Shown: positions 1 to 64,000 of the stretch, piece by piece | How the letters are laid out: each line of letters starts with the position of its first letter | Numbering within the stretch: the first letter of the stretch is position 1 | DNA from: Glaucostegus cemiculus | Taxonomy: Eukaryota | Assembly: GCA_976551045.1 (NCBI GenBank) | Contig: CDPCPM010000050.1 | Coordinates: 15,562,001-15,626,000 of the forward strand | Direction of reading: 5' to 3' | DNA length: 64,000 nucleotides | Translations under genes and position numbers: made by a program | Notes under the pieces: generated by a model | The model's input: only the letters and a program-made list of their open reading frames with translations | The model's database searches: none | What the model was told of the DNA's origin: nothing

Positions 1-234
1 GAATAAATAATAGTCAGCAGTCCCAGCTCTTTTCCAGGTGTGTTGTATGGTTTTTCTAAATTAAGGGTACTGGCATGACTTTTTTTTAATATCTCACATG
101 AAAAAAATAGTTTATCTTGCTATACAACACTCCTTTGGTACTGCATTGAAACGTTGGTCATAAATACTGCTAAATGGTTGGAGAATGATTGAAAACATGA
201 ACTACTAAGAGAAACAAGGCAAGGCAAGACTTAC

Positions 235-600
235 TACTTGTTGCTGCATCTTGGCTCTAGTGGCCGAGGTTTAATACTTGGTTGTTGTCTGTGCAGAGTA
301 TGTACATTCTCTCAGTGACCATGTGGGTTTTCCTCAAGTGCTTCAGTCTCTTCCCATGTCCCAAAGATGTGCTGATAGATTAATTGGCTGCTGTAAATTG
401 CCTCAATGTAGGTTGTGACTGGAGAATTAACAGTGGGGGGGGGGGGGGGCGGTAAGGAGAATTGGGAATGAATAGGTATGTAAAATGTTAGAGGTTGCAG
501 AGAAATAACTGGGGAAATGAGATTGATGGGGATGATTTGAGAGCCAATATGGAGTCTGCGCTAATTAGCTTTTTTTGTGTGTCATAAGAAATAGGAAATA
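235..600 (+). mobile_element. V-SINE (HE1-like), degenerate
   Basis: V-domain-like core tgtctgtgcagagtatgtacattctctcagtgaccatgtgggttttcctcaagtgcttcagtctcttcccatgtcccaaagatgtgc; contains a G15 run at 435-449. Confidence 0.75.
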
Positions 601-985
601 TTTAAAAATATATTTGTGAGTTGCTGATTTCAATATTCAGAAATAAAGTGTAGAAGTAAGTAATGCAAATTGCACCTGAATGAAGTCTTAAAGGTACAAA
701 AATAAGTTGGCATAAAAGATGTTATTATGCAGTTAATATTTGCATATTTAGTGACAGTAGAGTTGTCATTGGTTATTATGGCACCAGATGATGTGAACAT
801 TTTCATTGCTGGTAGTTAATTTTACTAATTCATATTTTTACAATATTGAAAAATAGTTTAAGGATATCTTTTACATGGGATTATTTTCACCAACCCCATC
901 TCCATTGGCTAACGTCGGATAAGTTTTAAAGTACACTAATTTAAGAAAAAAAAACAAAAAGCATATGTTCTATCTTTTGGTTTAG

Positions 986-1202
986 ATATTTTCAGTGCCA
1001 GGCAAAGTATGGTCTGTTTGCACCAGTTCATAAAGTTACCAGAATTGGATTCCCCTCAACAACGCCGGCTAAAGCCAAGACAACTGTACGAAAAATAGTA
1101 GCTACCCCATCAAATCTCAAGCGGAGTCCTAGTGCATCATCCATCAGCTCTTTAAGCTCTGTAGCATCTTCCATCAGTGGTAGACCAAGTCGATCAGGAT
1201 TG
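986..1202 (+). CDS. CLIP1: CLIP1 exon: end of second CAP-Gly domain plus serine-rich region
   Basis: tttag|A TAT TTT CAG TGC... encodes [72 protein letters not shown]; donor TTG|gtaaga; 217 nt. Confidence 0.95.
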
Positions 1203-1329
1203 GTAAGAAATTAACCTGATGTCAAAAGTTGCTTAATCTATCCTGGGGGCTTTGCAAGGTGTTTAATGTTAAATTTTTATATAAATGTACAAAATATTTA
1301 CTGATCTTTCATTTTGAGGAATTACTTCT

Positions 1330-1700
1330 GAAGTATTTAAGGAATAGAGAATAATGAGATGGGAAGATTGGCAATGAAAAATGAGGCGAGGAGAGCTAGG
1401 CCATGGGTTAGATGAATTGAATGAGAAAGAAGGGGGTGAGGATGGAGTAAGATGTGGGGAAATGAGGTGAGAATGTATGGTATGAAGGCAAGAATAGGGA
1501 AAGGTAGAGAGGATGGGAGATTCAGGAAAATGGGTAAAGTTGGTGTGAGAAGAACTGAGGAGTGGGGAGCTAAGTGGAGGGAAAGAATAAATGAAGGAAT
1601 GAAATTGGAAGAAAAAAATTAAAGGATGCATTGGAAGGCAGCAAAGGGAGGAGAGGAGCAAAACTGGAGTTTGCAACAGCAAGGTTGGGGAAGTAGACCA
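1330..1700. repeat. GA-rich low-complexity tract
   Basis: Strong purine bias on the + strand; it explains the spurious S/P/L/F-rich ORF 1269..1730 (-). Confidence 0.7.
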
Positions 1701-2071
1701 ATTTTCCTCAAAAGTTTGTTGCAAAATCATTTTAGATTTGACACTAGTGAAGCAACCAATGACTTGCAGGGGAAGGGGAAGAAATAACAGCTATTTAAGT
1801 GGATAAGGGACATTGTCACATCAGAAATCCCTTTTCCTTATCAGGTCAGAAGGTTTTTCCAGCCAACTAATTAAGTCATTGTACATTTTTAAGTGAGTAC
1901 TAGAGTTTTGCTTTATCATTTTATCCTGTAGAGAAAAACCACACTACAGGAGAGGGGAAGATTTGAGCAAACAAGGGGAAAAATTAATTTTTCAGTCAAA
2001 AAGAAATCTGCAGTAATAAATTAGCTTAACTGTTATTCTAATAACTTGGGTGTCAATTTTTTTTTATCCAG

Positions 2072-2269
2072 CTAACAGAAACATCTTCACGTTATGCAAG
2101 AAAAATATCAGGTACCACTGCATTACAGGAGGCTTTAAAGGAAAAGCAGCAGCACATTGAACAGCTTCTGGCTGAGCGAGACCTGGAAAGAGCTGAGGTT
2201 GCCAAGGCAACTAGCCACGTGGGAGAAATTGAACAGGAGCTTACGTTACTTCGGACAGGTCACGAACAG
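2072..2269 (+). CDS. CLIP1: CLIP1 exon: start of coiled coil
   Basis: tttatccag|CTA; [66 protein letters not shown]; CAG|gtaaga; 198 nt. Confidence 0.96.
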
Positions 2270-2679
2270 GTAAGAGCTTAATGAAACTGTAAGCTTAATT
2301 GGCAAGGTACAATGGAAATGAGATATAAAGATCTATAATTACTGTATGATAGCTAGCATAAAAGGCAGAGACAAGAATAGACTTAATGAGGTATAATAGG
2401 CTATTGGATTAGATTTACCATGGTTTATTTCATTGATAGGTTATATGTATTTTCCCAGAGAGTGTCTACTTTATTTAGGGGGAAATGGTAGCTTCATGTG
2501 AGCTAGCAGCATTGGTGTCCAATTCAGGTGTAATGAATCTTTATCCAAATTTAACTAAGGCTTTTCTTTCTTCACTTCTCCACTCACCAATCAACCTTCC
2601 TTATCAACTGCCAAAGCTGGAAAACACTCGCTCTAGAAAGGTGTAGACACAAGAGACTGCAGATGCTGGAAGATCTAAA

Positions 2680-3560
2680 AGAAAGGTATAATTGGCAAGG
2701 AAGCAATGAGAAAAGCTAACTCTGTCTTCCTCCTGACAAAATTATTGGAATACAAGCAAAACTTAACCAACATATAGTTTCATCAGAGAAACAAGTGCAA
2801 GACCTAATGGCAACACCTTTGTTCCAGGCACTGATACCTGCTAGATGTGTTGCAGTATAAACAGGAGATTGCAAGTAAGTCAGCAGCACTCATCTCAAGA
2901 TTGGTGCAGGCAAATGGTGAATTAACCACCCTGCCAATCAATCCAGTCTGTCCTCTCCATCAGTCTTGCCCCTTATTGGCAACCCAAGTGCTGCTGCTGC
3001 TGCAAGAAAATTGACGTGTAAGGACTCAAAGACCCCACAAATAAAACTCTTTCCGTCAGCAGCTCACGAACAAACAGATGACTCTTAATTGGAAGGAACT
3101 GCAAAATAGCCACAGTCCCTAATCTGCCCTGATATCCATCATAATTAGTACTAATGAAGAGATTCTTGGCTTTTCTACCTGAAAGAACCAAACCTGGTTT
3201 GATGAAAATGGCCTGGAGATCATAACTGAAAATCATTCTTTGACTAGAGATGCAATCATGTCACACGGGGGAAGAAAACTGATCTATAGACATCTGAAGG
3301 CCAAAGACCAACGAAAGTGGCAGGAGATCCAGCAACTAACTGATAACCTTGGCGAATGTAGATTTTTTGGGTTCTGTGAAAAGCATTTCGGGGGTGAACA
3401 TGCAAGGATACCTTCCACTGAGGGCCAAGAATAGAGGTAAACTTATCAAGGGTATTGTGGCAGTCATTGTCTGCTGGATGGAGCACTTCAAATGTCTCCT
3501 CAGTTGAGGCACTACCCTTGACCCAAGTGACCTGGGCTGTATTCCACAGCAGTTTTATGC
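2680..3560 (+). mobile_element. RTE-clade LINE fragment, decayed
   Basis: Frameshifted remnants resembling the RTE endonuclease C-terminus (GIIGKE..KANS..LLTK..LTN..F.QR.K.KT.WQH..SRH..LLD) and linker (EIQQL.D...FF..K...PLRAK..KLIK..WMEHF..LL). Confidence 0.65.
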
Positions 3561-3662
3561 AGTTGAAAATCATTTTTTGTCTAGAATAATGGGAAGTGTA
3601 AGACCCACTTAATCAACTTCCTGAACTTTCCTATAATGTTAACATTCAACCTCTTAATGCAG

Positions 3663-3766
3663 AATGTATTGGAGATGGAGGCGAAGATGGACCAATTACG
3701 AGCATTGGTGGAGGCTGCTGACAGAGAGAAGGTGGAGCTTTTGAACCAGCTGGAGGAAGAGAAAAG
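3663..3766 (+). CDS. CLIP1: CLIP1 exon
   Basis: atgcag|AAT; [34 protein letters not shown](R); AG|gtacca; 104 nt. Confidence 0.95.
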
Positions 3767-4110
3767 GTACCAGCTGCTAAAATAATGTCTGAAATAAATT
3801 ATAATAGAGATGGGAAAAAAAATTGTAAAAAAAAAGACAAACAATATGGAGCCTCATTGTTCTGTAGAAAAGCACAGCGTGGCTTGATATGAGCCAACTC
3901 AGAAATCAGGTTATTCTTAAGTTTAACCTTGTAGTTTGACAGCAGTATTTATCAACTGTATTCTATATATGAACTGGGAAAAGTTTGTATTTTAAGCAGA
4001 GTTTTCTTTTTGCCTTCATTTCTTCTGTTATTAAAGACCTTCAGCCAGTCACATTCTTTCTGCCTAATAGTTTTTTTCCCCTCAAGAATTATTTCTGTTT
4101 TTACCAACAG

Positions 4111-4171
4111 AAAAGTGGAAGATCTTCAGTTCCGTGTAGAGGAAGAGTCCATTACCAAAGGTGATTTAGAG
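4111..4171 (+). CDS. CLIP1: CLIP1 exon
   Basis: ccaacag|A; KVEDLQFRVEEESITKGDLE; GAG|gtaata; 61 nt. Confidence 0.95.
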
Positions 4172-5419
4172 GTAATAATCCCCTGGATTTTCAGAAATCA
4201 TGAACAAAAGACCATAACCATTCTGACTGGTATTTTGCATGTAACAGAACATGTTTGCTGCTAGTACTTAAGAAGCCAGGGAACAGCAACACTGAATAAG
4301 TTTTTCAACGCCTGTTGGTATAAAAGGGATGAGAGGCTGTGAACAGTTCACGCTAGTGGCTGATGACTGCTGATCAATGGAGAACCTGGGCTTAAATATC
4401 TAAATATTTCAAATTATGATTGGGTGATTTGGTTATTTGGCATGGCGCTTTGGCTATGTGGTTGCAGTGGTGGCAAAAATTTCTTGATTAATTAACAGTT
4501 ACGACCTTATGCCCTCAACAAACAGTGCAATTTTAAATGATTAACATTGTTGTATTCCATTGAGGATGAAAATTTATTCTGTATGTGTTTAACAAGTTCT
4601 ATTACTGCTTCAAAATTTCTTTACACTTACTTGGATATATTCAAATATTTGAGAATACCATAAATAAGTGAACTATGCATATAAAACTGGCAGTCCTTGG
4701 TCTCTTGAATCAGAATTAATTCAACTTTAAGTTTTTAAAGTAGTTTTAGCATTTTCAATCTCACAGTTAATTTTGTTAATATTCAGTTCATCAAAAAAAA
4801 AATCACAAGTGAGGGAAGAAATGGCAGAGCTTTAGAAAATTAGTATTGGAACAATTACCAAACACTGAAAGACCATTTGAGTTGAAGTGGAGTACAGCAA
4901 CTCACATTCAAAAAGAGATTGAGATATAAACTGAAGACAAATTAGTTTAACTTCTGTTTTGGGGAAAATGCACAAATGCTTTTTACAGGGGCCATTATTT
5001 GAAGATCACTGATCAAGAATTAACAACAATAATTAACAGCAGGAATAGTTTTACCTCTCCTTCTTGAATTCTTTAAAGTAATAACTATTAACCAATGAGA
5101 GCTATCTAATGGAACTGATTTACTTAGATATAAAGAATATCATAAACTCTCTTGATTGCAGATTTCTAAATGTATAGAGCCTACAAAAGGATGAAGTACT
5201 TATAATCAGTGGGAAGAGATGTCTTAGTGAGTCAAGTGGTATATAGGGGGGAGAAAAGGTCTGGTGTTGTTTAAAGCTCTGCACATGTCTGAATCAAAAT
5301 GTTATCATTTGTATACAGTTTAAACTATTTTCCATGTAGTCAAAAATAATACTTACGTGAAGAGGAAACCCTACATTCCACATCGGGCATTTGATTGTAT
5401 TCAGCATGTCAGCACAAGT

Positions 5420-6440
5420 CCAGAACTTTTTCCAAATCATAGGAATTTATACTATAGTAGGCCATTCAGCTCATGGTGCCCGAGTCAGGCAATAAAAAGA
5501 GAGCTCTTTAAACATACCCCTCCACCATTTCTCCTGGTCTGTAGCCTTATAGATTGTGCTTTGTCAAGTGCTCATTCATGAATTTGTTAAATGAATGGGT
5601 TTTTGCCTCCACCTTTTTACACTGAATTCTTTTTTTTCTTCCAATCTTTGGAAGATTTTCCACAACCCCCTCTAATAGTCCTATCAGCTCTCTTAAATCT
5701 GTGGCTTTTAGTTAATGACCTTTCTGCTGAGGGAAATGGATTATACCTATTCACTCCATCCCGATCTCTTCTAATTACGTTTATCTCAATTTAAAGTCTC
5801 AGCCTTCTCTGCTGAAGAAAACTTTTAGCTTGACAATATCCTTGTCAATACCCTGTATATCTTTTCCAATGTTATCTTCTTATGTGATAACCAGAACAGT
5901 GAAGTACTCCAGCTGTGGCCCAACAAGGATTTTTCATTGCTTTAGCGTAATTCCCTGCTCTTAAACTCTGTCTCAGCCAATAAAGGACAGTATCCTGTAT
6001 GTCTTCTCAATTACTTATGTATTTAACCTTCAAGGATTTGTGGACATCCAATCCAAAACCCCATGATCATTCAGAATAATATCTATTCCTTCAGCCACCC
6101 TGAACACAGATTATCATTTTGGACTCTAATAGGCCCTACTCTTGTTATCCTTTTGTCTTCTGTGCATTTCAGAAACAAATTGGAATGTTTCTTGATTTAG
6201 CTTGCCAATATTTTTCATGGACATTCTTTACCTTCCTAACTTTCTTCTTAATTTCACTCCAGCACTTTCTAGCCCTACTGCAAAACTGAGTTGATGGATC
6301 CGTGAAAAGACTTTTTTGCTTTTGCCTTCTTTGTATGTAACTTAGCATCCAGGGAAACTTGGATTTGGGATTCTCGCTCTTTTCCTTCATAGGAACATAT
6401 TTGTACATGCTCCTTCCAACTGACCAGCACCATTCCTTAT
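5420..6440 (-). mobile_element. CR1-type LINE fragments
   Basis: Reverse-strand CR1 3' tail (gtaggccattcagc) and ORF2 remnants (ccagaacagtgaagtactccagctgtggccc). Confidence 0.55.
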
Positions 6441-9400
6441 AACCAGGTCTAAAACTGCCCATTAAACCTATCACAAAAAAATACTTTTTATGTAAAACAT
6501 TGTGCCTTGTGCTAAATAAAATTTTTGAATTTTGTTTTAACCAACAGTAAATTCAAATCAAATAAATGACATGGAATTGTTGTAAGAGACAGATATGGGC
6601 AAAATGAAGACTGTAGGAACAAGTCTGAGGAACTTTTGGACCAAATCCTGCCAGTTTTATCAGGAAACTTTGGATGTCTTCAAAAATAATGCTAATTAAA
6701 TGTGGTAATTCTGATGTAAGAACAGTTCTGTCCTTGAGTAGAAACATGGTGATTGCTTTTGGATCATCAGTGATAGTGTTGCCTAAAAATTAATTGTCAA
6801 AACAAAAGTATAAGATATATTTGGCAAGTTATGACAAAGCACAACTAACACATTGCTAATCTATGTGTAGGAATTTGGGCAAACCCTAGGGTCTCAAATT
6901 CAAATGCAAATTTCATATTAAATGATTCTTGCATTCCTATATCATTCAGAAACATGTACCTTACCTCTCTGAAGATTTATCCAACAAGTTCCCGAACTAC
7001 ACCAACCTGTAAAATTCTAGTTTTGATCCACAAACAATATAGCGATAACTCATCACAGCAAAAGTATAAATGAGCTACAGTTAGCTTTTTAAACCATGCC
7101 ATTGGCCAATTCTCATTTCTCATTTTGATCTAGTTACCCTCTTAAAATAGACGAGTGTAAATGATGAGTGACAAAAGGGTTGGTACCTAGGTGAAATGCT
7201 TTTCCCAATCAAGTTGCTAGCTGCTACATGTTCATGTAGGAACTGAACAATGGAAACTAAATTAGGCACTGGAATATGCTTCTGACTCCATATTCTTTAA
7301 AGAACAAATTATTACAGGAAAGAAAGGAATAAAATCATCAAGCATTTTTTTTTGGGATGCAGCATTCATTGAAATGTAGAGTTAAAGCAAAATGGATTGG
7401 ATGGTATAGGAGTGGCTTCTTTTCAGATTGATAGTTTAATCATCAGAGTGCCGCTTAGTGGACATCATTGCATGCAAGGGTTGTAGCAACTATTCTACAC
7501 TTTCCTTAGTAAAATTAGATTAAAAGGGAATGGTATATAGTGTAAGACAGGTGAAGACATCCAATGTTTAAATAATTTCTAATTTGAGCAATCCAAGATA
7601 CTACTATAAAACAAATACCAGAACTAACTGCAGTAACTGTTTTCTCAGCATTGACATACTTATATGCATGTTGCTTTCACAGCTGCACAGAATGAAATGC
7701 ATTATATATGATGATGAATAACTCTGCTGTAAACCCCTATTAATTATAGGTTTATAACTAGTTTTGCTATTATTATTATTATTTGACTGTACATGTAATA
7801 TAGTTTAAAAACTAAGGTCCATCTGAGCAGCAATTAATGAAGGCAAGCTACTGAGTCCCTGACTTATTTTAAAAAGATACTTGCAATTATGTTTTGTAGA
7901 GATCAAAAGAAGATTATCCACTGCAGCTTTAGTTTTACAAAACACTTGGGTTTTGATTTGTTTATTCATGGGGAAACTTTACACAGAAATGTGAATTTCT
8001 TTAATAATGACTGAAGTCAAATATTATTTCAGGATTGTAAAATGTTTTGGGATTCCCCCATTGTTATTTAAGGTTCTATACAATTTTTCCCCTTTATTTT
8101 CATTCCAGTAGCTTTCCATTAGGAACTGATTAGAATCCAGATTTTTGTTAAATTTATTTAAATTATGTAATGTGGATTTTGAAATTAGACTGACCAATCT
8201 AATATCTTATTGTTTGAACTGAGGCTAGCATCATTTCAGAGTCTGAAGTTTTCCCTTAAGTGCTTTCTATATTTCTCAAACCCACCTGAAGCAGAGGTTA
8301 ATGACTCTGAGTGTAATTTGCATTGTTTCATTGATCAACGACAATGGTGACTATCTTTCTGTTCTTCTGTTCTGAATTCCTGTTCAGATCCAGCATTATC
8401 AGGCATCAGTTGTCCTTGTATATTTCCCATGAAAAGCCGTGAGAAAAACCTCACATGGAAGGTTAAATATTTCATTAGCATTCTGAATGACTGAAGATGC
8501 CTTGGAATTCATTTGTGTAACTTTTGTGCTGCCAATATATATTTAAGCAATCAAATTCTCTTGAACAATACATTAATTTTATTAACATGCCAAATTAATC
8601 TGAACTATCATTTTGAAATATTAAAGCAGATTATGTAAGTTCAGAAAAGAAATATGTGTCCAATATTTCATTTTGCAAACACATCAGATTATACAGGTAA
8701 CAAATGGATTTATATTTAATGACTCTTAGAAGAATTGCTAGCCTCAAGAACTGATTAAAAGAGAAAAATCATGATTTCAGATTATTCTGTGAGGTTCATT
8801 GCAATTTCATTTTGAAAGTGGATGAGTTGCCACAACTCTACCCCTTTGAAAATGTTGCCACTTGCTCTCGTTCCTTTTTGTACCATCACGTCCATTGTGG
8901 ACTTATTCCTTACTGGCTAAAAATTCAACTGGCCATCAGCAGACCATATTGGCTTTAAGGACTTTGACTGGTCCAAGCAAGCCTTTCAACGATCTAAATA
9001 GTCAAATAGCTGTCTTAATTCTCAGTTTTATCCCAAGTACTGTAATTTAATTCCTTCATAATTATAAAACGTAGCCTTACTTTATTCTTGTATGTGTTGC
9101 TGAAGCATCATTTGAAAGAATGGATTGAAGTACTTGCTGCTCAAGTACTCAATGTTTTGTCATTTTTGGAATTTTTGAAGTGCATCTTTTGAGCAGTCTC
9201 CTTGTGTGCACCCAGAGTAGTTTAAAAATAAAATCATGAGTTCTTTTTTCCAAAATCTTCCAGAAACCAACTAATTAAAACAAACTAATATGATTTTGTT
9301 TCGATCTCAAGTTATAAAAGTTTAATTTTTCTCAGTAATGTGCATGGATAATCAACTCCAAACCCAAGTACAATGAAGACCACCTGCATTTTTTCTGAAT

Positions 9401-9956
9401 GCACAATGAGAAATTCATTTTAGTTTATAATGCAAGTGAAGTCACATTCAAATTACTTAAAGTATAAATCTGTACAGGAAATTACAAGAATATGTTACTT
9501 TGAAGGATTTTGTGTTTTGCTCTTGATTTATTCTTAGGATGTTTTACCATTTCTAGCTGTAAATCTGTTTCTGAATAATTAGACTAATAATGTTTCAAAA
9601 TACAGAAGCACAAGGGGGTTTACAGTAGTAAACTAAAATTTAAGTATTAACTTCTGATTTGAACAATGCTGATATTAAAATGTACACTGACTGCATGAAA
9701 CTTTTGAATCTGCCTTTTTAAAACTGTATTTCTTTTAATTGTTCCCTATTTATCCTTGCCAGTGCATACCTTTTGATACCATTTTCCATTAAACATTTCT
9801 GTTTGCTTCCAAACTGTCCAATTTACCCTTTGCTTTCCTAACTGTTATAAAAGGCAGAAGGTGCTGGTGGATAAGCCTGCATGTGGCTCCCTCCTGTCGT
9901 GCTGGCATGTGATGGTGGCACTGGTGTGTTCTCTTCCTCTCCCTTTTTACTAACAG

Positions 9957-10061
9957 ACGCAGACCAAACTGGAGCATGCCCGCATTAAGGAGCTTGAACA
10001 GAGCCTGCTCTTTGAAAAGACCAAAGCTGAAAAACTCCAGAGAGAGTTAGAAGACACTAGG
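9957..10061 (+). CDS. CLIP1: CLIP1 35-aa cassette exon (the restin insert)
   Basis: ttttactaacag|ACG; [35 protein letters not shown]; AGG|gtaatg; 105 nt, phase 0/0; nearly identical to the recalled alternatively spliced 35-aa insert of mammalian CLIP-170. Confidence 0.95.
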
Positions 10062-10949
10062 GTAATGGATTTCACAGTTTCAATGAACTCCATTCAATTA
10101 TCAGCATGTACCCAAAATGGATATAAGTTGCTAACATTGACATTGTTATATCGGTTTATCCCCGCAAAAAAAAAGTTATCACTTAGCTAAGGACATTTTA
10201 AGCATCATTTATATGTATTTTAGAATGAGATTTTGCTATGTGGATCTTCAAAGAATTTTTTGCATTTCTGGGTTGTTACTTGTTGATGTATGCTTACTCC
10301 ATGTCCTACCTTAAATGAGTGAGCTAGTTGACAATCTGCTCACAAATGTTTGGTGGTGAGTAGTCAACAAATGGGAACTTCGTGGAAGATTAACATCCTT
10401 CAATTTTTCTGGCTTCTTCTCAGAAAAGTGCTTCCACGCTGCAACTCCCAAAAGACCTAGCTGAAAATAACTTTGCAGTTAAAACTGTCAATGGGTGCAG
10501 TCCCACATTCTACCACAGAGTGGTGCATTACGTCGAAGTAGCAATGTGATAAGTGTCACCTTTGTGGTTGGTTACATATAGAAAATGTTAAATGTAAATT
10601 TTAATTAACTTTAGAAAATCAAAATTTATTTTTAAAGATAAAGATAACTGTATAAGTAGACACTTAAGAACAATTTTTTTTGAAAGATGAATATCATCTC
10701 CAAAGAAAACTGGAGGAAATCTGTTTCATTGATTTGTGACCTAGTTACAACAGTTAAGGTTTCATGTCTTGCACCTACTACCTTATATTATATCGTTTTC
10801 AAAGCAGGTTGATCTGATGATGCAATTTTATTTTGACATTTGCTTTTTTAAACCTTACTAGTTTCACTGGTTTCTCCAGGCCTTGCACAAACTATTAACT
10901 ATTAAGCTGATTAATTCTCTGTAGTTTCCCACAGTTTCATTCCTCTCCT

Positions 10950-11600
10950 TGGCCAGTTGTATTAAGCTGTATTAGATTGCTCAGAGGTTCCATAACCTTT
11001 CCATTCACAAGATCACCTAATTTACTTCTGTAAAGTCGCCTATCTCTACTCCTGCAAAGGCCCATCTGCTGCTGAAACACTTCCATACTTCCATTATTAC
11101 CAGGCTTACTTCTCCTTTCAGGTTTCCCATTTTCCATCTTCTATTGAGTTCTCATTAAAATTCCTCTGCCCATAATCTAATTTGGACATCCCAATTACCC
11201 ATTACCATAATATAATTCAGGCAAGCCCCAATTACTCATCACCCTGTGAATGTTGATGTACACATACTTCCGTTAAACTGATGCCATGAACGTAAAGTTT
11301 TCATCCTTGTCTTCATTGCCTTATCTGTCCTTTTGTCTGTGGCCTCAAACAGTTCAGCCATGCTTTGGGAATTTTATGTACTCCATATTTTAGCCTCTTT
11401 TACATTGACCACTGCCTTTGCCCTCATCATTGGCAGAGATGCCTTCAGCAATCTCGGCTGTAAACTGTGGAATTTTCTATTTAAGTTACTCTTTTTGTCC
11501 ATCTTGCTCCCTCCTTGAATTTGCTCTTGAAATCCAGCTTTTTGATTAAAGCTTTCAGTCCCCTCAGCAAAAGTCTCCTACTTTGACTCAGGTGTGACTG
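10950..11600 (+). mobile_element. L2-type LINE fragment
   Basis: Pyrimidine-rich; 3' part cattggcagagatgccttcagc...ctgtggaatt...tttgattaaagctttcagtc resembles the other L2 tails in the window. Confidence 0.45.
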
Positions 11601-12589
11601 TGCAATATATATTGCAGCTGATAAACAAATTTCTCATTGCACCAAAGCATTTTTAAAAAATTAAGGCTTCAAAATCTGGTAAAGATTGGCACACAATTCA
11701 TTTTGGGCAAAACTTGAGTGTGTACAGTTGTACAAAATACTAATATTACAAGAGCATTGTTAAAGTAGCTTCATAAATATTTTAGCATTACCTGACAATA
11801 TAAACTATTACATTTTACTTGGAGGCAGCATTAACTACCGAAAGTGATTAAAGTGCACAATTAAGATTTCAAATGTTAACAGCAAATTCTTTCTCATTCT
11901 AATTTCCAACTTTTTCAAAGCTGCTTTGTTTTCGTGGATCCTATTCAAGCTGGAAACTCCTGCTTGCAATGCAGTATAACAAACATTTTCATGCACAGTG
12001 ACTGATTCTGCCATTTTCTTTAAGTGACTACAGATATGGTGTTTAACAGTGATCTTCAAATTGAGGTCTCTTTCAAAAGTTGCTGTATTTAATCCTTTCT
12101 GTTTCCAGTGTTATTGAGTGGGTGAGTGTTTGATATTACTGTGATTATAACGTGCTCCAGGCTGCATAAGAGCTTCTCAAAGGAGAGAAATGAAAATAAG
12201 AGTGGATACGATGTCCAAATTATGGAATGCTGGAAGGCATAAAGTAGATTCCAACAGATTTTATTTTTAAGCTGAATTTTGGTGTAGAAGAGTGTAAACT
12301 CAACATGTTTTTAGTAAATCTTGAAATGTATAGGAAATTTCTTCCAACCATGTTAAATGTAACTGAAGCAGTCCTTCTAACAAAGCAGTTAATATTATGT
12401 CAGTCAAAACATTTTAAAAGCTGGGTGAACATTGGATTTGGAGTGAATTTGATGATTAAATGATTATGATGTCATTTAGCATATCATACACTTGATGAGT
12501 TGAAAGGGAGGGAGAGTGGGTTTGGGAGAAAATAATAAGAAAAATAGGTTTGGAGCATTTGAAAGGACGTTAAAAGGCCATTTATTCCC

Positions 12590-13050
12590 AAACTACGGGA
12601 AATCCTCAGGCTCTTTATCAAGCCCGGCCATCTTCAGCTGTATCATCAATGACCTTGCTTCTATCATAAGATCAGAAGTGGAGATGTCTGCTGATGATTG
12701 TACAATGTTCAATTTGCAACTCAACAAATGAAGCAGCAACCTATGGCTGCATTCAGCAAGAATTGTCAATATTCATGCATGGGTTTTAAGTAGTACATAA
12801 CACTCGTGCCAGACAATGACATCTCCCACAAGAAAGTCTTAGCTTCCTATCCTTGCAAACCTTCCTGACTTGGGAATACATCACCAATCCTTCATTGTTG
12901 CTGAATCCTAGAATCAGCTACCTAATAGTGTTCTGACAGTACCTTCACCCAAAGAACAGCAACATTTCAAAAAGATGGCTTCACCACCACCACCTCAAAA
13001 CAGTTAGGGATGGGCCATAAGTGCTGACCTTGCCAACAATGCTTGTATAG
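12590..13050 (+). mobile_element. CR1/L2-group LINE fragment with RT remnant and 3' tail
   Basis: ORF 12516..12731 contains PAIFSCIINDLASIIRSEVEMSADDCTMF (RT motifs, FADD-like); tail cagttagggatgggccataagtgctgaccttgcc. Confidence 0.7.
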
Positions 13051-14182
13051 CTTTTTCCTCCTTTTGTGTTTTAATGATATTTACATTGAAAAGAATGTTA
13101 GTTGACTTCACACCTGAGGAAAACAGTAGCAAGAATATATTGCATCATAGTTTTCTTTTATTGCCCCCCCCTTACCTCTTGAAGGCACTCATTGCGTATA
13201 AGATACAATGGCACTTTGTCCAGGTGATAATTTGTCATCCACATTCCCAAGGATGATAACGTAATCCAGCAGAGACAAGTCTGATTCTTTTTGCACAGAA
13301 TGTCCATGTCCATGTTCCAGCAAAGAAAAGTGGAAATATACAGAGCAACAACCTTGGGTGTTTCTTTTTAATTAAACCCTTCCAGACTCTGAGGAGCTAT
13401 CACAGTTTTTGCATGTTCATCTAATTCAGCAAAGATTGAGAATATATTTATTTTTTTATTAGTGTTCACAGGAAAAATATTGTCATATAACCAGGGTAAC
13501 AAGCCAGTCAAATGTCTTTACTATTTGATTATGCATTTTCAATGTAACCTACACTGTAAAACAAATATAGCAAAGGTACTAAAGGGTGTCAGTGGTCATG
13601 GAATTGCACTGGAACGTGCATCACACCCCATCCCACCACACCCCCTACTCCTTTCTCCTAGGGATTGTGATGCTTGTTGTAATCCAATTTCATGGCCATT
13701 GATTGCCCTCTGGTACGTTTGCCCAAGTGCCCATTTTTCATGTGTGTGTCAACGGTGAAGCCGAGATCCCTATTGGGTATTACATCCAACCCATTCCTAT
13801 TGGCAAACCATATTTTGAGGTTTCACTGCAGAGTGATTGAAAGTGAGAGCCCTGTTTGACTTGTTGCCCCCAACCAAGCTGTATGCTGTTTGATTTCATG
13901 TAATTTCACGTTATTCCTTTCTCACACATCTACTCATTTATGTTCTACATTAAACCTGTAAGTTGTACTTGTTAAAGTCGACTGGATGTGCATCTGGCCA
14001 ACTTGAACATTTGATTAGATGGTAACACTATTAAATGATATTGTAATTTGCTTAACGATATTAGATGTAAAAAATGGTTTTGGCTTTTATGACATTAGAA
14101 TTGTAAAGAAATTAGAGAACATATCTTGGTATATTTCACTTGGTTAAATTTGTGTTTCATGGTGGGGGGGATTGCACTGCAG

Positions 14183-15124
14183 GTGGCTACTGTGTCTGAG
14201 AAGTCTCGGATTATGGAATTAGAAAGGGATCTAGCATCGCGCACAAAAGAAGTTTCAGAGCTTCGACAAAGACTTGTGAGCATTGAAGTTTCTGGTAATG
14301 TGGACAGTGCACCTTTGTTGGAAGAAATTTCCTGCATGCGAGATAAGCTTGCAACAATGAGCAAAGAACATCAAAATGAACTTAAAGCATCGAAAGAAAA
14401 ACTTGAAACCTCAGAGGAAGATCACCAAAAGGTACTTCAGCAGCTGCAAGCTGCGACTGAAAAGGTATCCAAGGAGAATGTGACTCTCAAGTCCAAATTG
14501 GATCAAGCCACTACTGAAAACTCAGAGGTTATTAGTCTATGGAAAAGTAAGCTAGAGTCTGCAATAGAATCTCATCAGCAAGCCATGGAAGAACTCAAGT
14601 CTTCTTTCAGTAAAGGAGCAGATTCCCAAACCACAGAGCTTCTAGAGCTGAAAAGTAACTTTGAAAAGCTTAAAGCAGACCATCAAATGGAACTTGAGAA
14701 TATTAAAATACAGCATGATTTTGAAAAATCAACCTACCTTAAAAAAACTGAAGATTTAAAATCTCAGCTATCAGAAATCACTGTAGAAAAGGAGAAAGAT
14801 ATAGATAATCTGAAGTCACAACTGGAACATGCTACAAATCAACACCTGGTAGAAATGGAAGAGACTTTGACAAAACTACAGGAAGCCAAAGAGAAGGTAA
14901 AGGAATTGCAGATTTTGCAGTCCAAGAACAATGAACAGGCACAAATTGTAGAGGCATTAACAGCTAAAGTAGCAGCAGCGGAACAAAAGGTGATGGGTTT
15001 TGAATTGCTACAAGAAGTTGAAGCACAAGGTAGAGAAGAAATCAAAAGACTTGAAGAGAAGCTTGCAGCTGTTGAATCACAGTTGAAAATCAGTGAAGCT
15101 TTAAAGGTTTCTGAAGGGAGCAAG
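14183..15124 (+). CDS. CLIP1: CLIP1 large coiled-coil exon
   Basis: ctgcag|GTG; VATVSEKSRIMELERDL...LWKSKLESAIESHQQAMEELK...VSEGSK; AAG|gtatgt; 942 nt inside ORF 14126..15190. Confidence 0.95.
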
Positions 15125-16399
15125 GTATGTATATGCTTTTTCCTTTTTTTTACTTCAAAAGTTTTTTTTAAATCAAACATCATCTATTAAAATGACAATT
15201 TGTATAAATGAACCTCTAAAGTTTTTGTTAAATATTTTGTCCATTTAGTGCAGTTGGAAAGATATTTCCTTAAACATGACAATTTAAACATATTTTCTTC
15301 AATAGTGAAGCATAATGCAAAAGCTGAACTTTTGTTCAATTTGATTCATCAAATTTTAAATCAAAATCAAAAAGAAACATCCAAACCATGATATTAAGGC
15401 CCAGATTTTTCTTTCTGAGTGAATGTGATGTGTATTTTTTATGCAGGAAAGGATAGCTCTGACTTCCATTGATGTAACATTTTAAAATATCAGTTTGTCC
15501 CATGTTAAATCTGAATTAAAGAATTTCTGTGGAGGAGATGGTAAAGACCAAATAGTTCTCAATTTCTTTCAAGATCAAAATAATATCCACATGTTTCTAC
15601 AGACACTGGTTATCATAAGTAACACTTAAACTTGGCATTGAAACTGAGAGTCAAAACCATTTCTAATAGCAATTTGTGCATAGTGGAAGCCTTGTTTGTC
15701 CAGAATGAGAAGAGCATGATAGTCCACAAGTCCTTCTGTGTTCATGAAAATCATACTTGTGTAGGCTATGCTCATTATGTATTTGTTAATAGAGAAGTAT
15801 TTTGTTAAACATCAAAACTATAATGCAACAATCCACTATGGAGAACGTGCATCTTTGCTATCCAAGTGTGTGTGCACTTGCAAGCTGTTAAGGTTGTTGC
15901 TATTGTTGAAATTTAAACAAAACCTTGAATTTGCCAATAGTTACTTGGAAAAAGATTGTTCATCTCAATCTATTTAAGAATTGCATTAGCTCTTACCTTC
16001 ATGAAAACTGGTTATTCATGCTTTTTCATGTATAGCTATGCTAAATGTAAGCAAGGTTAACATTCTCAATTACATTGTACGTAAGTATCCATATTAATGC
16101 AATCATGTTATTGCGCACTTCTGAAGATTTACTTCCTTCAGATACATTATAATTTTGAGTAAGTTGTATATATTGAAATAATTTTTTGTTAGCAAAAAAA
16201 AATATTTAAATAAAAGTTCCTTTAATAAAAGCAGAAAATGCAGGAAATGCTTGAACAAATCAGGCAGTATAACAAAATTAGGATTTAAGATCACTGATCT
16301 TTCATCAGAATTAGGAAAAGGTGGAGATTTAAAATATTTTAATCAAATACAGATGAGGGAAAAAGGGTGAGCTGTGAAAGACAGAAGTTTAAATTAGAA

Positions 16400-17060
16400 T
16401 ATAAAACTAGGAACAGGAGTAGGCACTTAGCCCTTCTTGCCTGCTCCACTCTTCATTAAGATCATGATTTTCTACCTCACTGCCATTTTGTGGCACTTTC
16501 CCTATACCCCTCAGTGCCCTTAATACCAGAAATGTATTGATTTCTACTTTGAATGAACTCAATAACTTGCCCGCCACAGCCATCAAGGTAGAGAATCCCA
16601 AAGATTCACCACACTCTATGACAAAATTTCTCCTCATCCCAATCCTAAACAACCTGCTTCTTTATTCTGAGATTGTGACCCCTGGTTCCAGACTCCTCAG
16701 CCAAAGGAAAAGTCTACCCTGCATCCAGCATTTGAGCCATGTCAGAATGTTGTAAGCTTCAAAAAGATATCCCCTCGTGGAAGAAGTCTAGTGAATCTTT
16801 GATGCATTCCCATTTCAGTGGGTTTATTTTTTTTTAAATAAAGAGACCAAAAGGTTCAGTCTTACCAAGTCCCTATATAATTGCAGTGAGACAATTTTAT
16901 TCCTGTACTCAAATCCTCTTGTAATAAAGGCCAACATCCCTTTTACCTTCCCTAATCACTGACGGGACCTGCATCTTGGGTTTTGGTGACTTGTGCATAA
17001 GGATGTACAGATCCCTTTTGAATATCAACATTCTCTCACCACTTAAAATAAATACTCCTT
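16400..17060 (-). mobile_element. CR1-type LINE 3' end
   Basis: ggaacaggagtaggcacttagccc tail; ORF 16407..16652 (-) has FRIGMRRNFV..., typical of the CR1 ORF2 C-terminus. Confidence 0.7.
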
Positions 17061-17124
17061 GTTTTGTGCACCAAAATAACAAAACTTTTCTGCATAAATA
17101 ATGTTCAAAAATGGAGAAGTGTCA

Positions 17125-17460
17125 GAGAGATTCAGCATGGAAATCGACCCTTTGGCCCATCCAGTCCATACCGACCATCAACTACCCATTGATAATAATC
17201 CTGTTTTATTCTTCCTGGGTTTTCATCAACTTCCCCCCGCATTCTGTCACCCACCTACACACTAGGGGCAGTTTACAGTGACCATTTAACTGACCAATCT
17301 GCCCATCTTTGCAATGTGGAAGGAAACTGGGAGCACCCGGAGGAAGCTCACACAGTCACAGAGAGAACATGCAAACGCCACAAAGAAAGCACCCAAAGTC
17401 AGGATTGAACCCAGGTCTCTGGTGATATGAGGAAGCAGCTTTACTGGCTTGCACCCCTGT
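17125..17460 (-). mobile_element. V-SINE (HE1-like)
   Basis: Reverse V-core ggaaggaaactgggagcacccggaggaagctcacacagtcacagagagaacatgcaaac, reverse B-box ggattgaacc, CR1-like tail. Confidence 0.8.
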
Positions 17461-19251
17461 GATGTAGACAAAATCTACTCAAAGAACACCAGGCGGACAA
17501 ACACTTGCAACCTATCTCAATATTACCTGTTTCTGGCTTTAGCTGATTAGGCTGAGCTAGCAACTTGCATCAAGTTTTAAACTCCAGGTCTTCTCTTTCA
17601 TGTGGTGATCCTAGGCTCGTGCTACCAAACTAGCTCAGGATCCCTCATTATACTCCCTTTCTAGTTCTTTGTTTGGTCATAATTGTAGGCTCTGTACCCA
17701 CATGGGTGTAGTGTTGCTCAATACCCATTATTAACCTTAATCTCTTTTCTTGCAAATTTCTCGGGCATTTCCAACGTCTGAACTCAGACATGCATCTCCT
17801 TCCTAATTCAGATACTACTTATTATGTTTACTGATTTGTAGTCACCCGTCTAATCAAAGCTTGGATTTCTACTTGTACTGCTGTTGCTGCCTGTCTCTTG
17901 TTTATCATCTTTAGCCTGAGTCCTTCCCTCTCTTCTATCTATTTAAAACTGCCATTGTTTGTTCTATGTGTCCCTCTCTGACCTTCATACTTTGTTCTGC
18001 TGTCTCCTACTACATTTGTTTGTAATTGTCCCTAATTAGTAATAACTACATCAGGGAAATATTCATTCCCAGCCTGCTTGATTAACAGAGTTCACATACA
18101 GGTGGCTTAGCTGTAGACCCCACCCTGCTCCTTACCCCCAAGCAACTTTGCAACTCATGTTGCAAGGGAATTAGAGACCAATACTGGAACAAGGAACAAA
18201 AAATGGGTCAAAAGTCATCTTGAAGTTAGCAGGAAAATACATCCTTATTTGCGAAAGTTTGCCAATTTGAAATTTATCTTCATTTTTCTCCACAGATACC
18301 ACTTCATCTTCTGCTGATTTCCTGCTTTTTCTGTTTTTAAGATTTTTCAGGGCTAGTAGTATTTTATTTTAGTACTTGTTCTTGTTAACTCCTTTCTTGT
18401 TTGCAATACATCTTGTTAGGCGTCAGTTGGTTGTTGAAAGATAAATAGTTACAGTGACTGGGTAAACTATTCTAAGGTTATTGTGCTTTCTGTATCTATT
18501 TCACTGGGGGGGGCAGGCTGAGGCAAGTGATAGAATCTACACCACAGATCATTTCTGTGTTAGCTACTTGTCCACTGACTTTCCATTATCAAATTGTTTC
18601 ATGTTATATATTTGCGCTTGAAACTTATTGATTTATTCACACTTCCCATTTACATGTGTTATATTTTTGTAAATTAAAGCTGCAGTATTCAAGGTAAACA
18701 TATTTGATCTTCAATAAGGAAATAGTTTAATATAATGTGTAAAGGATTGTCAAATAATAAGATTTGGGGGAAATTTTCTTGGTTGTTCAGTCAACATTGT
18801 TGATGTTGACCAGCTTACAACATTAATGAATTGTGTAGAATCTAAGGAACATGTCTGCTGTTACAGATGTAATAAGGCTTAGAAATTTTTTTTCAGAAGT
18901 TATTTTTATATCTAATACATAAATCTATGGGAAAAGAAGTGTGTTATATAGATCAAAAAATGAGCTGATACATGAACTTAGCAGGTCAGGCAACATCTAT
19001 GGATTCCAGCATCTGCAGTCTCTTGTGTCTCTGCTCTATAGATGTTTTTATACTTGCCATACATACTTGTTAAGTCTCTTAAATAACTCAAATTTGATTG
19101 GTATAAAAATTTCAATCTGTTATTTTGCATATTGCAGCTTTAAATTTATATTATTTTTGAGTTTTGTTTTCTTGATTTCTATTGTTTCAACACATTTATA
19201 CCCTTCACTTTTATTTTTTTTGTTGCAATGAACTTGCGTACTTGTTACTAG

Positions 19252-19368
19252 GTTATTGATTTGGCCAAACAGCTTGAGGAACAAGATCAGTCAGTTGTTA
19301 ATCTGAAGCAAAGTTTGACTATAGTGAGCCAGGATAAACAAGCGTTCGAGCAACAACTGCAAACCATG
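19252..19368 (+). CDS. CLIP1: CLIP1 exon
   Basis: ttactag|GTT; VIDLAKQLEEQDQSVVNLKQSLTIVSQDKQAFEQQLQTM; ATG|gtaagt; 117 nt, phase 0/0. Confidence 0.88.
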
Positions 19369-19915
19369 GTAAGTGGCTCATTGCACTTCATGTTATGTAA
19401 CACAGAGTCTGTTTGAGGCAGGGTTGAGATACTCTACATAAGGTAGGTGCAACCTCTATCGTCAATGTTATCAAATATAAATAGTTGCCAGCTGACAAAT
19501 TTTATCTATTGTTTTCTGGTCAAATAATTAGGAGAACAATGCCGTGTACAATTACGTTAAGAGTTTATTCTGGTTTTGGCTCTTAAAATGCTTGTTGTAT
19601 GTGAAAAGTAGTTAACAATGTCTGAATTTGGGCACTAGAGTACTGGAGAAAGCATCTCACCTAGTTGATGAAAGCAAAAGTGGATCAGGAGTAAAACTTT
19701 CTGACTATTTTCAGTGGAAAGAAATTATCAAATCTTAACATCAATACAACATGATTAGTTTAAACATTACTGTATAAAGTAACTTCTAAACCATTGCAAT
19801 TTGTATTTCTTTTAATTTCCTCTGATCTTGAGCAGTGAAGGAATGCCATTAATTTATTGCCCTGGGATAAATTAACTATTGAAACCCGTTTAAAATGTGT
19901 TTCATGCACTTTCAG

Positions 19916-19973
19916 AAAGAAAAGTTTGATGGAGCATCAGAAGAACAATACAAATTGCAGCAAACATTGCAAG
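19916..19973 (+). CDS. CLIP1: CLIP1 exon
   Basis: ctttcag|AAA; KEKFDGASEEQYKLQQTLQ(E); AAG|gtaact; 58 nt. Confidence 0.9.
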
Positions 19974-20439
19974 GTAACTTGAAAGTTTAGTAAAACTAAT
20001 GGGTTTCTCTGATTGAACTTGCTACGTACCAAATACATAGCAATAGTAATGGTGCATGGAATTAATTAAAGGGAATATGGCGCATGGAGAAAAGCAGTGG
20101 GATAAAAGTAAGTTTTTTTAGACAAGAAAGATATGATAAATGATGTTATAAATTGTGTGAGGCTAAATGTGGGAGACAAAGAAACACCATGTAAGTTTGT
20201 TGATGCTCCTAGTGTATGGGTGAGGATATGCGCCAAAATTGGTAGAATTTTAACAGTAAAAGGAGGCATCTTGATATGCATTCATATGGTTATTAAGTGA
20301 TGGCAGTGTGAGAAATAAAGCTATTAAAGTGAAAACAATGTTTAATATGTAGAAATATAAATTACTTGTAATGTCAAACTTTCTAAGATCTGCAGGTAAT
20401 GTTGCCATTTTAAAAACTCATTTAATAAAGATCTAGAAA

Positions 20440-20770
20440 GCTTTAAAAAATGACCCAGATGAGATTCACTGGAATAGTAATGCAGAAAACCATTGACACT
20501 TACTAAAAGGGAGTCGAGAAATTAGAGCTTTTTAACAAGAAAAAAACATTTATAAAAGAGGTTAGTGAGAGTGTGGGATTCTGCACTACAGCTCATTGTT
20601 GCAGTCTAAATTCTTTTTACAGGGGATTTAGATTGGCTGGTAAAGGGTTAATATTTTACAGATATGCTAAGCAAGGAGGAAAGTGGAATTGGATTCTGCA
20701 GGTTTTGTTTAATAAAAGAATGGCATGGATTTGTTGGGGTTGTATGCTGTGATTCTTTGCTGGATCGTTA
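20440..20770 (+). mobile_element. CR1-type LINE 3' fragment, highly decayed
   Basis: cccagatgagattcactggaatag...gagaaattagagcttt...gaggttagtgagagtgtgggattctgcactacag. Confidence 0.45.
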
Positions 20771-21077
20771 TTCAGTGATTGTATCCTAGAATATCTAGCC
20801 ACTAGGATAAGTTTTGTCTCTGATTTTTCTGTATAGGACTTGCAGTGGACTAGCATGCTGAATGTCATTATACTGACTCTCGTATTAAGACAGTTGAGTT
20901 CCAGAAACTAGAATCTCATCCAGTATCACTAACCATCATGGTAGATGGAATTTTGGTGTGATTAAATTGTACAAATTCTGCTTGAAGCTTTCAAAAGGAT
21001 AATGGTTATCCCCCAAAATTCTGGTCTAAAATAGTTAATCTGTGGTCTTATACATTTCAACATATTTTCTTGATTAG

Positions 21078-21161
21078 AAACACTTGCAAAGCTCCTTGCA
21101 AAAGAAGAGCAAAACACTTCACTTTCTTCTGAGGTTGTGGAGCTCAAATCTCAGCTTTCTG
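21078..21161 (+). CDS. CLIP1: CLIP1 exon
   Basis: tgattag|AA; (E)TLAKLLAKEEQNTSLSSEVVELKSQLS; CTG|gtaagt; 84 nt, phase 1/1. Confidence 0.88.
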
Positions 21162-21289
21162 GTAAGTTATATTTTGAAATGCACTGAAATTCAATTTCTG
21201 ATGAGTTTATTTTGTAGAAAGTTTGAATCTTGACCCTGGATTGTGTATTTAGTCATTTAGAAATCAGGCTGGGTTATCATTCACCAGTA

Positions 21290-21890
21290 ACGCTCCTCTG
21301 CTACATTGATGATTGCATTGGTGCTGCTTCCTGCACCCGTGCTGATCTCGTCAGTTTCATCAACTATACCTCCAACTTCCATCCTGCCCTCATTTATTTG
21401 GTTAATGTCTGACACCTCTCTCCCCTTTCTGGAGACAGATTATCCACTGACATCTTCTACAACCCACTGACTCCCACAGTTACCTTGAATACACTTCCCA
21501 CCCAGTATTGTAGGGATGTTATCCCCTTCTCCCAGTTCCTCCATATCCGCCACATCTGTTCCCATGATGAGGCTTTTAATTGCAGGACGTCAAAGATGTA
21601 CTCCTTTTTTTTCAGTAAACGGGGTTTCCCTTCCACCATCATCAATGCTCACCTGTATCTCCTCCATTTTCTGTATGTCTGCCTCACTCCATTACCTCCC
21701 CCCCCCCCCCCCCCCCCCGGGCATAATGACATAACAGGGACAGGGTTCCCCTCATCCTCACCTACCACCCTCATCCAACACATCATTCTCTGCAATTTCC
21801 ACCACCTCCAACAGGATCGCACCACCAGGCACGTCTTCCCCTCTGCCCCCCACCCCCATCTCTGCTTTCCACAGGGATCGCTCTCCAAAA
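21290..21890 (+). mobile_element. Penelope-like retroelement RT fragment
   Basis: LLCYIDDCIGAASCTRADLVSFINYTSNFHPAL (YIDD catalytic motif), followed by CRDVIPFSQFLHIRHICS and QHIILCNFHHLQQD; frameshifted; C21 run at 21698-21718. Confidence 0.8.
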
Positions 21891-22320
21891 TGATGTTAAG
21901 AATGAGGGACTTCAATTACAATTATGTGAATATAATTGAGAAACTAGATTTATTCCACTTGCAACAAATGAAGTTGTAAAGAGATCCTGAAACAAATATT
22001 TAAAATCATGAAGAGTATAGACAAAGTAGACAGAGGGAAATGTTCCTATTGGTGGAGGAGTCGAGAGCTGGGGGATATAGAATGGAGGAGACTGGCAAAA
22101 GAACCAAAAGTGGTTTAACCAGTGAGTGGTTAAGGTATGTATGCACTGCAGGTGTAGTACTGGAGCATATTCAATTGTTGCTGGATAATTATCTGAAAGG
22201 AAATAACTTGCAGGGCTATGGGTAGGGTGTAATGGTGTGAGGACAAGCTGAATTGTTCTTGCAGAGATGTGGTACAGACTTGGTGGGCTATAAGCATTCT
22301 GTGATTTTTGTAAATCAACC
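21890..22320 (+). mobile_element. CR1-type LINE 3' end
   Basis: gagggacttcaattac...gagaaactagatttattccacttg...aaatcatgaagagtatagacaaagtagacagagggaaatgttccta...gcagggctatggg. Confidence 0.7.
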
Positions 22321-22674
22321 CAAGGAAAGTATGTTGTTCATTGACCTCAGTACAATCCTCTATTATTTTAGCAGGTAGGAGCTTATTAGTGGTAAATTAG
22401 GTTTCAATTTCCCCTTATCGAATCTGGAGGTATTCCCCTTAAGGGGTGGTGAAACTTAACCTAGATAGTACACTCTAATTTAGTGTAGGAATGATGAACC
22501 GAGATGACAATCCGTTGATGATGAGTCTCTGAACTTTTCACTCTGTATCAGGTAGATGACATCTTCATGGTACTTCTGTCCTTTCATCTTTGTTTTCTTT
22601 GACAAATGAGACCAATGGATCTCTGCAACTTTTTACTTGACAAAAAAGACAAATTAATCTATGTATTCACTTAT

Positions 22675-22930
22675 GATATGCAAGGATCACTGGTAAGGCA
22701 GCCATTTATTGCCCATTCCTAACAATCCTTGAGAGGCATAGTGAGCCAGCTACTTGAACTGCTGCAGTGGTCTTAGTGAAGGTGCTCCCACCTTGCTATT
22801 TGAATATGATGTTTGAAAGTTTAGACCCAATGATAATCAAGGACCAGCAGTATATTTTCAAGTCAGAATTGAAGACTTGAATGGGATCCTGCAGATAGTG
22901 GTGTTCCCTTGTACTTGATGCTCTTACCTT
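22675..22930 (-). mobile_element. LINE 3' tail (same family as 12590-13050)
   Basis: ggtaaggcagccatttattgcccattcctaacaatccttgagagg is the reverse complement of that family's tail. Confidence 0.6.
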
Positions 22931-23559
22931 TCTCATTGGGAGAGATATCATGGGTTAGAGTGGTACTCACAGAGAGGAAGAGAAGGGAAAGATTTAAAAA
23001 GCATGTAAGGATGCTTTTGAAAAAAGTAGATCGGGAGAAAAGGGACAGAGAGGGAGCAGTTTACCTGAAATTGGAAAATTCAAGGATTATGATGTCGAGC
23101 TGTAGACATATGGCTAGATATTATTGAGATAGGGTGGGATGAAGAAATAATTGCAAACAGATGAATTTACAAATTCACAAAGACAAACAGAACTAAGGAT
23201 TGTTGTGACTAAATTAAAGACCCACGTTTCATATTAGATACAATAATACATGTATAATTTAATTGCACAGTGGATAAATATTCATTCAAATATAAAAACA
23301 CTTAATGGATGTTTACAAATGTTTAATAATTGCTAATCTCTGTGGTACCAATTAAGAATATGTCTAACTTTTTCTTGGAAGTCTGCTCTTTTAATCTCCC
23401 AAAATATTTGCACACTTGAGGTTACCTCTAAAAGATATTTTGATTCTTGAGTTTTTAATATAACTTTCTTATTTTAATATATCTTTTTGTATGAACTTAG
23501 TACTAATTGCATTTATTGCTGATTACATATTTGTCTGTGATGGATTTTTCTTTCGTTAG

Positions 23560-23716
23560 CTATGGAAAGAAGAATTAAAGTTGAGGAGGAAAAGACTGAA
23601 CAATTAAACGGAGATAAAACCAAACTTGAGAACACCATCTCTGAGATGATGAAATCTTCAGGAGACAACTCTGCCCAGCTTACAAAGATGAATGAAGAGC
23701 TGAAACTCAAAGAAAG
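23560..23716 (+). CDS. CLIP1: CLIP1 exon
   Basis: ttcgttag|CT; [51 protein letters not shown](R); AAG|gtgcct; 157 nt. Confidence 0.92.
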
Positions 23717-24100
23717 GTGCCTTGAATGGAATGGTTTGCTTGTGATTTCAGTAATATTAATGTTGAACAGTGAATCAATCTTGATTTGAAAATGTCTATT
23801 AATGTTAAAATGTTTAGATGTTAATTTACCTTAAAACAAAGCTAACTGTTTTTGATATCCTGAAGAGAGGAGAATACAGTTAGATTTAGATGTGATTGCA
23901 GTGGATATAAATTGCATATTCAGGTTTGTGCATAGTTCGACTGAAAATGTGAGGGACTAAATTGACATGTGAACAACAATGTTGCTGATGGTAGTATTGC
24001 GCTTTCTGTGCTTTATAATTATATGGATTATCAGTCCTTAGATATTTTTACTATGGTTATATGGGGATTAATCAGGTGAAAATATTTTTTTCCACTTCAG

Positions 24101-24266
24101 GAGGCAGGATGAACTACAAGAACTGTTTCGTCAATCCAGTGAAAAGATTGCTTGTTTACAGGAAAATTTGGAGCAAGTCACAAATAAAGCAGAACAGATA
24201 CAAGAGGAGCAGCAGCAGAAACATCAGAATGAGCTCCAAACAATACTGAAGAAAATGACAGACCTG
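24101..24266 (+). CDS. CLIP1: CLIP1 exon
   Basis: cacttcag|G; RQDELQELFRQSSEKIACLQENLEQVTNKAEQIQEEQQQKHQNELQTILKKMTDL; CTG|gtacaa; 166 nt. Confidence 0.9.
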
Positions 24267-24457
24267 GTACAAACTACTATTTGAGCATTGCAAGCCAATG
24301 TGCCTCAAAAAATTATAATCTCTTCCTCTGTAAAGGAATATAGCGTGTGCTGTATTGTTCTATGGTTCTATTTCATTAAAAATACCTCCATTATTCACAG
24401 AACTTTATTAACTAACATCTCTAGCAGTTACTGTATAATTGTTATTATAAATTTTAC

Positions 24458-24690
24458 TTACAGCGTGGTAACATGCCCTTTCGGCCCAACGAGTCCACAC
24501 CGCCCATTTTAAACCCCCAAATTAACCTACCCGTATGTCTTTAGAATGTGGGAGGAAACCGGAGCACCCGGAGGAAACCCACGCAGACACGGGAAAACGT
24601 ACAAACTCCTTGCAGTCAGTGACGGGAATCGAACCCCAATCACTGGCGCTGTAACAGCATCGCGCTAACCGCTACGCTATCGTGCTGTCC
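24458..24690 (-). mobile_element. Young tRNA-derived V-SINE
   Basis: Reverse strand: A box TAGCGTAGCGG, B box GGTTCGATTCC, V-core CCCGTGTCTGCGTGGGTTTCCTCCGGGTGCTCCGGTTTCCTCCCACA; CpGs retained. Confidence 0.88.
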
Positions 24691-25058
24691 CGTGTATATT
24701 TATAACTATACAATTTAGGTCATTTAGGTGAAGGGATAATTCACTACTTGTGAATTAATGTATTAATTTGAATGTGGGATAGATTATTCTGATTAATATT
24801 CCCTCAGTTGTACAGCATTATGATGGCAGAAATTATTTTTGATGTAAATAATTAGACAAATTTATTGAATACCATAATTTTCTAATTATTAAAGTTTTAT
24901 GCACAATGTTCTTCTATATTGAAATTTTACCTTGAAATTAAGAAAGAAGCATTCCATTACATATTTATTTAGAGAAGTTATGTTGGATGTCAATGATGAC
25001 ATGTGACATTTTTGTGAAGGTGGAAGTTGCAAAAATTATTCTTTGTTTATTCCCACAG

Positions 25059-25274
25059 CAGCAGGAGGTGGAAATGCACAGCACACACGCTAAGGAAATG
25101 CAAAGCAACCATGAGAAAGTGGTTTCAGAAATAAATAGGAACAATGAAACTTTAGTGAAGGAGCTCAAGACAAATTTACAGGAAACCAAAGAAGCACTGA
25201 AGAACTCTCAAGAGAAGAGTAATCAAAGAGAAAAACGCATAGAAGAACTGAAGAAGCAAATGGAACAGGTCCAG
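25059..25274 (+). CDS. CLIP1: CLIP1 exon
   Basis: tcccacag|CAG; QQEVEMHSTHAKEMQ...IEELKKQMEQVQ; CAG|gtattc; 216 nt (72 aa, the same length as the recalled mammalian exon); tandem NAG acceptors make the start ambiguous by 3-9 nt. Confidence 0.88.
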
Positions 25275-26869
25275 GTATTCCTGCAACTATTATATTTGAC
25301 TTGCTCATAGAGGGTATTGCATTTTTTTGCACTAGTTGTTGGGGATTGATATGGTGAAATGAATAACTTTTTTGTCTGCATCCTAGATGTGCTGGGCTCT
25401 TTATTGGAGAGAAAAAACTTTTAGTTTAAATTTTGGATATTTTTCTAATTTGATACTGTGCCTGTAGAATGATATATTTTTACATAAAACATTTTAATTA
25501 AATGTTAAATACATCATAATACATAAACAAATATATCATACAACTAAGTTCTATATTCCACATTTGGCTTTTTAGGACAATTTCAATTTCACATTCTACA
25601 CTTAAAATTAAATGGCTTGTGAATCAGCAGCAAGTTACTAATATTTCAAAGGAAACCTTGTCTCAACTCAATTTGTATATTTTTTCACCTTTGTAAATGC
25701 TTTAATCTTTCAAGTTAGTGAAACTCATAAAATAAATGATTTCTGAGGATTAGAAAAAGCAACCAAAGCACAGCTAATACACATCTTTGATCACCTCTGT
25801 TTAGTGTTTTACAAATTATCCATTTGTATTTGGTATATTAGGAAAAGTAGTAAGCATTTTAATCATTTTCATAGTAAGTATGGTAGATAATATGTTAGAT
25901 ATTTTTATTTTTTTAATATGCTAATTTCTGTATAGTATTTCGGTAAATTGCATTTGTAACAGCAATAGTAAGACACTTCTTATTGTTTGGCTGTTCATCT
26001 GCATCCTGTGGTTTTATTTCTTGCTTTCATTTTCCATTCATCATGTTTTATAATAATCCTTGGTGTTTACTGTGCTCTTGCAGAAAATGAGAAAAACTGT
26101 CAATTGAAACAAGAGTGTTTGGGTTTCTCAGATTTATCAGAAACAAATGTCTTTTTGCAGACTTACTGTACTTAATAATGGCACTCTCATAACAACTTAG
26201 AGACACAGAATTAGATGGGCCCTAAGCAGTTTGCATACAACAATGTCAAGAAGTAAATTCATATTCTTGCCTGATCTGTACTTAGTCAGTGTTATTATGC
26301 TTAAGGCTTCAACGTTACCGTTTCAGTTGAATTAAAGACTGAAAACTGACTCCCCCCCCCCCCCCCCCGATAAAAACAGTCAACAATAAATGCAATTAAA
26401 TTTAAATTTTCATTAATTTTGCAAGAATGTTCTTTTCAGTGGCTTGGCAATAATGACCTGGTAAACCATTATAAATTTAAATACATTAATTTGACTTTGA
26501 ATATACACCCATTATCATAACCAATTTCAAGTTAATTGCTCCTAACAGAGAAAACACAGCATTCTTTTCAGACTCATAGTGACACCACCCTGCTGTACCT
26601 TACCAACCTTGGCCATTTTGGCCACTACCTGTCCCTATGAATTACTTGCCTGCTTGGTTGACATATGGTACTTGTTGAACAGGAATTGCTTCCAACTGGA
26701 AATATGGAAGGCTGAAACCGGGCTCTGCAGCTGCTACTACAAACTCTGTTCTCTGGTCACTTCTATCCCTTTCCCAATAATACTTTAAAGCTGCACCAGA
26801 TTGTACATGTGGCAAGTTTCACCCAAGGTGGATTTTGAATGATATAGCCATTCGTCCAATAAGAAAGCA

Positions 26870-27480
26870 TATTTTTACCTGTTACTTAACTCCATGCTGT
26901 AGTTTATCTGTTCCTAAAGCCTTTATCCATGGCTTTGTTATCTCCAAACCTGACTATACCAATCACTCCTCTCAGCCTTTCTCATTCTACTCATGGAGAG
27001 CAAGGTAAATCAAAACCTATTCTCTTACCTTTCTAATCTTCTTCAGGACCTGTTGATCCATCAACTACCGTGCTTCCAGTCTAAGGGTTTATCAATGCCT
27101 GGGTATTAAACTTATCCTTCAGATCTCTTCATGCCCTTGCTTTTCCCTATATCTGTAATCTCCTCTAGCTTCACATTGTTCTGAGATGTCTGCATTTGTC
27201 CTTTTCAGATCTTTTGAGCGTCTTAAAAATTCTATTATTAGTGGTTGTGCCTTTAGCTGGCAAAGCCCCACTTGGAAATTTCCTCCCTAAGTTCCCTGCT
27301 GCTTTTATTTCCACCAGAGCATTGTTTAAATCTACTGATCAAGCTTTTGGTCTTTGTCCCAGGATCTTCTCATGTAACCTCATTTCAAATATCATTTGGA
27401 AACACTCATGAATCTCCTTGCAACTCTTTAATCACTCTAAAGGTGCTTTGTAACTGCAAATGACTGGTTTAACAAATGCT
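26870..27480 (+). mobile_element. L2-type LINE 3' fragment
   Basis: tttatccatggctttgttatctccaaacctgactataccaat (IHAFV.S.LDY.N-like) and tail tgatcaagcttttggtc. Confidence 0.65.
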
Positions 27481-28174
27481 GTGTTATATCAGGTAACTTT
27501 GCTCCAGTAAAGATTCAAAGTATAGTTTTAAATTTTAAAAAAATGATAATGTGTCTATTCTCACACTCGTGGCTTGCAAGTACATTGCAAATATATGCCA
27601 TTTTTGATTTCTACCCTTTCCCCTGATTTTAAAAACTACTTTTAAAGAGCATTCAAACTAGACATTCCTCCTTTATGGTGTAATCAATGTATTGACGGGC
27701 TAGGCATACTTCACACCTTCGTTTCCATTTTTTTAAAAAAGATAACATTTTATATTAGCTGATATTTATAAATAAGGCAATGATATCTTAGATTGTAGGA
27801 TAAACCTTAAACTGTACTATGTGCATTAAAAGTAGTAGAATTACTGCAAAGTCTGCCCTTATTCATTTGGTGAATGGAATCTTAACTATTTCAAATGACA
27901 AAACTTTGCATAATTATTAGATAATTTATGGTCCAAAGTGCTTTAAGAAGCCTTAGAAAAGTTTAGTAGATCTGCTTAGTTTTACATTAATTACAACAAT
28001 TTTGTATTCCTCCATAAATCTGCTGAAAAATCCAAACACTGCTCTGTTATGTTTTTCTTTTTTAACGTTTGAGCAGCACACTTTACCTTTTGTATTGTCT
28101 TTAATCCATGCTGTTTTCATTTGTCTGCTTGACTATGTTTTGTTTTTACCTTCTTCCCCACTTAAATTCTGAAG

Positions 28175-30460
28175 TCTTTAACCAGTGAGCTAGCAACAGC
28201 CAAATCTCAGTATGAGCAAATAGCAGAGGATGTGAGAGCTTTGAAGGGAGATAAAGAACAGATGATCCAGCAAAGCGATGCACTAAAGTCCGAGAAAGAG
28301 TCCTTATTTTATGAACTTTCAGAGCTGAAGTTGCAGTGTACTTCCCTACAGAAAGAGCAGCAAGTGTTAGAGACAAAGAATGAGAAACTCCAGTTGGAAA
28401 GAACAGCATTTTTAAAAGAGAGGCAGGATTTTGAGAGTACTCAGCTACAACTTTGTCTGGAAAAGGATGCTTTGGTCACTGAAAAGGACCACTATTTCTT
28501 GGAAGTCAAACGTTTGGAGCAGCAGCTTGATAAGTTGACAAAAGAAAATGAGGATCTCCAAGCCTCACAGTCAGATCTGAGCAAACAGTTGGATAATGTT
28601 CAGGCAAAAAGCAAAGCCTCAGAACATGAACAAGCCCAGCTGCTTCAAGAAAAGGAAGAGTTGTTATCGACCCACAGGAAAATGGTTACAGAAAGAGAGG
28701 AACTTACAAAAGAAAAAGACAAAATTACTCAAAATTTTGACAAGTTGCGTGAAGAGACAACAGTTGCTCTTGAGAAGCTGGTGAAAGAAAGAGATGAGCT
28801 GATGGTGGAAAAAGATTCTATTCTATTGAAGTGCTCAGAGCTTGAAGCTCAATGTGAATTTTTAGCAAAGGAGAAAAGTCTGTTAAGATCAGCGCATGAT
28901 GAGCTAATATCTGAAAATGAAGCTCTAAATAAGGAGAAAGACCATCTTAGTTCAAGTTTACAGAACACTATCCTTGAAAAGCAATCTTACATTATCTCAA
29001 AAGATCAATTGCAGTGTAGTCATGATCATTTGAAGAATGAGCTAGAAAAATACATGAAGGAAAATGCAGAACTTCAGGCCTCAAAATCCAGCCAATCAAA
29101 ACTCTTGGATGAGATTAAGAATAGCAGGGAGGTAACAGATTCTGAACGTGTTCAACTGCTTCAGGAGAAGGAAGAGCTAACAACATCTCAGAGACAACTT
29201 ACTGTAGAGAAGGATGAACTAGCTAAGGAAAAAATGGAGCTGACCGCAAAGTTGCAGAAATCCATTGAGGAGGCAGCCACCATCACGAAGCAGCTGAATG
29301 AAGAAAAAGAAGCTCTGAAAACGGAGAAAGATGCACTTTGGCTGAGGCAGTCACAGCTGGAAACCCATTGCGATATTTTACAAAGGGAGAAGGAGACCTT
29401 GGAATCAAAATGCAACATGCAAATTACAGAAAATGAATCTCTTTCAGCTGAGATAGTCGAATTCAAATTGAAGCAACAGGAGCTATTCTCTGAAAATGCA
29501 GCCATTGTTGCAGAAAGAGATCAGCTCCTCGTCAACAGTGAGCTTTTAAAGCAAAAGCTTGACGAATTGACCAAAGAAAATGAAGAGCTCCAGGCCTCAA
29601 AGTCAAGCTTCTGTACACTTTTGGATGAAATTCAGAATAGCAAAAATATTGTGGATGTAGAAAAGCATTCCTTGTTGCAAGAGAAGGAAAGACTAGTAGC
29701 TGAACTTCAGGACCAGTGCTCTGAAAAAGAACATCTTACTTGGCAGAAGGTGGAATTAGAGAAAAAGTATAATAAACTGAATGAACAAGTGAGAGTACTT
29801 GAAAAACAACTAATACAGGAAAGAGATGCAGCAAAAGTGGAAAGAGAGGCTCTCAATGTGGCTCATGCAGAACTTGAATGTCACTTCCAGCTATTGACAA
29901 ATGAAATGGGTGTTCTTAAAGCTAAGCACGATGAACTGCTTTCAAAAAACAACGTGCTAATAAAGGAAAAAGAGGTATTACATGCTGAACAAAGTAAGTC
30001 TGCTGGTGAGAAGGAAGACCTAGCAGCTGAGAAGAATTTGCTAGTATCCACCACTGAAGTGTTGAAGAAGGAGATTGATATATTAACCAAAGAAAAAGTA
30101 GAATTCCAGGCTTCAAAATCAAATCTTTTGAAACTCTTAGATGAACTTCAGAATAGCCAAGAGATATCTGAGCTGGATCAAGTAAAACTGCAGGAAGAGA
30201 AGGATAACTTGCTGGCAACAGTGCTAAAACTTCAAACAGAAAAAGAAGAACTGGTAAGAGAGAATAGCAAGTTGACAGAATCCCTCTGCAAGTTACAGGA
30301 AGAGGCTGCTCTTTCCGCTCAAGACAAGGGAGAAACTGAAGCCAAACTGCAGCAGCTGACGTGTGACAAGGAGGTACTGCTGAAACATGAAGAGGACCTT
30401 ACTTCCAAATTAAAAGATCTTCAGGTTCATCAGAATATTACTTTATCAGAGAAGATTGAG
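28175..30460 (+). CDS. CLIP1: CLIP1 giant (2286 nt, 762 aa) phase-0/0 coiled-coil exon with internal 172-aa repeats; probably alternative
   Basis: Long pyrimidine tract then ctgaag|TCT TTA ACC (SLTSELATAKSQYEQIAEDVRALK...), in frame with ORF 28232..30481; donor GAG|gtacca; E/K/L/Q-rich heptads; it sits between two exons that are directly joined in canonical CLIP-170. Confidence 0.85.
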
Positions 30461-32178
30461 GTACCAATTATAAGCATTTAGATTAAATTCAGAAAGTTAT
30501 GGGCACATTTGTTTACTAATGAGTGCATTAACAGGTTTGGTGTTGTATCTTTTAAAATCATTATATAACAGTATCGACTGTATATTAGAATGTATTAATT
30601 CTGGGAAGTGATTTTTGTGGCTTGTCTCTCCAATAATTGGTGTGGGAATTTTGAACAAGTAATTTCATTAATCTTAAAAAAAAGACTGTTTCTCATTTTA
30701 CATGAATTAGTTAACATTACATGCAGAAAATTTATTCAAGTGTGTGAATAGAATGGAGCTTAAAGTTTAACAGAGATAGTAAAACAGTGTTTTAATCCAA
30801 TATCCATTTAATCCTGTTTTGGTTTATCAGCAGGACTATTTTACAAGTCCCTAAATTTAACAGATGATTATCTTCAAATCTTTTTCTTATTTGATTCACA
30901 ACAGAAATCTTCATTTTCTTTTTGTTGCAATTTTGTATTTTATATATAGTTATTTCTAAAATCTTAGTACTTCAAATTTATCTACAGAGAAACCACAGTT
31001 TACTGCCAACAGCTAACGTCAACAAAAGCAGAAACAATTTGAAATGATTGGGCAGCAGTATACAAGCTGTTACATGAGTGCATGTATCGTACTCAGCCAA
31101 AGATGTGAGAAAACTCAGAGGTTTGATAGTAAACTATGATAAATTTGCTAATCATGGCTGGGATGTGAATAGTGTTATCTTAATTAGCTCAGAGATAGGA
31201 AGAAAGTAAAAGATTGCATTTACAGAGTACTAAATAAATGTCTTGGTGTTTTATTCACAAGGAACTGCTACTTTCAAAGTAGGGGCATGATATTTCTTTT
31301 ATTCTTCTGTGAGACACTTTGGAATATTTTGTTATATCTAAAATGCTTCACATCAGTAATTTGTTCAACTAGTGGAAGTTAAAGAATAGAGGAATATTAG
31401 TCCCATCTCACTTGTAACTCCTGTTCACTATCACTTCTGGTTAACGGTGAATGTACTGGAGTGAGTATAAACAGCAGGATTACAGACGGATGTGATTTCT
31501 TCTTTGTGCCTGTGGTTGGATAGTTGTGATGCTTGGCATCTCAGTTCCTAATTGATAGTTGAGCATTCGATAATACACCAGACTGGTGTCAGGACCCATG
31601 GACATATTCTCTAGCATGAGTACCTGTGGTTCTGAAGAAATCTGGTGGGTCAGGGGTTTAATCTAATCCATTAAAATTTAATAGGTAAATCTTCCAATAA
31701 AATTCTAATTATACTTCGTATTTAAGATTAGGCATGTAATTTTCTTATTTCACAAGATAAGTTGACCTGTTGGCAGTTTTTTTATGTCTACGAGAATTTC
31801 CCCAATGTTAATTATTTTAATTCAACAAAAATCAGTGGCATGTTTGGCATGAAACTGTGTCTGGCTCATTAAAAATCTAATTTAACTGTACATATTTCCT
31901 GCAGAATTTTAATGAGAACTTAACAGTAATGGCAACTAATATTCAATGAAATGTGAAAGCATAATTTCACAAAAAATCAAGTCAAAATTTCTTTAAATTT
32001 TGCATGAATTTCAACCATCTTCCACTTTTCAAAAGTAAACATATTACGTGCACAACATAAATTAACTTCACCTGTCCACATGAAAGGTGTGCTTTCATTA
32101 ATTTTAAGAATGTTCCTGTAACATGTTTCAGTGAAACTTTAAGCCATTCATTCACAGAGGATAATTTTCTATTCTTAG

Positions 32179-32316
32179 GCTTCCAGAAAAGCTGAAGAGG
32201 CTGAACAGTCATTAGAGCAAGTAATGAAGGAGAAAAATATATTGGACCAACAGAACATTGAAACTTTGGCAGAATTGGAAGAGTCCAGACTGAAGAACCA
32301 AAAACTTGAAAACGAG
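32179..32316 (+). CDS. CLIP1: CLIP1 exon
   Basis: attcttag|GCT; ASRKAEEAEQSLEQVMKEKNILDQQNIETLAELEESRLKNQKLENE; GAG|gtaaga; 138 nt. Confidence 0.9.
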
Positions 32317-32599
32317 GTAAGAACCAACTCGTTGCTTTGTTATCTGTTGGCTCCAGAAAGTTAGACAATGTACTTTATAAAGTATTGCTGTGAAGCAGTA
32401 AAAGGATTGTAAAGGCTGGATGAAAAATATAGTGGCTGACTCGTCAGTTAACTTAATGCAGGAACGCAGATATGGGTGCAGTCTATTTAGCCCATTCGGT
32501 CTGTTCTGCCATTAACTCACTTGCAACCTAACTGCATATCTTTTTGCTTTAATCTTTACATTTTTCATAACCAAAGGAGTTGTCAGTTTCAAAATTAAA

Positions 32600-33560
32600 G
32601 TTTCCACCCCCTCCTGATTCCATCCACAACACATATAGTTCATCCACAGCCTTCCCCTATCTGCTTCTGGTTCCATCTGCCATTCACCTCTCCCCTAATG
32701 GTTTCCATTATCACCTCCTTTACTTATCAGAGTACAGTACTTGGTGACCCTTTGTGTTCCGACTTATCTCCCTCCAGCAGCTCAATTTTTTTCTCTCCTT
32801 GTCTGCTTCCATCTATTATTCACCTGCCACTGTCTCCCAACTCCACACCCTGTTCCCTTTCTGGTGTAACCTGCCCATCATCTTCCACCCCTCCTCAGTC
32901 CACCAATCACCTCAGTCTCCTGTCTAATCAAAGACCCCACCACCCAGGCCATTCTCTCTCCTCTCCTCTTCCATCAGGTAGAAGATTCAAGAGCCTGAGG
33001 GCACTTATCACCAGACTTAAGGACAGCTTCTACCCCACTGTGATAAGACTATTGAAAGGTTCCCTTATATGATGAGATGGACTCTGACCTCACGATCTTC
33101 CTTGTTGTGACCTTGCACCTTATTGCACTGCACTTTCTCTGTAGCTGTGACATTTTAATCTGTACTGTCATTGTTTTTACCTGTACTTACATCAATGCAC
33201 TCTGTACTAACTCGGTGTAACTGCACTGTGTAATGAATTGACCTGTGCGATCAGTATGCTAGACAAGTTTTTCACTGTACCTCGGTACAAGTGACAATAA
33301 TAAACCAATACCAGTACCCTTCTCCATAAGATTTAGGAGCAGAATTAGGCCATTCAGCACATCAAGTCTGCTCTGCCATCAGTCGTGGCTGATTTCCTGC
33401 CTTCTCCCTGTAACACTTAACCCTTCTGTTCTTTATACTGGCCATCTCACCTCTCCATTCTGTCCTGATGCAAGGTTTTGACCTGAACCATCAACAGTTC
33501 CTTCCCTCCCATAGATGCTGCTTGAGCTCCTTCAGCAGGTTATTTGTTGCTCCAGAATTA
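32600..33560 (+). mobile_element. Penelope-like 3' region interrupted by Rex1 and CR1-tail insertions
   Basis: C/T-rich 32600-32930 resumes at about 33420 (tctttatactggccatctc...cctgatgcaaggttttgacctgaacc...cccatagatgctgcttg). Confidence 0.55.
32932..33320 (+). mobile_element. Rex1/Babar-type LINE 3' end
   Basis: PHHPGHSLSSPLPSGRRFKSLRALITRLKDSFYPTVIRLL, then a 3' UTR ending gtgacaataataaaccaataccagtacc. Confidence 0.8.
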
Positions 33561-33619
33561 AAGTTAATTGAGCATTATTTTTCATTTATCGAGAAGGATT
33601 ACAAATTTCTACTGTAACT

Positions 33620-33840
33620 TAAAAAAATGAAATGCTGCAAATTCTAAAAAGTCTGCATTAAAATTGAAAATGCTCAACTAGTTAGGCTGTATCTGTGAAT
33701 AAAGAAACAGTTAATGTTTCAGGTCCATAACTTTCAAGTTCTGGTGAAAGGTCATTGACCTAAAATGTTAACTTTGCTTCTCCATTCACAGGTGAGCCTG
33801 ATCTGCTAAGTATTTTCAACAGTTTCTAATTTTTTCCAGC
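33620..33840. mobile_element. Fold-back element made of inverted Penelope-like termini
   Basis: aaagaaacagttaatgtttcaggtc is roughly the inverse of gacctaaaatgttaactttgcttct; the outer arms are also similar. Confidence 0.6.
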
Positions 33841-33964
33841 TCTGTGTGTTTGAGTTTTCTAACTTCATTCCTGAAAGCCCTAGTTCCATTTAAGTGTTTG
33901 TCCCAAGCATTTTCTTTCATTAATTAATATAATAAAAATGGTATGCTCTCCCTGAACATAACAT

Positions 33965-34215
33965 TAAAGTCAAAGTTGAACTTATTGTCATATGCAGAAA
34001 TACATGTAGGCACAGGTGCACTGAAAGACTTGACTTGCAGCAGCATCACAGGCACATAGCATATAAGCAGCATTCACAAGTAAAACATAAATTAATCATA
34101 AATTATACACAAATTTTACAAGAAAGAACACAAAACAAAAAAAGAACAAAGTCCATTTTAGGGCAAAGTGATCAAAGTAGTCAAAGTGTTGCTAAACTGT
34201 AGTGATTATGTTTTT
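33965..34215 (-). mobile_element. Rex1-like LINE 3' UTR
   Basis: aaagtcaaagttgaacttattgtcatatgc...gacttgcagcagcatcacaggcacatagcat; the ttattgtca motif mirrors the gtgacaataa tail. Confidence 0.5.
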
Positions 34216-34249
34216 CTTGCTGGACAAATAAAGTAAATGCAAATGGCAG

Positions 34250-34600
34250 CTTGTATTTATGAACCTCTTAATATCATAAAATGTCCCAATGTGCTTCAGA
34301 GAAACACGATCACACTGATATTGATAAAGTCAAATGAAATATTAGGACAGGAGACCAAACCCTTGATCAAAGATGTAGGTATTAAAAAGAATGTTAAAGG
34401 AGGAGAATAAGGCAGCAGACTAGGAGAGGAACTCGAATTTCAGCAACTAAAACACTGAAAACCAGTGTTTAGTCCTAAGGCAAAGAAAGCAGGTAATGCA
34501 CAAGAGACCAGAACGGAAAAGTGCAATGCTCTCTGTTCTGCAGTACTGTGGTAGGTTCCTGAGATGGTGAGAAACAAGACTTATGATGTGCACTTGAGGG
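34250..34600 (-). mobile_element. L2-type LINE 3' end
   Basis: cttgtatttatg...tgtcccaatgtgcttca...ggagaccaaacccttgatcaaagatgtaggtattaaaa. Confidence 0.55.
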
Positions 34601-35329
34601 TAAGAATTTTCTGTCTTTGATATTATCCCTCTCTCTTGCACCTTCCACCAACAATTTCTACTTACAGATTTTCACATCTCAGTTCAACTCTTCACCTAAA
34701 TCTTTCTGGGTTTCTGAGTCAGACTCACAATGTATAACCTCTTCTTTGTGATTACAACTTGTACCATGGCCAAAAAAAATGGAGCATAATCGTGTCTTTA
34801 CTGGGGCTTGTGTGTAAGGCAAAGTTGATGCCCTAAGTTCTGTTAGGATGGGCAACCAGTTGATCTCCAGAACCACTTCTACCTTTTTTTCCTCTATATA
34901 TGTAGTCTCTCTTGCTGAACATGCCCCAGTATTCCAAAACCACATCAGCAACAAATTACACAACCATCGTAGCTTGTCTTGTCTGCCACATTTGTTCTCG
35001 TTATCAGAGAAATTCCCTTGGTTTCATCCATATTTTGCTGCTTATTTCTCTTTCTCAGATCGCACGAAGGGTCCCTCACCTGAAATATTAATTGTTTCTC
35101 TTTCCACAGATGTCGATAGACCTACTTAGTTTTCCCAGCATTTTCGACTTTTGTTTTTCTCTATACTGTGTATCATGTTGGCTCACTTTTTCTTATTGTA
35201 CATGCATTAGTCTAGCCTGCCAGGCAGGTTGCACGATCTTACCATTAACAATTTATTACACACAGACCTAGAAGCCCAGTGTGCTGATTATTAGTACCAT
35301 TAAGCGAGTCATCCCAGACATGCTCTTTG

Positions 35330-35500
35330 TTCTACACACCCCTCCCCCACCTCCTCTCACACAGCAAACTAACTTGCATCCCTCTTTTTCCAGTTCTGAG
35401 GAAGGGTCACAGATCTGAAATATTGACAGTTTCTTTTTCCACAGATTCATCCTGACTTGCTGAGATTTTACAGCATTTTCTGTTTTTGCTTCAGCATGTT
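35330..35500 (+). mobile_element. Penelope-like terminus with hammerhead-like core
   Basis: ccagttCTGAGGAagggtcacagatctGAAAtattgacag...ccacagattcatcctgacttgctgagattttacagcattttctg; a related copy lies at 35050-35160. Confidence 0.6.
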
Positions 35501-37135
35501 TATCATGCAAGTCATAGGTGACAGAGTTAAACTGTTACACATTTATAACCCTTCTATTATTCTTATCAGAACCTGTTAAAGGGATCATCCATGTATACAG
35601 TGGTCGACTATGTTCCATTAATATCAACCCAGAAAATCCTTCCTGCCCAGCTGGTAAACTTCCTGTACAGTTTGCTGAAGATGATTCTTCTGCCTTAGTT
35701 TCAAAAGAATAAATAGAAGTACAAAAGCAGATATACTGTCTATGAAAATCTGCTTTCGTGTTTAAGATGATTTGGACCACTATTTTCTGTTTTATTTTGA
35801 ATGAAAGCTAAAGGTTTGTTTTAAAATTGATGTAAAATAATCCTTTCAAAAATAAAATGAGAGGAAAAAGGCTAGCTTCATTTTTGACAGTAAGATGTTC
35901 CATGTTAGCTTTATTTTTTGGAAATAATACCAATATGTATGCTTGTTTATATAATATAATCAACTTTGGACTTCGGATTTAAACAAACTGCTTGATAATC
36001 TGAAGAGATGCACGTGATTCAACACAAGTCAACAGTGTACTGTACTCATATTGCTGAGATGCTGTGCTTCATGATTTTGATAATATTGTCACACAGTTTA
36101 TAGGCATTTAATACTGAAGTGTCTAGTATCAATGTTACAATGCTGTTTACAGCTCAAGAAAGGCAAATTTATTTTGGTAAAATATACTTTGTAATGTCTT
36201 GCCAAAATGACAGAAAGTAACACTATGGTGAGAGAGATTATTTTATAACTTGATCAAATGAACCTTTTAGGGATGTTTGCAGGAACTCATATTAAGTACT
36301 TAAAAATAGTGATGAGAAGCTGAGGCTATGGAGCTTCAGATGATGTCATTTGTGCATAAAAGCTGATTTGTTGGGAGTGTTATAGCTGAAGATGCAGGAA
36401 CCTGTAGTAGTAGGACAGCTGGTTGGAGGCAGTACACCAAAAGCTTTGTGTTATGCAACTGAGCACATGACAGATGATGGCAGTGAGCATTCAGGTTCAT
36501 TATCTAAGGCATATAGTTTATCATACCTTCAGAATAATTTTTCAAAGGAAGAAATTATCTTAATATCATCAATAATGGATATCAGAGCTTTGCAGGATAA
36601 TTATTCCCCTTATTACTTCTCTGTACAGCTTAAGGTATGATTTTTAAGGAACAGATGATGCTCAGTTTGTTTTTTATATAAATAGCCCAGTGAACAGTTA
36701 TGGTGTATTCTGGTAATCATTAATGAGTATGTTAAATGATTTTATTGCAATTAAGATAAGCTGTAGTCTGTTGGTAGCTATTGTAATTTTAATTTTAAAA
36801 AAATGGGGATATATTTTAAAATTTGCAGCATTTAGTTTTGGTAGCAAAACATAAAGTACTAATCAGGCATGCATTTAAAAAGGTTTTAATCTTTAACACA
36901 AGGGTTTGTGATGAAGATAATTCTGTTTTACTTTAGGTGATCTGTTCTGCAATTTTGAGGCACAGAATATGATTGTCTTCCTACAGCCTTATGTTTTTTG
37001 CTAATGTGTTAGAGCAGATCCAATCTCTGATATTCAGTGCAGTGAGAGATGTCAGCTATTTTCTATTTCTATTTTTATTCTTAAAGATTCTCTTCTTTTT
37101 CCCAATGCAAAATACTTTTATTTTTCCTTTATCAG

Positions 37136-37242
37136 CTGGAAGCTCTCAAGGAACAGAACAATAAATGCCAAGAAGACTTGAACCACTCAAAACAGCAGCT
37201 GAGCTCAGAGAATAAGAGAATAGGAAGCCTTTGCAAAGAAAT
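37136..37242 (+). CDS. CLIP1: CLIP1 exon
   Basis: ctttatcag|CTG; LEALKEQNNKCQEDLNHSKQQLSSENKRIGSLCKE(I); AAT|gtaagt; 107 nt. Confidence 0.92.
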
Positions 37243-38089
37243 GTAAGTAACTGTCTTAATGTTCAAAATGACAGTGACCTGCTGGTAAAGATAGATTCTT
37301 TATGTGGCAGTGTTGCCATCTCTTAATGCTAGAATTAATTTCACTAATCTTCTTCAGCTTTTCTATTTTCATATGTCACAGTGGGGGAGAGCTAGAAATT
37401 TATTTTTTTCTAAACACCTGTCTTGGAAAGCTTCCTGTAATAATGATATTTAAATAGAGCATTTTCTTTGTCTTCTACTGGTGTGTAGTCTCCATGTCTG
37501 TAATTTTCCCTCTATTAGGTATAGCTTGGCTTTGGAATGGTATCTCCCTTTGCTAAAAATTGTTGTGATTGGAGTCATTCACCTGTACTGAAAATAAAAG
37601 ACATAATTTTATTAGCAACATTATCAGAATTGCAATGTCACTCATTGTGCAGGTAACAGATTACTATGTTTTCTCCCCAGCAATTTCGCCGATTGCATTT
37701 TTCCTCCTCCCCTCTTCCTTGAAGGTATTAATTTCATGCTTGGCTACAGTGATTCACTTTGGCCATTCATCTGGAAGTTTCTTCTTTAATTCAATGAATA
37801 CCTTGTACAATTCACGTTAAGATTCACCTAACCTAAGCAGAATTTTCATAATAGTAGTTCTGATCCCTAGAAGTGATTTACAACTCAAATATGTATAGCA
37901 CCTAATTCTTTGGTATTCCTTTTGAATACAAGAGAAAAAAGTGAATGACTTAGAGTCACAGAGTGATGCAACGTGGAAACGGGCCCTTGGGCCTACCGAG
38001 TCTGTGTTTGATATGTTCTGTCAAATTTTGAAGATTGAGTCCAGGTCCTCCTTGCGTACATGACTCTCTATGCAGAGAAATTTCTGAAT

Positions 38090-38400
38090 TTCAGAAATGA
38101 TAATGACTCCTTGTAGTTATATTGTGTTTTTAACACAGCTAAACATCCCAGGGCTTTTTAACAAAACCATTACCATTTAAAAAATATTTTTGACCTTGAT
38201 CCTCAGAGGATATTCAAAGATAGGTGACCAAAAGCTTGATCAAAGAGGTGGGTTTTAAGAAGAGGAAAGGGGCAGAGAGATTTAATAAGTGAGTCACAGA
38301 GCTTAGATCCAAAGAAGATGATATCATCATGGCTGGCAGTGGTGGAATAATTAAAATTTGTTTGTATAAGGTACAAAATTTGAAATAAAGCAGAGATTGC
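38090..38400 (-). mobile_element. L2-type LINE 3' end
   Basis: aaacatcccagggcttttta...aggtgaccaaaagcttgatcaaagaggtgggttttaagaag. Confidence 0.6.
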
Positions 38401-41400
38401 CAGAGGATTCAGAAGTTACACAATCTTGATATTTTTCTTAGTTTGTTTTCCATCTTAAATGGGTGTTGCATTGGATGCACTCTCACCTTTAAGATCAATC
38501 ATGCCCAGAACAACTATGTTTCCTTTGCTATTCAGGGTCCAATGTGAAACAAGTTTAGGCATTCACAGTCTTGTTCCTTGTAAGTTTAAAATTCTTAATA
38601 ATTCAATACTAAGGCAACATTACATAGATATGCTAAAGGATTGTTGATGGGAACTAGTGGGGACAAAAATGTAAACCAGTAAATAAACATGTTTTTAAAG
38701 TTGAGTGGAAAGGTGCTTTTTTCCCTGCAGCTGCCTGTGTTGTGCTCCCTCAGGGATTGCTTGATGCTAGCACTGAATTTCAGAAATGGAAAATGTTCTG
38801 TTCCTAAGCACCAGCAATTAGCCACACAATAAAAATCTGCATTTTTGGCATAGATTGAAAGCGTTGTCAAGCTCTTGTATAGTTATCAAATTAATTGTTA
38901 GTTTTAACAGAGATTTTTGGTGACAAAGATGATTCCTAAATCAGAAATAAATACATCACTTAGTGAAAAATTTAATGTTTATTTTTGGTATTGATGCGAA
39001 ATTGTCAGATTTGTTTCAAAAACAGTTGTTCTATGTCAAAATTCTTATTTAAAAATGTTAAAGAAAAAACTACATAAACCTTTAACTATTTGCTCCATTT
39101 CCTATTTGTGCCTTGGTTGTTGGTCCTTCATGAAAGGAACATGAAGGAATAGGGCGAGGCTCAGGCTTATTTGAAAAGGACAGCTTGGACACATTCCAAG
39201 GGAATGTAACATCCTCTTTTGTCTCCTTTGTAAACAGGGATTCTATTCTGGGCTTTAAGATATTTGTTCTTAAATACATGGGAGGCATGTCAGTATGAGA
39301 ATCAGGAGAATATTAAAATACAGATAACTGTGTAACTTGGTTTTTTTTGCAGTAACTCAGATCTAATATCACACTACATGTCTTTATAAATCTACTTGTT
39401 AGAGATAGAGAATATGATTTATTCCAAATCCAAGAAAGATCGTCACTGTTTATTATCTTGATAAACTGTTACTGCTGGGTAATGATGAAAAATGTATGGT
39501 TGTACTCTGGTTGATTTCGATTATAATCTCTCATTGTAACAAAAAGATTTTGCATATTTTAATACTGAGAGACTTTTTTTGAGATAACATTAACAAAACA
39601 AGTATTGATGTTGCAGAAAATACTGCAGATGTCTACTTCACTGTGTTAACAGCATTCTGTCACAGCTGAAGATGTTGATCAGTGAATGGAGGACATTATG
39701 ATGTATGCAATCTCTGTTAAAGTTGTCTTGCTGAATGAAGTTCATTGTTCAGCTGTGTGTTATTTCAAAACTTTACGCTAGAAAGTATGATGGAACAGTT
39801 AACAATTCTGCTCTCCGTTAATCTTTGAATATTCATATGTTTAAGGATAAATTAAATAACATTTCACACTTAAAATCTTGATGGCAGCTGTGCAGTGACA
39901 TCACACAGTATAATTTGGAAGAGTGGGATGTCCATTCATGTTTGTATTTTGTCCTCTGCAGTATTACTTTTTTCAACTCTTGAGCCTGCTGGCACCTGGG
40001 TTCATTAGTTGAAATCAATTTTTCATCAATGTGATAAAAAGGAGACAAACTGCTTCTCCACCTTGAGTGGATAATGGAAATCAAATGGGAACATATCCCA
40101 GGCCACATTCATTATATCCAGGAAGGCCGAGAGACACTGAACAGGACTAGGTACAAACATTTTTCTTCTCTTTAAATGAATGAGATAGTAGAACACATGG
40201 TGAGATAAAAAGTAAAGGTGTAGAGCTATCAAATGCTTTATGTAATTTATCAATGAAGTCTGATTCAACAATGAAATACTAAATTATATTATGCATGCCT
40301 CCACGTTTCATCCCTCAATTTCTGGGAAATATGAAACCAAGTCAATGTATTGACTTCAGTTTTTCAAAATGAAGAAGATGCTGGATTTTAGGATCAGAAG
40401 CTGGTTTCGTAAATTCAGATTGAATACTGAATATGTACATCATTTATAACTGTTTTATGGCTCATCTGGGCTCTCTGTTGGCTGAGATTTCACTAGAACT
40501 GGATATTAATTACTATAGCTTTTGATTTTTAATTCTTACCCAATGCTGCAGAAGCATGGTGTTTCATGGTATGGTACAGTCCATCCGTCATCTTTGGACA
40601 GTTTCTGCTCATCAGGATATGTTTAAAACACTTCATCAAAGTTAAACATGCTTCATAAGGTTTAAACTACACTTCCTGAGTGGTATATTTAAATGAAGCA
40701 CTTTCACTCAACTCTGAGCATGCTGGCACCTGTATGTTCATGTGTGCACAAAATTGTGTTCATAAACACCTGATGTAGCATCTCAGCTTTTATATGTCCA
40801 AAGCTTTGTAAGTATCTTCATGGGCATGCCAGAAGATTTGCATGTGTGCGTTCATGTAGCAATGTGCTATGACTTATCACTGACTTTTGAGGCTGAATGT
40901 TAAAAATCAAGTGAACTATGTATCTTTAACAAATTGCTTAAGAGTAATAGAATCATTGTCTTAAGCTTCTTGTGCAGTTTGAAATATTAGGTGTATTACT
41001 CAGTAACTAAGTGGCATGCTTATGGGCAGTTTGTACATTCCCTATTTTTTTATTGCTGGTTATTAAAATAAATGGAAGTTTGCTTTATTTACTATAATTA
41101 CAAATTGGAATGACCACTACTTTCTATTGTAGCTTATATGGACCAAATGCAATGAGCTAAAGCAAATGCTAAATACTTGTCATTAAATCTCAAACTTCAT
41201 TTTATTTTCTTTAATGACAATACCTGTTGAGATGTATATGCAGTGCTCTTTGGTTTAACATGTTTATACCCCAAATTGCATTTTCACTTTTGAAAGGAAG
41301 CACTCTAGATTTACAAATTTTATAATTTTTGTGAAATTTAGCTTAGAAGCTAAATACTTGGCGCTGTCATTGACTCAAATTATTCTGGCTGATTTTATCA

Positions 41401-41409
41401 ATTGAAGCA

Positions 41410-41550
41410 AAAAAAAATGCAAATGCTGGAAATCTGAAATAAACAGAAATTGTCAGAGGCACCTGCAGGTCAGGCAGCATTTGTAGGGAGAGAAAAACAA
41501 ATGCTGCCTGACCTGCTTAGTGCTTCAGGTTTTTTCTGTTTTCGTTTCTG
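41410..41550. repeat. Short fold-back element with perfect 20-bp inverted repeat
   Basis: GCAGGTCAGGCAGCATTTGT (41465-41484) and ACAAATGCTGCCTGACCTGC (41497-41516). Confidence 0.85.
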
Positions 41551-41944
41551 GGTGAGTTTCGTTGCTTAGATTTTGTGACCCTAATATCTGTATTAAATAA
41601 CTACAATTTCCCTATAATTGGAACACACATAGAGATTGCTTCCCTTATTTCTAACAAAGTAATTTTTTAATTGAATTAAATGGTAGGTAAGTGTCCCATT
41701 AATATTTTACATATTACTGCTTTGGGATTATGGAAGAGGTACAGGGAAGAATCATTGTGACCCTGTCTGTCCACTCATTAAGCCTACCTGGCTTATCTCA
41801 CTGAAACTCTGTAACCTAGAATCCAAGGATATGAACTGGATAGAGACAGGGCCTCTATAAGGAGGCTTTACCCCAAAAACATCTGACACCGATAAAGCTT
41901 TTTAAATCTGCAATGTCGTAGACTTATTGCAGCTTCAGCGACTG

Positions 41945-42250
41945 AATGTGCTGAGAGATGCACTGAAGCTAGGTACAGCCAACGCAAAGGCGCGGTGGGG
42001 AAGGGCCACAGTTTAGGGTTCTTCTGCCACAGGAGAAGGAGGGGCAGGGTCAGGCGAGGAACCCCCTCAAATGTTGTAAATATGGGATTGGGGTATCACC
42101 CCAGGGAGCCACACAAGTGGCATCAGTGGTGTGTTTTGTATATATAAAAAGGTAACACTAAGAATGGAACTGTAATTGAATGTAAAGGTTTGAACTGTTT
42201 TATTGTATATAGTTTATTATGAATAAAGTTTATTTTGTTAATAAAAAAAA
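41945..42250 (+). mobile_element. L1/Tx1-type LINE 3' end, 5'-truncated
   Basis: VLRDALKLGTANAKARWGRATV* (41948-42016), then 3' UTR, AATAAA and an A tail at about 42243-42250. Confidence 0.7.
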
Positions 42251-45200
42251 CCACCTCCTGATTCCAGTCAGAACCATAGGCAATAGTCAGCACAATCCAG
42301 CCCATAGTAATAAAAGGGTTTAAGGAATAAAGTTGTATTTTCTTTATCTGACTCCATCTGTATCTAATGTATAACTTGGCCATTGCTGTATTTTGTCAAC
42401 TTGCATTTATCTTAAATATGAATACCAACTCAAATTTATGGAATACTTTTTAGGTAGAGAATGCTTTAGAAGTGAAATGAGCCCAAGAAGTAGCTATTTA
42501 AAGGATGGCCAAAAGCTTTGTCAAAGACATTTTAAGGAGGGTATTTGGTTAAATAGGCAATTCTTTATAAATTTCCAAAACTGTAAGCAGAAGGAATTTT
42601 CAGAACAATCAAATCTTCATCTCCAATTACCGTTATCACAGTTTAGAAATGAATTTTTGTGTTTAGGTCAGTAATGCACAACATACACCCCACGGGACAG
42701 TTCTGCCTGAGGATGCTTCCATCTAGTCTGCCTCAGTGGCAAGCCCCATCCACAAAAACACATTAATGGCCAGTTAGGCCACACCCTCAATGTTATTAGC
42801 AGTCAAAATTGTCAGAGCTTAGATTGTTTATGAATGTAAGCATTCAAAATTATTCAAACTTGCACAATGCTAAAATGATTTTAAAGTAGTGCTAGAAATT
42901 ACGAGAAAACACTGGGTTATAATAATAAGTTAGCAATTTTATACATCTAAGGCCATTGAATTTTTTAGAAATGCAAATTACCTGAAATTTACCCCTCTTC
43001 CTTGCAGCACCTCCTCTCCTTCAAAATGAATGTAACCAGTGCTCTACTGCTGGACTGGTGTAGTTCCACAGTAGAGCATGGTCAAAATGAAAGCTGCAGG
43101 GATTTCCTCAGGAAGCAACTCACATAAATAGCCCAAGCTGTCAGAAGGCCGTCAGGACAGTCTACCATTTGTGGCCTTGTAGCTATTCATAGGCTGTTGC
43201 ACTTCAAAGCACCACTATAACAAGACCTTGGGAGCCAGGAGTCTAATAAGAGGGAGGGAGGAGGTGATAGAAGGATAATGCTAGCTTCAGGTTAAACCAG
43301 CCCACTGATCCCTCTAACCTTGATGGCCAGTAGAATGGCATTTATACAAGCTTGATGCATATATCATACTTACACATTTACACTGCTGTTAAGTATGTGG
43401 GACCATTTTCTTGAGATTCCCGAATTCAATAAAATTTGAGCTCCATTTTACATATTCATTTTGTTCCTCCAGAATCACCCAATTTTTCCTGTCTTTAGGG
43501 GTGGGCTGATTACTTTGTACTTCTGCAATTTGTTGACTTTAGTTCATTTTTTAAAAATATTTTTGAGGAAGATTTCTTAAAGTAGGAGTTAGTAGATTTT
43601 TCATCCTATTTTGAAATGTAGGCCTTTAAAATGAATCACGAGTTTAGCAACCAGTGAGCAAAAACATCACTGTTTTTGTTTTACAATTTCATAAGCTAGT
43701 ATCCTGCAGTTCTGCAATAAATTTGCAACATAGGATTTATGCCCCAGTTTTAGTGACTGTATCTTCATATTGAGGAATTCTTGAGGCAAAATTCAATATT
43801 TCTAATGCAAATTCTTTCTATTTGACAATTCTTACAAATTGAAGAATAAATTGATATAACTCTATCTCAATTTAAATGAGTCATGTCTCTGAAATTGCTT
43901 ATCAAGAACCTTATGACTTCAAACTCTTTCATCATGGATGCCAGATCATTTTTCATTTTAACAATCTCTTGTGATATCCATGTGTGCAATCATCAGGTCA
44001 AAAGCATCTGTATATTAGAATATACTTCCGTACTTCTCTCATGAGTGTACCCTAATCTACTTGAGTACTATACTAGATTGCTCCCACAACTATAAACATC
44101 ACATTCAGAACATTTGTAGTAAAGTCGCTGCATGATTAACTGTCACCCAATGTGATGCGACATGGCATACAGATGTCAAAGCTCTCAGAACAACCCTGTT
44201 TCCCCAGCATACTTTTGTCTGATCCAGAATTTACTCCATTATATAACAGCACTATGCTTGGCCCTATCCTTAACATGGCACTGAGACTCAATAAGTTCCA
44301 TAGTTTATATACTCGTATAGATACTTCCTTTAGGGCATCAATCCAAGTCACGTAAGATAGCAGATCTTAACAATACTACTGGTGACAAAGGCAAGAAGTA
44401 ATGGAAGTCACTGCACCATCAACTGATAACTGAAAACTCAAGCAGGCAGAGACCCAAGAGTCTTAAACATTGCAATTCATCACCTTGGAATACTGAACAA
44501 AACCCCATGGGTGACAAATTAGTAGACTGACGTACTGGAAAAGCTCTGACCTGTTCCTACAGCACTTCACTTTGCACTAATGTCGCTTCAGAGCATCACT
44601 TTATAAAATAAAAATCCTGAACTAGCCCTGTGTGAATGCAGTGGCCACCAAGTAGAGCAGTATTTAATTTCTGGATAGGACTGAAAGCACTGATGAGAAG
44701 TTCTTAGATTTTAAAGTTGGTATCTGATGCCAAACAAAACAAGAAGCCATTTCCAGGTATATGCCCAGTCAACGTAACCTCTTCATTTAAGTATTAAAAT
44801 TCACATCTGTGACAAAGCTTTAGGTTCTCTGTCTAAAATCCCATCATTTGTTGTGCATGGTTCAGAACAATGCAAGTTGATTTTACATAACTAATTTGAC
44901 AGAATTTTAATCCCATCTTTAAAATTTGAAACTCTCCACACCAAATCTTGCTGGTAAGTACAGCTGGTTCTGTAAATGGAGCCAAATTTGATGCTTTGCA
45001 TCAATTCAGACTTGGAGGTCCAGATTTCCAGCCAGCAAATTTGGTACTTCAGGCAGATTGATTGCAGTAATATTTTTAATTATTTAAAAGTATTTTAATA
45101 GTTTTATCTTATTTTAGTTTACATCATTTCAATTATGTCATTTCAGATTTTTTTTTGATTACTTCTGAATGTCAGAGGTTTTTCAAAAGGTAACAGACTG

Positions 45201-47473
45201 CAAAGCTGGTATCAGGGCTTTGCCTTATGTAAGATTTTTCTCAGCAGTTTTGTGGGCTTGTTCTGTAAACCTACTTGACCCACTTGCATTGCATGAGACC
45301 CTGGTGCCATAGTGAACTTTACTATTTCAGTCCAACACACCACTGACCAGCAGATTCTACCTTTTTGGATCTGAATCAGGTGAGTGCAAGGCAATGAATA
45401 ATCTGTGCAACAAGTGCAGGCAGCATGCCTTACTCACAAAATCAGGACCCTTTTCTCACACTATTACCAGTGAATCTATTCCCCTGGATTCATGTTATTC
45501 GAATATAAAAAATTTACAAATCTATTTGAGGTTCTCCTTGCCTTTTGCAGGTGCCATGCACAATTCTGCTGTAACTTTCTGGGCCTTTGTACGTGCTGCT
45601 GTTGGCATTACTCAGGCATACATGTCAGCAGTCTGGGTTGATAAGCCCACAAGAAACTTTTCCTCTCCCCATGTGATACATTGCTTATGCTTGATCACCC
45701 ACGCAAAGCTTGGAGTTCTCCTTATGGAGAATGAAGATTGTAAATTTGCCCCTCTCTGCAAGATTTCATCTAACATCAGTCTTTCGACCAGTGCAAGTTG
45801 AGCAAGACCATGTTCCCACTTAAAATTAGTAACCAAAAGTGCTTTCAGTTGTATTTTTTTTTTCATTTCATTCAATGGTGGTAGTATCATTGGGTTTGTT
45901 GCTTAGAAATTCACACCTTTTTAATATTGGATTAAATTTCACCTCAGTCCATCAGTTGAACTTTGTTCACATTTTGTTCTTTGCTCACGCCACCCTCTTG
46001 CCATAAAGTGGTCCTCTCTGCGGCCTTTCTACTCTTTTTATGAACTATCCACTCTATTTCTGTTGATGTGCTTTCTACAGACTCATTAATTTCCCACAAT
46101 TACGTTGATTATATTTTTATCTACCTTGTAAGAACCACACCCCCTTTCTCCTCAGTTTGTATTCACTGGTTTGGCTCTGCTTTCCACACTAAGGTATCCT
46201 AGATGTCCTCCCTTTTCCTGAGTTGATATTTTGATGTGTGAGTCATTGGGGATAATTCAGCATATCTATCTGTACTTTGTGTTTTAATTTCATATATGCT
46301 ACCTGTGCAGCTGGCTTTTTTCTTAATTCTACACAAACTAAAGCAAGTTTTTATTTTCATTTGTTTACAACCTCCTTTCCCCCCCACCCCCGACTCTAAA
46401 TGGATGTCTGTATATTCAAATGTACGTCTCTACCTCTGCATCACCTCACAGATCTGGATTTCTATTAAGTTCACTAAAGGGTGACACTGTCCTTCTCCAC
46501 TTTATTTTCCAAATTCCAACCACTGGTCACATATCTGATGCATCATATTCTTTGTTTTACAGGTTCTAACAGTTTTGTGTATTTTTGTGTCTAATTTCAT
46601 ATTTGAGCTTTTCCTTTTAATAATGTATCTTATTCACTACTATTTCACATGCACAATTTAACACACTGTCTACCTTTTTTTAAAACTTTTTTTTCCCCAG
46701 TCTGTGCTCTTAATCATTGCCAAGCAGTTACCGGCACTTTGCCAATGCTGTTCTCAACTAGCTGTTAGATGCTCTAAAATGACTGGTCCTCCTGTTTTAC
46801 CATTTCCCACCTCCTTCCCAACCAGCTCTTCATGAAAGTTTTTTTTTCTCTCCTCCTACATCTTTCCAGCAATTCTGTTTGAGGTCAGGAAATTACCACG
46901 TGAGGAACAGTGGGACATGGTGCATTATACTTCACCATTTTGTGTCATGGTGATTCAGTACACAAATCTGCTTGTACTACAGGGAGTGAAATTGTATCCT
47001 TTAATGGTTTGGGTCATCAAATAATCCATTTTAAAACTCAGATTCTGTACTGAGATGAATTATTCAAACATGCAGCTTTTCAAAGATATTCTCCATTGTA
47101 ATGTTGATGTTAGACAAAATAAATATTCATGTTTTACTTAAATTGAAATTGATGCCTATAAGCTTTACAGCTAACATGCTTGTTTTTAGCTGTAAGTTGC
47201 AGTGGATCAGTTTGTTGTAGCAATGAACAAGTGAAGCTTGCAAAATAATTCTAAAAATATTTCTGTTTCTGTTATTGTTTAAGAACTGATAACTCCCTGG
47301 ACATTTAAGTTTTATGGTTCTGAAACTCCTGGTTTATTTTTGCATGATTTGTATTTTTAATAATAAAAGCTTATTTTGGACATCTCACATCAGATTAGCA
47401 TATGTGACCTAGAAACATTTTAAAGATATGATGCTGATCCTCTCCCACTGCTTCTTTGCTTGACTCTCATCAG

Positions 47474-47491
47474 TGGTTACTATAGTAACCA
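47474..47491. promoter_or_regulatory. Perfect 18-bp palindrome containing an RFX X-box-like motif
   Basis: TGGTTACTATAGTAACCA is its own reverse complement; core GTTACT-AT-AGTAAC fits GTNRCY-N2-RGYAAC. Function is inferred. Confidence 0.45.
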
Positions 47492-47513
47492 TGCACTCAC
47501 TTTGCCTTTGCAG

Positions 47514-47634
47514 AGAGGAGCTGAAGCTGGCAGCAGCCCAGAAGTCCCAGCAGCTGGCAGCACTACATGAGGAAAACAGCAAACTGGCAAGCGAGCTGGG
47601 TAGGAGCAAGGACGAAGTCACCAGCCATCAGAAG
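47514..47634 (+). CDS. CLIP1: CLIP1 exon
   Basis: ctttgcag|A; [40 protein letters not shown]; AAG|gtatgc; 121 nt. Confidence 0.95.
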
Positions 47635-48039
47635 GTATGCGATCAGAAAAGGCACTTTGATTTTCCTTCCTCACAACAATTAAGTACTGGCATTTTTAGA
47701 ATTTCAGAATGAGTAATATGTTAAACTTGGATTTATTCATCTAGTGTTCCATTTTGTGCAGTATAATTTACTTCAGCAAACCAGTTAATATGTAATCAAG
47801 GGGAGCGGTTTTGCTAATTACAAAGTGGTCAGTCTAGACATTTAAATGGCTCATCTAGTCCAAAACTTAACTTTTTGGTCACCTAAAGCTTAGGAATTAG
47901 GATATTCATAAGCACAGCCCCTGTACAGATTGTTACCCCTAGCAACATGCATGCATGTGCATCTATTTACATAATTTAATTCAGTTTCTGGTTTAATGTG
48001 TTTACTAGCTAATTTCCTGAAATTATAATATCCCCATTG

Positions 48040-48490
48040 AGAAATATGTTTGATTTTTTCCCCTCTGATTTTTAACATAGATTACCTCCTTAAGCAATAT
48101 CTTGACTGAAATTCTAATCCTTGTTTTAACTCTCTCCAAGGCTTCTCCTACCTCCCTATCTCTGTAATTCCATCCAGCCCTACTACCCTCTAAGATGCTC
48201 CTCCACCTATTGACCTCTGGACCATCCCTGAACTTAATTGCTTACCATTGGTGGCTATATCTTCAGCTGCCAAGCCCTAAATTCTGGATTTCTGTCATGA
48301 TTTGTTTTGTCCCTTTAAAAGATTCAATCTTTAGAACTCTCTTTTTAAAACAACCTCTTTGACCAAGCTTATGGTCATCTGCTGAACCATCTTCTGAGGC
48401 TCAGATTTTGCAGGATAATGTTTATGCACAGTGCCTTGGGACAACTTGCTACACTAGAGGTTCTATATAAATGGAGATTGTTATTTTCAA
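48040..48490 (+). mobile_element. L2-type LINE 3' end
   Basis: ccctatctctgtaattccatccagccctac...ccattggtggctatatcttcagctgccaagccctaa...acctctttgaccaagctt...gtgccttgggac. Confidence 0.7.
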
Positions 48491-48649
48491 TTTAACAGTA
48501 CTATGCTGGATTATTGTTACACATTGTTTACATTGACCTACAGAAATGTGATTGGTTATAAGGAGGCACATGGGACTTGCAGCCATTATTGAATTCCATT
48601 TTTTTAAAATTCAGTGTAGAAATAAAAGTACCACATTTGTTTTTATTTC

Positions 48650-49080
48650 ATTGATTTGGGAAGCTTTGTTTGTAAACTAATGGAATAAAATAATTCATTT
48701 TTAAAACAGACTTTGAAAAGTAGCCATAAATATAAGAGGGACCTCGATAGAGTAATTAAGAAAGATATATTTCCCTTAGGATCAGGCTCAAAAATCAGGG
48801 CATAAGGTAAAAGTAATTGGTAAAGGGAAGATGAGGAAAAGTGCTTCACCCAGTGGGTGCTGGGGTCTGGAACTCACTGCCTGAAAGGGTAGTAGAGACC
48901 GAAACCCTCATCATATTTAAACAATATTTGAACATGTACCTGAAGAGCTGTGACCTGCAGGGCTACAAACCTAGTGCTGAAAGGTGAGATTATTTAATAG
49001 GTCTTTTTTTTACTATCACAGATATGGTGGACTGAATGACCTACTTCTTTAAGCTGTGAATTTTCTGTGATTCCGTGATT
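48650..49080 (+). mobile_element. CR1-type LINE 3' end
   Basis: gatgaggaaaagtgcttcacccagtgggtgctggggtctggaactcactgcctgaaagggtagtagag. Confidence 0.75.
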
Positions 49081-50189
49081 ACCAACATTTCTCTTGGGCA
49101 AAGTTTAATTTATAGCTAAACAATAAGATAAGTCATTGTGGTACATAGTGTACCATAAGCAAAACCCAATCAAGTTGGTAATCAAGGTAAAACTCTTTTA
49201 AGTTTTATATTGTAAGAATTAATCATAAGAATAGCTCTAAAAATAATATGCTATATTCCAAATATTTCCTATATCCCAGCTGGTATCACAAGCTTTCCAT
49301 AAGCTTGAGCATTAAAATATTCTCCCATATTTCATTGTTTAGACTTGGTTACACTCTGAAACTGATAATAGAAAACGAAAGATAAATGACAAAAAATCTT
49401 GTTTCGTTATCTAACCTCAGAAATGCTGTGGTTAGCTGTCCTGATCCAGAGGTAGAACAGCAGGCAGTGATTATTGAAAGATGCACTTCTGGCCAAAGTT
49501 TTTTTTTTAAATATATGCTTTTGAGTTTTTAGACAGTACAATTATACATCACCCTATTATGGCCTATTTTATTAAAGTCACTTGAACTATCAAAAGCTTT
49601 ATTCTGTTGGGCCATGATCACAATAAACTGAATCGAGGCATTTTGCGTATCTTAGAATCTTCAGAGGAAAGGTTTGTATTTTTAATCCATTGAGATATCT
49701 TGCACTCACTCACTGGTTTGATTCACTCCCATTGCAAGTGCAGATTTCTCTTGGATGTCACAAATATTCCTAAAAATTAATCTTGTCTCAAATGTGATAG
49801 AATTAGTATTTTAAAATAGGTCTATTTTAAACATTACGTTCTAACTTAGTAAAACAATTCTAGTTAAATTGTTCACTTGCAGTGTAAACTATTTTATGCT
49901 CCAAGGCAAAAGTCCCTTATTTTGTTATTCCAAATGACCTTATCCATTAATTACCTGTCCATACCCTTATCAGAATATATAGTATTTCAACCTCTTAAAT
50001 TCCAATTCTAATCTGACCAACAATTTTCCCTAATCATCTGCAGAACCCCATCCTGATCAAATCCTCTGAGCACCCCTGTCCCACCATTATATAATTTCAC
50101 TCTAGCCCCCATACGTGTGCCTCAATACCCAGGTGGTACATGTACCACTGCTTGGGAACTCCTTTATAGTTTTAACAGTAGTTATATAA

Positions 50190-51010
50190 AAAAAAACAGA
50201 AATAGGCTATTCATAGAAATCGTTTGGGCCTACTCCACTATTCATCATGGTCATGGGTGATCATCCACTTCATTGCCTTGCTTCCATCTTGTCCCCATAA
50301 TCCATTGATCCCTTTAGCATTAGGAAATACATCTACATCCTCCTTGAATATATTTATTATCGTGATCGCCACTGCCTGTTTTGGTAGAGAATTCCACAGG
50401 TTCACCAAATGCTGAATGAAGATTTTTTTTTCCTGATCTCTGCTCTTTCTTGAGGCTTTTCATGATTGTGGACTCTTCAGCCATTTGGAACATCTTCCCA
50501 CATCTGATCTGTCTCATCCTGTTATAATTCTATAAGCTTCTGTGAAATCCCCTAGCATTCTTCTAACCTCTGGTGAACATGGGCCTAACTCTCATCATAG
50601 GTCAGACCCATCACCTCAGAAATCAGTCTAATAAACCTTTATTGCACACCCTCCATGACATGAACATCCTTCCTCAGAAAGTGATATCAAACCTCCAGTT
50701 GGGGTCTCACCAAGGTCCTGCACAGTTGCAGAATGTCATCCTTGCTCCTGTACTCAAATCCTCTTACAATAAGAGTCAACATATCATTTGCTTTCCAAAC
50801 TGCTTGCTCCATCTACATATCAGTTGCCGAAAGCAAATATTCAAGAATACACAGGTTTCATTGCATCTTCCCTCCTCCTAATCTATAACCATGCAGGAAT
50901 AATCTGTCTTTAATTTTTTTTGAATCAAAGTGGATAATGTCATATTTATTCATGTTAGACTGCATCTGACATGTATTTGACCACACACCCAATACGTCTA
51001 AATCACCCCT
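50190..51010 (-). mobile_element. CR1-type LINE 3' fragment
   Basis: ggtagagaattccacaggttcacc...ggggtctcaccaaggtcctg...cctgtactcaaatcctcttacaataaga; homologous to 16400-17060. Confidence 0.7.
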
Positions 51011-51119
51011 CAAAGTTTAATTTTAGTAAACCAGCCTTAAGATTAGTGGTTTTCCACTTGGTGAGGAGCCACCATAATCATTATTGTTTAAAGAATTGTG
51101 TTGTCAAGCCAGGTTAATT

Positions 51120-51230
51120 ATATGAAGGTTGTATAGTGCCTTTCACAACCTTGGTTTACCCAAAAGTGCTTTATAATCAGTGAAGTACTCTTGAAATGGA
51201 TTCACTATCATAAAGTAGGAACAGTGTACC
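51120..51230 (-). mobile_element. DeuSINE (SacSINE1/AmnSINE1-like) 3' tail
   Basis: gtatagtgcctttcacaacctt...cccaaaagtgctttataatcagtgaagtactcttgaaatg. Confidence 0.5.
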
Positions 51231-51949
51231 TGAGCTGCAAATCACAACATACCTGGGCCAATAAGCACTAATGGTCAGTACTGATGTACATGATGCACTT
51301 AGATTCAGTTTTGTAAGAGAGGATCACACCAAAGTATGAAGCAAAGAAGATTTTAGTTGTGGAGTGGTAATTTCATATAAAAGTTGAGTGTTATGCATGA
51401 ATGACCAGTATGTGCAAGGCATTAATAAATCATTTTAAGACCAAAAATTTGTTTTTATTTTAAATTCCATAATCTTCTTGCACAGTAAAAACAATGGTCA
51501 TCCAAGAAAAGCATCAAATGTAGTAAAAACAAACAGTAACATAGATCCATGCTGTTCCACAGGAATAAAGAGCCTGCTATCCCTAACTGGTCTGACCTAC
51601 ATGGTGGACTCTGTGTCCTAGAAAAAACTAGAGATGGGCAATAATTATTGCTTTGCCAATATTGGCCATATATCAAAACATGCATATACTTTTACAAATT
51701 ATTCTTTCACTTAATAGTAGGCTTGAATAGTACTAGTATTAAACAGGTTAGCACAATATCTGTGGTGTCAATACATGGTGAAAGTTCTATACAGTCTTAG
51801 TGAGAACATTTAGATAACTGAAAACTTACATCTGCAAGTAAGGGAATACAGACTTTAACATTTATAGTGTACGTCGGATTTCAAATAATGTAAGTACATG
51901 CTGGCTTCTGATTGATGTTTAGGGCATCTTTATTTATTTAATTGAGGTG

Positions 51950-52260
51950 ATCTGTTGAGCATTGGAGTGTATGCAGACCATTCAATCAAATCAAAAGTGA
52001 GCTAGGAAAATAGCTTGTGATCCTTTGGATGAGATGCTAAAATATCACCTTATTCTGTTATTAAGTTTTTTGAAAAAAATCCTGTGGTATTATTCTTGAT
52101 TTTTTTTTTCTTCTTGGCCAACATTCTTCCTTCATTAAAAACAGATCAGTTGATTATCCGTGTTGCTTCACAGACTCTTCTTTCATTGTGGTTACTGTGC
52201 TCTAAATATATGAAATGCTTTGAAAAATGTTGATATAATAAAATGTTACATTATACACTT
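51950..52260 (+). mobile_element. DeuSINE-like element, decayed
   Basis: tcctttggatgagatgctaaaa...aaaatcctgtggtattattc...cttggccaacattcttccttca...aaaacagatcagttgattatc. Confidence 0.45.
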
Positions 52261-52862
52261 TGTATTAAATTTGATTGGTTTTGCAATATTGTTCAATTTG
52301 CCAGTCTTTATTTATCAGATCCAGTGGTCTGTGATATTTGTCATACTGTGAGTACAGTTTTAAATTCTTGTAGTCTTGGCTGGATCCTAGGAAGGCTGCA
52401 CCTGTTGTGGAGATGTAATGTTGGGAGTCAATATGACATATTCAGCATGTATGCCATTTTATCTTCTTCTTTGCAGTTTCACAGGAAGCCAAAGTGCAAG
52501 TTGTATTTGAACTGGGGTTAAAAATTTTACGTTTTGGCTTGAGATCATGCCAGTACCTCTGCTTTGCATAAATTCTCCTATTTTGTTCATCTACATTCCT
52601 GTTACAAGCCCAAATAGATTTATACAGAAATAAAAACAATATATATGCACCAACTCTTGTGCCTTTTTCTTGCACATTTTTTTATTGAAGTATTTAAGAA
52701 TTAATAGTGGTTATTAAGACAATAAACATTATTTCATTATTGGCTTTGGATTTATAATTTTGTGTGTTCTCTGGAGCTTGGATAATTAAAAAAAAATATG
52801 TGTAGCCTGCTCCTGAAGCTCTCTGACAACAAAGTTTAAAGCTATACTTTTTTGAATTTCAG

Positions 52863-52915
52863 CTCGAAGAGGAGCGATCTGCACTTAACAATCAGCTACT
52901 AGAAATGAAAAAGAG
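52863..52915 (+). CDS. CLIP1: CLIP1 exon
   Basis: aatttcag|CTC; LEEERSALNNQLLEMKK(R/S); AG|gtaagc; 53 nt. Confidence 0.95.
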
Positions 52916-55393
52916 GTAAGCTCTCTGAATTCAGTAACACAATGTGTTTCTTGGCGAATTGGGAGGTTAATCAGATTGGCTGCTAACTAGTGCAAAAGCA
53001 TTTTAACTGTCAGATATGAATAAATGGCTGTCAGTGAAGTAAATTAAATTTAAAACTTCCCCAGTACCTAATACACTAAGCTTGATAGATGACGTATCCA
53101 CCTTGTGCATACTATTTTACTCAATAATTTCAAATAATTTTATAAATTTGTTAATAAAAATACTCAACTTTAACTAAAATGAGCTACTTTAATTTGAATG
53201 AAGATAGCAAATATGTCTTTTGGAATCACTATATGAAGTATGATTTCAATTTGTGGAAATATTAATCAGAAATTGTTTTTAAATTACAAACTCCTGTCGT
53301 CATGGGAGATCTGTTAGTGCTATTATTTTGAGACCGAATAGGATTGTTCAATTAATACTTTGGGAGCAGAAAGGATATTACTATTTCCTTAGCCGCTAAG
53401 CTATTAGGTTAACATGATTAAACTGTCCTTGCTCACTATTTGATAGAAACATATTGGTACAGAAATTAGGGCATAATCAGTGCACAGCTTGTATTTTTAT
53501 GGTAAACACATTTGCAACACTTTCATGGAGACAGTATCTGTTATCAAGAACTAAACCCTATTTTAAATTTAATGTGTGACCTCCTTACCCATTAAGATCT
53601 TCCAGTAATTGTGGAGCATTTATGTAGTTGGCCTCAGTTAAGAAATAGTGAAATAGTATTTGTTTTTTTAATCATCTTTGGAAATTAGCTTTAAAATGCA
53701 AATTGCAATTAAACTTCCCAATTGTAATATAATTTCCATACTTTGAATACCTAATTCTAAAAGTAAGTAAATATTTGAAGTAATTTAGCTAAATAAAAAT
53801 AATTTAAGCATTCTAATAATTTTTAAGCTGAATTCACTATTACCAAATGTTCATAAACTTATGTAGAATTTATACTTTAAAGCTGACAAGTTGAGAAGAC
53901 CTAATCAATTTGGTTAACTATTAGCTATCAAACGTAGGTAGGATTTGGGAATGTGTTAACATTTTTCCAGTTAATGAACTGAAATTACTGGTAAATATTT
54001 TAAATTAATTGTTGTTAAGCTTTTACTTTTTCAAATAATTTACTTATTGAGTAAGATAAGCAGGTAATATTTGACCACACAAAGCTGTCTTCTGCACTGT
54101 ATTTAATTATAGAATTAACCTTTATCCACAAGTTAAAAAAAATCCAAAACAATTTTCTCTTCCTTATGCTGTGACCCAGATCTTGCTTAAGATGAAATCC
54201 AAATTAAAGCCTTCTTACTATAAAAAGAGTGCAGTTGCTTCTCAATAATGTTAATGTATATTGAGTAGTAGAAGTTTAAATGGCATATGAACAGTGAATA
54301 ATGTTCATAAAATTTTGAAGGACATAACTTTATAATTGCTGCTTCATTTGGACCTGGACTACATGCAAGTTGCTAATCATAGAAATGTAGTATAATCTTA
54401 TTGAGCTGTTGTAGTTCTATCCAGAATGCATTTTTTTTTGGAGAAGGTTGGAAATGCAATATTATAAGTTGAGTTCCATGAAAATATAGCAAGACCAGGT
54501 CAAAATACTTAATCGTGAATTCCATTTCTGAACACTGATTTCCAATATTTTTGAGATTGGGTTTATTCATTTCTTTTATTATCGTAGCCAGGTAAATTTG
54601 GGTGACTACTGAAAGCCCTTTCAGAACTCTTTTTGTATCTTGAAAAGGGCATGGGAGAATATTCTCCGTAATAATTTTTGTCCTAAAATTATATTTTGAA
54701 TTGAGTCGTGCTGAATTGTTTCAGAGCCCAATTAAAGGTAATCAAAAACAGTAAACTGTGTCTGTTCGTGGTATTGTTGGATGAAAATTGCAAATTCTAT
54801 ACCCTATTTGTTTTGCTTTCTGAGGAAATGATACAGCACCCCTCAAGTCATACATTTTTTTAAAAAAAATATGTTTTGAAGCACAAAGCTTATAGCCTCT
54901 GAAAATCAAGAATAAATCTTTGAATTGTAAATGAAAATATGCCTTTAAATATAATTTGAATGTTGATCTTTGAAAGCTAAATATTATTTTATTGAACGTT
55001 GACTTCTGTTTCTGTGCTAATGCAAGCTTGTCAAACAAGTCACTGTGGCTTGCAAAGTGTCATTGTCTCTCTGCATTACTTACAAAACCTCATCTCACTC
55101 CTCTCTCTCTCCTAATTTTGCTGTCCTTGCTAAATCTGTCTGTCTTTGATGGTAAGACTGAAAAAAGTCTATCCACGTTACAATAAGTAGCCAAAATCAA
55201 TCAAACCATAATTTTTGTACATACTATGGCTGCAACCTTCCTTTACTGTGTCTTGCTTCTGTGTGAATTATTTCAAGCAGTCTTTTAACGAAATAAACCA
55301 TTTAATGCGGAATTGTGTAACTTCCTGGATTGTAATTTGCATTTTTTCTTCCATGTTTCTAACTTGTGCTTCTTGTTATCTTGCATTTTAAAG

Positions 55394-55414
55394 CTTGCCC
55401 AATAACACTTTAAG
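55394..55414 (+). CDS. CLIP1: CLIP1 21-nt microexon (S)LPNNTL(R)
   Basis: ttgcattttaaag|C TTG CCC AAT AAC ACT TTA AG|gtattt; phase 2/2; gives EMKK-SLPNNTL-RESLL, matching the recalled rodent variant EMKK-SLPSNTL-RESE. Confidence 0.85.
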
Positions 55415-56059
55415 GTATTTGCTTCATGACTAGACTTTTTTCTTACTTTAACAGTAAGAGGAGAATCTGGGTGATGCAAGGAACCTTTTCAAACAATTTA
55501 CAAAAACAAAAAGCACTATGAAATTTGTTTTGGAGGAATTTTAGAAGCTAGCCTAAATGCTGTCAATGTTTGGAATTCCTTTACAGTTGCCAACTTAAGC
55601 CATCTAATTGGATGATCAGATCTACATAGCCACTGTCATAAAAAACAGTTTAAATTGATCTAGTCTATAAATTTTGCATCATAGCAACATACTTTAACAA
55701 TAATTTATTACTAGATGTCTTTAGGGTTTATTTTACACATTATTTAATCTTTGTTAATATAGCTTCAGTACGTGCTAGTGAAATTTTTCAAAGAAATAGA
55801 AATTTCGTGCTTCACTTAATGTGGATATCGAACATAGAGATCATGCAGCCCATTTGGTTTACCCCTTCCAGACAATATATAGCCAACCTGAGACTGTTTC
55901 CATCTGCCTTGTTAATCATTTGGCAGCAAGTTTGGTAAAATTCCTCTGTAACCCATATAGTAAACAAAGCTGCACAATACTTGTTCATTTAAAGTTCATT
56001 TTTGAAACATGGTCAATTATTTTCATGTTGTTTCCATTGATGCAAAAACCCATTTAGTT

Positions 56060-56180
56060 TTTGCTACCCCTGCCTGATCTGGCCTATATGACTCGACCCA
56101 CCAATATGGTTGACTGTTAACTATCTTCTGAAATGGCCTATCAAGTTGCTCAGTTCAGAGGACAGTTAAGGATACCAGTG
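56060..56180 (+). mobile_element. SINE 3' fragment
   Basis: tctggcctatatgactcgacccaccaatatggttgactgttaactatcttctgaaatggcctatcaagttgctcagttcagagg; related fragment near 51560-51690. Confidence 0.55.
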
Positions 56181-57689
56181 AACCTGTCAATAGTTTTCTT
56201 TTTAAATTAAACATTCTACCCTGACTGGGAAGCAGTCTCTCCCTGATTATTGTGAAGGAGTCCTTGGGCAAGTAAGTTTGGACCATCTGTTTAGGTTTGA
56301 GGGTGCACAACATAAAATTATCGCAGTATCATAAAAACATAAAGGAGAAATAGTATCAGCTGTAGGCTATTTGGCCCCTTGGTTTACTTGGCAATTCAGC
56401 AAAAAACATAATCACTGTTTTTACCTCTGGTGGGTGTGCGTGTGTGTGTATGCAAACACTTTTTTTTAATCCCACATTGAGAGTTAGGAGTGGTTGATAC
56501 ATAAAGGTCCTGAACTTTCAGGGAAATGTCTTCTGGTGATTTTCCAATTGTGCACTAACTTCAGACCCCTCGGAGAGTTCTGTGGCAGAGCACCAACTTC
56601 CCGTGATTCTCCAGTTACAGTGGGGAACTTCACTTGTTCACCACGTGTCAGGTTAGTTGAGGTTTGGATTCACTAACTCCGCTAATGTCAGTTAAGAGGG
56701 ATGGCTATGGGAGAGAGAGGCAAGTTTCAGGTAATTTATTATTTTTAATTGAGTTAAATCTATTTCATCCTTGAGTGTTCTCTAGTGCTCTGAAGTGTTA
56801 CATTTTCTTTTTGTCACTAATTTTTCATGTTTTTAGTCATGCAATTAATCAGTTTTTAAGTGTTTGTGAATGTCAGAGCTGGCAAATTGAAATTTTAGCA
56901 CTATAACAGGAAAGGATGGTTGCTGCTTGATTATGCACCTTTCATTGAGTGGCTATCTTTACAGGTAGTCATGGGGTGAGATGCTCAGCTAATCAATCAG
57001 CTGTTTTGGGGTTAGTAAATGTTTTTGAGCAGGAAAGTCAAAAGAAGTGAGTGAAGCTAGAACTCTCTTTGCATAATTTCATCTGTAGTACTCAAGGGGA
57101 TACTTACTGCAAAGTTTACTGTTTCTCTTTGATCCGTTTTATCAACGATTATTGTAAACCAATGGATGTTGGTTTCTATATAATCACCTGATCATTTAAG
57201 CTTTCATGCTTAGTACTTTTAATATTTGTTAAATGCCTGGATTCCTGTAAAAAGCATCACTAATGTGGCGCCTCTATGTTCAGTTTTTTTTGTCCTGCTT
57301 CATTGCTTCTTTAATAATTAAACAAGTTAATTAAACAAAGTTATTCATTATAAAAGCTTCTATCAAAATACATTCAAGACATTTCTCCAAACATATAAAT
57401 TTATAGCAAACTAACAAACATAAAATGCACTACTTGTATACTTCTATAGTGAGCAATGATTCTATTGACAGTGATTGACTGTCCATAGAATGGCCGTTAG
57501 CATGCAGAAGATGAAAGATTGACATCTGTGATTTTTTTTAAAGTACCAAATTATTGACTTGCAATAGATTTACCCCACCCCTACCTCTCGCACCAGCTCA
57601 TCTGCTTCTGACATCTTTGTTGCATGTGAATGCAACCATTCCAAGGCACTTCCTCATTTTTCCCCTTACTGAATTTGAAGTCATCAAAA

Positions 57690-58080
57690 ACTCTGGTACC
57701 CATTTCCTAATCTGCATCAAATTCCTGTTCACTTATCATCCCTATAATTGGTGAGCTTTGTTGGCTCAGTTAAACAATTCCATTATCAATCTTGTTTTCA
57801 AATCCCTAATAACTTTAACCACTCTGTATCTGCTATAACTCTTTGACTGTGTATCTCTCCAAATTGTCTGGCCTCTCAAAACTGATTCTCTTCATCATTG
57901 GCCAAACCTTCAGCTGTCAAAACCTTAACCTCTAAAAATTTCCTCCCAAAAACCTTCCAGTATCTCCTCTCTCATTTATGATGCTCCAAAAAAATCCTCT
58001 ACTTCAACTAAGCTTTTGGCCTTCTACACTAAGATCTTCTTATGTGGTTTATCATCAAGCTTTTATATGATATCATTCCT
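57690..58080 (+). mobile_element. L2-type LINE 3' fragment
   Basis: tcttgttttcaaatcccta...catcattggccaaaccttcagctgtc...cttcaactaagcttttggcc. Confidence 0.55.
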
Positions 58081-58989
58081 GATGTTTGGCCAGATTTGGA
58101 AACTTAAAGGGCAAACGGTTTAATTCTTTATATATAAAAATAAAAGGTGAGTTGTAATTCATCAGGTTTCCCTTTCTCTCTGTATTGCCAATGTTAGATC
58201 AGGAAATATTCAAGATCTAAAAAGATACATAGACAACCTGATGGGCTGGGGGAGGGGGTGAGGGTGCAGTCCTGAATATTTAGTACAAAGCAAGGTGATT
58301 TAATTTTCATTGAGTTTTGTTGCAGCAAGTTGTTCTTTTAATCATATTTAAACTCAGCTATGCTGAGTGGGTTGTTTTTTTTACTAACTCTGCCCAGATG
58401 TTTATGGAACAATATTGTTAAACAAAAATTACTTTTATTTTGTGTAAAGCTCCTTGAGCTGACTTTACCAGTATGCAGATAACCCAGTTATAAGAAAGAT
58501 ACGTTTAATTTTACCACCCTAAAAATAAAACTAACTTTGAGATTGTAGAAATATTCTGACATTTTGGCAGACAGGACTTTAATCTTTTAGCCTTTGTTCT
58601 TTTCCAAGGATTCTATTATTTAGCAGAGATAAAAATAAACCATCAGCATGTGTGGATTCATTTTAATGAAAATGTACTTTGGAACATTGCCTTCTATAAT
58701 TGTATTAAAGTAACCTTGTCCTAGATCATACAGCAGTCCCAGTACTACAGCATCAAGTGCTAAACTGACATTGCATCAAATGTAATTAAGCTTCTCCATC
58801 AAGTCATGCTTGGAAATGGGTAATTCTTCAAGTCTGGGGAAAGAATTTGCAACTGTACTACCTACTATTTTTATTACTTTGTATGTTTCCTCCCCTCCCT
58901 TAGGTTTATTTCTTCCATTCATCAATTCCCTGAAAATAAATTGGACAGGACAGACTACAACAGTGCTATTTTGTTAAGATCGTTGGTGG

Positions 58990-59865
58990 TCAATCATCCC
59001 AGCCCGGGAACTACTGCACAGAGTCCCTGAGGGTAGTATGCTAGACACCACTAACTTCAGCTGCTACATTAATGGTCTGTGTCTGAACTAAGGTCAAAAG
59101 TAGGAATGTTTGTCAGTGATAAAACAATGTTCAATTTCATTTGGAACTAAATGAGGCAGTCCATGCTTGTAAGCAGCTAGACCTGGACAACATTCAGGAA
59201 TGGGCTGATCACAAAAGTGCCAGGCAATGACATCTCCAGCAAGAGACAGTCTGACCACCTACACTTGATATTCAATTGTAATATCATAACCTAGTACCCC
59301 AGCATCAACACTGACCAAATTTTACTTAGCAAAGTAAATTCTGTGGCTTCAAGTCAGAAGATGAGTGTTCTGCATTAACTCACCAGCCTTTCTACCATCT
59401 ACATGGCACAAGTTAGGAGAATAATGGCATATCCTCCTTGTCTGAATGAATGCAGCTCCAACAACCATCAGGAAGCTGGATAAAGCTTCCTGCTTGATTG
59501 GCACTCCATTCATGACCCTAAATATTTATTCCCTTTATCATCTTCAAAATGCACTGCCTTTATTTGCCGACACTACTCTGACAGCACCATCTAAACCAAC
59601 AATACCTACCGAGAAGGAAGACAGCAGGTTCATGGAAACGCCAACACTTTCAGGTTCTGCCCCAGTGAAAAAAATATTTAGACTTTTAAATCACTGTTCC
59701 TCCTTCATCACTGAATTCAAATCCTGGAATTCCCTACTCAGTAGCACAGAAGGAATACCTTCCCAAGAAGGACTGCTGCAGCTCAAAATGGTGGTTCACC
59801 ACCATGTTCTTGAGGCATAGAGGGGTGGGCAATAAAAGGAGGCCGCGCCAGTAATGTCCGCCCCA
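58990..59865 (+). mobile_element. CR1/L2-group LINE fragment (same family as 12590-13050)
   Basis: gagtccctgagggtagtatgctag (GVPQGS-like); cttcagctgctacattaatg; gacctggacaacattcaggaatgggctgat; tail gggtgggcaataaaaggaggcc. Confidence 0.7.
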
Positions 59866-61576
59866 AAATATCTAAGTAACAAAACAAAACAGACCACTAC
59901 CAGGATCTAAGGACTGAGATTATGTCAATTAACACCGCATATATATTTTCACAAGAGAAACTGGCCACTGCTTCCAGGAGGCAATTTGGGAATGAACGAG
60001 AAAATTCAGGCAATAACTTGAACACAGTTCAATCTGATACTAACCTAATGTATTGAATATCACCTCTTGCCACTGAATTTGGATGATACCATACTAATTC
60101 CCTTGAGTTTTGACAGCGCAAAACTTTATGCGCTGTATACAAAATTTGTATCTCAATGCCTCATGCTGTACTCAATACTAACAAGAATGGAAAATGTGAA
60201 AAATATATTCTTCTCTTAATATTGATAGCACTTGCCAACGTTATCATTTTGCTTGGTTGCATTACCAAGTGTAATATTGGAATGAAGTAGTTGGGGAATG
60301 TGGCTCATCATTTCTTTCTCAAGGGCTATAGAGGTGGTCAATAAGTGTTGGCCTTGTTAATTCATACAATTCGCATCCTACAATTTTTTTTTAATTACAC
60401 AAATAAAACATTATTCAACTTATGGAAAAAGAAACAAATGCCTTAGCCTATCCCTACGTGGGATAATGGTTTCACCAACTCTGCTTTTCAGACATTTCTG
60501 TCGGTTTTTCAGTCCCCAACAGAAGATCACCATATTTTGCTTAACCCCAAGTGCATTGAACCTATATCTACCACATTCATATAATTCTGCCAGGGTCAGG
60601 AGAGAGAGAGTTTGCCATGAGAGCTGGTGTTTTAAAATTACAGCTTGCCGAATCGCAGGTGATTAACCAGCTTTGCACTGGGGAATAAAAAGAAATGGCA
60701 ATAAAGGCCACTTACAACAAGCATTGTGTTCTTTTTGCTATAAAACCCAGGTTCTCCACTTAATTTTCTCATTCCTGATAGCATGAAAATCAATTTAGCA
60801 GTTTATATTGCCATCTCCGCTCAAAGAATTGGTTTCATTTCGTTTAGCATGTTATGTGTCTCGACGATCCTGCACTTTGTCTACTGAATCTGAATGTTTC
60901 CTCTACCAAGCTTAAACCTATGTAAATGTAATTATTTGTGGTCTGTTGTTTGAAAGGTGATGTCAGTGCCATTTGCAAAGAGGGAGCATGCAGATATCAG
61001 CAGGATTCACAACAGATACTCATTTGCATGCACCAGTAATTGCAGTTGCAGAGCTATGCATGTAATCATTGTTGCTTGGCATCATGTGCCTTTCATGGAT
61101 GACAGACATGACATTAAATAAGTTAGGATTTTGTGTGCATTTTGGTGTTAAATTAGTGTTGTAACTGTAAAGTAGACAAGTTTGTTGAATTGAGCAGTGT
61201 TGTGCTTTATGACTATTGTGTATATAATCATTGATATGCAAAACCATGCATGTTAAATTACCTTTAAATGGAGTTTGGTGTCAGTGTGGCCGAAACTACT
61301 ATGGAATAGTTTTTGTGTCTTGCTGCAGTTCTTTAAAATGTCACATTATTGACACAACAAACAGTGAAGATGTAAGTATAAGATTTCCTACTACTAAAAA
61401 GTACCACCAAAATATAGTAATGAATAAAATCTGCATATTGGCTTTTAAGAGTAACTTAATTTGCTCAATTTTGGACAGTTCCATGCTGCTGAATACAAGT
61501 GAAAATGAAATCTGAATTTAGTTTCTTTAAATGGTTGTTGGATGATTAGTATTCTGAGATTTTTATCTTTCTGCAG

Positions 61577-61694
61577 AGAATCTTTATTAAAGAAAGAACT
61601 TGAAGAAGACAAAAACACGTTACAGAAATCCATCGCTACTACCAGTGCCTTGATCACAGATAAGGACAAAGAACTAGAGAAACTCAAGAATGAG
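61577..61694 (+). CDS. CLIP1: CLIP1 exon
   Basis: tttctgcag|A; ESLLKKELEEDKNTLQKSIATTSALITDKDKELEKLKNE; GAG|gtaaga; 118 nt. Confidence 0.94.
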
Positions 61695-62089
61695 GTAAGA
61701 TATATTTGTTCAAAATAGTGGCAAAAGTTGGGACTATGCAAACAAATGGGACAAAGTGTTTATGTACTTAGTTTTGTGATAAATAAAAGTACCATTTGTT
61801 GTCAGAATAGTTTTATAGGTCACCATCAGTATTCACAACTAGATATCCTAGTAAAAGTCTTCAGGTCTGGGAGCTGATTTCAGGTTGGTAGAGATACTCG
61901 TAGCTCTGTTGTCTAAATCTAGGTCAGTAATGTTGATAGTCTTGGTTAAAATTAAAAGAGCACTTGCACATGTACTGTAATAGAGAAAGAGACTATCCAT
62001 CTCAAAGCCCCTACAGTTGATGGAAGTATATTTTATACAATGCAATATAGTAATGATTTATCTTTTAATGTTACTTATTATGTGTAGTA

Positions 62090-62640
62090 TGAAGGCATTG
62101 CTGGGAGGACCAGAATTTAGTCCATGCCCCCAACTGTCCTTGAAAGGTAGTGACAAATCAGCTTCTTGAATTGCTATGATCTCCTGCTATGGGTACTCTC
62201 ACATTGCTTCTAGATAGAGAGTTTATAAGGAACAGCAATATTTTCCAAGGCAGCCTGGTGTGTGACTCTGAGGCATACCGCAGGTGGTGGTGCCGCCATC
62301 TTGCACCTGCTGACTTTGTCCTTCATGAGGGTAGGCTACATAAATTTCTGTCGGGAAAGCCTGGGGGGGGTGGAGGGGAGCAACTGTCATGTATTTTGTA
62401 GATGGTGCACACTGCAATCATGCTGCACTGAGTGGAGCAAGGTTGAATTGGTGGAGGGAGTGAATGATTGAGGTGGACTTTGGGATGCCTATCAAACAGG
62501 ATATTTTGTCCTGAACGATGTCTAGCTTTGTGAGTGTCACTGTAGTAGCATTCATCCAGGCAAGAGGAGAGTATTCCACCATGCTCCTGATTTGTGCCTT
62601 GTAGATGCTGAGAAAACTTGGTGTCAGGAGCCATGAAGTA
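62090..62640 (-). mobile_element. CR1/L2-group LINE 3' fragment (same family)
   Basis: gcattcatccaggcaagaggagagtattcc...tttgtgccttgtagatg; ttttgtagatggtgcacactgc. Confidence 0.65.
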
Positions 62641-62968
62641 AGTCACAGAGAGGAACGGGTCATCTACCCACAGAGTCCGTGGTGATCATCAACCACCCAA
62701 TTACATTAATCCCATTTATTTTATTCTCCTCACATTTTCACTAACTCCCCCACCCACCCACAGATTCCATTACTCTCCTACACCCAGGGGCAATTTATAA
62801 AGGCCAATTAACCAAACAACCCACACATCATTGGGATGTGGAAGGAAATCACATGGTCAAATGGAGAACATGCAAAGTCCACGTGGACAGCAGGCAGGGT
62901 CAGGATTGAACCTGGGTCTCTGGCACTGTGAGACAGAGGCTCTACTAGATGCACCACTGTGCCACCCC
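62640..62968 (-). mobile_element. V-SINE (HE1-like)
   Basis: tgggatgtggaaggaaa...ggagaacatgcaaagtccac...caggattgaacctgggtctctggcactgtgag...gcaccactgtgccaccc. Confidence 0.8.
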
Positions 62969-63598
62969 AAAGGAGTAACCAGTCCAGGTGGGAGTCACTT
63001 GCCTGAGATACTTGGTGATTTTCCTTGTGCAATCAAAAATGCCCAAGAACCTAAGAAGATCACATTTTCTCCAAGTTGCATTTTGAGGACAGACATGGCC
63101 CCAGTTCAGCTTTTGTTACAAAGCTGACAACTCTGACAGAACTGCTTTGGGAAATTCAGTGTGTTGTTACAATGAGTCTCAGAGCTGAAGTCCTACTGCA
63201 AACCACCAGGTCTCCCACATGATGTCATTAATAATTGATGTCAAATTGAAAATTCAAAGGAAATCAATTAATGCTACAAATTATCCAAATGTTAATATTT
63301 GTAGCAATTTGAATTTTTACTTCACTGTTACCAATACAAAAATACCGAATTTTAGGATCAATGGGTGTAATTTAAAAAGCTAAATGAAGGAAACGGTGCA
63401 AAATTTCTGAGAGTAAATACTTGTGACAGCTTTATTGCACCAATGATTTCTGAATTTCTTGTAGTCTGTTACAAGAAGTTCTATGTGTGGTGTCTGAAAT
63501 GCAAGACTTTTTTTTTAAGGCTTGAAATTCATTGCAAATTTTCTTAACATCCTGCTAAAAACATCCACTAGCAACACTTAACATTGCTTGATTTACAG

Positions 63599-63758
63599 AT
63601 TGCAGTGCTACGAAGTGAGAATGCCATGGCAAAAAAATTACAGTCAGTAGTTCAATCATTGGAATCTGATAAATCAAAACTTGAACAAAAGGTACAGAGT
63701 TTGGAGAAGAAAATCAATGATAACCAAAGGCAGCTTGACAACATCACATCCTCTCCAG
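63599..63758 (+). CDS. CLIP1: CLIP1 exon (last in window)
   Basis: atttacag|ATT; [53 protein letters not shown](G); CAG|gtaact; 160 nt. Confidence 0.94.
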
Positions 63759-64000
63759 GTAACTAGACCTAATGTCCTATTCTGTTAATAGTATTCAGCA
63801 CTAGTTAATGAAATTATTGTCAGATGTATGATTTATGTACTATATCTTTCCAATTACTTTGTAAATTAGAATTGGATTTGCTAAATAATTGTTCTGAATT
63901 TGGTCTTTCTGAGATAGGTCCCCTCTAATTCTCTTACAAGCTTTAGTTAACACTGCTGCATGAATCTTAAACATTTGCAGTGACTGGTATATGGCATTCT

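Follow-up and report, generated by a model that had tools for sequence, protein, structure and literature searches.

The locus described here raises the question of whether a stop-free stretch of 2286 nt, lying between two rod exons of CLIP1, is used as an optional exon, and what it would add to the encoded protein. Canonical CLIP-170 (~1430 aa) consists of a CAP-Gly head, a rod and a zinc-knuckle tail, as does the product encoded in the window (the whole 64,000-nt stretch of Glaucostegus cemiculus DNA that was analysed), and it lacks the insert that this stretch would encode.

The giant exon and its host gene

The open stretch and its immediate surroundings are arranged as follows, with all coordinates given in the window.

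25059–25274, + strand: upstream constitutive CLIP1 rod exon with a phase 0 donor (CAG/GTATTC), placed by RNA joints 24266>25059 and 25274>32179 and by shark protein mapping
28077–28172, + strand: AG-free zone before the acceptor, 96 nt, 73% pyrimidine
28173–28174, + strand: acceptor AG of the giant exon (AAG/TCT), seen in the sequence and as the point where the X3 and X6 contigs depart from the genome and continue with upstream-exon letters
28175–30460, + strand: giant CLIP1 cassette exon, 2286 nt, 762 aa, with no proline, four glycines and 38.5% A
30461–30466, + strand: weak donor GTACCA (GAG/GTACCA), seen in the sequence and in joint 30460>32179 of X1 and of two raw X22 reads
32179–32316, + strand: downstream constitutive CLIP1 rod exon, placed by sequence, RNA joints and protein mapping

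The reading frame of the giant exon comprises 762 codons without a stop, whereas the other five frames contain 22–70 stops, and in 1000 base shuffles the longest open frame reached 176 codons (mean 75). Both ends are in phase 0, and the exon is therefore frame-neutral as well as coding and longer than 1 kb. Ten acceptor regions of the window were scanned, several of them from approximate exon starts, and this AG-free zone is the longest. A preliminary description of this DNA had given the same coordinates, length, open frame, 0/0 phase, AAG acceptor, GAG/GTACCA donor and 96-nt AG-free zone, and all of these hold; its estimates of ~88 kDa of extra mass and ~110 nm of added coiled coil agree with our predicted 88.2 kDa and with 113 nm computed at 0.1485 nm per residue. 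It overlooked the internal 172-aa repeat of the exon.

Adenosine makes up more than 33% of the giant exon, and its most frequent 5-mers are the purine-rich words AAAGA, GAAAA and AGAAA. However, base composition by itself does not show control by SAFB proteins, because the constitutive exons are equally A-rich (39.0% versus 38.5%) and GAAGAA is rarer in the giant exon (2.2 per kb versus 3.8 per kb).

The host gene is CLIP1. The constitutive exon 14183–15124 matches, among 120 matches listed, the CLIP1 of five sharks at 70–77% and that of bony vertebrates at 52–56%, which makes a cartilaginous fish the likely source; shark CLIP1 aligns exon by exon along the window with every flanking exon placed. 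The flanks of the giant exon are joined gap-free in 9 of 12 canonical CLIP1 proteins (5/5 shark and four bird or tortoise proteins), the remaining three having given no usable flank match; the two flanking exons are thus directly joined in canonical CLIP-170, as had been proposed. In its own genome the giant exon has a single DNA match and the 172-aa unit that it contains is absent elsewhere among 31 scored candidates, only the four units of this exon being found, and a second copy or paralogue was rejected on these grounds.

A second large rod exon (~948 nt) lies at 14180–15127; canonical shark CLIP1 contains it, and it is free of the 172-aa unit. At 9954–10091, an exon of ~35 aa occurs in three shark isoforms and is missing from a fourth (P0031), and from these alignments it is likely to be a small cassette exon. 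The 11-aa alternative exon of birds was not found in a motif scan of 4172–9953. Broken frames with a reverse-transcriptase-like YIDD word at 21227–21976 are probably an old retroelement within an intron; 21413–21976 gave no Pfam match. Intronic high-copy repeats at 24302–24735 and 32548–35585 collect reads of related species at very great depth.

Inclusion and skipping in RNA of related species

A search of sequencing runs found none of the window's own species, and the RNA data come from three related species (6 of the 24 listed runs, tissues coded): organism A, which is ~97% similar to the window, and organisms B and E, which are ~88% similar. The "RNA" label of runs X1, X2, X3 and X6 is an automatic guess, and their spliced joints and empty introns fit it. 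For organism A, the skip joint 25274>32179 is present in X1 (depth 51.1), X2, X22 (11 raw reads) and X23 (7 reads), and the 3′ inclusion joint 30460>32179 is present in X1 (depth 6.8) and in two raw X22 reads whose shorter side spans 61 letters. Stranded reads of this organism map to the giant exon in sense orientation at depth 1–6, with a depth close to 0 in the neighbouring intron bins.

Runs X3 and X6, from organisms B and E and from two studies, each yield one 2344-nt contig over 28173–30461 with no gaps and with 264 or 268 substitutions, and the intron bins beside the exon have a depth of 0. The loose ends of these contigs match the neighbouring exons: at the 5′ end 28 letters agree with the last part of the upstream exon, and at the 3′ end 27 letters agree with the first part of the downstream exon (21–24 letters alike, compared by eye). 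The 5′ inclusion joint is seen in these contig ends, which are shorter than the 31 letters required for a bridge call; raw reads across it were not listed in the runs examined, nor was a skip joint listed in X3 or X6.

Both forms are therefore found in organism A, and contigs with full inclusion come from organisms B and E, which bears out the cassette behaviour and the exact boundaries that had been predicted, with splicing at the predicted ends in three related species and skipping in one. Of the junctions proposed earlier as a check, 25274–32179 and 30460–32179 were recovered in organism A, and 25274–28175 is supported by the short X3 and X6 contig ends. Inclusion varies between runs. By depth, which for contigs is a poor measure of inclusion, the data suggest ~12–30% in organism A and perhaps about half in X6 (depth 132 versus 221 and 295). 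At 25261–25501, a depth-3 X6 contig that continues past the upstream exon into intron sequence is unspliced RNA or DNA carry-over.

The 172-residue repeat and its vertebrate counterparts

Self-comparison and a unit profile divide the giant-exon protein into four full units and a tail.

28220–28735, + strand: 172-aa unit 1 (residues 16–187)
28736–29251, + strand: 172-aa unit 2 (residues 188–359)
29252–29767, + strand: 172-aa unit 3 (residues 360–531)
29768–30283, + strand: 172-aa unit 4 (residues 532–703)
30284–30460, + strand: diverged tail (residues 704–762), at most a partial unit by self-comparison, in which the 9-nt deletion of organism A falls

The protein is 32% identical to itself at a lag of 172 residues and 31% at a lag of 344, where 500 heptad-block shuffles gave no more than 17%, and the DNA is 49% identical to itself at a lag of 516. 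The four full units (residues 16–703) are 33–39% alike, and each is built from 23 heptads and one hendecad (an 11-residue step). A profile made from the window units scored above 40 bits in 30/30 insert-bearing proteins and in 0/120 canonical CLIP1 proteins, while a profile made from non-window units scored the four window units at 95–120 bits and three canonical rods at no more than 5 bits. An origin of the unit in the canonical CLIP1 rod was rejected, since canonical rods contain no match.

In rabbit, bichir and one teleost, as in the window, 172 is the top or near-top period, and in comparisons with rabbit and axolotl the best match of each unit is the same-numbered unit in 8 of 8 cases. 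Frogs have a fifth unit and a 158-aa unit, and teleosts have partial units. In a tree of 22 units from five species, which excludes the five Lampris units, the unit 1 copies of all five species make up one clade (97/92) and unit 3 forms a group (92/93); window units 2 and 4 have no supported placement, and two frog units fall inside the unit-2 group. E313 and E331 of unit 2 are among the few residues that hardly vary. Because the units match by position across vertebrates, and given the unit tree, the duplications are likely to be older than the split between cartilaginous and bony vertebrates and the extra frog copy to be later; the exon would then have arisen by tandem duplication of a 172-aa block within one exon before that split.

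The d positions of the heptads are 84% hydrophobic (71/109 Leu) and form an unbroken Leu series over 700 residues, and the heptads run on with no proline and only the four glycines. The a positions are mostly Lys, Arg, Asn or Gln (49% K/R/N, 25% hydrophobic) and the g positions mostly Glu. The pattern L..E[KNR]..L occurs at 2.1–3.9 per 100 aa in five giant exons versus 0.6–0.7 in canonical rods. A monomer structure model is almost all helix with no compact fold (pLDDT 72.5, pTM 0.26), and its low-confidence breaks near residues 219–241, 301–321 and 512–523 are the artefacts expected when a dimeric rod is modelled as a monomer. These features fit a product that forms a continuous rod, presumably a parallel homodimer by analogy with the host protein, which may be less stiff than assumed given that only 25% of a positions are hydrophobic. 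The heptad register across the exon junctions was too noisy to read.

Searches with the giant exon returned 28 longer proteins, all with a CAP-Gly domain, of which 25 either bear the name CLIP1 or clip1a or are fish and frog proteins that have CLIP1 domains but no name. A profile (HMMER) scan gave 58 matches, and the strong scorers among the ten checked belong to vertebrate CLIP1 or are unnamed fragments most similar to it; weaker matches (e.g. P0156, P0157 and P0158) look like compositional coiled-coil similarity. A transposon or foreign origin was rejected, as every strong placeable match is a vertebrate CLIP1 insert, and no Pfam family scored above the cut-off for the giant exon. Word-limited or representative-only protein searches found no cartilaginous-fish protein with the insert.

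Inserts homologous to that of the giant exon occur at the same CLIP1 exon junction in rabbit (752 aa), squirrel (756), hyena (756), boa (762), axolotl (773), bichir (~882), frogs (~920) and teleosts (~730–820). These sizes come from flank anchoring, in which two rows of one ten-row set were mis-anchored and one had no upstream match; sizing by global alignment was dropped because it split the insert in most proteins. The window insert is collinear over its full length with the mammalian inserts, at 32–34% identity over 757–763 aa, and orthologues overall are 26–37% identical. The start of the mammalian insert as given in the preliminary description (SLT..L..AK) matches those of rabbit, squirrel, hyena and fur seal. 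Frog CLIP1 models P0014, P0015 and P0018 (3090–3110 aa) carry an extra Sec1-family domain (PF00995) and are likely read-through with a neighbouring gene, which we take to be VPS33A. Pipefish models P0023 and P0024 (1717–1760 aa) contain the giant insert and are ~400 aa shorter elsewhere.

Among more than 400 listed places, 33 substitutions were readable, comprising 14 synonymous and 19 non-synonymous changes and no stops. The resulting ratio of 0.37–0.56 (p = 0.07) is weak direct evidence of purifying selection. Organism A has a 9-nt in-frame deletion at 30287–30299, where organisms B and E keep the 9 nt; this deletion and the absence of gaps in the other two organisms fit coding constraint. 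Placing 266 random substitutions in the exon left 0 of 2000 simulated copies stop-free.

Function, rival readings and known systems

Our data are best explained by an optional CLIP1 giant exon, the counterpart of the mammalian one, which encodes ~113 nm of predicted coiled coil in four 172-residue repeats and is likely to give CLIP-170 a longer tether and altered head-to-tail folding; we hold this reading with good confidence. The exon would be skipped by default, as its length and weak acceptor and donor suggest, together with SAFB binding in mammals. Inclusion would add 88 kDa and ~113 nm of predicted parallel two-stranded coiled coil, giving a protein of roughly 2200 aa. The canonical CLIP-170 rod measures 95 nm by force microscopy and ~135 nm by electron microscopy as cited in the available text of Lansbergen et al. 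2004 (PMC2172020), which also shows head-to-tail folding of the protein. The rod would thus be nearly doubled, from ~95–135 nm to ~210–250 nm, and the greater reach between head and tail would change how the microtubule-binding head folds onto the zinc-knuckle tail, and hence autoinhibition.

The regularity of the repeat can also be read functionally, with each 172-aa unit bearing a binding site and the sites spaced at ~25.5 nm, roughly the length of three tubulin dimers, so that the exon acts as a periodic docking scaffold. In its broadest form the exon would be a 450-million-year-old ruler of four to five ~25-nm units with one stutter each, which a splicing switch turns into a periodic, lattice-spanning scaffold beyond mammalian spermatids. 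The period that the window shares with rabbit, bichir and one teleost, the positional identity of the units (8/8 against rabbit and axolotl), the presence of E313 and E331 of unit 2 among the near-invariant residues and the confinement of the unit to this exon among the 31 own-genome candidates all speak for docking. Yet orthologues that are merely 26–37% identical, the 158-aa unit of frogs and the partial units of teleosts sit poorly with a fixed spacing. A tubulin dimer is 8.2 nm long, and 25.5 nm is about 1 nm off three of them. Moreover, the available text of the manchette cryo-ET studies gives 8-nm and not 25-nm repeats (PMC12326331, PMC13373224). We consider the docking scaffold, and equally the ruler, unlikely, although the scaffold ranks first among the rivals.

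Less probable still is an insert that packs loosely and bends, and that mainly serves to alter autoinhibition or self-association of CLIP-170 instead of its reach. Its polar a positions, the stutter in every unit, the enrichment of L..E[KNR]..L over canonical rods and the three low-confidence breaks would suit such a segment, but the lack of proline, the scarcity of glycine and a d-position Leu series unbroken over 700 residues do not, and the breaks are what a monomer model of a dimeric rod would be expected to produce. This reading is compatible with, and does not exclude, the longer tether. Splicing noise comes last: the weak splice sites, together with the low inclusion seen in organism A (~12–30% by depth) and fast divergence, could describe a functionless leftover included by leakage. 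An open frame of 750–920 codons kept at the same junction from the window lineage to mammals, contigs of ~88% identity that span 2289 nt gap-free in two organisms, a third organism whose deletion is in frame, and the simulated expectation of 0/2000 stop-free copies nearly exclude it.

The giant exon is retained in teleosts, a group in which most species lack a manchette. For this reason, and because inclusion appears high in X6 and is detectable in N2A cells (PMC10901741), a spermatid-only role is doubtful and a role beyond spermatid manchettes is suggested. In the available text of the cryo-ET studies (PMC12326331, PMC13373224), CLIP-170 is placed at the perinuclear ring or merely cited and the long isoform is unmentioned; the literature available links the exon to the manchette through citations on CLIP-170 as a whole.

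The window exon is the counterpart of the giant exon already described in human and mouse CLIP1. Ilik et al. 2024 (PMC10901741), as far as the available text goes, define a class of giant protein-coding cassette exons that includes CLIP1, whose human exon is 2268 nt long, is spliced in upon SAFB depletion in human and mouse cells, is included less when SAFB1 is overexpressed in N2A cells and is expressed in spermiogenesis with enrichment in spermatids; SAFB proteins exclude it in most mammalian cells, and a fall in SAFB, for example in elongating spermatids, leads to its inclusion. We draw the correspondence because 2268 nt equals 756 codons, the length of the squirrel and hyena inserts, the human exon having been compared by length. 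The two exons share the gene, the junction, cassette behaviour, an A content above 33% and nearly the same size (2268 versus 2286 nt), but the window protein is ~32–34% identical to mammalian inserts, and SAFB repression and spermatid enrichment are mammalian data. The existence and splicing control of the exon were thus already known in mammals, and of the earlier suggestion of a poorly characterised isoform conserved in jawed vertebrates, the conservation stands, with same-junction inserts from fish to mammals; the exon itself had already been reported. The available text of PMC10901741 makes no mention of the 172-aa repeat or of non-mammalian vertebrates, and our literature search, which left out most subscription papers, found no paper that addresses either the repeat or a cartilaginous-fish version of the exon.

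The present analysis adds an age for the exon, evidence of its splicing in RNA of cartilaginous-fish relatives, and a map of its repeats. The locus likely places the giant exon in the jawed-vertebrate ancestor, with alternative splicing persisting in cartilaginous-fish relatives, and offers a way to ask whether giant exons have been under SAFB control for as long as they have existed; the modular map, with four units and five in frogs, lets a spacer be told from a scaffold.

The closest relatives of the window exon are the predicted long CLIP1 isoforms in RefSeq and UniRef (2050–2370 aa; mammals, boa, amphibians, bichir and teleosts), which carry the same insert and 172-aa unit. Giant cassette exons of ANK2, ANK3, MAP2, MAP4, MAPT, NIN, MPRIP and DST resemble that of CLIP1 in being kilobase-sized, frame-neutral and tissue-restricted and in lengthening a cytoskeletal linker, but no sequence relation to the CLIP1 exon was seen among the named top matches. 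Several giant exons of other cytoskeletal genes encode disordered regions, whereas that of CLIP1 encodes a repeat coiled coil.

What the first reader, a model, noticed from the sequence alone, without database searches (positions are those of the whole stretch)
28337..30200. Exact 516-nt (172-aa) super-repeat inside the giant exon
The Q of the motif KEN.ELQAS.S...LLD...NS starts at 28559, 29075, 29591 and 30107, exactly 516 nt apart each time. LLQEKE recurs at 28646, 29162 and 29678 (EEKD at 30194). A Cys in (E/Q)L...C..L.(K/R)E recurs at 28337, 28853 and 29369. The units are strongly diverged yet show no net indel, which implies selection on unit length. 172 = 24 heptads + 4, consistent with one stutter or hendecad per unit, and the period is about 25 nm. 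Inference: an ancient intra-exonic tandem duplication producing a modular ruler with periodic binding or hinge sites.
Basis: seen in the sequence. Interest (0 to 1): 0.8.

Follow-up and report, generated by a model that had tools for sequence, protein, structure and literature searches.

The report
Fourfold repeat in CLIP-170 giant exon
An optional giant exon of the microtubule-linker gene CLIP1, already known from mammalian sperm precursors, turns out to be four ancient copies of a 172-residue rod segment that nearly double the protein's length, most likely as a spacer rather than as a row of repeated docking sites.

Summary
The repeat is real: 32% identity at offset 172 against 18% in register-preserving shuffles (0 of 2000 reach it). 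It lies in the giant cassette exon (28175-30460, 762 codons) of CLIP1/CLIP-170 of a cartilaginous fish. The exon is in print as spermatid-specific and SAFB-repressed in mammals (PMC10901741); I found no description of its repeat. There are four units (about 28256-30319) and three 4-residue register shifts, one at each junction: scars of duplicating a non-heptad-length piece of plain coil, before sharks and tetrapods split. Six of 20 tetrapods align to the window without a gap. But CLIP1's ordinary coil resists indels at least as strongly, units of 158-171 occur, and frogs have five units. Surface conservation peaks in unit 2 only, and 25.5 nm does not fit the manchette lattice (24.0 nm). Best reading: a spliceable 113-nm spacer with one conserved patch, not a periodic ruler. 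Unexplained: in this fish the recurring motif is alike between units even at silent sites. No structure model could be made.

The parts
28175..30460 (+). Giant cassette exon of CLIP1/CLIP-170, 2286 nt, 762 codons, phase 0 at both ends; coiled coil of about 113 nm
   Evidence: AG acceptor after a pyrimidine tract and GT donor; shark short isoforms join the exon ending 25274 directly to the exon at 32179; eagle long minus short isoform = 762 aa at the same point
28175..28255 (+). Non-repeated lead-in (about 27 aa), strongly conserved between species
   Evidence: 0% identity to +172 over the first 21 aa; orthologue identity 0.55 over the first 60 aa vs 0.41 for the exon
28256..28771 (+). Unit 1 (172 aa; borders good to about 10 codons)
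28772..29287 (+). Unit 2
29288..29803 (+). Unit 3
29804..30319 (+). Unit 4
28727..28789 (+). Stutter/hendecad zone at junction 1-2 (4-residue register shift)
   Evidence: unsupervised register assignment puts the jump at 28727; column profile puts the hendecad at 28757-28789
29246..29305 (+). Stutter/hendecad zone at junction 2-3
29789..29821 (+). Stutter/hendecad zone at junction 3-4
   Evidence: jump at 29807
29051..29185 (+). Unit-2 copy of the recurring 45-aa motif ('anchor'): the one internal patch conserved from shark to tetrapods and teleosts, exposed positions included; candidate partner site
   Evidence: orthologue identity 0.56, exposed 0.46, against 0.32-0.42 and 0.22-0.29 for the other three copies; the only anchor scored in 8 of 8 teleost proteins (a second, weak one in 1 of the 8)
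28535..28669 (+). Anchor copy in unit 1
29567..29701 (+). Anchor copy in unit 3
30083..30217 (+). Anchor copy in unit 4
30320..30460 (+). Non-repeated tail (about 47 aa), continuing unit 4's register without a stutter
   Evidence: 5-14% identity at offset 172; no register jump
25059..25274 (+). Upstream constitutive CLIP1 exon
   Evidence: tblastn with shark short isoforms
32179..32316 (+). Downstream constitutive CLIP1 exon
   Evidence: tblastn with shark short isoforms

Best explanation
This is the giant optional exon of CLIP-170. Origin (well supported): a 516-nt stretch of an ancestral, unbroken heptad exon of about 246 codons was tandemly copied to four units before cartilaginous and bony fishes split. 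Because 172 is 24 heptads plus 4, each junction carries one stutter, a shift that a coiled coil absorbs as a hendecad; four units give three stutters and none at the ends. The period has stayed exact in many lineages because this protein's coil purges indels everywhere, not because 172 is a measured distance. Structure (inferred from sequence): a continuous, parallel two-stranded coil with Leu at d, Lys/Asn/Arg at a and Glu at g. Function (inferred): a splice-switchable spacer. When SAFB falls in mammalian spermatids the exon is included, the rod grows by about 113 nm (from about 135 to about 250 nm), setting the microtubule-binding CAP-Gly head further from the LIS1/dynactin-binding tail at the manchette's perinuclear ring and probably making head-to-tail autoinhibition less frequent; one conserved surface patch in unit 2 probably binds a partner.
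For: Identity as CLIP1: 70 of 70 hits carry CAP-Gly, 66 of 70 are named CLIP1; exon-by-exon match across the window. Three jumps, each +4, at unit columns 13-29, at all three penalties tried, where homology begins and ends. Units group by position: tetrapod clades 93-100; the window's unit matches its positional orthologue best in 14 of 16 comparisons, 1 tie, 1 miss; outside the anchor a 'window units together' tree is rejected (AU p 0.01). Composition a: K 27%, L 17%, N 11%; d: L 64%; g: E 46%; no Pro in the four units. Indels per substitution among tetrapods: giant exon 18 in about 3171, constitutive coil 1 (3 with two Rousettus gaps that reflect an exon skip in that model) in about 1127, non-coil linker 5-7 in about 124. 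Unit number and length vary. Literature: exon spermatid-specific and SAFB-repressed, human length 2268 nt (PMC10901741, passages and supplement rows), equal to the 756 aa that dingo, squirrel and bat proteins give with a donor 18 nt upstream; CLIP170 at the perinuclear ring (PMC13373224, passages); rod about 135 nm, folds head to tail (PMC2172020, passages); length-conserved, sequence-divergent coils as spacers (PMC5082667, passages).
Against: The function is not shown: no exon-specific loss-of-function result was found, the manchette phenotype cited is of the whole-gene knockout, and mouse N2A cells also splice the exon. Expression in the testis of a cartilaginous fish is untested. No structure model could be made, so dimer state and continuity rest on sequence pattern. 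About 2115 substitutions without one indel in the subtree of 7 gapless species (the species were picked for being gapless), and 5 of 5 indels outside passerines and galliforms are 3, 4, 7, 7 or 14 long, so register is under real selection. In the window the anchor is more alike between units than the rest (50% vs 31%, exposed 44% vs 23%), which a pure spacer does not predict.
Confidence: 0.6

Rival explanations
1. Modular ruler with equivalent binding sites every 25 nm: each anchor docks the same partner, building a lattice in the perinuclear ring or along microtubules; all four sites survive in cartilaginous fish, one in tetrapods.
For: Anchor excess between units in the window, p 0.006 after correcting for the choice of window; window anchors 1 and 3 resemble tetrapod anchor 2 as much as or more than their own orthologues in most rows; 172/172/172 in 7 of 36 long proteins, 4 of them used to train the profile; the frogs' fifth unit is a whole module.
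Against: No anchor excess in 5 of 5 tetrapods; dingo exposed positions are at background, 9.3% vs 9.3%; periods 158-171 tolerated; three tubulin dimers of the manchette lattice span 24.0 nm (80.04 A spacing, PMC13373224), which needs about 162 residues, not 172; supercoil turn per unit is -440 to -676 degrees depending on the helix parameter, so same-face display cannot be claimed.
Confidence: 0.18
2. The striking recurring motif is partly an RNA- or DNA-level feature: old gene conversion among the anchors, or a repeated splicing element every 516 nt, kept them alike.
For: Where two units share a residue, the codon is the same in 0.61 of 136 anchor cases vs 0.39 expected, but 0.39 of 239 vs 0.41 elsewhere; all 6 unit pairs show it; corrected p 0.0002 and 0.0005.
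Against: The protein tree of anchors still prefers grouping by position (delta logL 10.4; conversion topology not rejected, AU p 0.061); the six pairs are not independent; no second cartilaginous-fish DNA was available.
Confidence: 0.3
3. Periodic hinges: each unit has a flexible break that lets the long rod fold.
For: One stutter per period; long stretches with polar a positions should be marginally stable (established coiled-coil knowledge, recalled); the short isoform can fold into rings (PMC2172020).
Against: No Pro, and 0, 0, 0, 2 Gly in the four units; stutter zones and anchors have hydrophobic a and d layers; stutters sit at duplication junctions, which explains them without function.
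Confidence: 0.1
4. Self-assembly: giant rods pack side by side with a 25-nm stagger, or are disulfide-locked through core cysteines in maturing sperm.
For: Cys 4-12 per exon vs 0-4 per 850 aa of flanking coil; 2-5 per species at a positions; Cys532 (a) in all 6 gapless tetrapods.
Against: The recurring column-55 Cys is not kept: only the unit-2 copy, in the 3 mammals of the 6 tetrapods listed; every unit is net acidic (D+E 37-38, K+R 24-28), which disfavours lateral packing.
Confidence: 0.08
5. Artefact of heptad periodicity and K/E/L-rich composition.
For: Register-preserving shuffles already give 18% identity.
Against: 0 of 2000 shuffles reach the observed score in the window and in 4 of 4 gapless tetrapods tested; DNA repeat at 516.
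Confidence: 0.01

Closest known systems
CLIP1 giant cassette exon of human and mouse (Ilik et al. 2024, PMC10901741)
   Same: Same gene, same insertion point, near-identical length (2268 vs 2286 nt; the 18-nt difference matches a second donor seen in bird and mammal proteins), A-rich (38.5%), skipped in short isoforms
   Different: The paper treats it as an RNA target; 'coiled-coil' occurs 0 times in its main text. Repeat structure, age and register were not in the passages and supplement rows I saw. Tissue and SAFB control are not tested for this fish.
Length-conserved, sequence-divergent spacer coils: giantin, ROCK2, Spc110 (PMC5082667, passages); synaptonemal-complex SYP proteins (PMC8598163, passages)
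   Same: Low identity (27-36%) with strong depletion of indels
   Different: Here the spacer is optional, added by one exon, and made of four recognisable 172-residue copies
Super-repeat coils such as the myosin rod (28-residue repeat with skips) and tropomyosin (about 40-residue periods); recalled, from no call
   Same: A long period laid over heptads with regular register breaks
   Different: Those periods match a partner lattice and are fixed; here the period misses the manchette tubulin lattice, varies between lineages, and surface residues are not periodically conserved in tetrapods
Other giant cassette exons of cytoskeletal linkers: ANK2, ANK3, NIN, MPRIP, MAP4 (listed in PMC10901741)
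   Same: One long tissue-specific exon lengthens a linker protein
   Different: Whether they hold long internal repeats was not examined here

Membership tests
CLIP1/CLIP-170 | N-terminal CAP-Gly domains | tested here: met
   End of the second CAP-Gly at window 984 onward (Pfam partial match, E 0.004; 77-92% identity to CLIP1 there); the window begins inside it
CLIP1/CLIP-170 | Collinear exon-by-exon orthology through the coil | tested here: met
   18 and 17 collinear matches to two shark CLIP1 proteins, 55-100% identity
CLIP1/CLIP-170 | C-terminal zinc knuckles (separate CLIP1 from CLIP2) | not testable with these tools
   The window ends before them; orthologues carry CLIP1_ZNF (dingo), and matches continue through the CLIP1 region after the giant exon
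CLIP1 giant cassette exon | Frame-symmetric single exon over 2 kb at the known point, skipped in short isoforms | tested here: met
CLIP1 giant cassette exon | A content over 33% with purine-rich words | tested here: met
   38.5% A; weak evidence, as a constitutive coil exon has 39%
CLIP1 giant cassette exon | Spermatid inclusion, SAFB repression | not testable with these tools
   Shown for mammals only (PMC10901741)
Parallel two-stranded coiled coil | Continuous heptads with Leu at d, polar a, charged g | tested here: met
Parallel two-stranded coiled coil | Dimer structure by model or experiment | not testable with these tools
Lattice-matched molecular ruler | Invariant period and unit number across orthologues | tested here: not met
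   Periods 158-172, four or five units
Lattice-matched molecular ruler | Period equals a partner repeat | tested here: not met
   25.1-25.8 nm vs 24.0 nm for three manchette tubulin dimers; other partners untested
Lattice-matched molecular ruler | Surface motif conserved in every unit | tested here: inconclusive
   Present in the window (p 0.006), absent in 5 of 5 tetrapods; confounded by silent-site similarity

The most novel reading that the evidence does not exclude
The ancestral jawed-vertebrate giant CLIP-170 carried four equivalent docking sites at 25-nm steps, encoded by a motif that is held alike at both protein and RNA level, and served as the periodic scaffold of the still amorphous perinuclear ring (about 250 nm thick on average, the length predicted for the giant rod). 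Cartilaginous fish keep all four sites, frogs added a fifth, tetrapods kept mainly the second, and the constraint loosened in songbirds, fowl and teleosts as sperm-head shaping changed.
Probability: 0.15. Interest if true: 0.72.

Novelty: new member of a known kind. Interest (0 to 1): 0.4.

Why it matters
CLIP-170 is essential for manchette order and sperm-head shape, yet its giant isoform is almost unstudied as a protein. The anatomy found here (four modules, three junction stutters, one conserved patch at unit 2, natural variants with five units or shortened units) gives ready-made deletion and swap experiments that separate 'length' from 'site'. It is also a clean case of how a coiled coil grows: a duplication survives when its length leaves a tolerable register shift. 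It is not a new kind of system.

Tried and rejected
PDB sequence search with the unit profile: one unrelated hit, no passing stretch. ESM Atlas: generic coiled-coil look-alikes (golgin, HOOK1, Rabaptin) with low recognition, no lead. Pfam: only spurious coiled-coil matches below cut-off for the exon. Origin from CLIP1's constitutive coil: unit HMM gave no domain over 15 bits in 5 of 5 short isoforms; the anchor profile found none either. A 21-residue sub-repeat: 19.4% identity vs about 18% null, not distinguishable. Order of duplication: between-unit identities 35-40%, star-like, unresolved. Age beyond jawed vertebrates: no named lamprey, CLIP2 or invertebrate hit (8000 candidates scored each, weak evidence); the profile search of 1.84 billion representatives gave 3 hits under 1e-30, the first axolotl CLIP1, the others unnamed and left unexamined. 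A dynein-adaptor 'Spindly motif' reading of the anchor's LLDEI is a recalled resemblance, too loose a pattern in a coil, not tested. A link between relaxed constraint and manchette loss: the review passages read (PMC8812575) describe sperm shapes but do not say which groups lack a manchette; unsupported. Manchette proteomics supplements (PMC12326331, 3 files) had no Clip1 row. Akhmanova 2005 is not held; I saw it only as cited. TRF found one 29-nt array and Rfam nothing in the window. Supercoil phase per unit was inconclusive.

Full report
Observation. All coordinates check out, with the LLQEKE positions being those of its Q. In the 771-codon frame 28166-30481, offset 172 is the best protein self-offset (32.6% identity), followed by 344 and 516, and 516 nt the best DNA offset. 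Shuffling within heptad-position classes gives 17.8 +/- 1.3%; 0 of 2000 shuffles reach the observed score for all positions, for core, for e/g and for exposed positions. Four 91-nt copies lie 516 apart. Homology starts near exon residue 22-28 and ends near 712-718, that is four whole units, about 28256-30319.

Gene and exon. All 70 hits of the exon carry CAP-Gly and 66 of 70 are named CLIP1. A constitutive exon is 70-77% identical to five sharks and at most 56% to other vertebrates listed, so the window is from a cartilaginous fish (inference). The exon is 28175-30460, 762 codons, phase 0/0; two shark short isoforms skip it, and eagle long and short isoforms differ by exactly 762 residues at this point. 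Dingo, squirrel and bat proteins, and one eagle isoform, end the exon 6 codons earlier, giving 2268 nt, the length listed for the human CLIP1 giant exon (PMC10901741, Supplementary Table 1 row). That paper (passages of main text; peer-review file passages) reports the exon as spermatid-specific, SAFB-repressed and detectable in N2A cells. One of its supplementary files was pictures only and could not be read.

Register. Folding five gapless species into 172 columns shows Leu every seventh residue (d), Lys/Asn/Arg at a and Glu at g, a pattern I recall as favouring parallel dimers. An unsupervised register assignment finds exactly three jumps, each an insertion of 4, at 28727, 29246 and 29807, at all three penalties tried. 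They lie where units join, about 100 residues before the QAS motif, which is itself in unbroken register. There is no jump before unit 1 or after unit 4. So the stutters are what duplicating 172 codons of a plain 246-codon heptad exon must leave (inference).

Age. Tetrapod units form clades by position (support 93-100); the window's units join their positional clade with support 99 (unit 3), 59 (unit 2), 42 (unit 4), unresolved (unit 1), and match their positional orthologue best in 14 of 16 comparisons. Outside the anchor a tree with the window's units together is rejected (AU p 0.01). The array therefore predates the shark-tetrapod split (over 400 million years, recalled). Nothing named outside jawed vertebrates was found; unnamed hits stayed unexamined, so an older origin is open.

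Length constraint. I took one protein for each of 36 species (redundant songbirds dropped) and aligned the 20 tetrapods with clear exon borders (frogs, bichir, teleosts and two songbirds left out). Six of 20 have no gap against the window, over paths of about 1.6-1.7 substitutions per site. The other 14 carry 18 distinct indels: 6 multiples of 7, 4 of length 3 or 4, 8 others; all 8 others, and 13 of the 18, are in songbirds and fowl, a quarter of the tree (binomial p 3e-5, lineages chosen after the fact). The control matters: four constitutive coil exons show 1 indel in about 1127 substitutions (3 with two gaps from an exon skip in one bat model), the giant exon 18 in about 3171, the non-coil linker between the CAP-Gly domains 5-7 in about 124 (18 of the 20 species). 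The giant exon is constrained like a coil, and not more than the rest of this coil. Periods of 172/172/172 occur in 7 of 36 proteins (4 of them trained the profile), 171/170/172 in chicken, 162 in songbirds, 165 in one bat. Five of 5 frog proteins have five units, one about 158 long; bichir has four plus a partial fifth; 7 teleost proteins show two to four.

Sites. Between species, conservation is not periodic: it peaks in the first 60 residues and in the unit-2 anchor (0.56, exposed 0.46, vs 0.32-0.42 and 0.22-0.29 for the other anchors). Between units, no 45-column window stands out in 5 of 5 tetrapods (p 0.74-0.90), but it does in the window (0.51, p 0.006). That excess extends to silent sites: same codon in 0.61 vs 0.39 expected, against 0.39 vs 0.41 elsewhere (corrected p 0.0002-0.0005), while the anchor protein tree still prefers grouping by position (AU p 0.061 for the alternative). 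Old conversion, an RNA element or periodic protein sites could each contribute; I could not separate them. The recurring Cys is at an a position but is not kept across species. At 25.1-25.8 nm the unit does not match three manchette tubulin dimers, 24.0 nm (lattice 80.04 A, PMC13373224, passages).

Mechanism. Shown: gene, exon, four units, three junction stutters, age, indel depletion, variation, single conserved patch. From papers: spermatid inclusion and SAFB control in mammals; CLIP170 at the perinuclear ring; ring thickness 100-600 nm, mean about 250 (PMC12326331, passages); rod about 135 nm with head-to-tail folding (PMC2172020, passages); whole-gene knockout disorders the manchette (PMC12123824, passages). 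Inferred: an unbroken parallel dimer adding about 113 nm, acting as a switchable spacer between the microtubule-binding head and the LIS1/dynactin-binding tail, with a partner site in unit 2. The match of about 250 nm to the ring's mean thickness is suggestive only, given its range. No structure could be predicted.

Novelty. The exon is known. A search for CLIP1 with 172, internal repeat, coiled coil and exon duplication (4 of 5 terms) found 0 papers; one for Clip1, giant, cassette exon, testis and isoform found only PMC10901741; searches listed nothing on the repeat by title or abstract start. The library lacks most subscription journals, bioRxiv supplements were closed, and Akhmanova 2005 was not held, so an earlier mention cannot be excluded. 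Other papers: PMC5082667, PMC8598163, PMC8812575 and PMC11081514 were read as passages only. Verdict: a real, apparently undescribed internal architecture of a known giant exon; ordinary in kind, useful for experiments; interest 0.4.

Noticed in passing
window 28535-28669, 29051-29185, 29567-29701, 30083-30217: Excess of identical codons between the four anchor copies, absent from the rest of the units; conversion or RNA-level constraint, unexplained.
   Followed up: partly
orthologues P0022, P0029, P0039-P0065: 13 of 18 indels in the exon, and all 8 that break the register, fall in songbirds and fowl; relaxed constraint, cause unknown.
   Followed up: partly
orthologues P0034, P0035, P0037, P0042, P0343, P0033: Frogs have five units, bichir four plus a partial fifth; which unit was copied was not worked out.
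   Followed up: partly
window 30442-30443: Birds and mammals can end the exon 18 nt earlier; the window has no GT at that place.
   Followed up: yes
window 28175-28354: The first 60 residues of the exon are as conserved as the unit-2 anchor (0.55); a second candidate site, or a constraint of the splice junction.
   Followed up: no
window 9954-10091: Small exon matched by dingo, eagle, bichir and sawshark proteins but absent from the axolotl and catshark isoforms used: another cassette exon.
   Followed up: no
window 984-63763: The whole window is the CLIP1 gene from the end of the second CAP-Gly domain to just before the zinc knuckles; 18 constitutive or small exons mapped besides the giant one.
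   Followed up: yes
window 21413-21979 and 32599-33072: Intronic open frames that look like decayed retroelement pieces (recalled resemblance only; no Pfam match).
   Followed up: partly
P0034, P0035, P0042: Three frog models of about 3100 aa also carry PF00995, probably gene models fused with a neighbouring gene; one is named 'lava lamp'.
   Followed up: no
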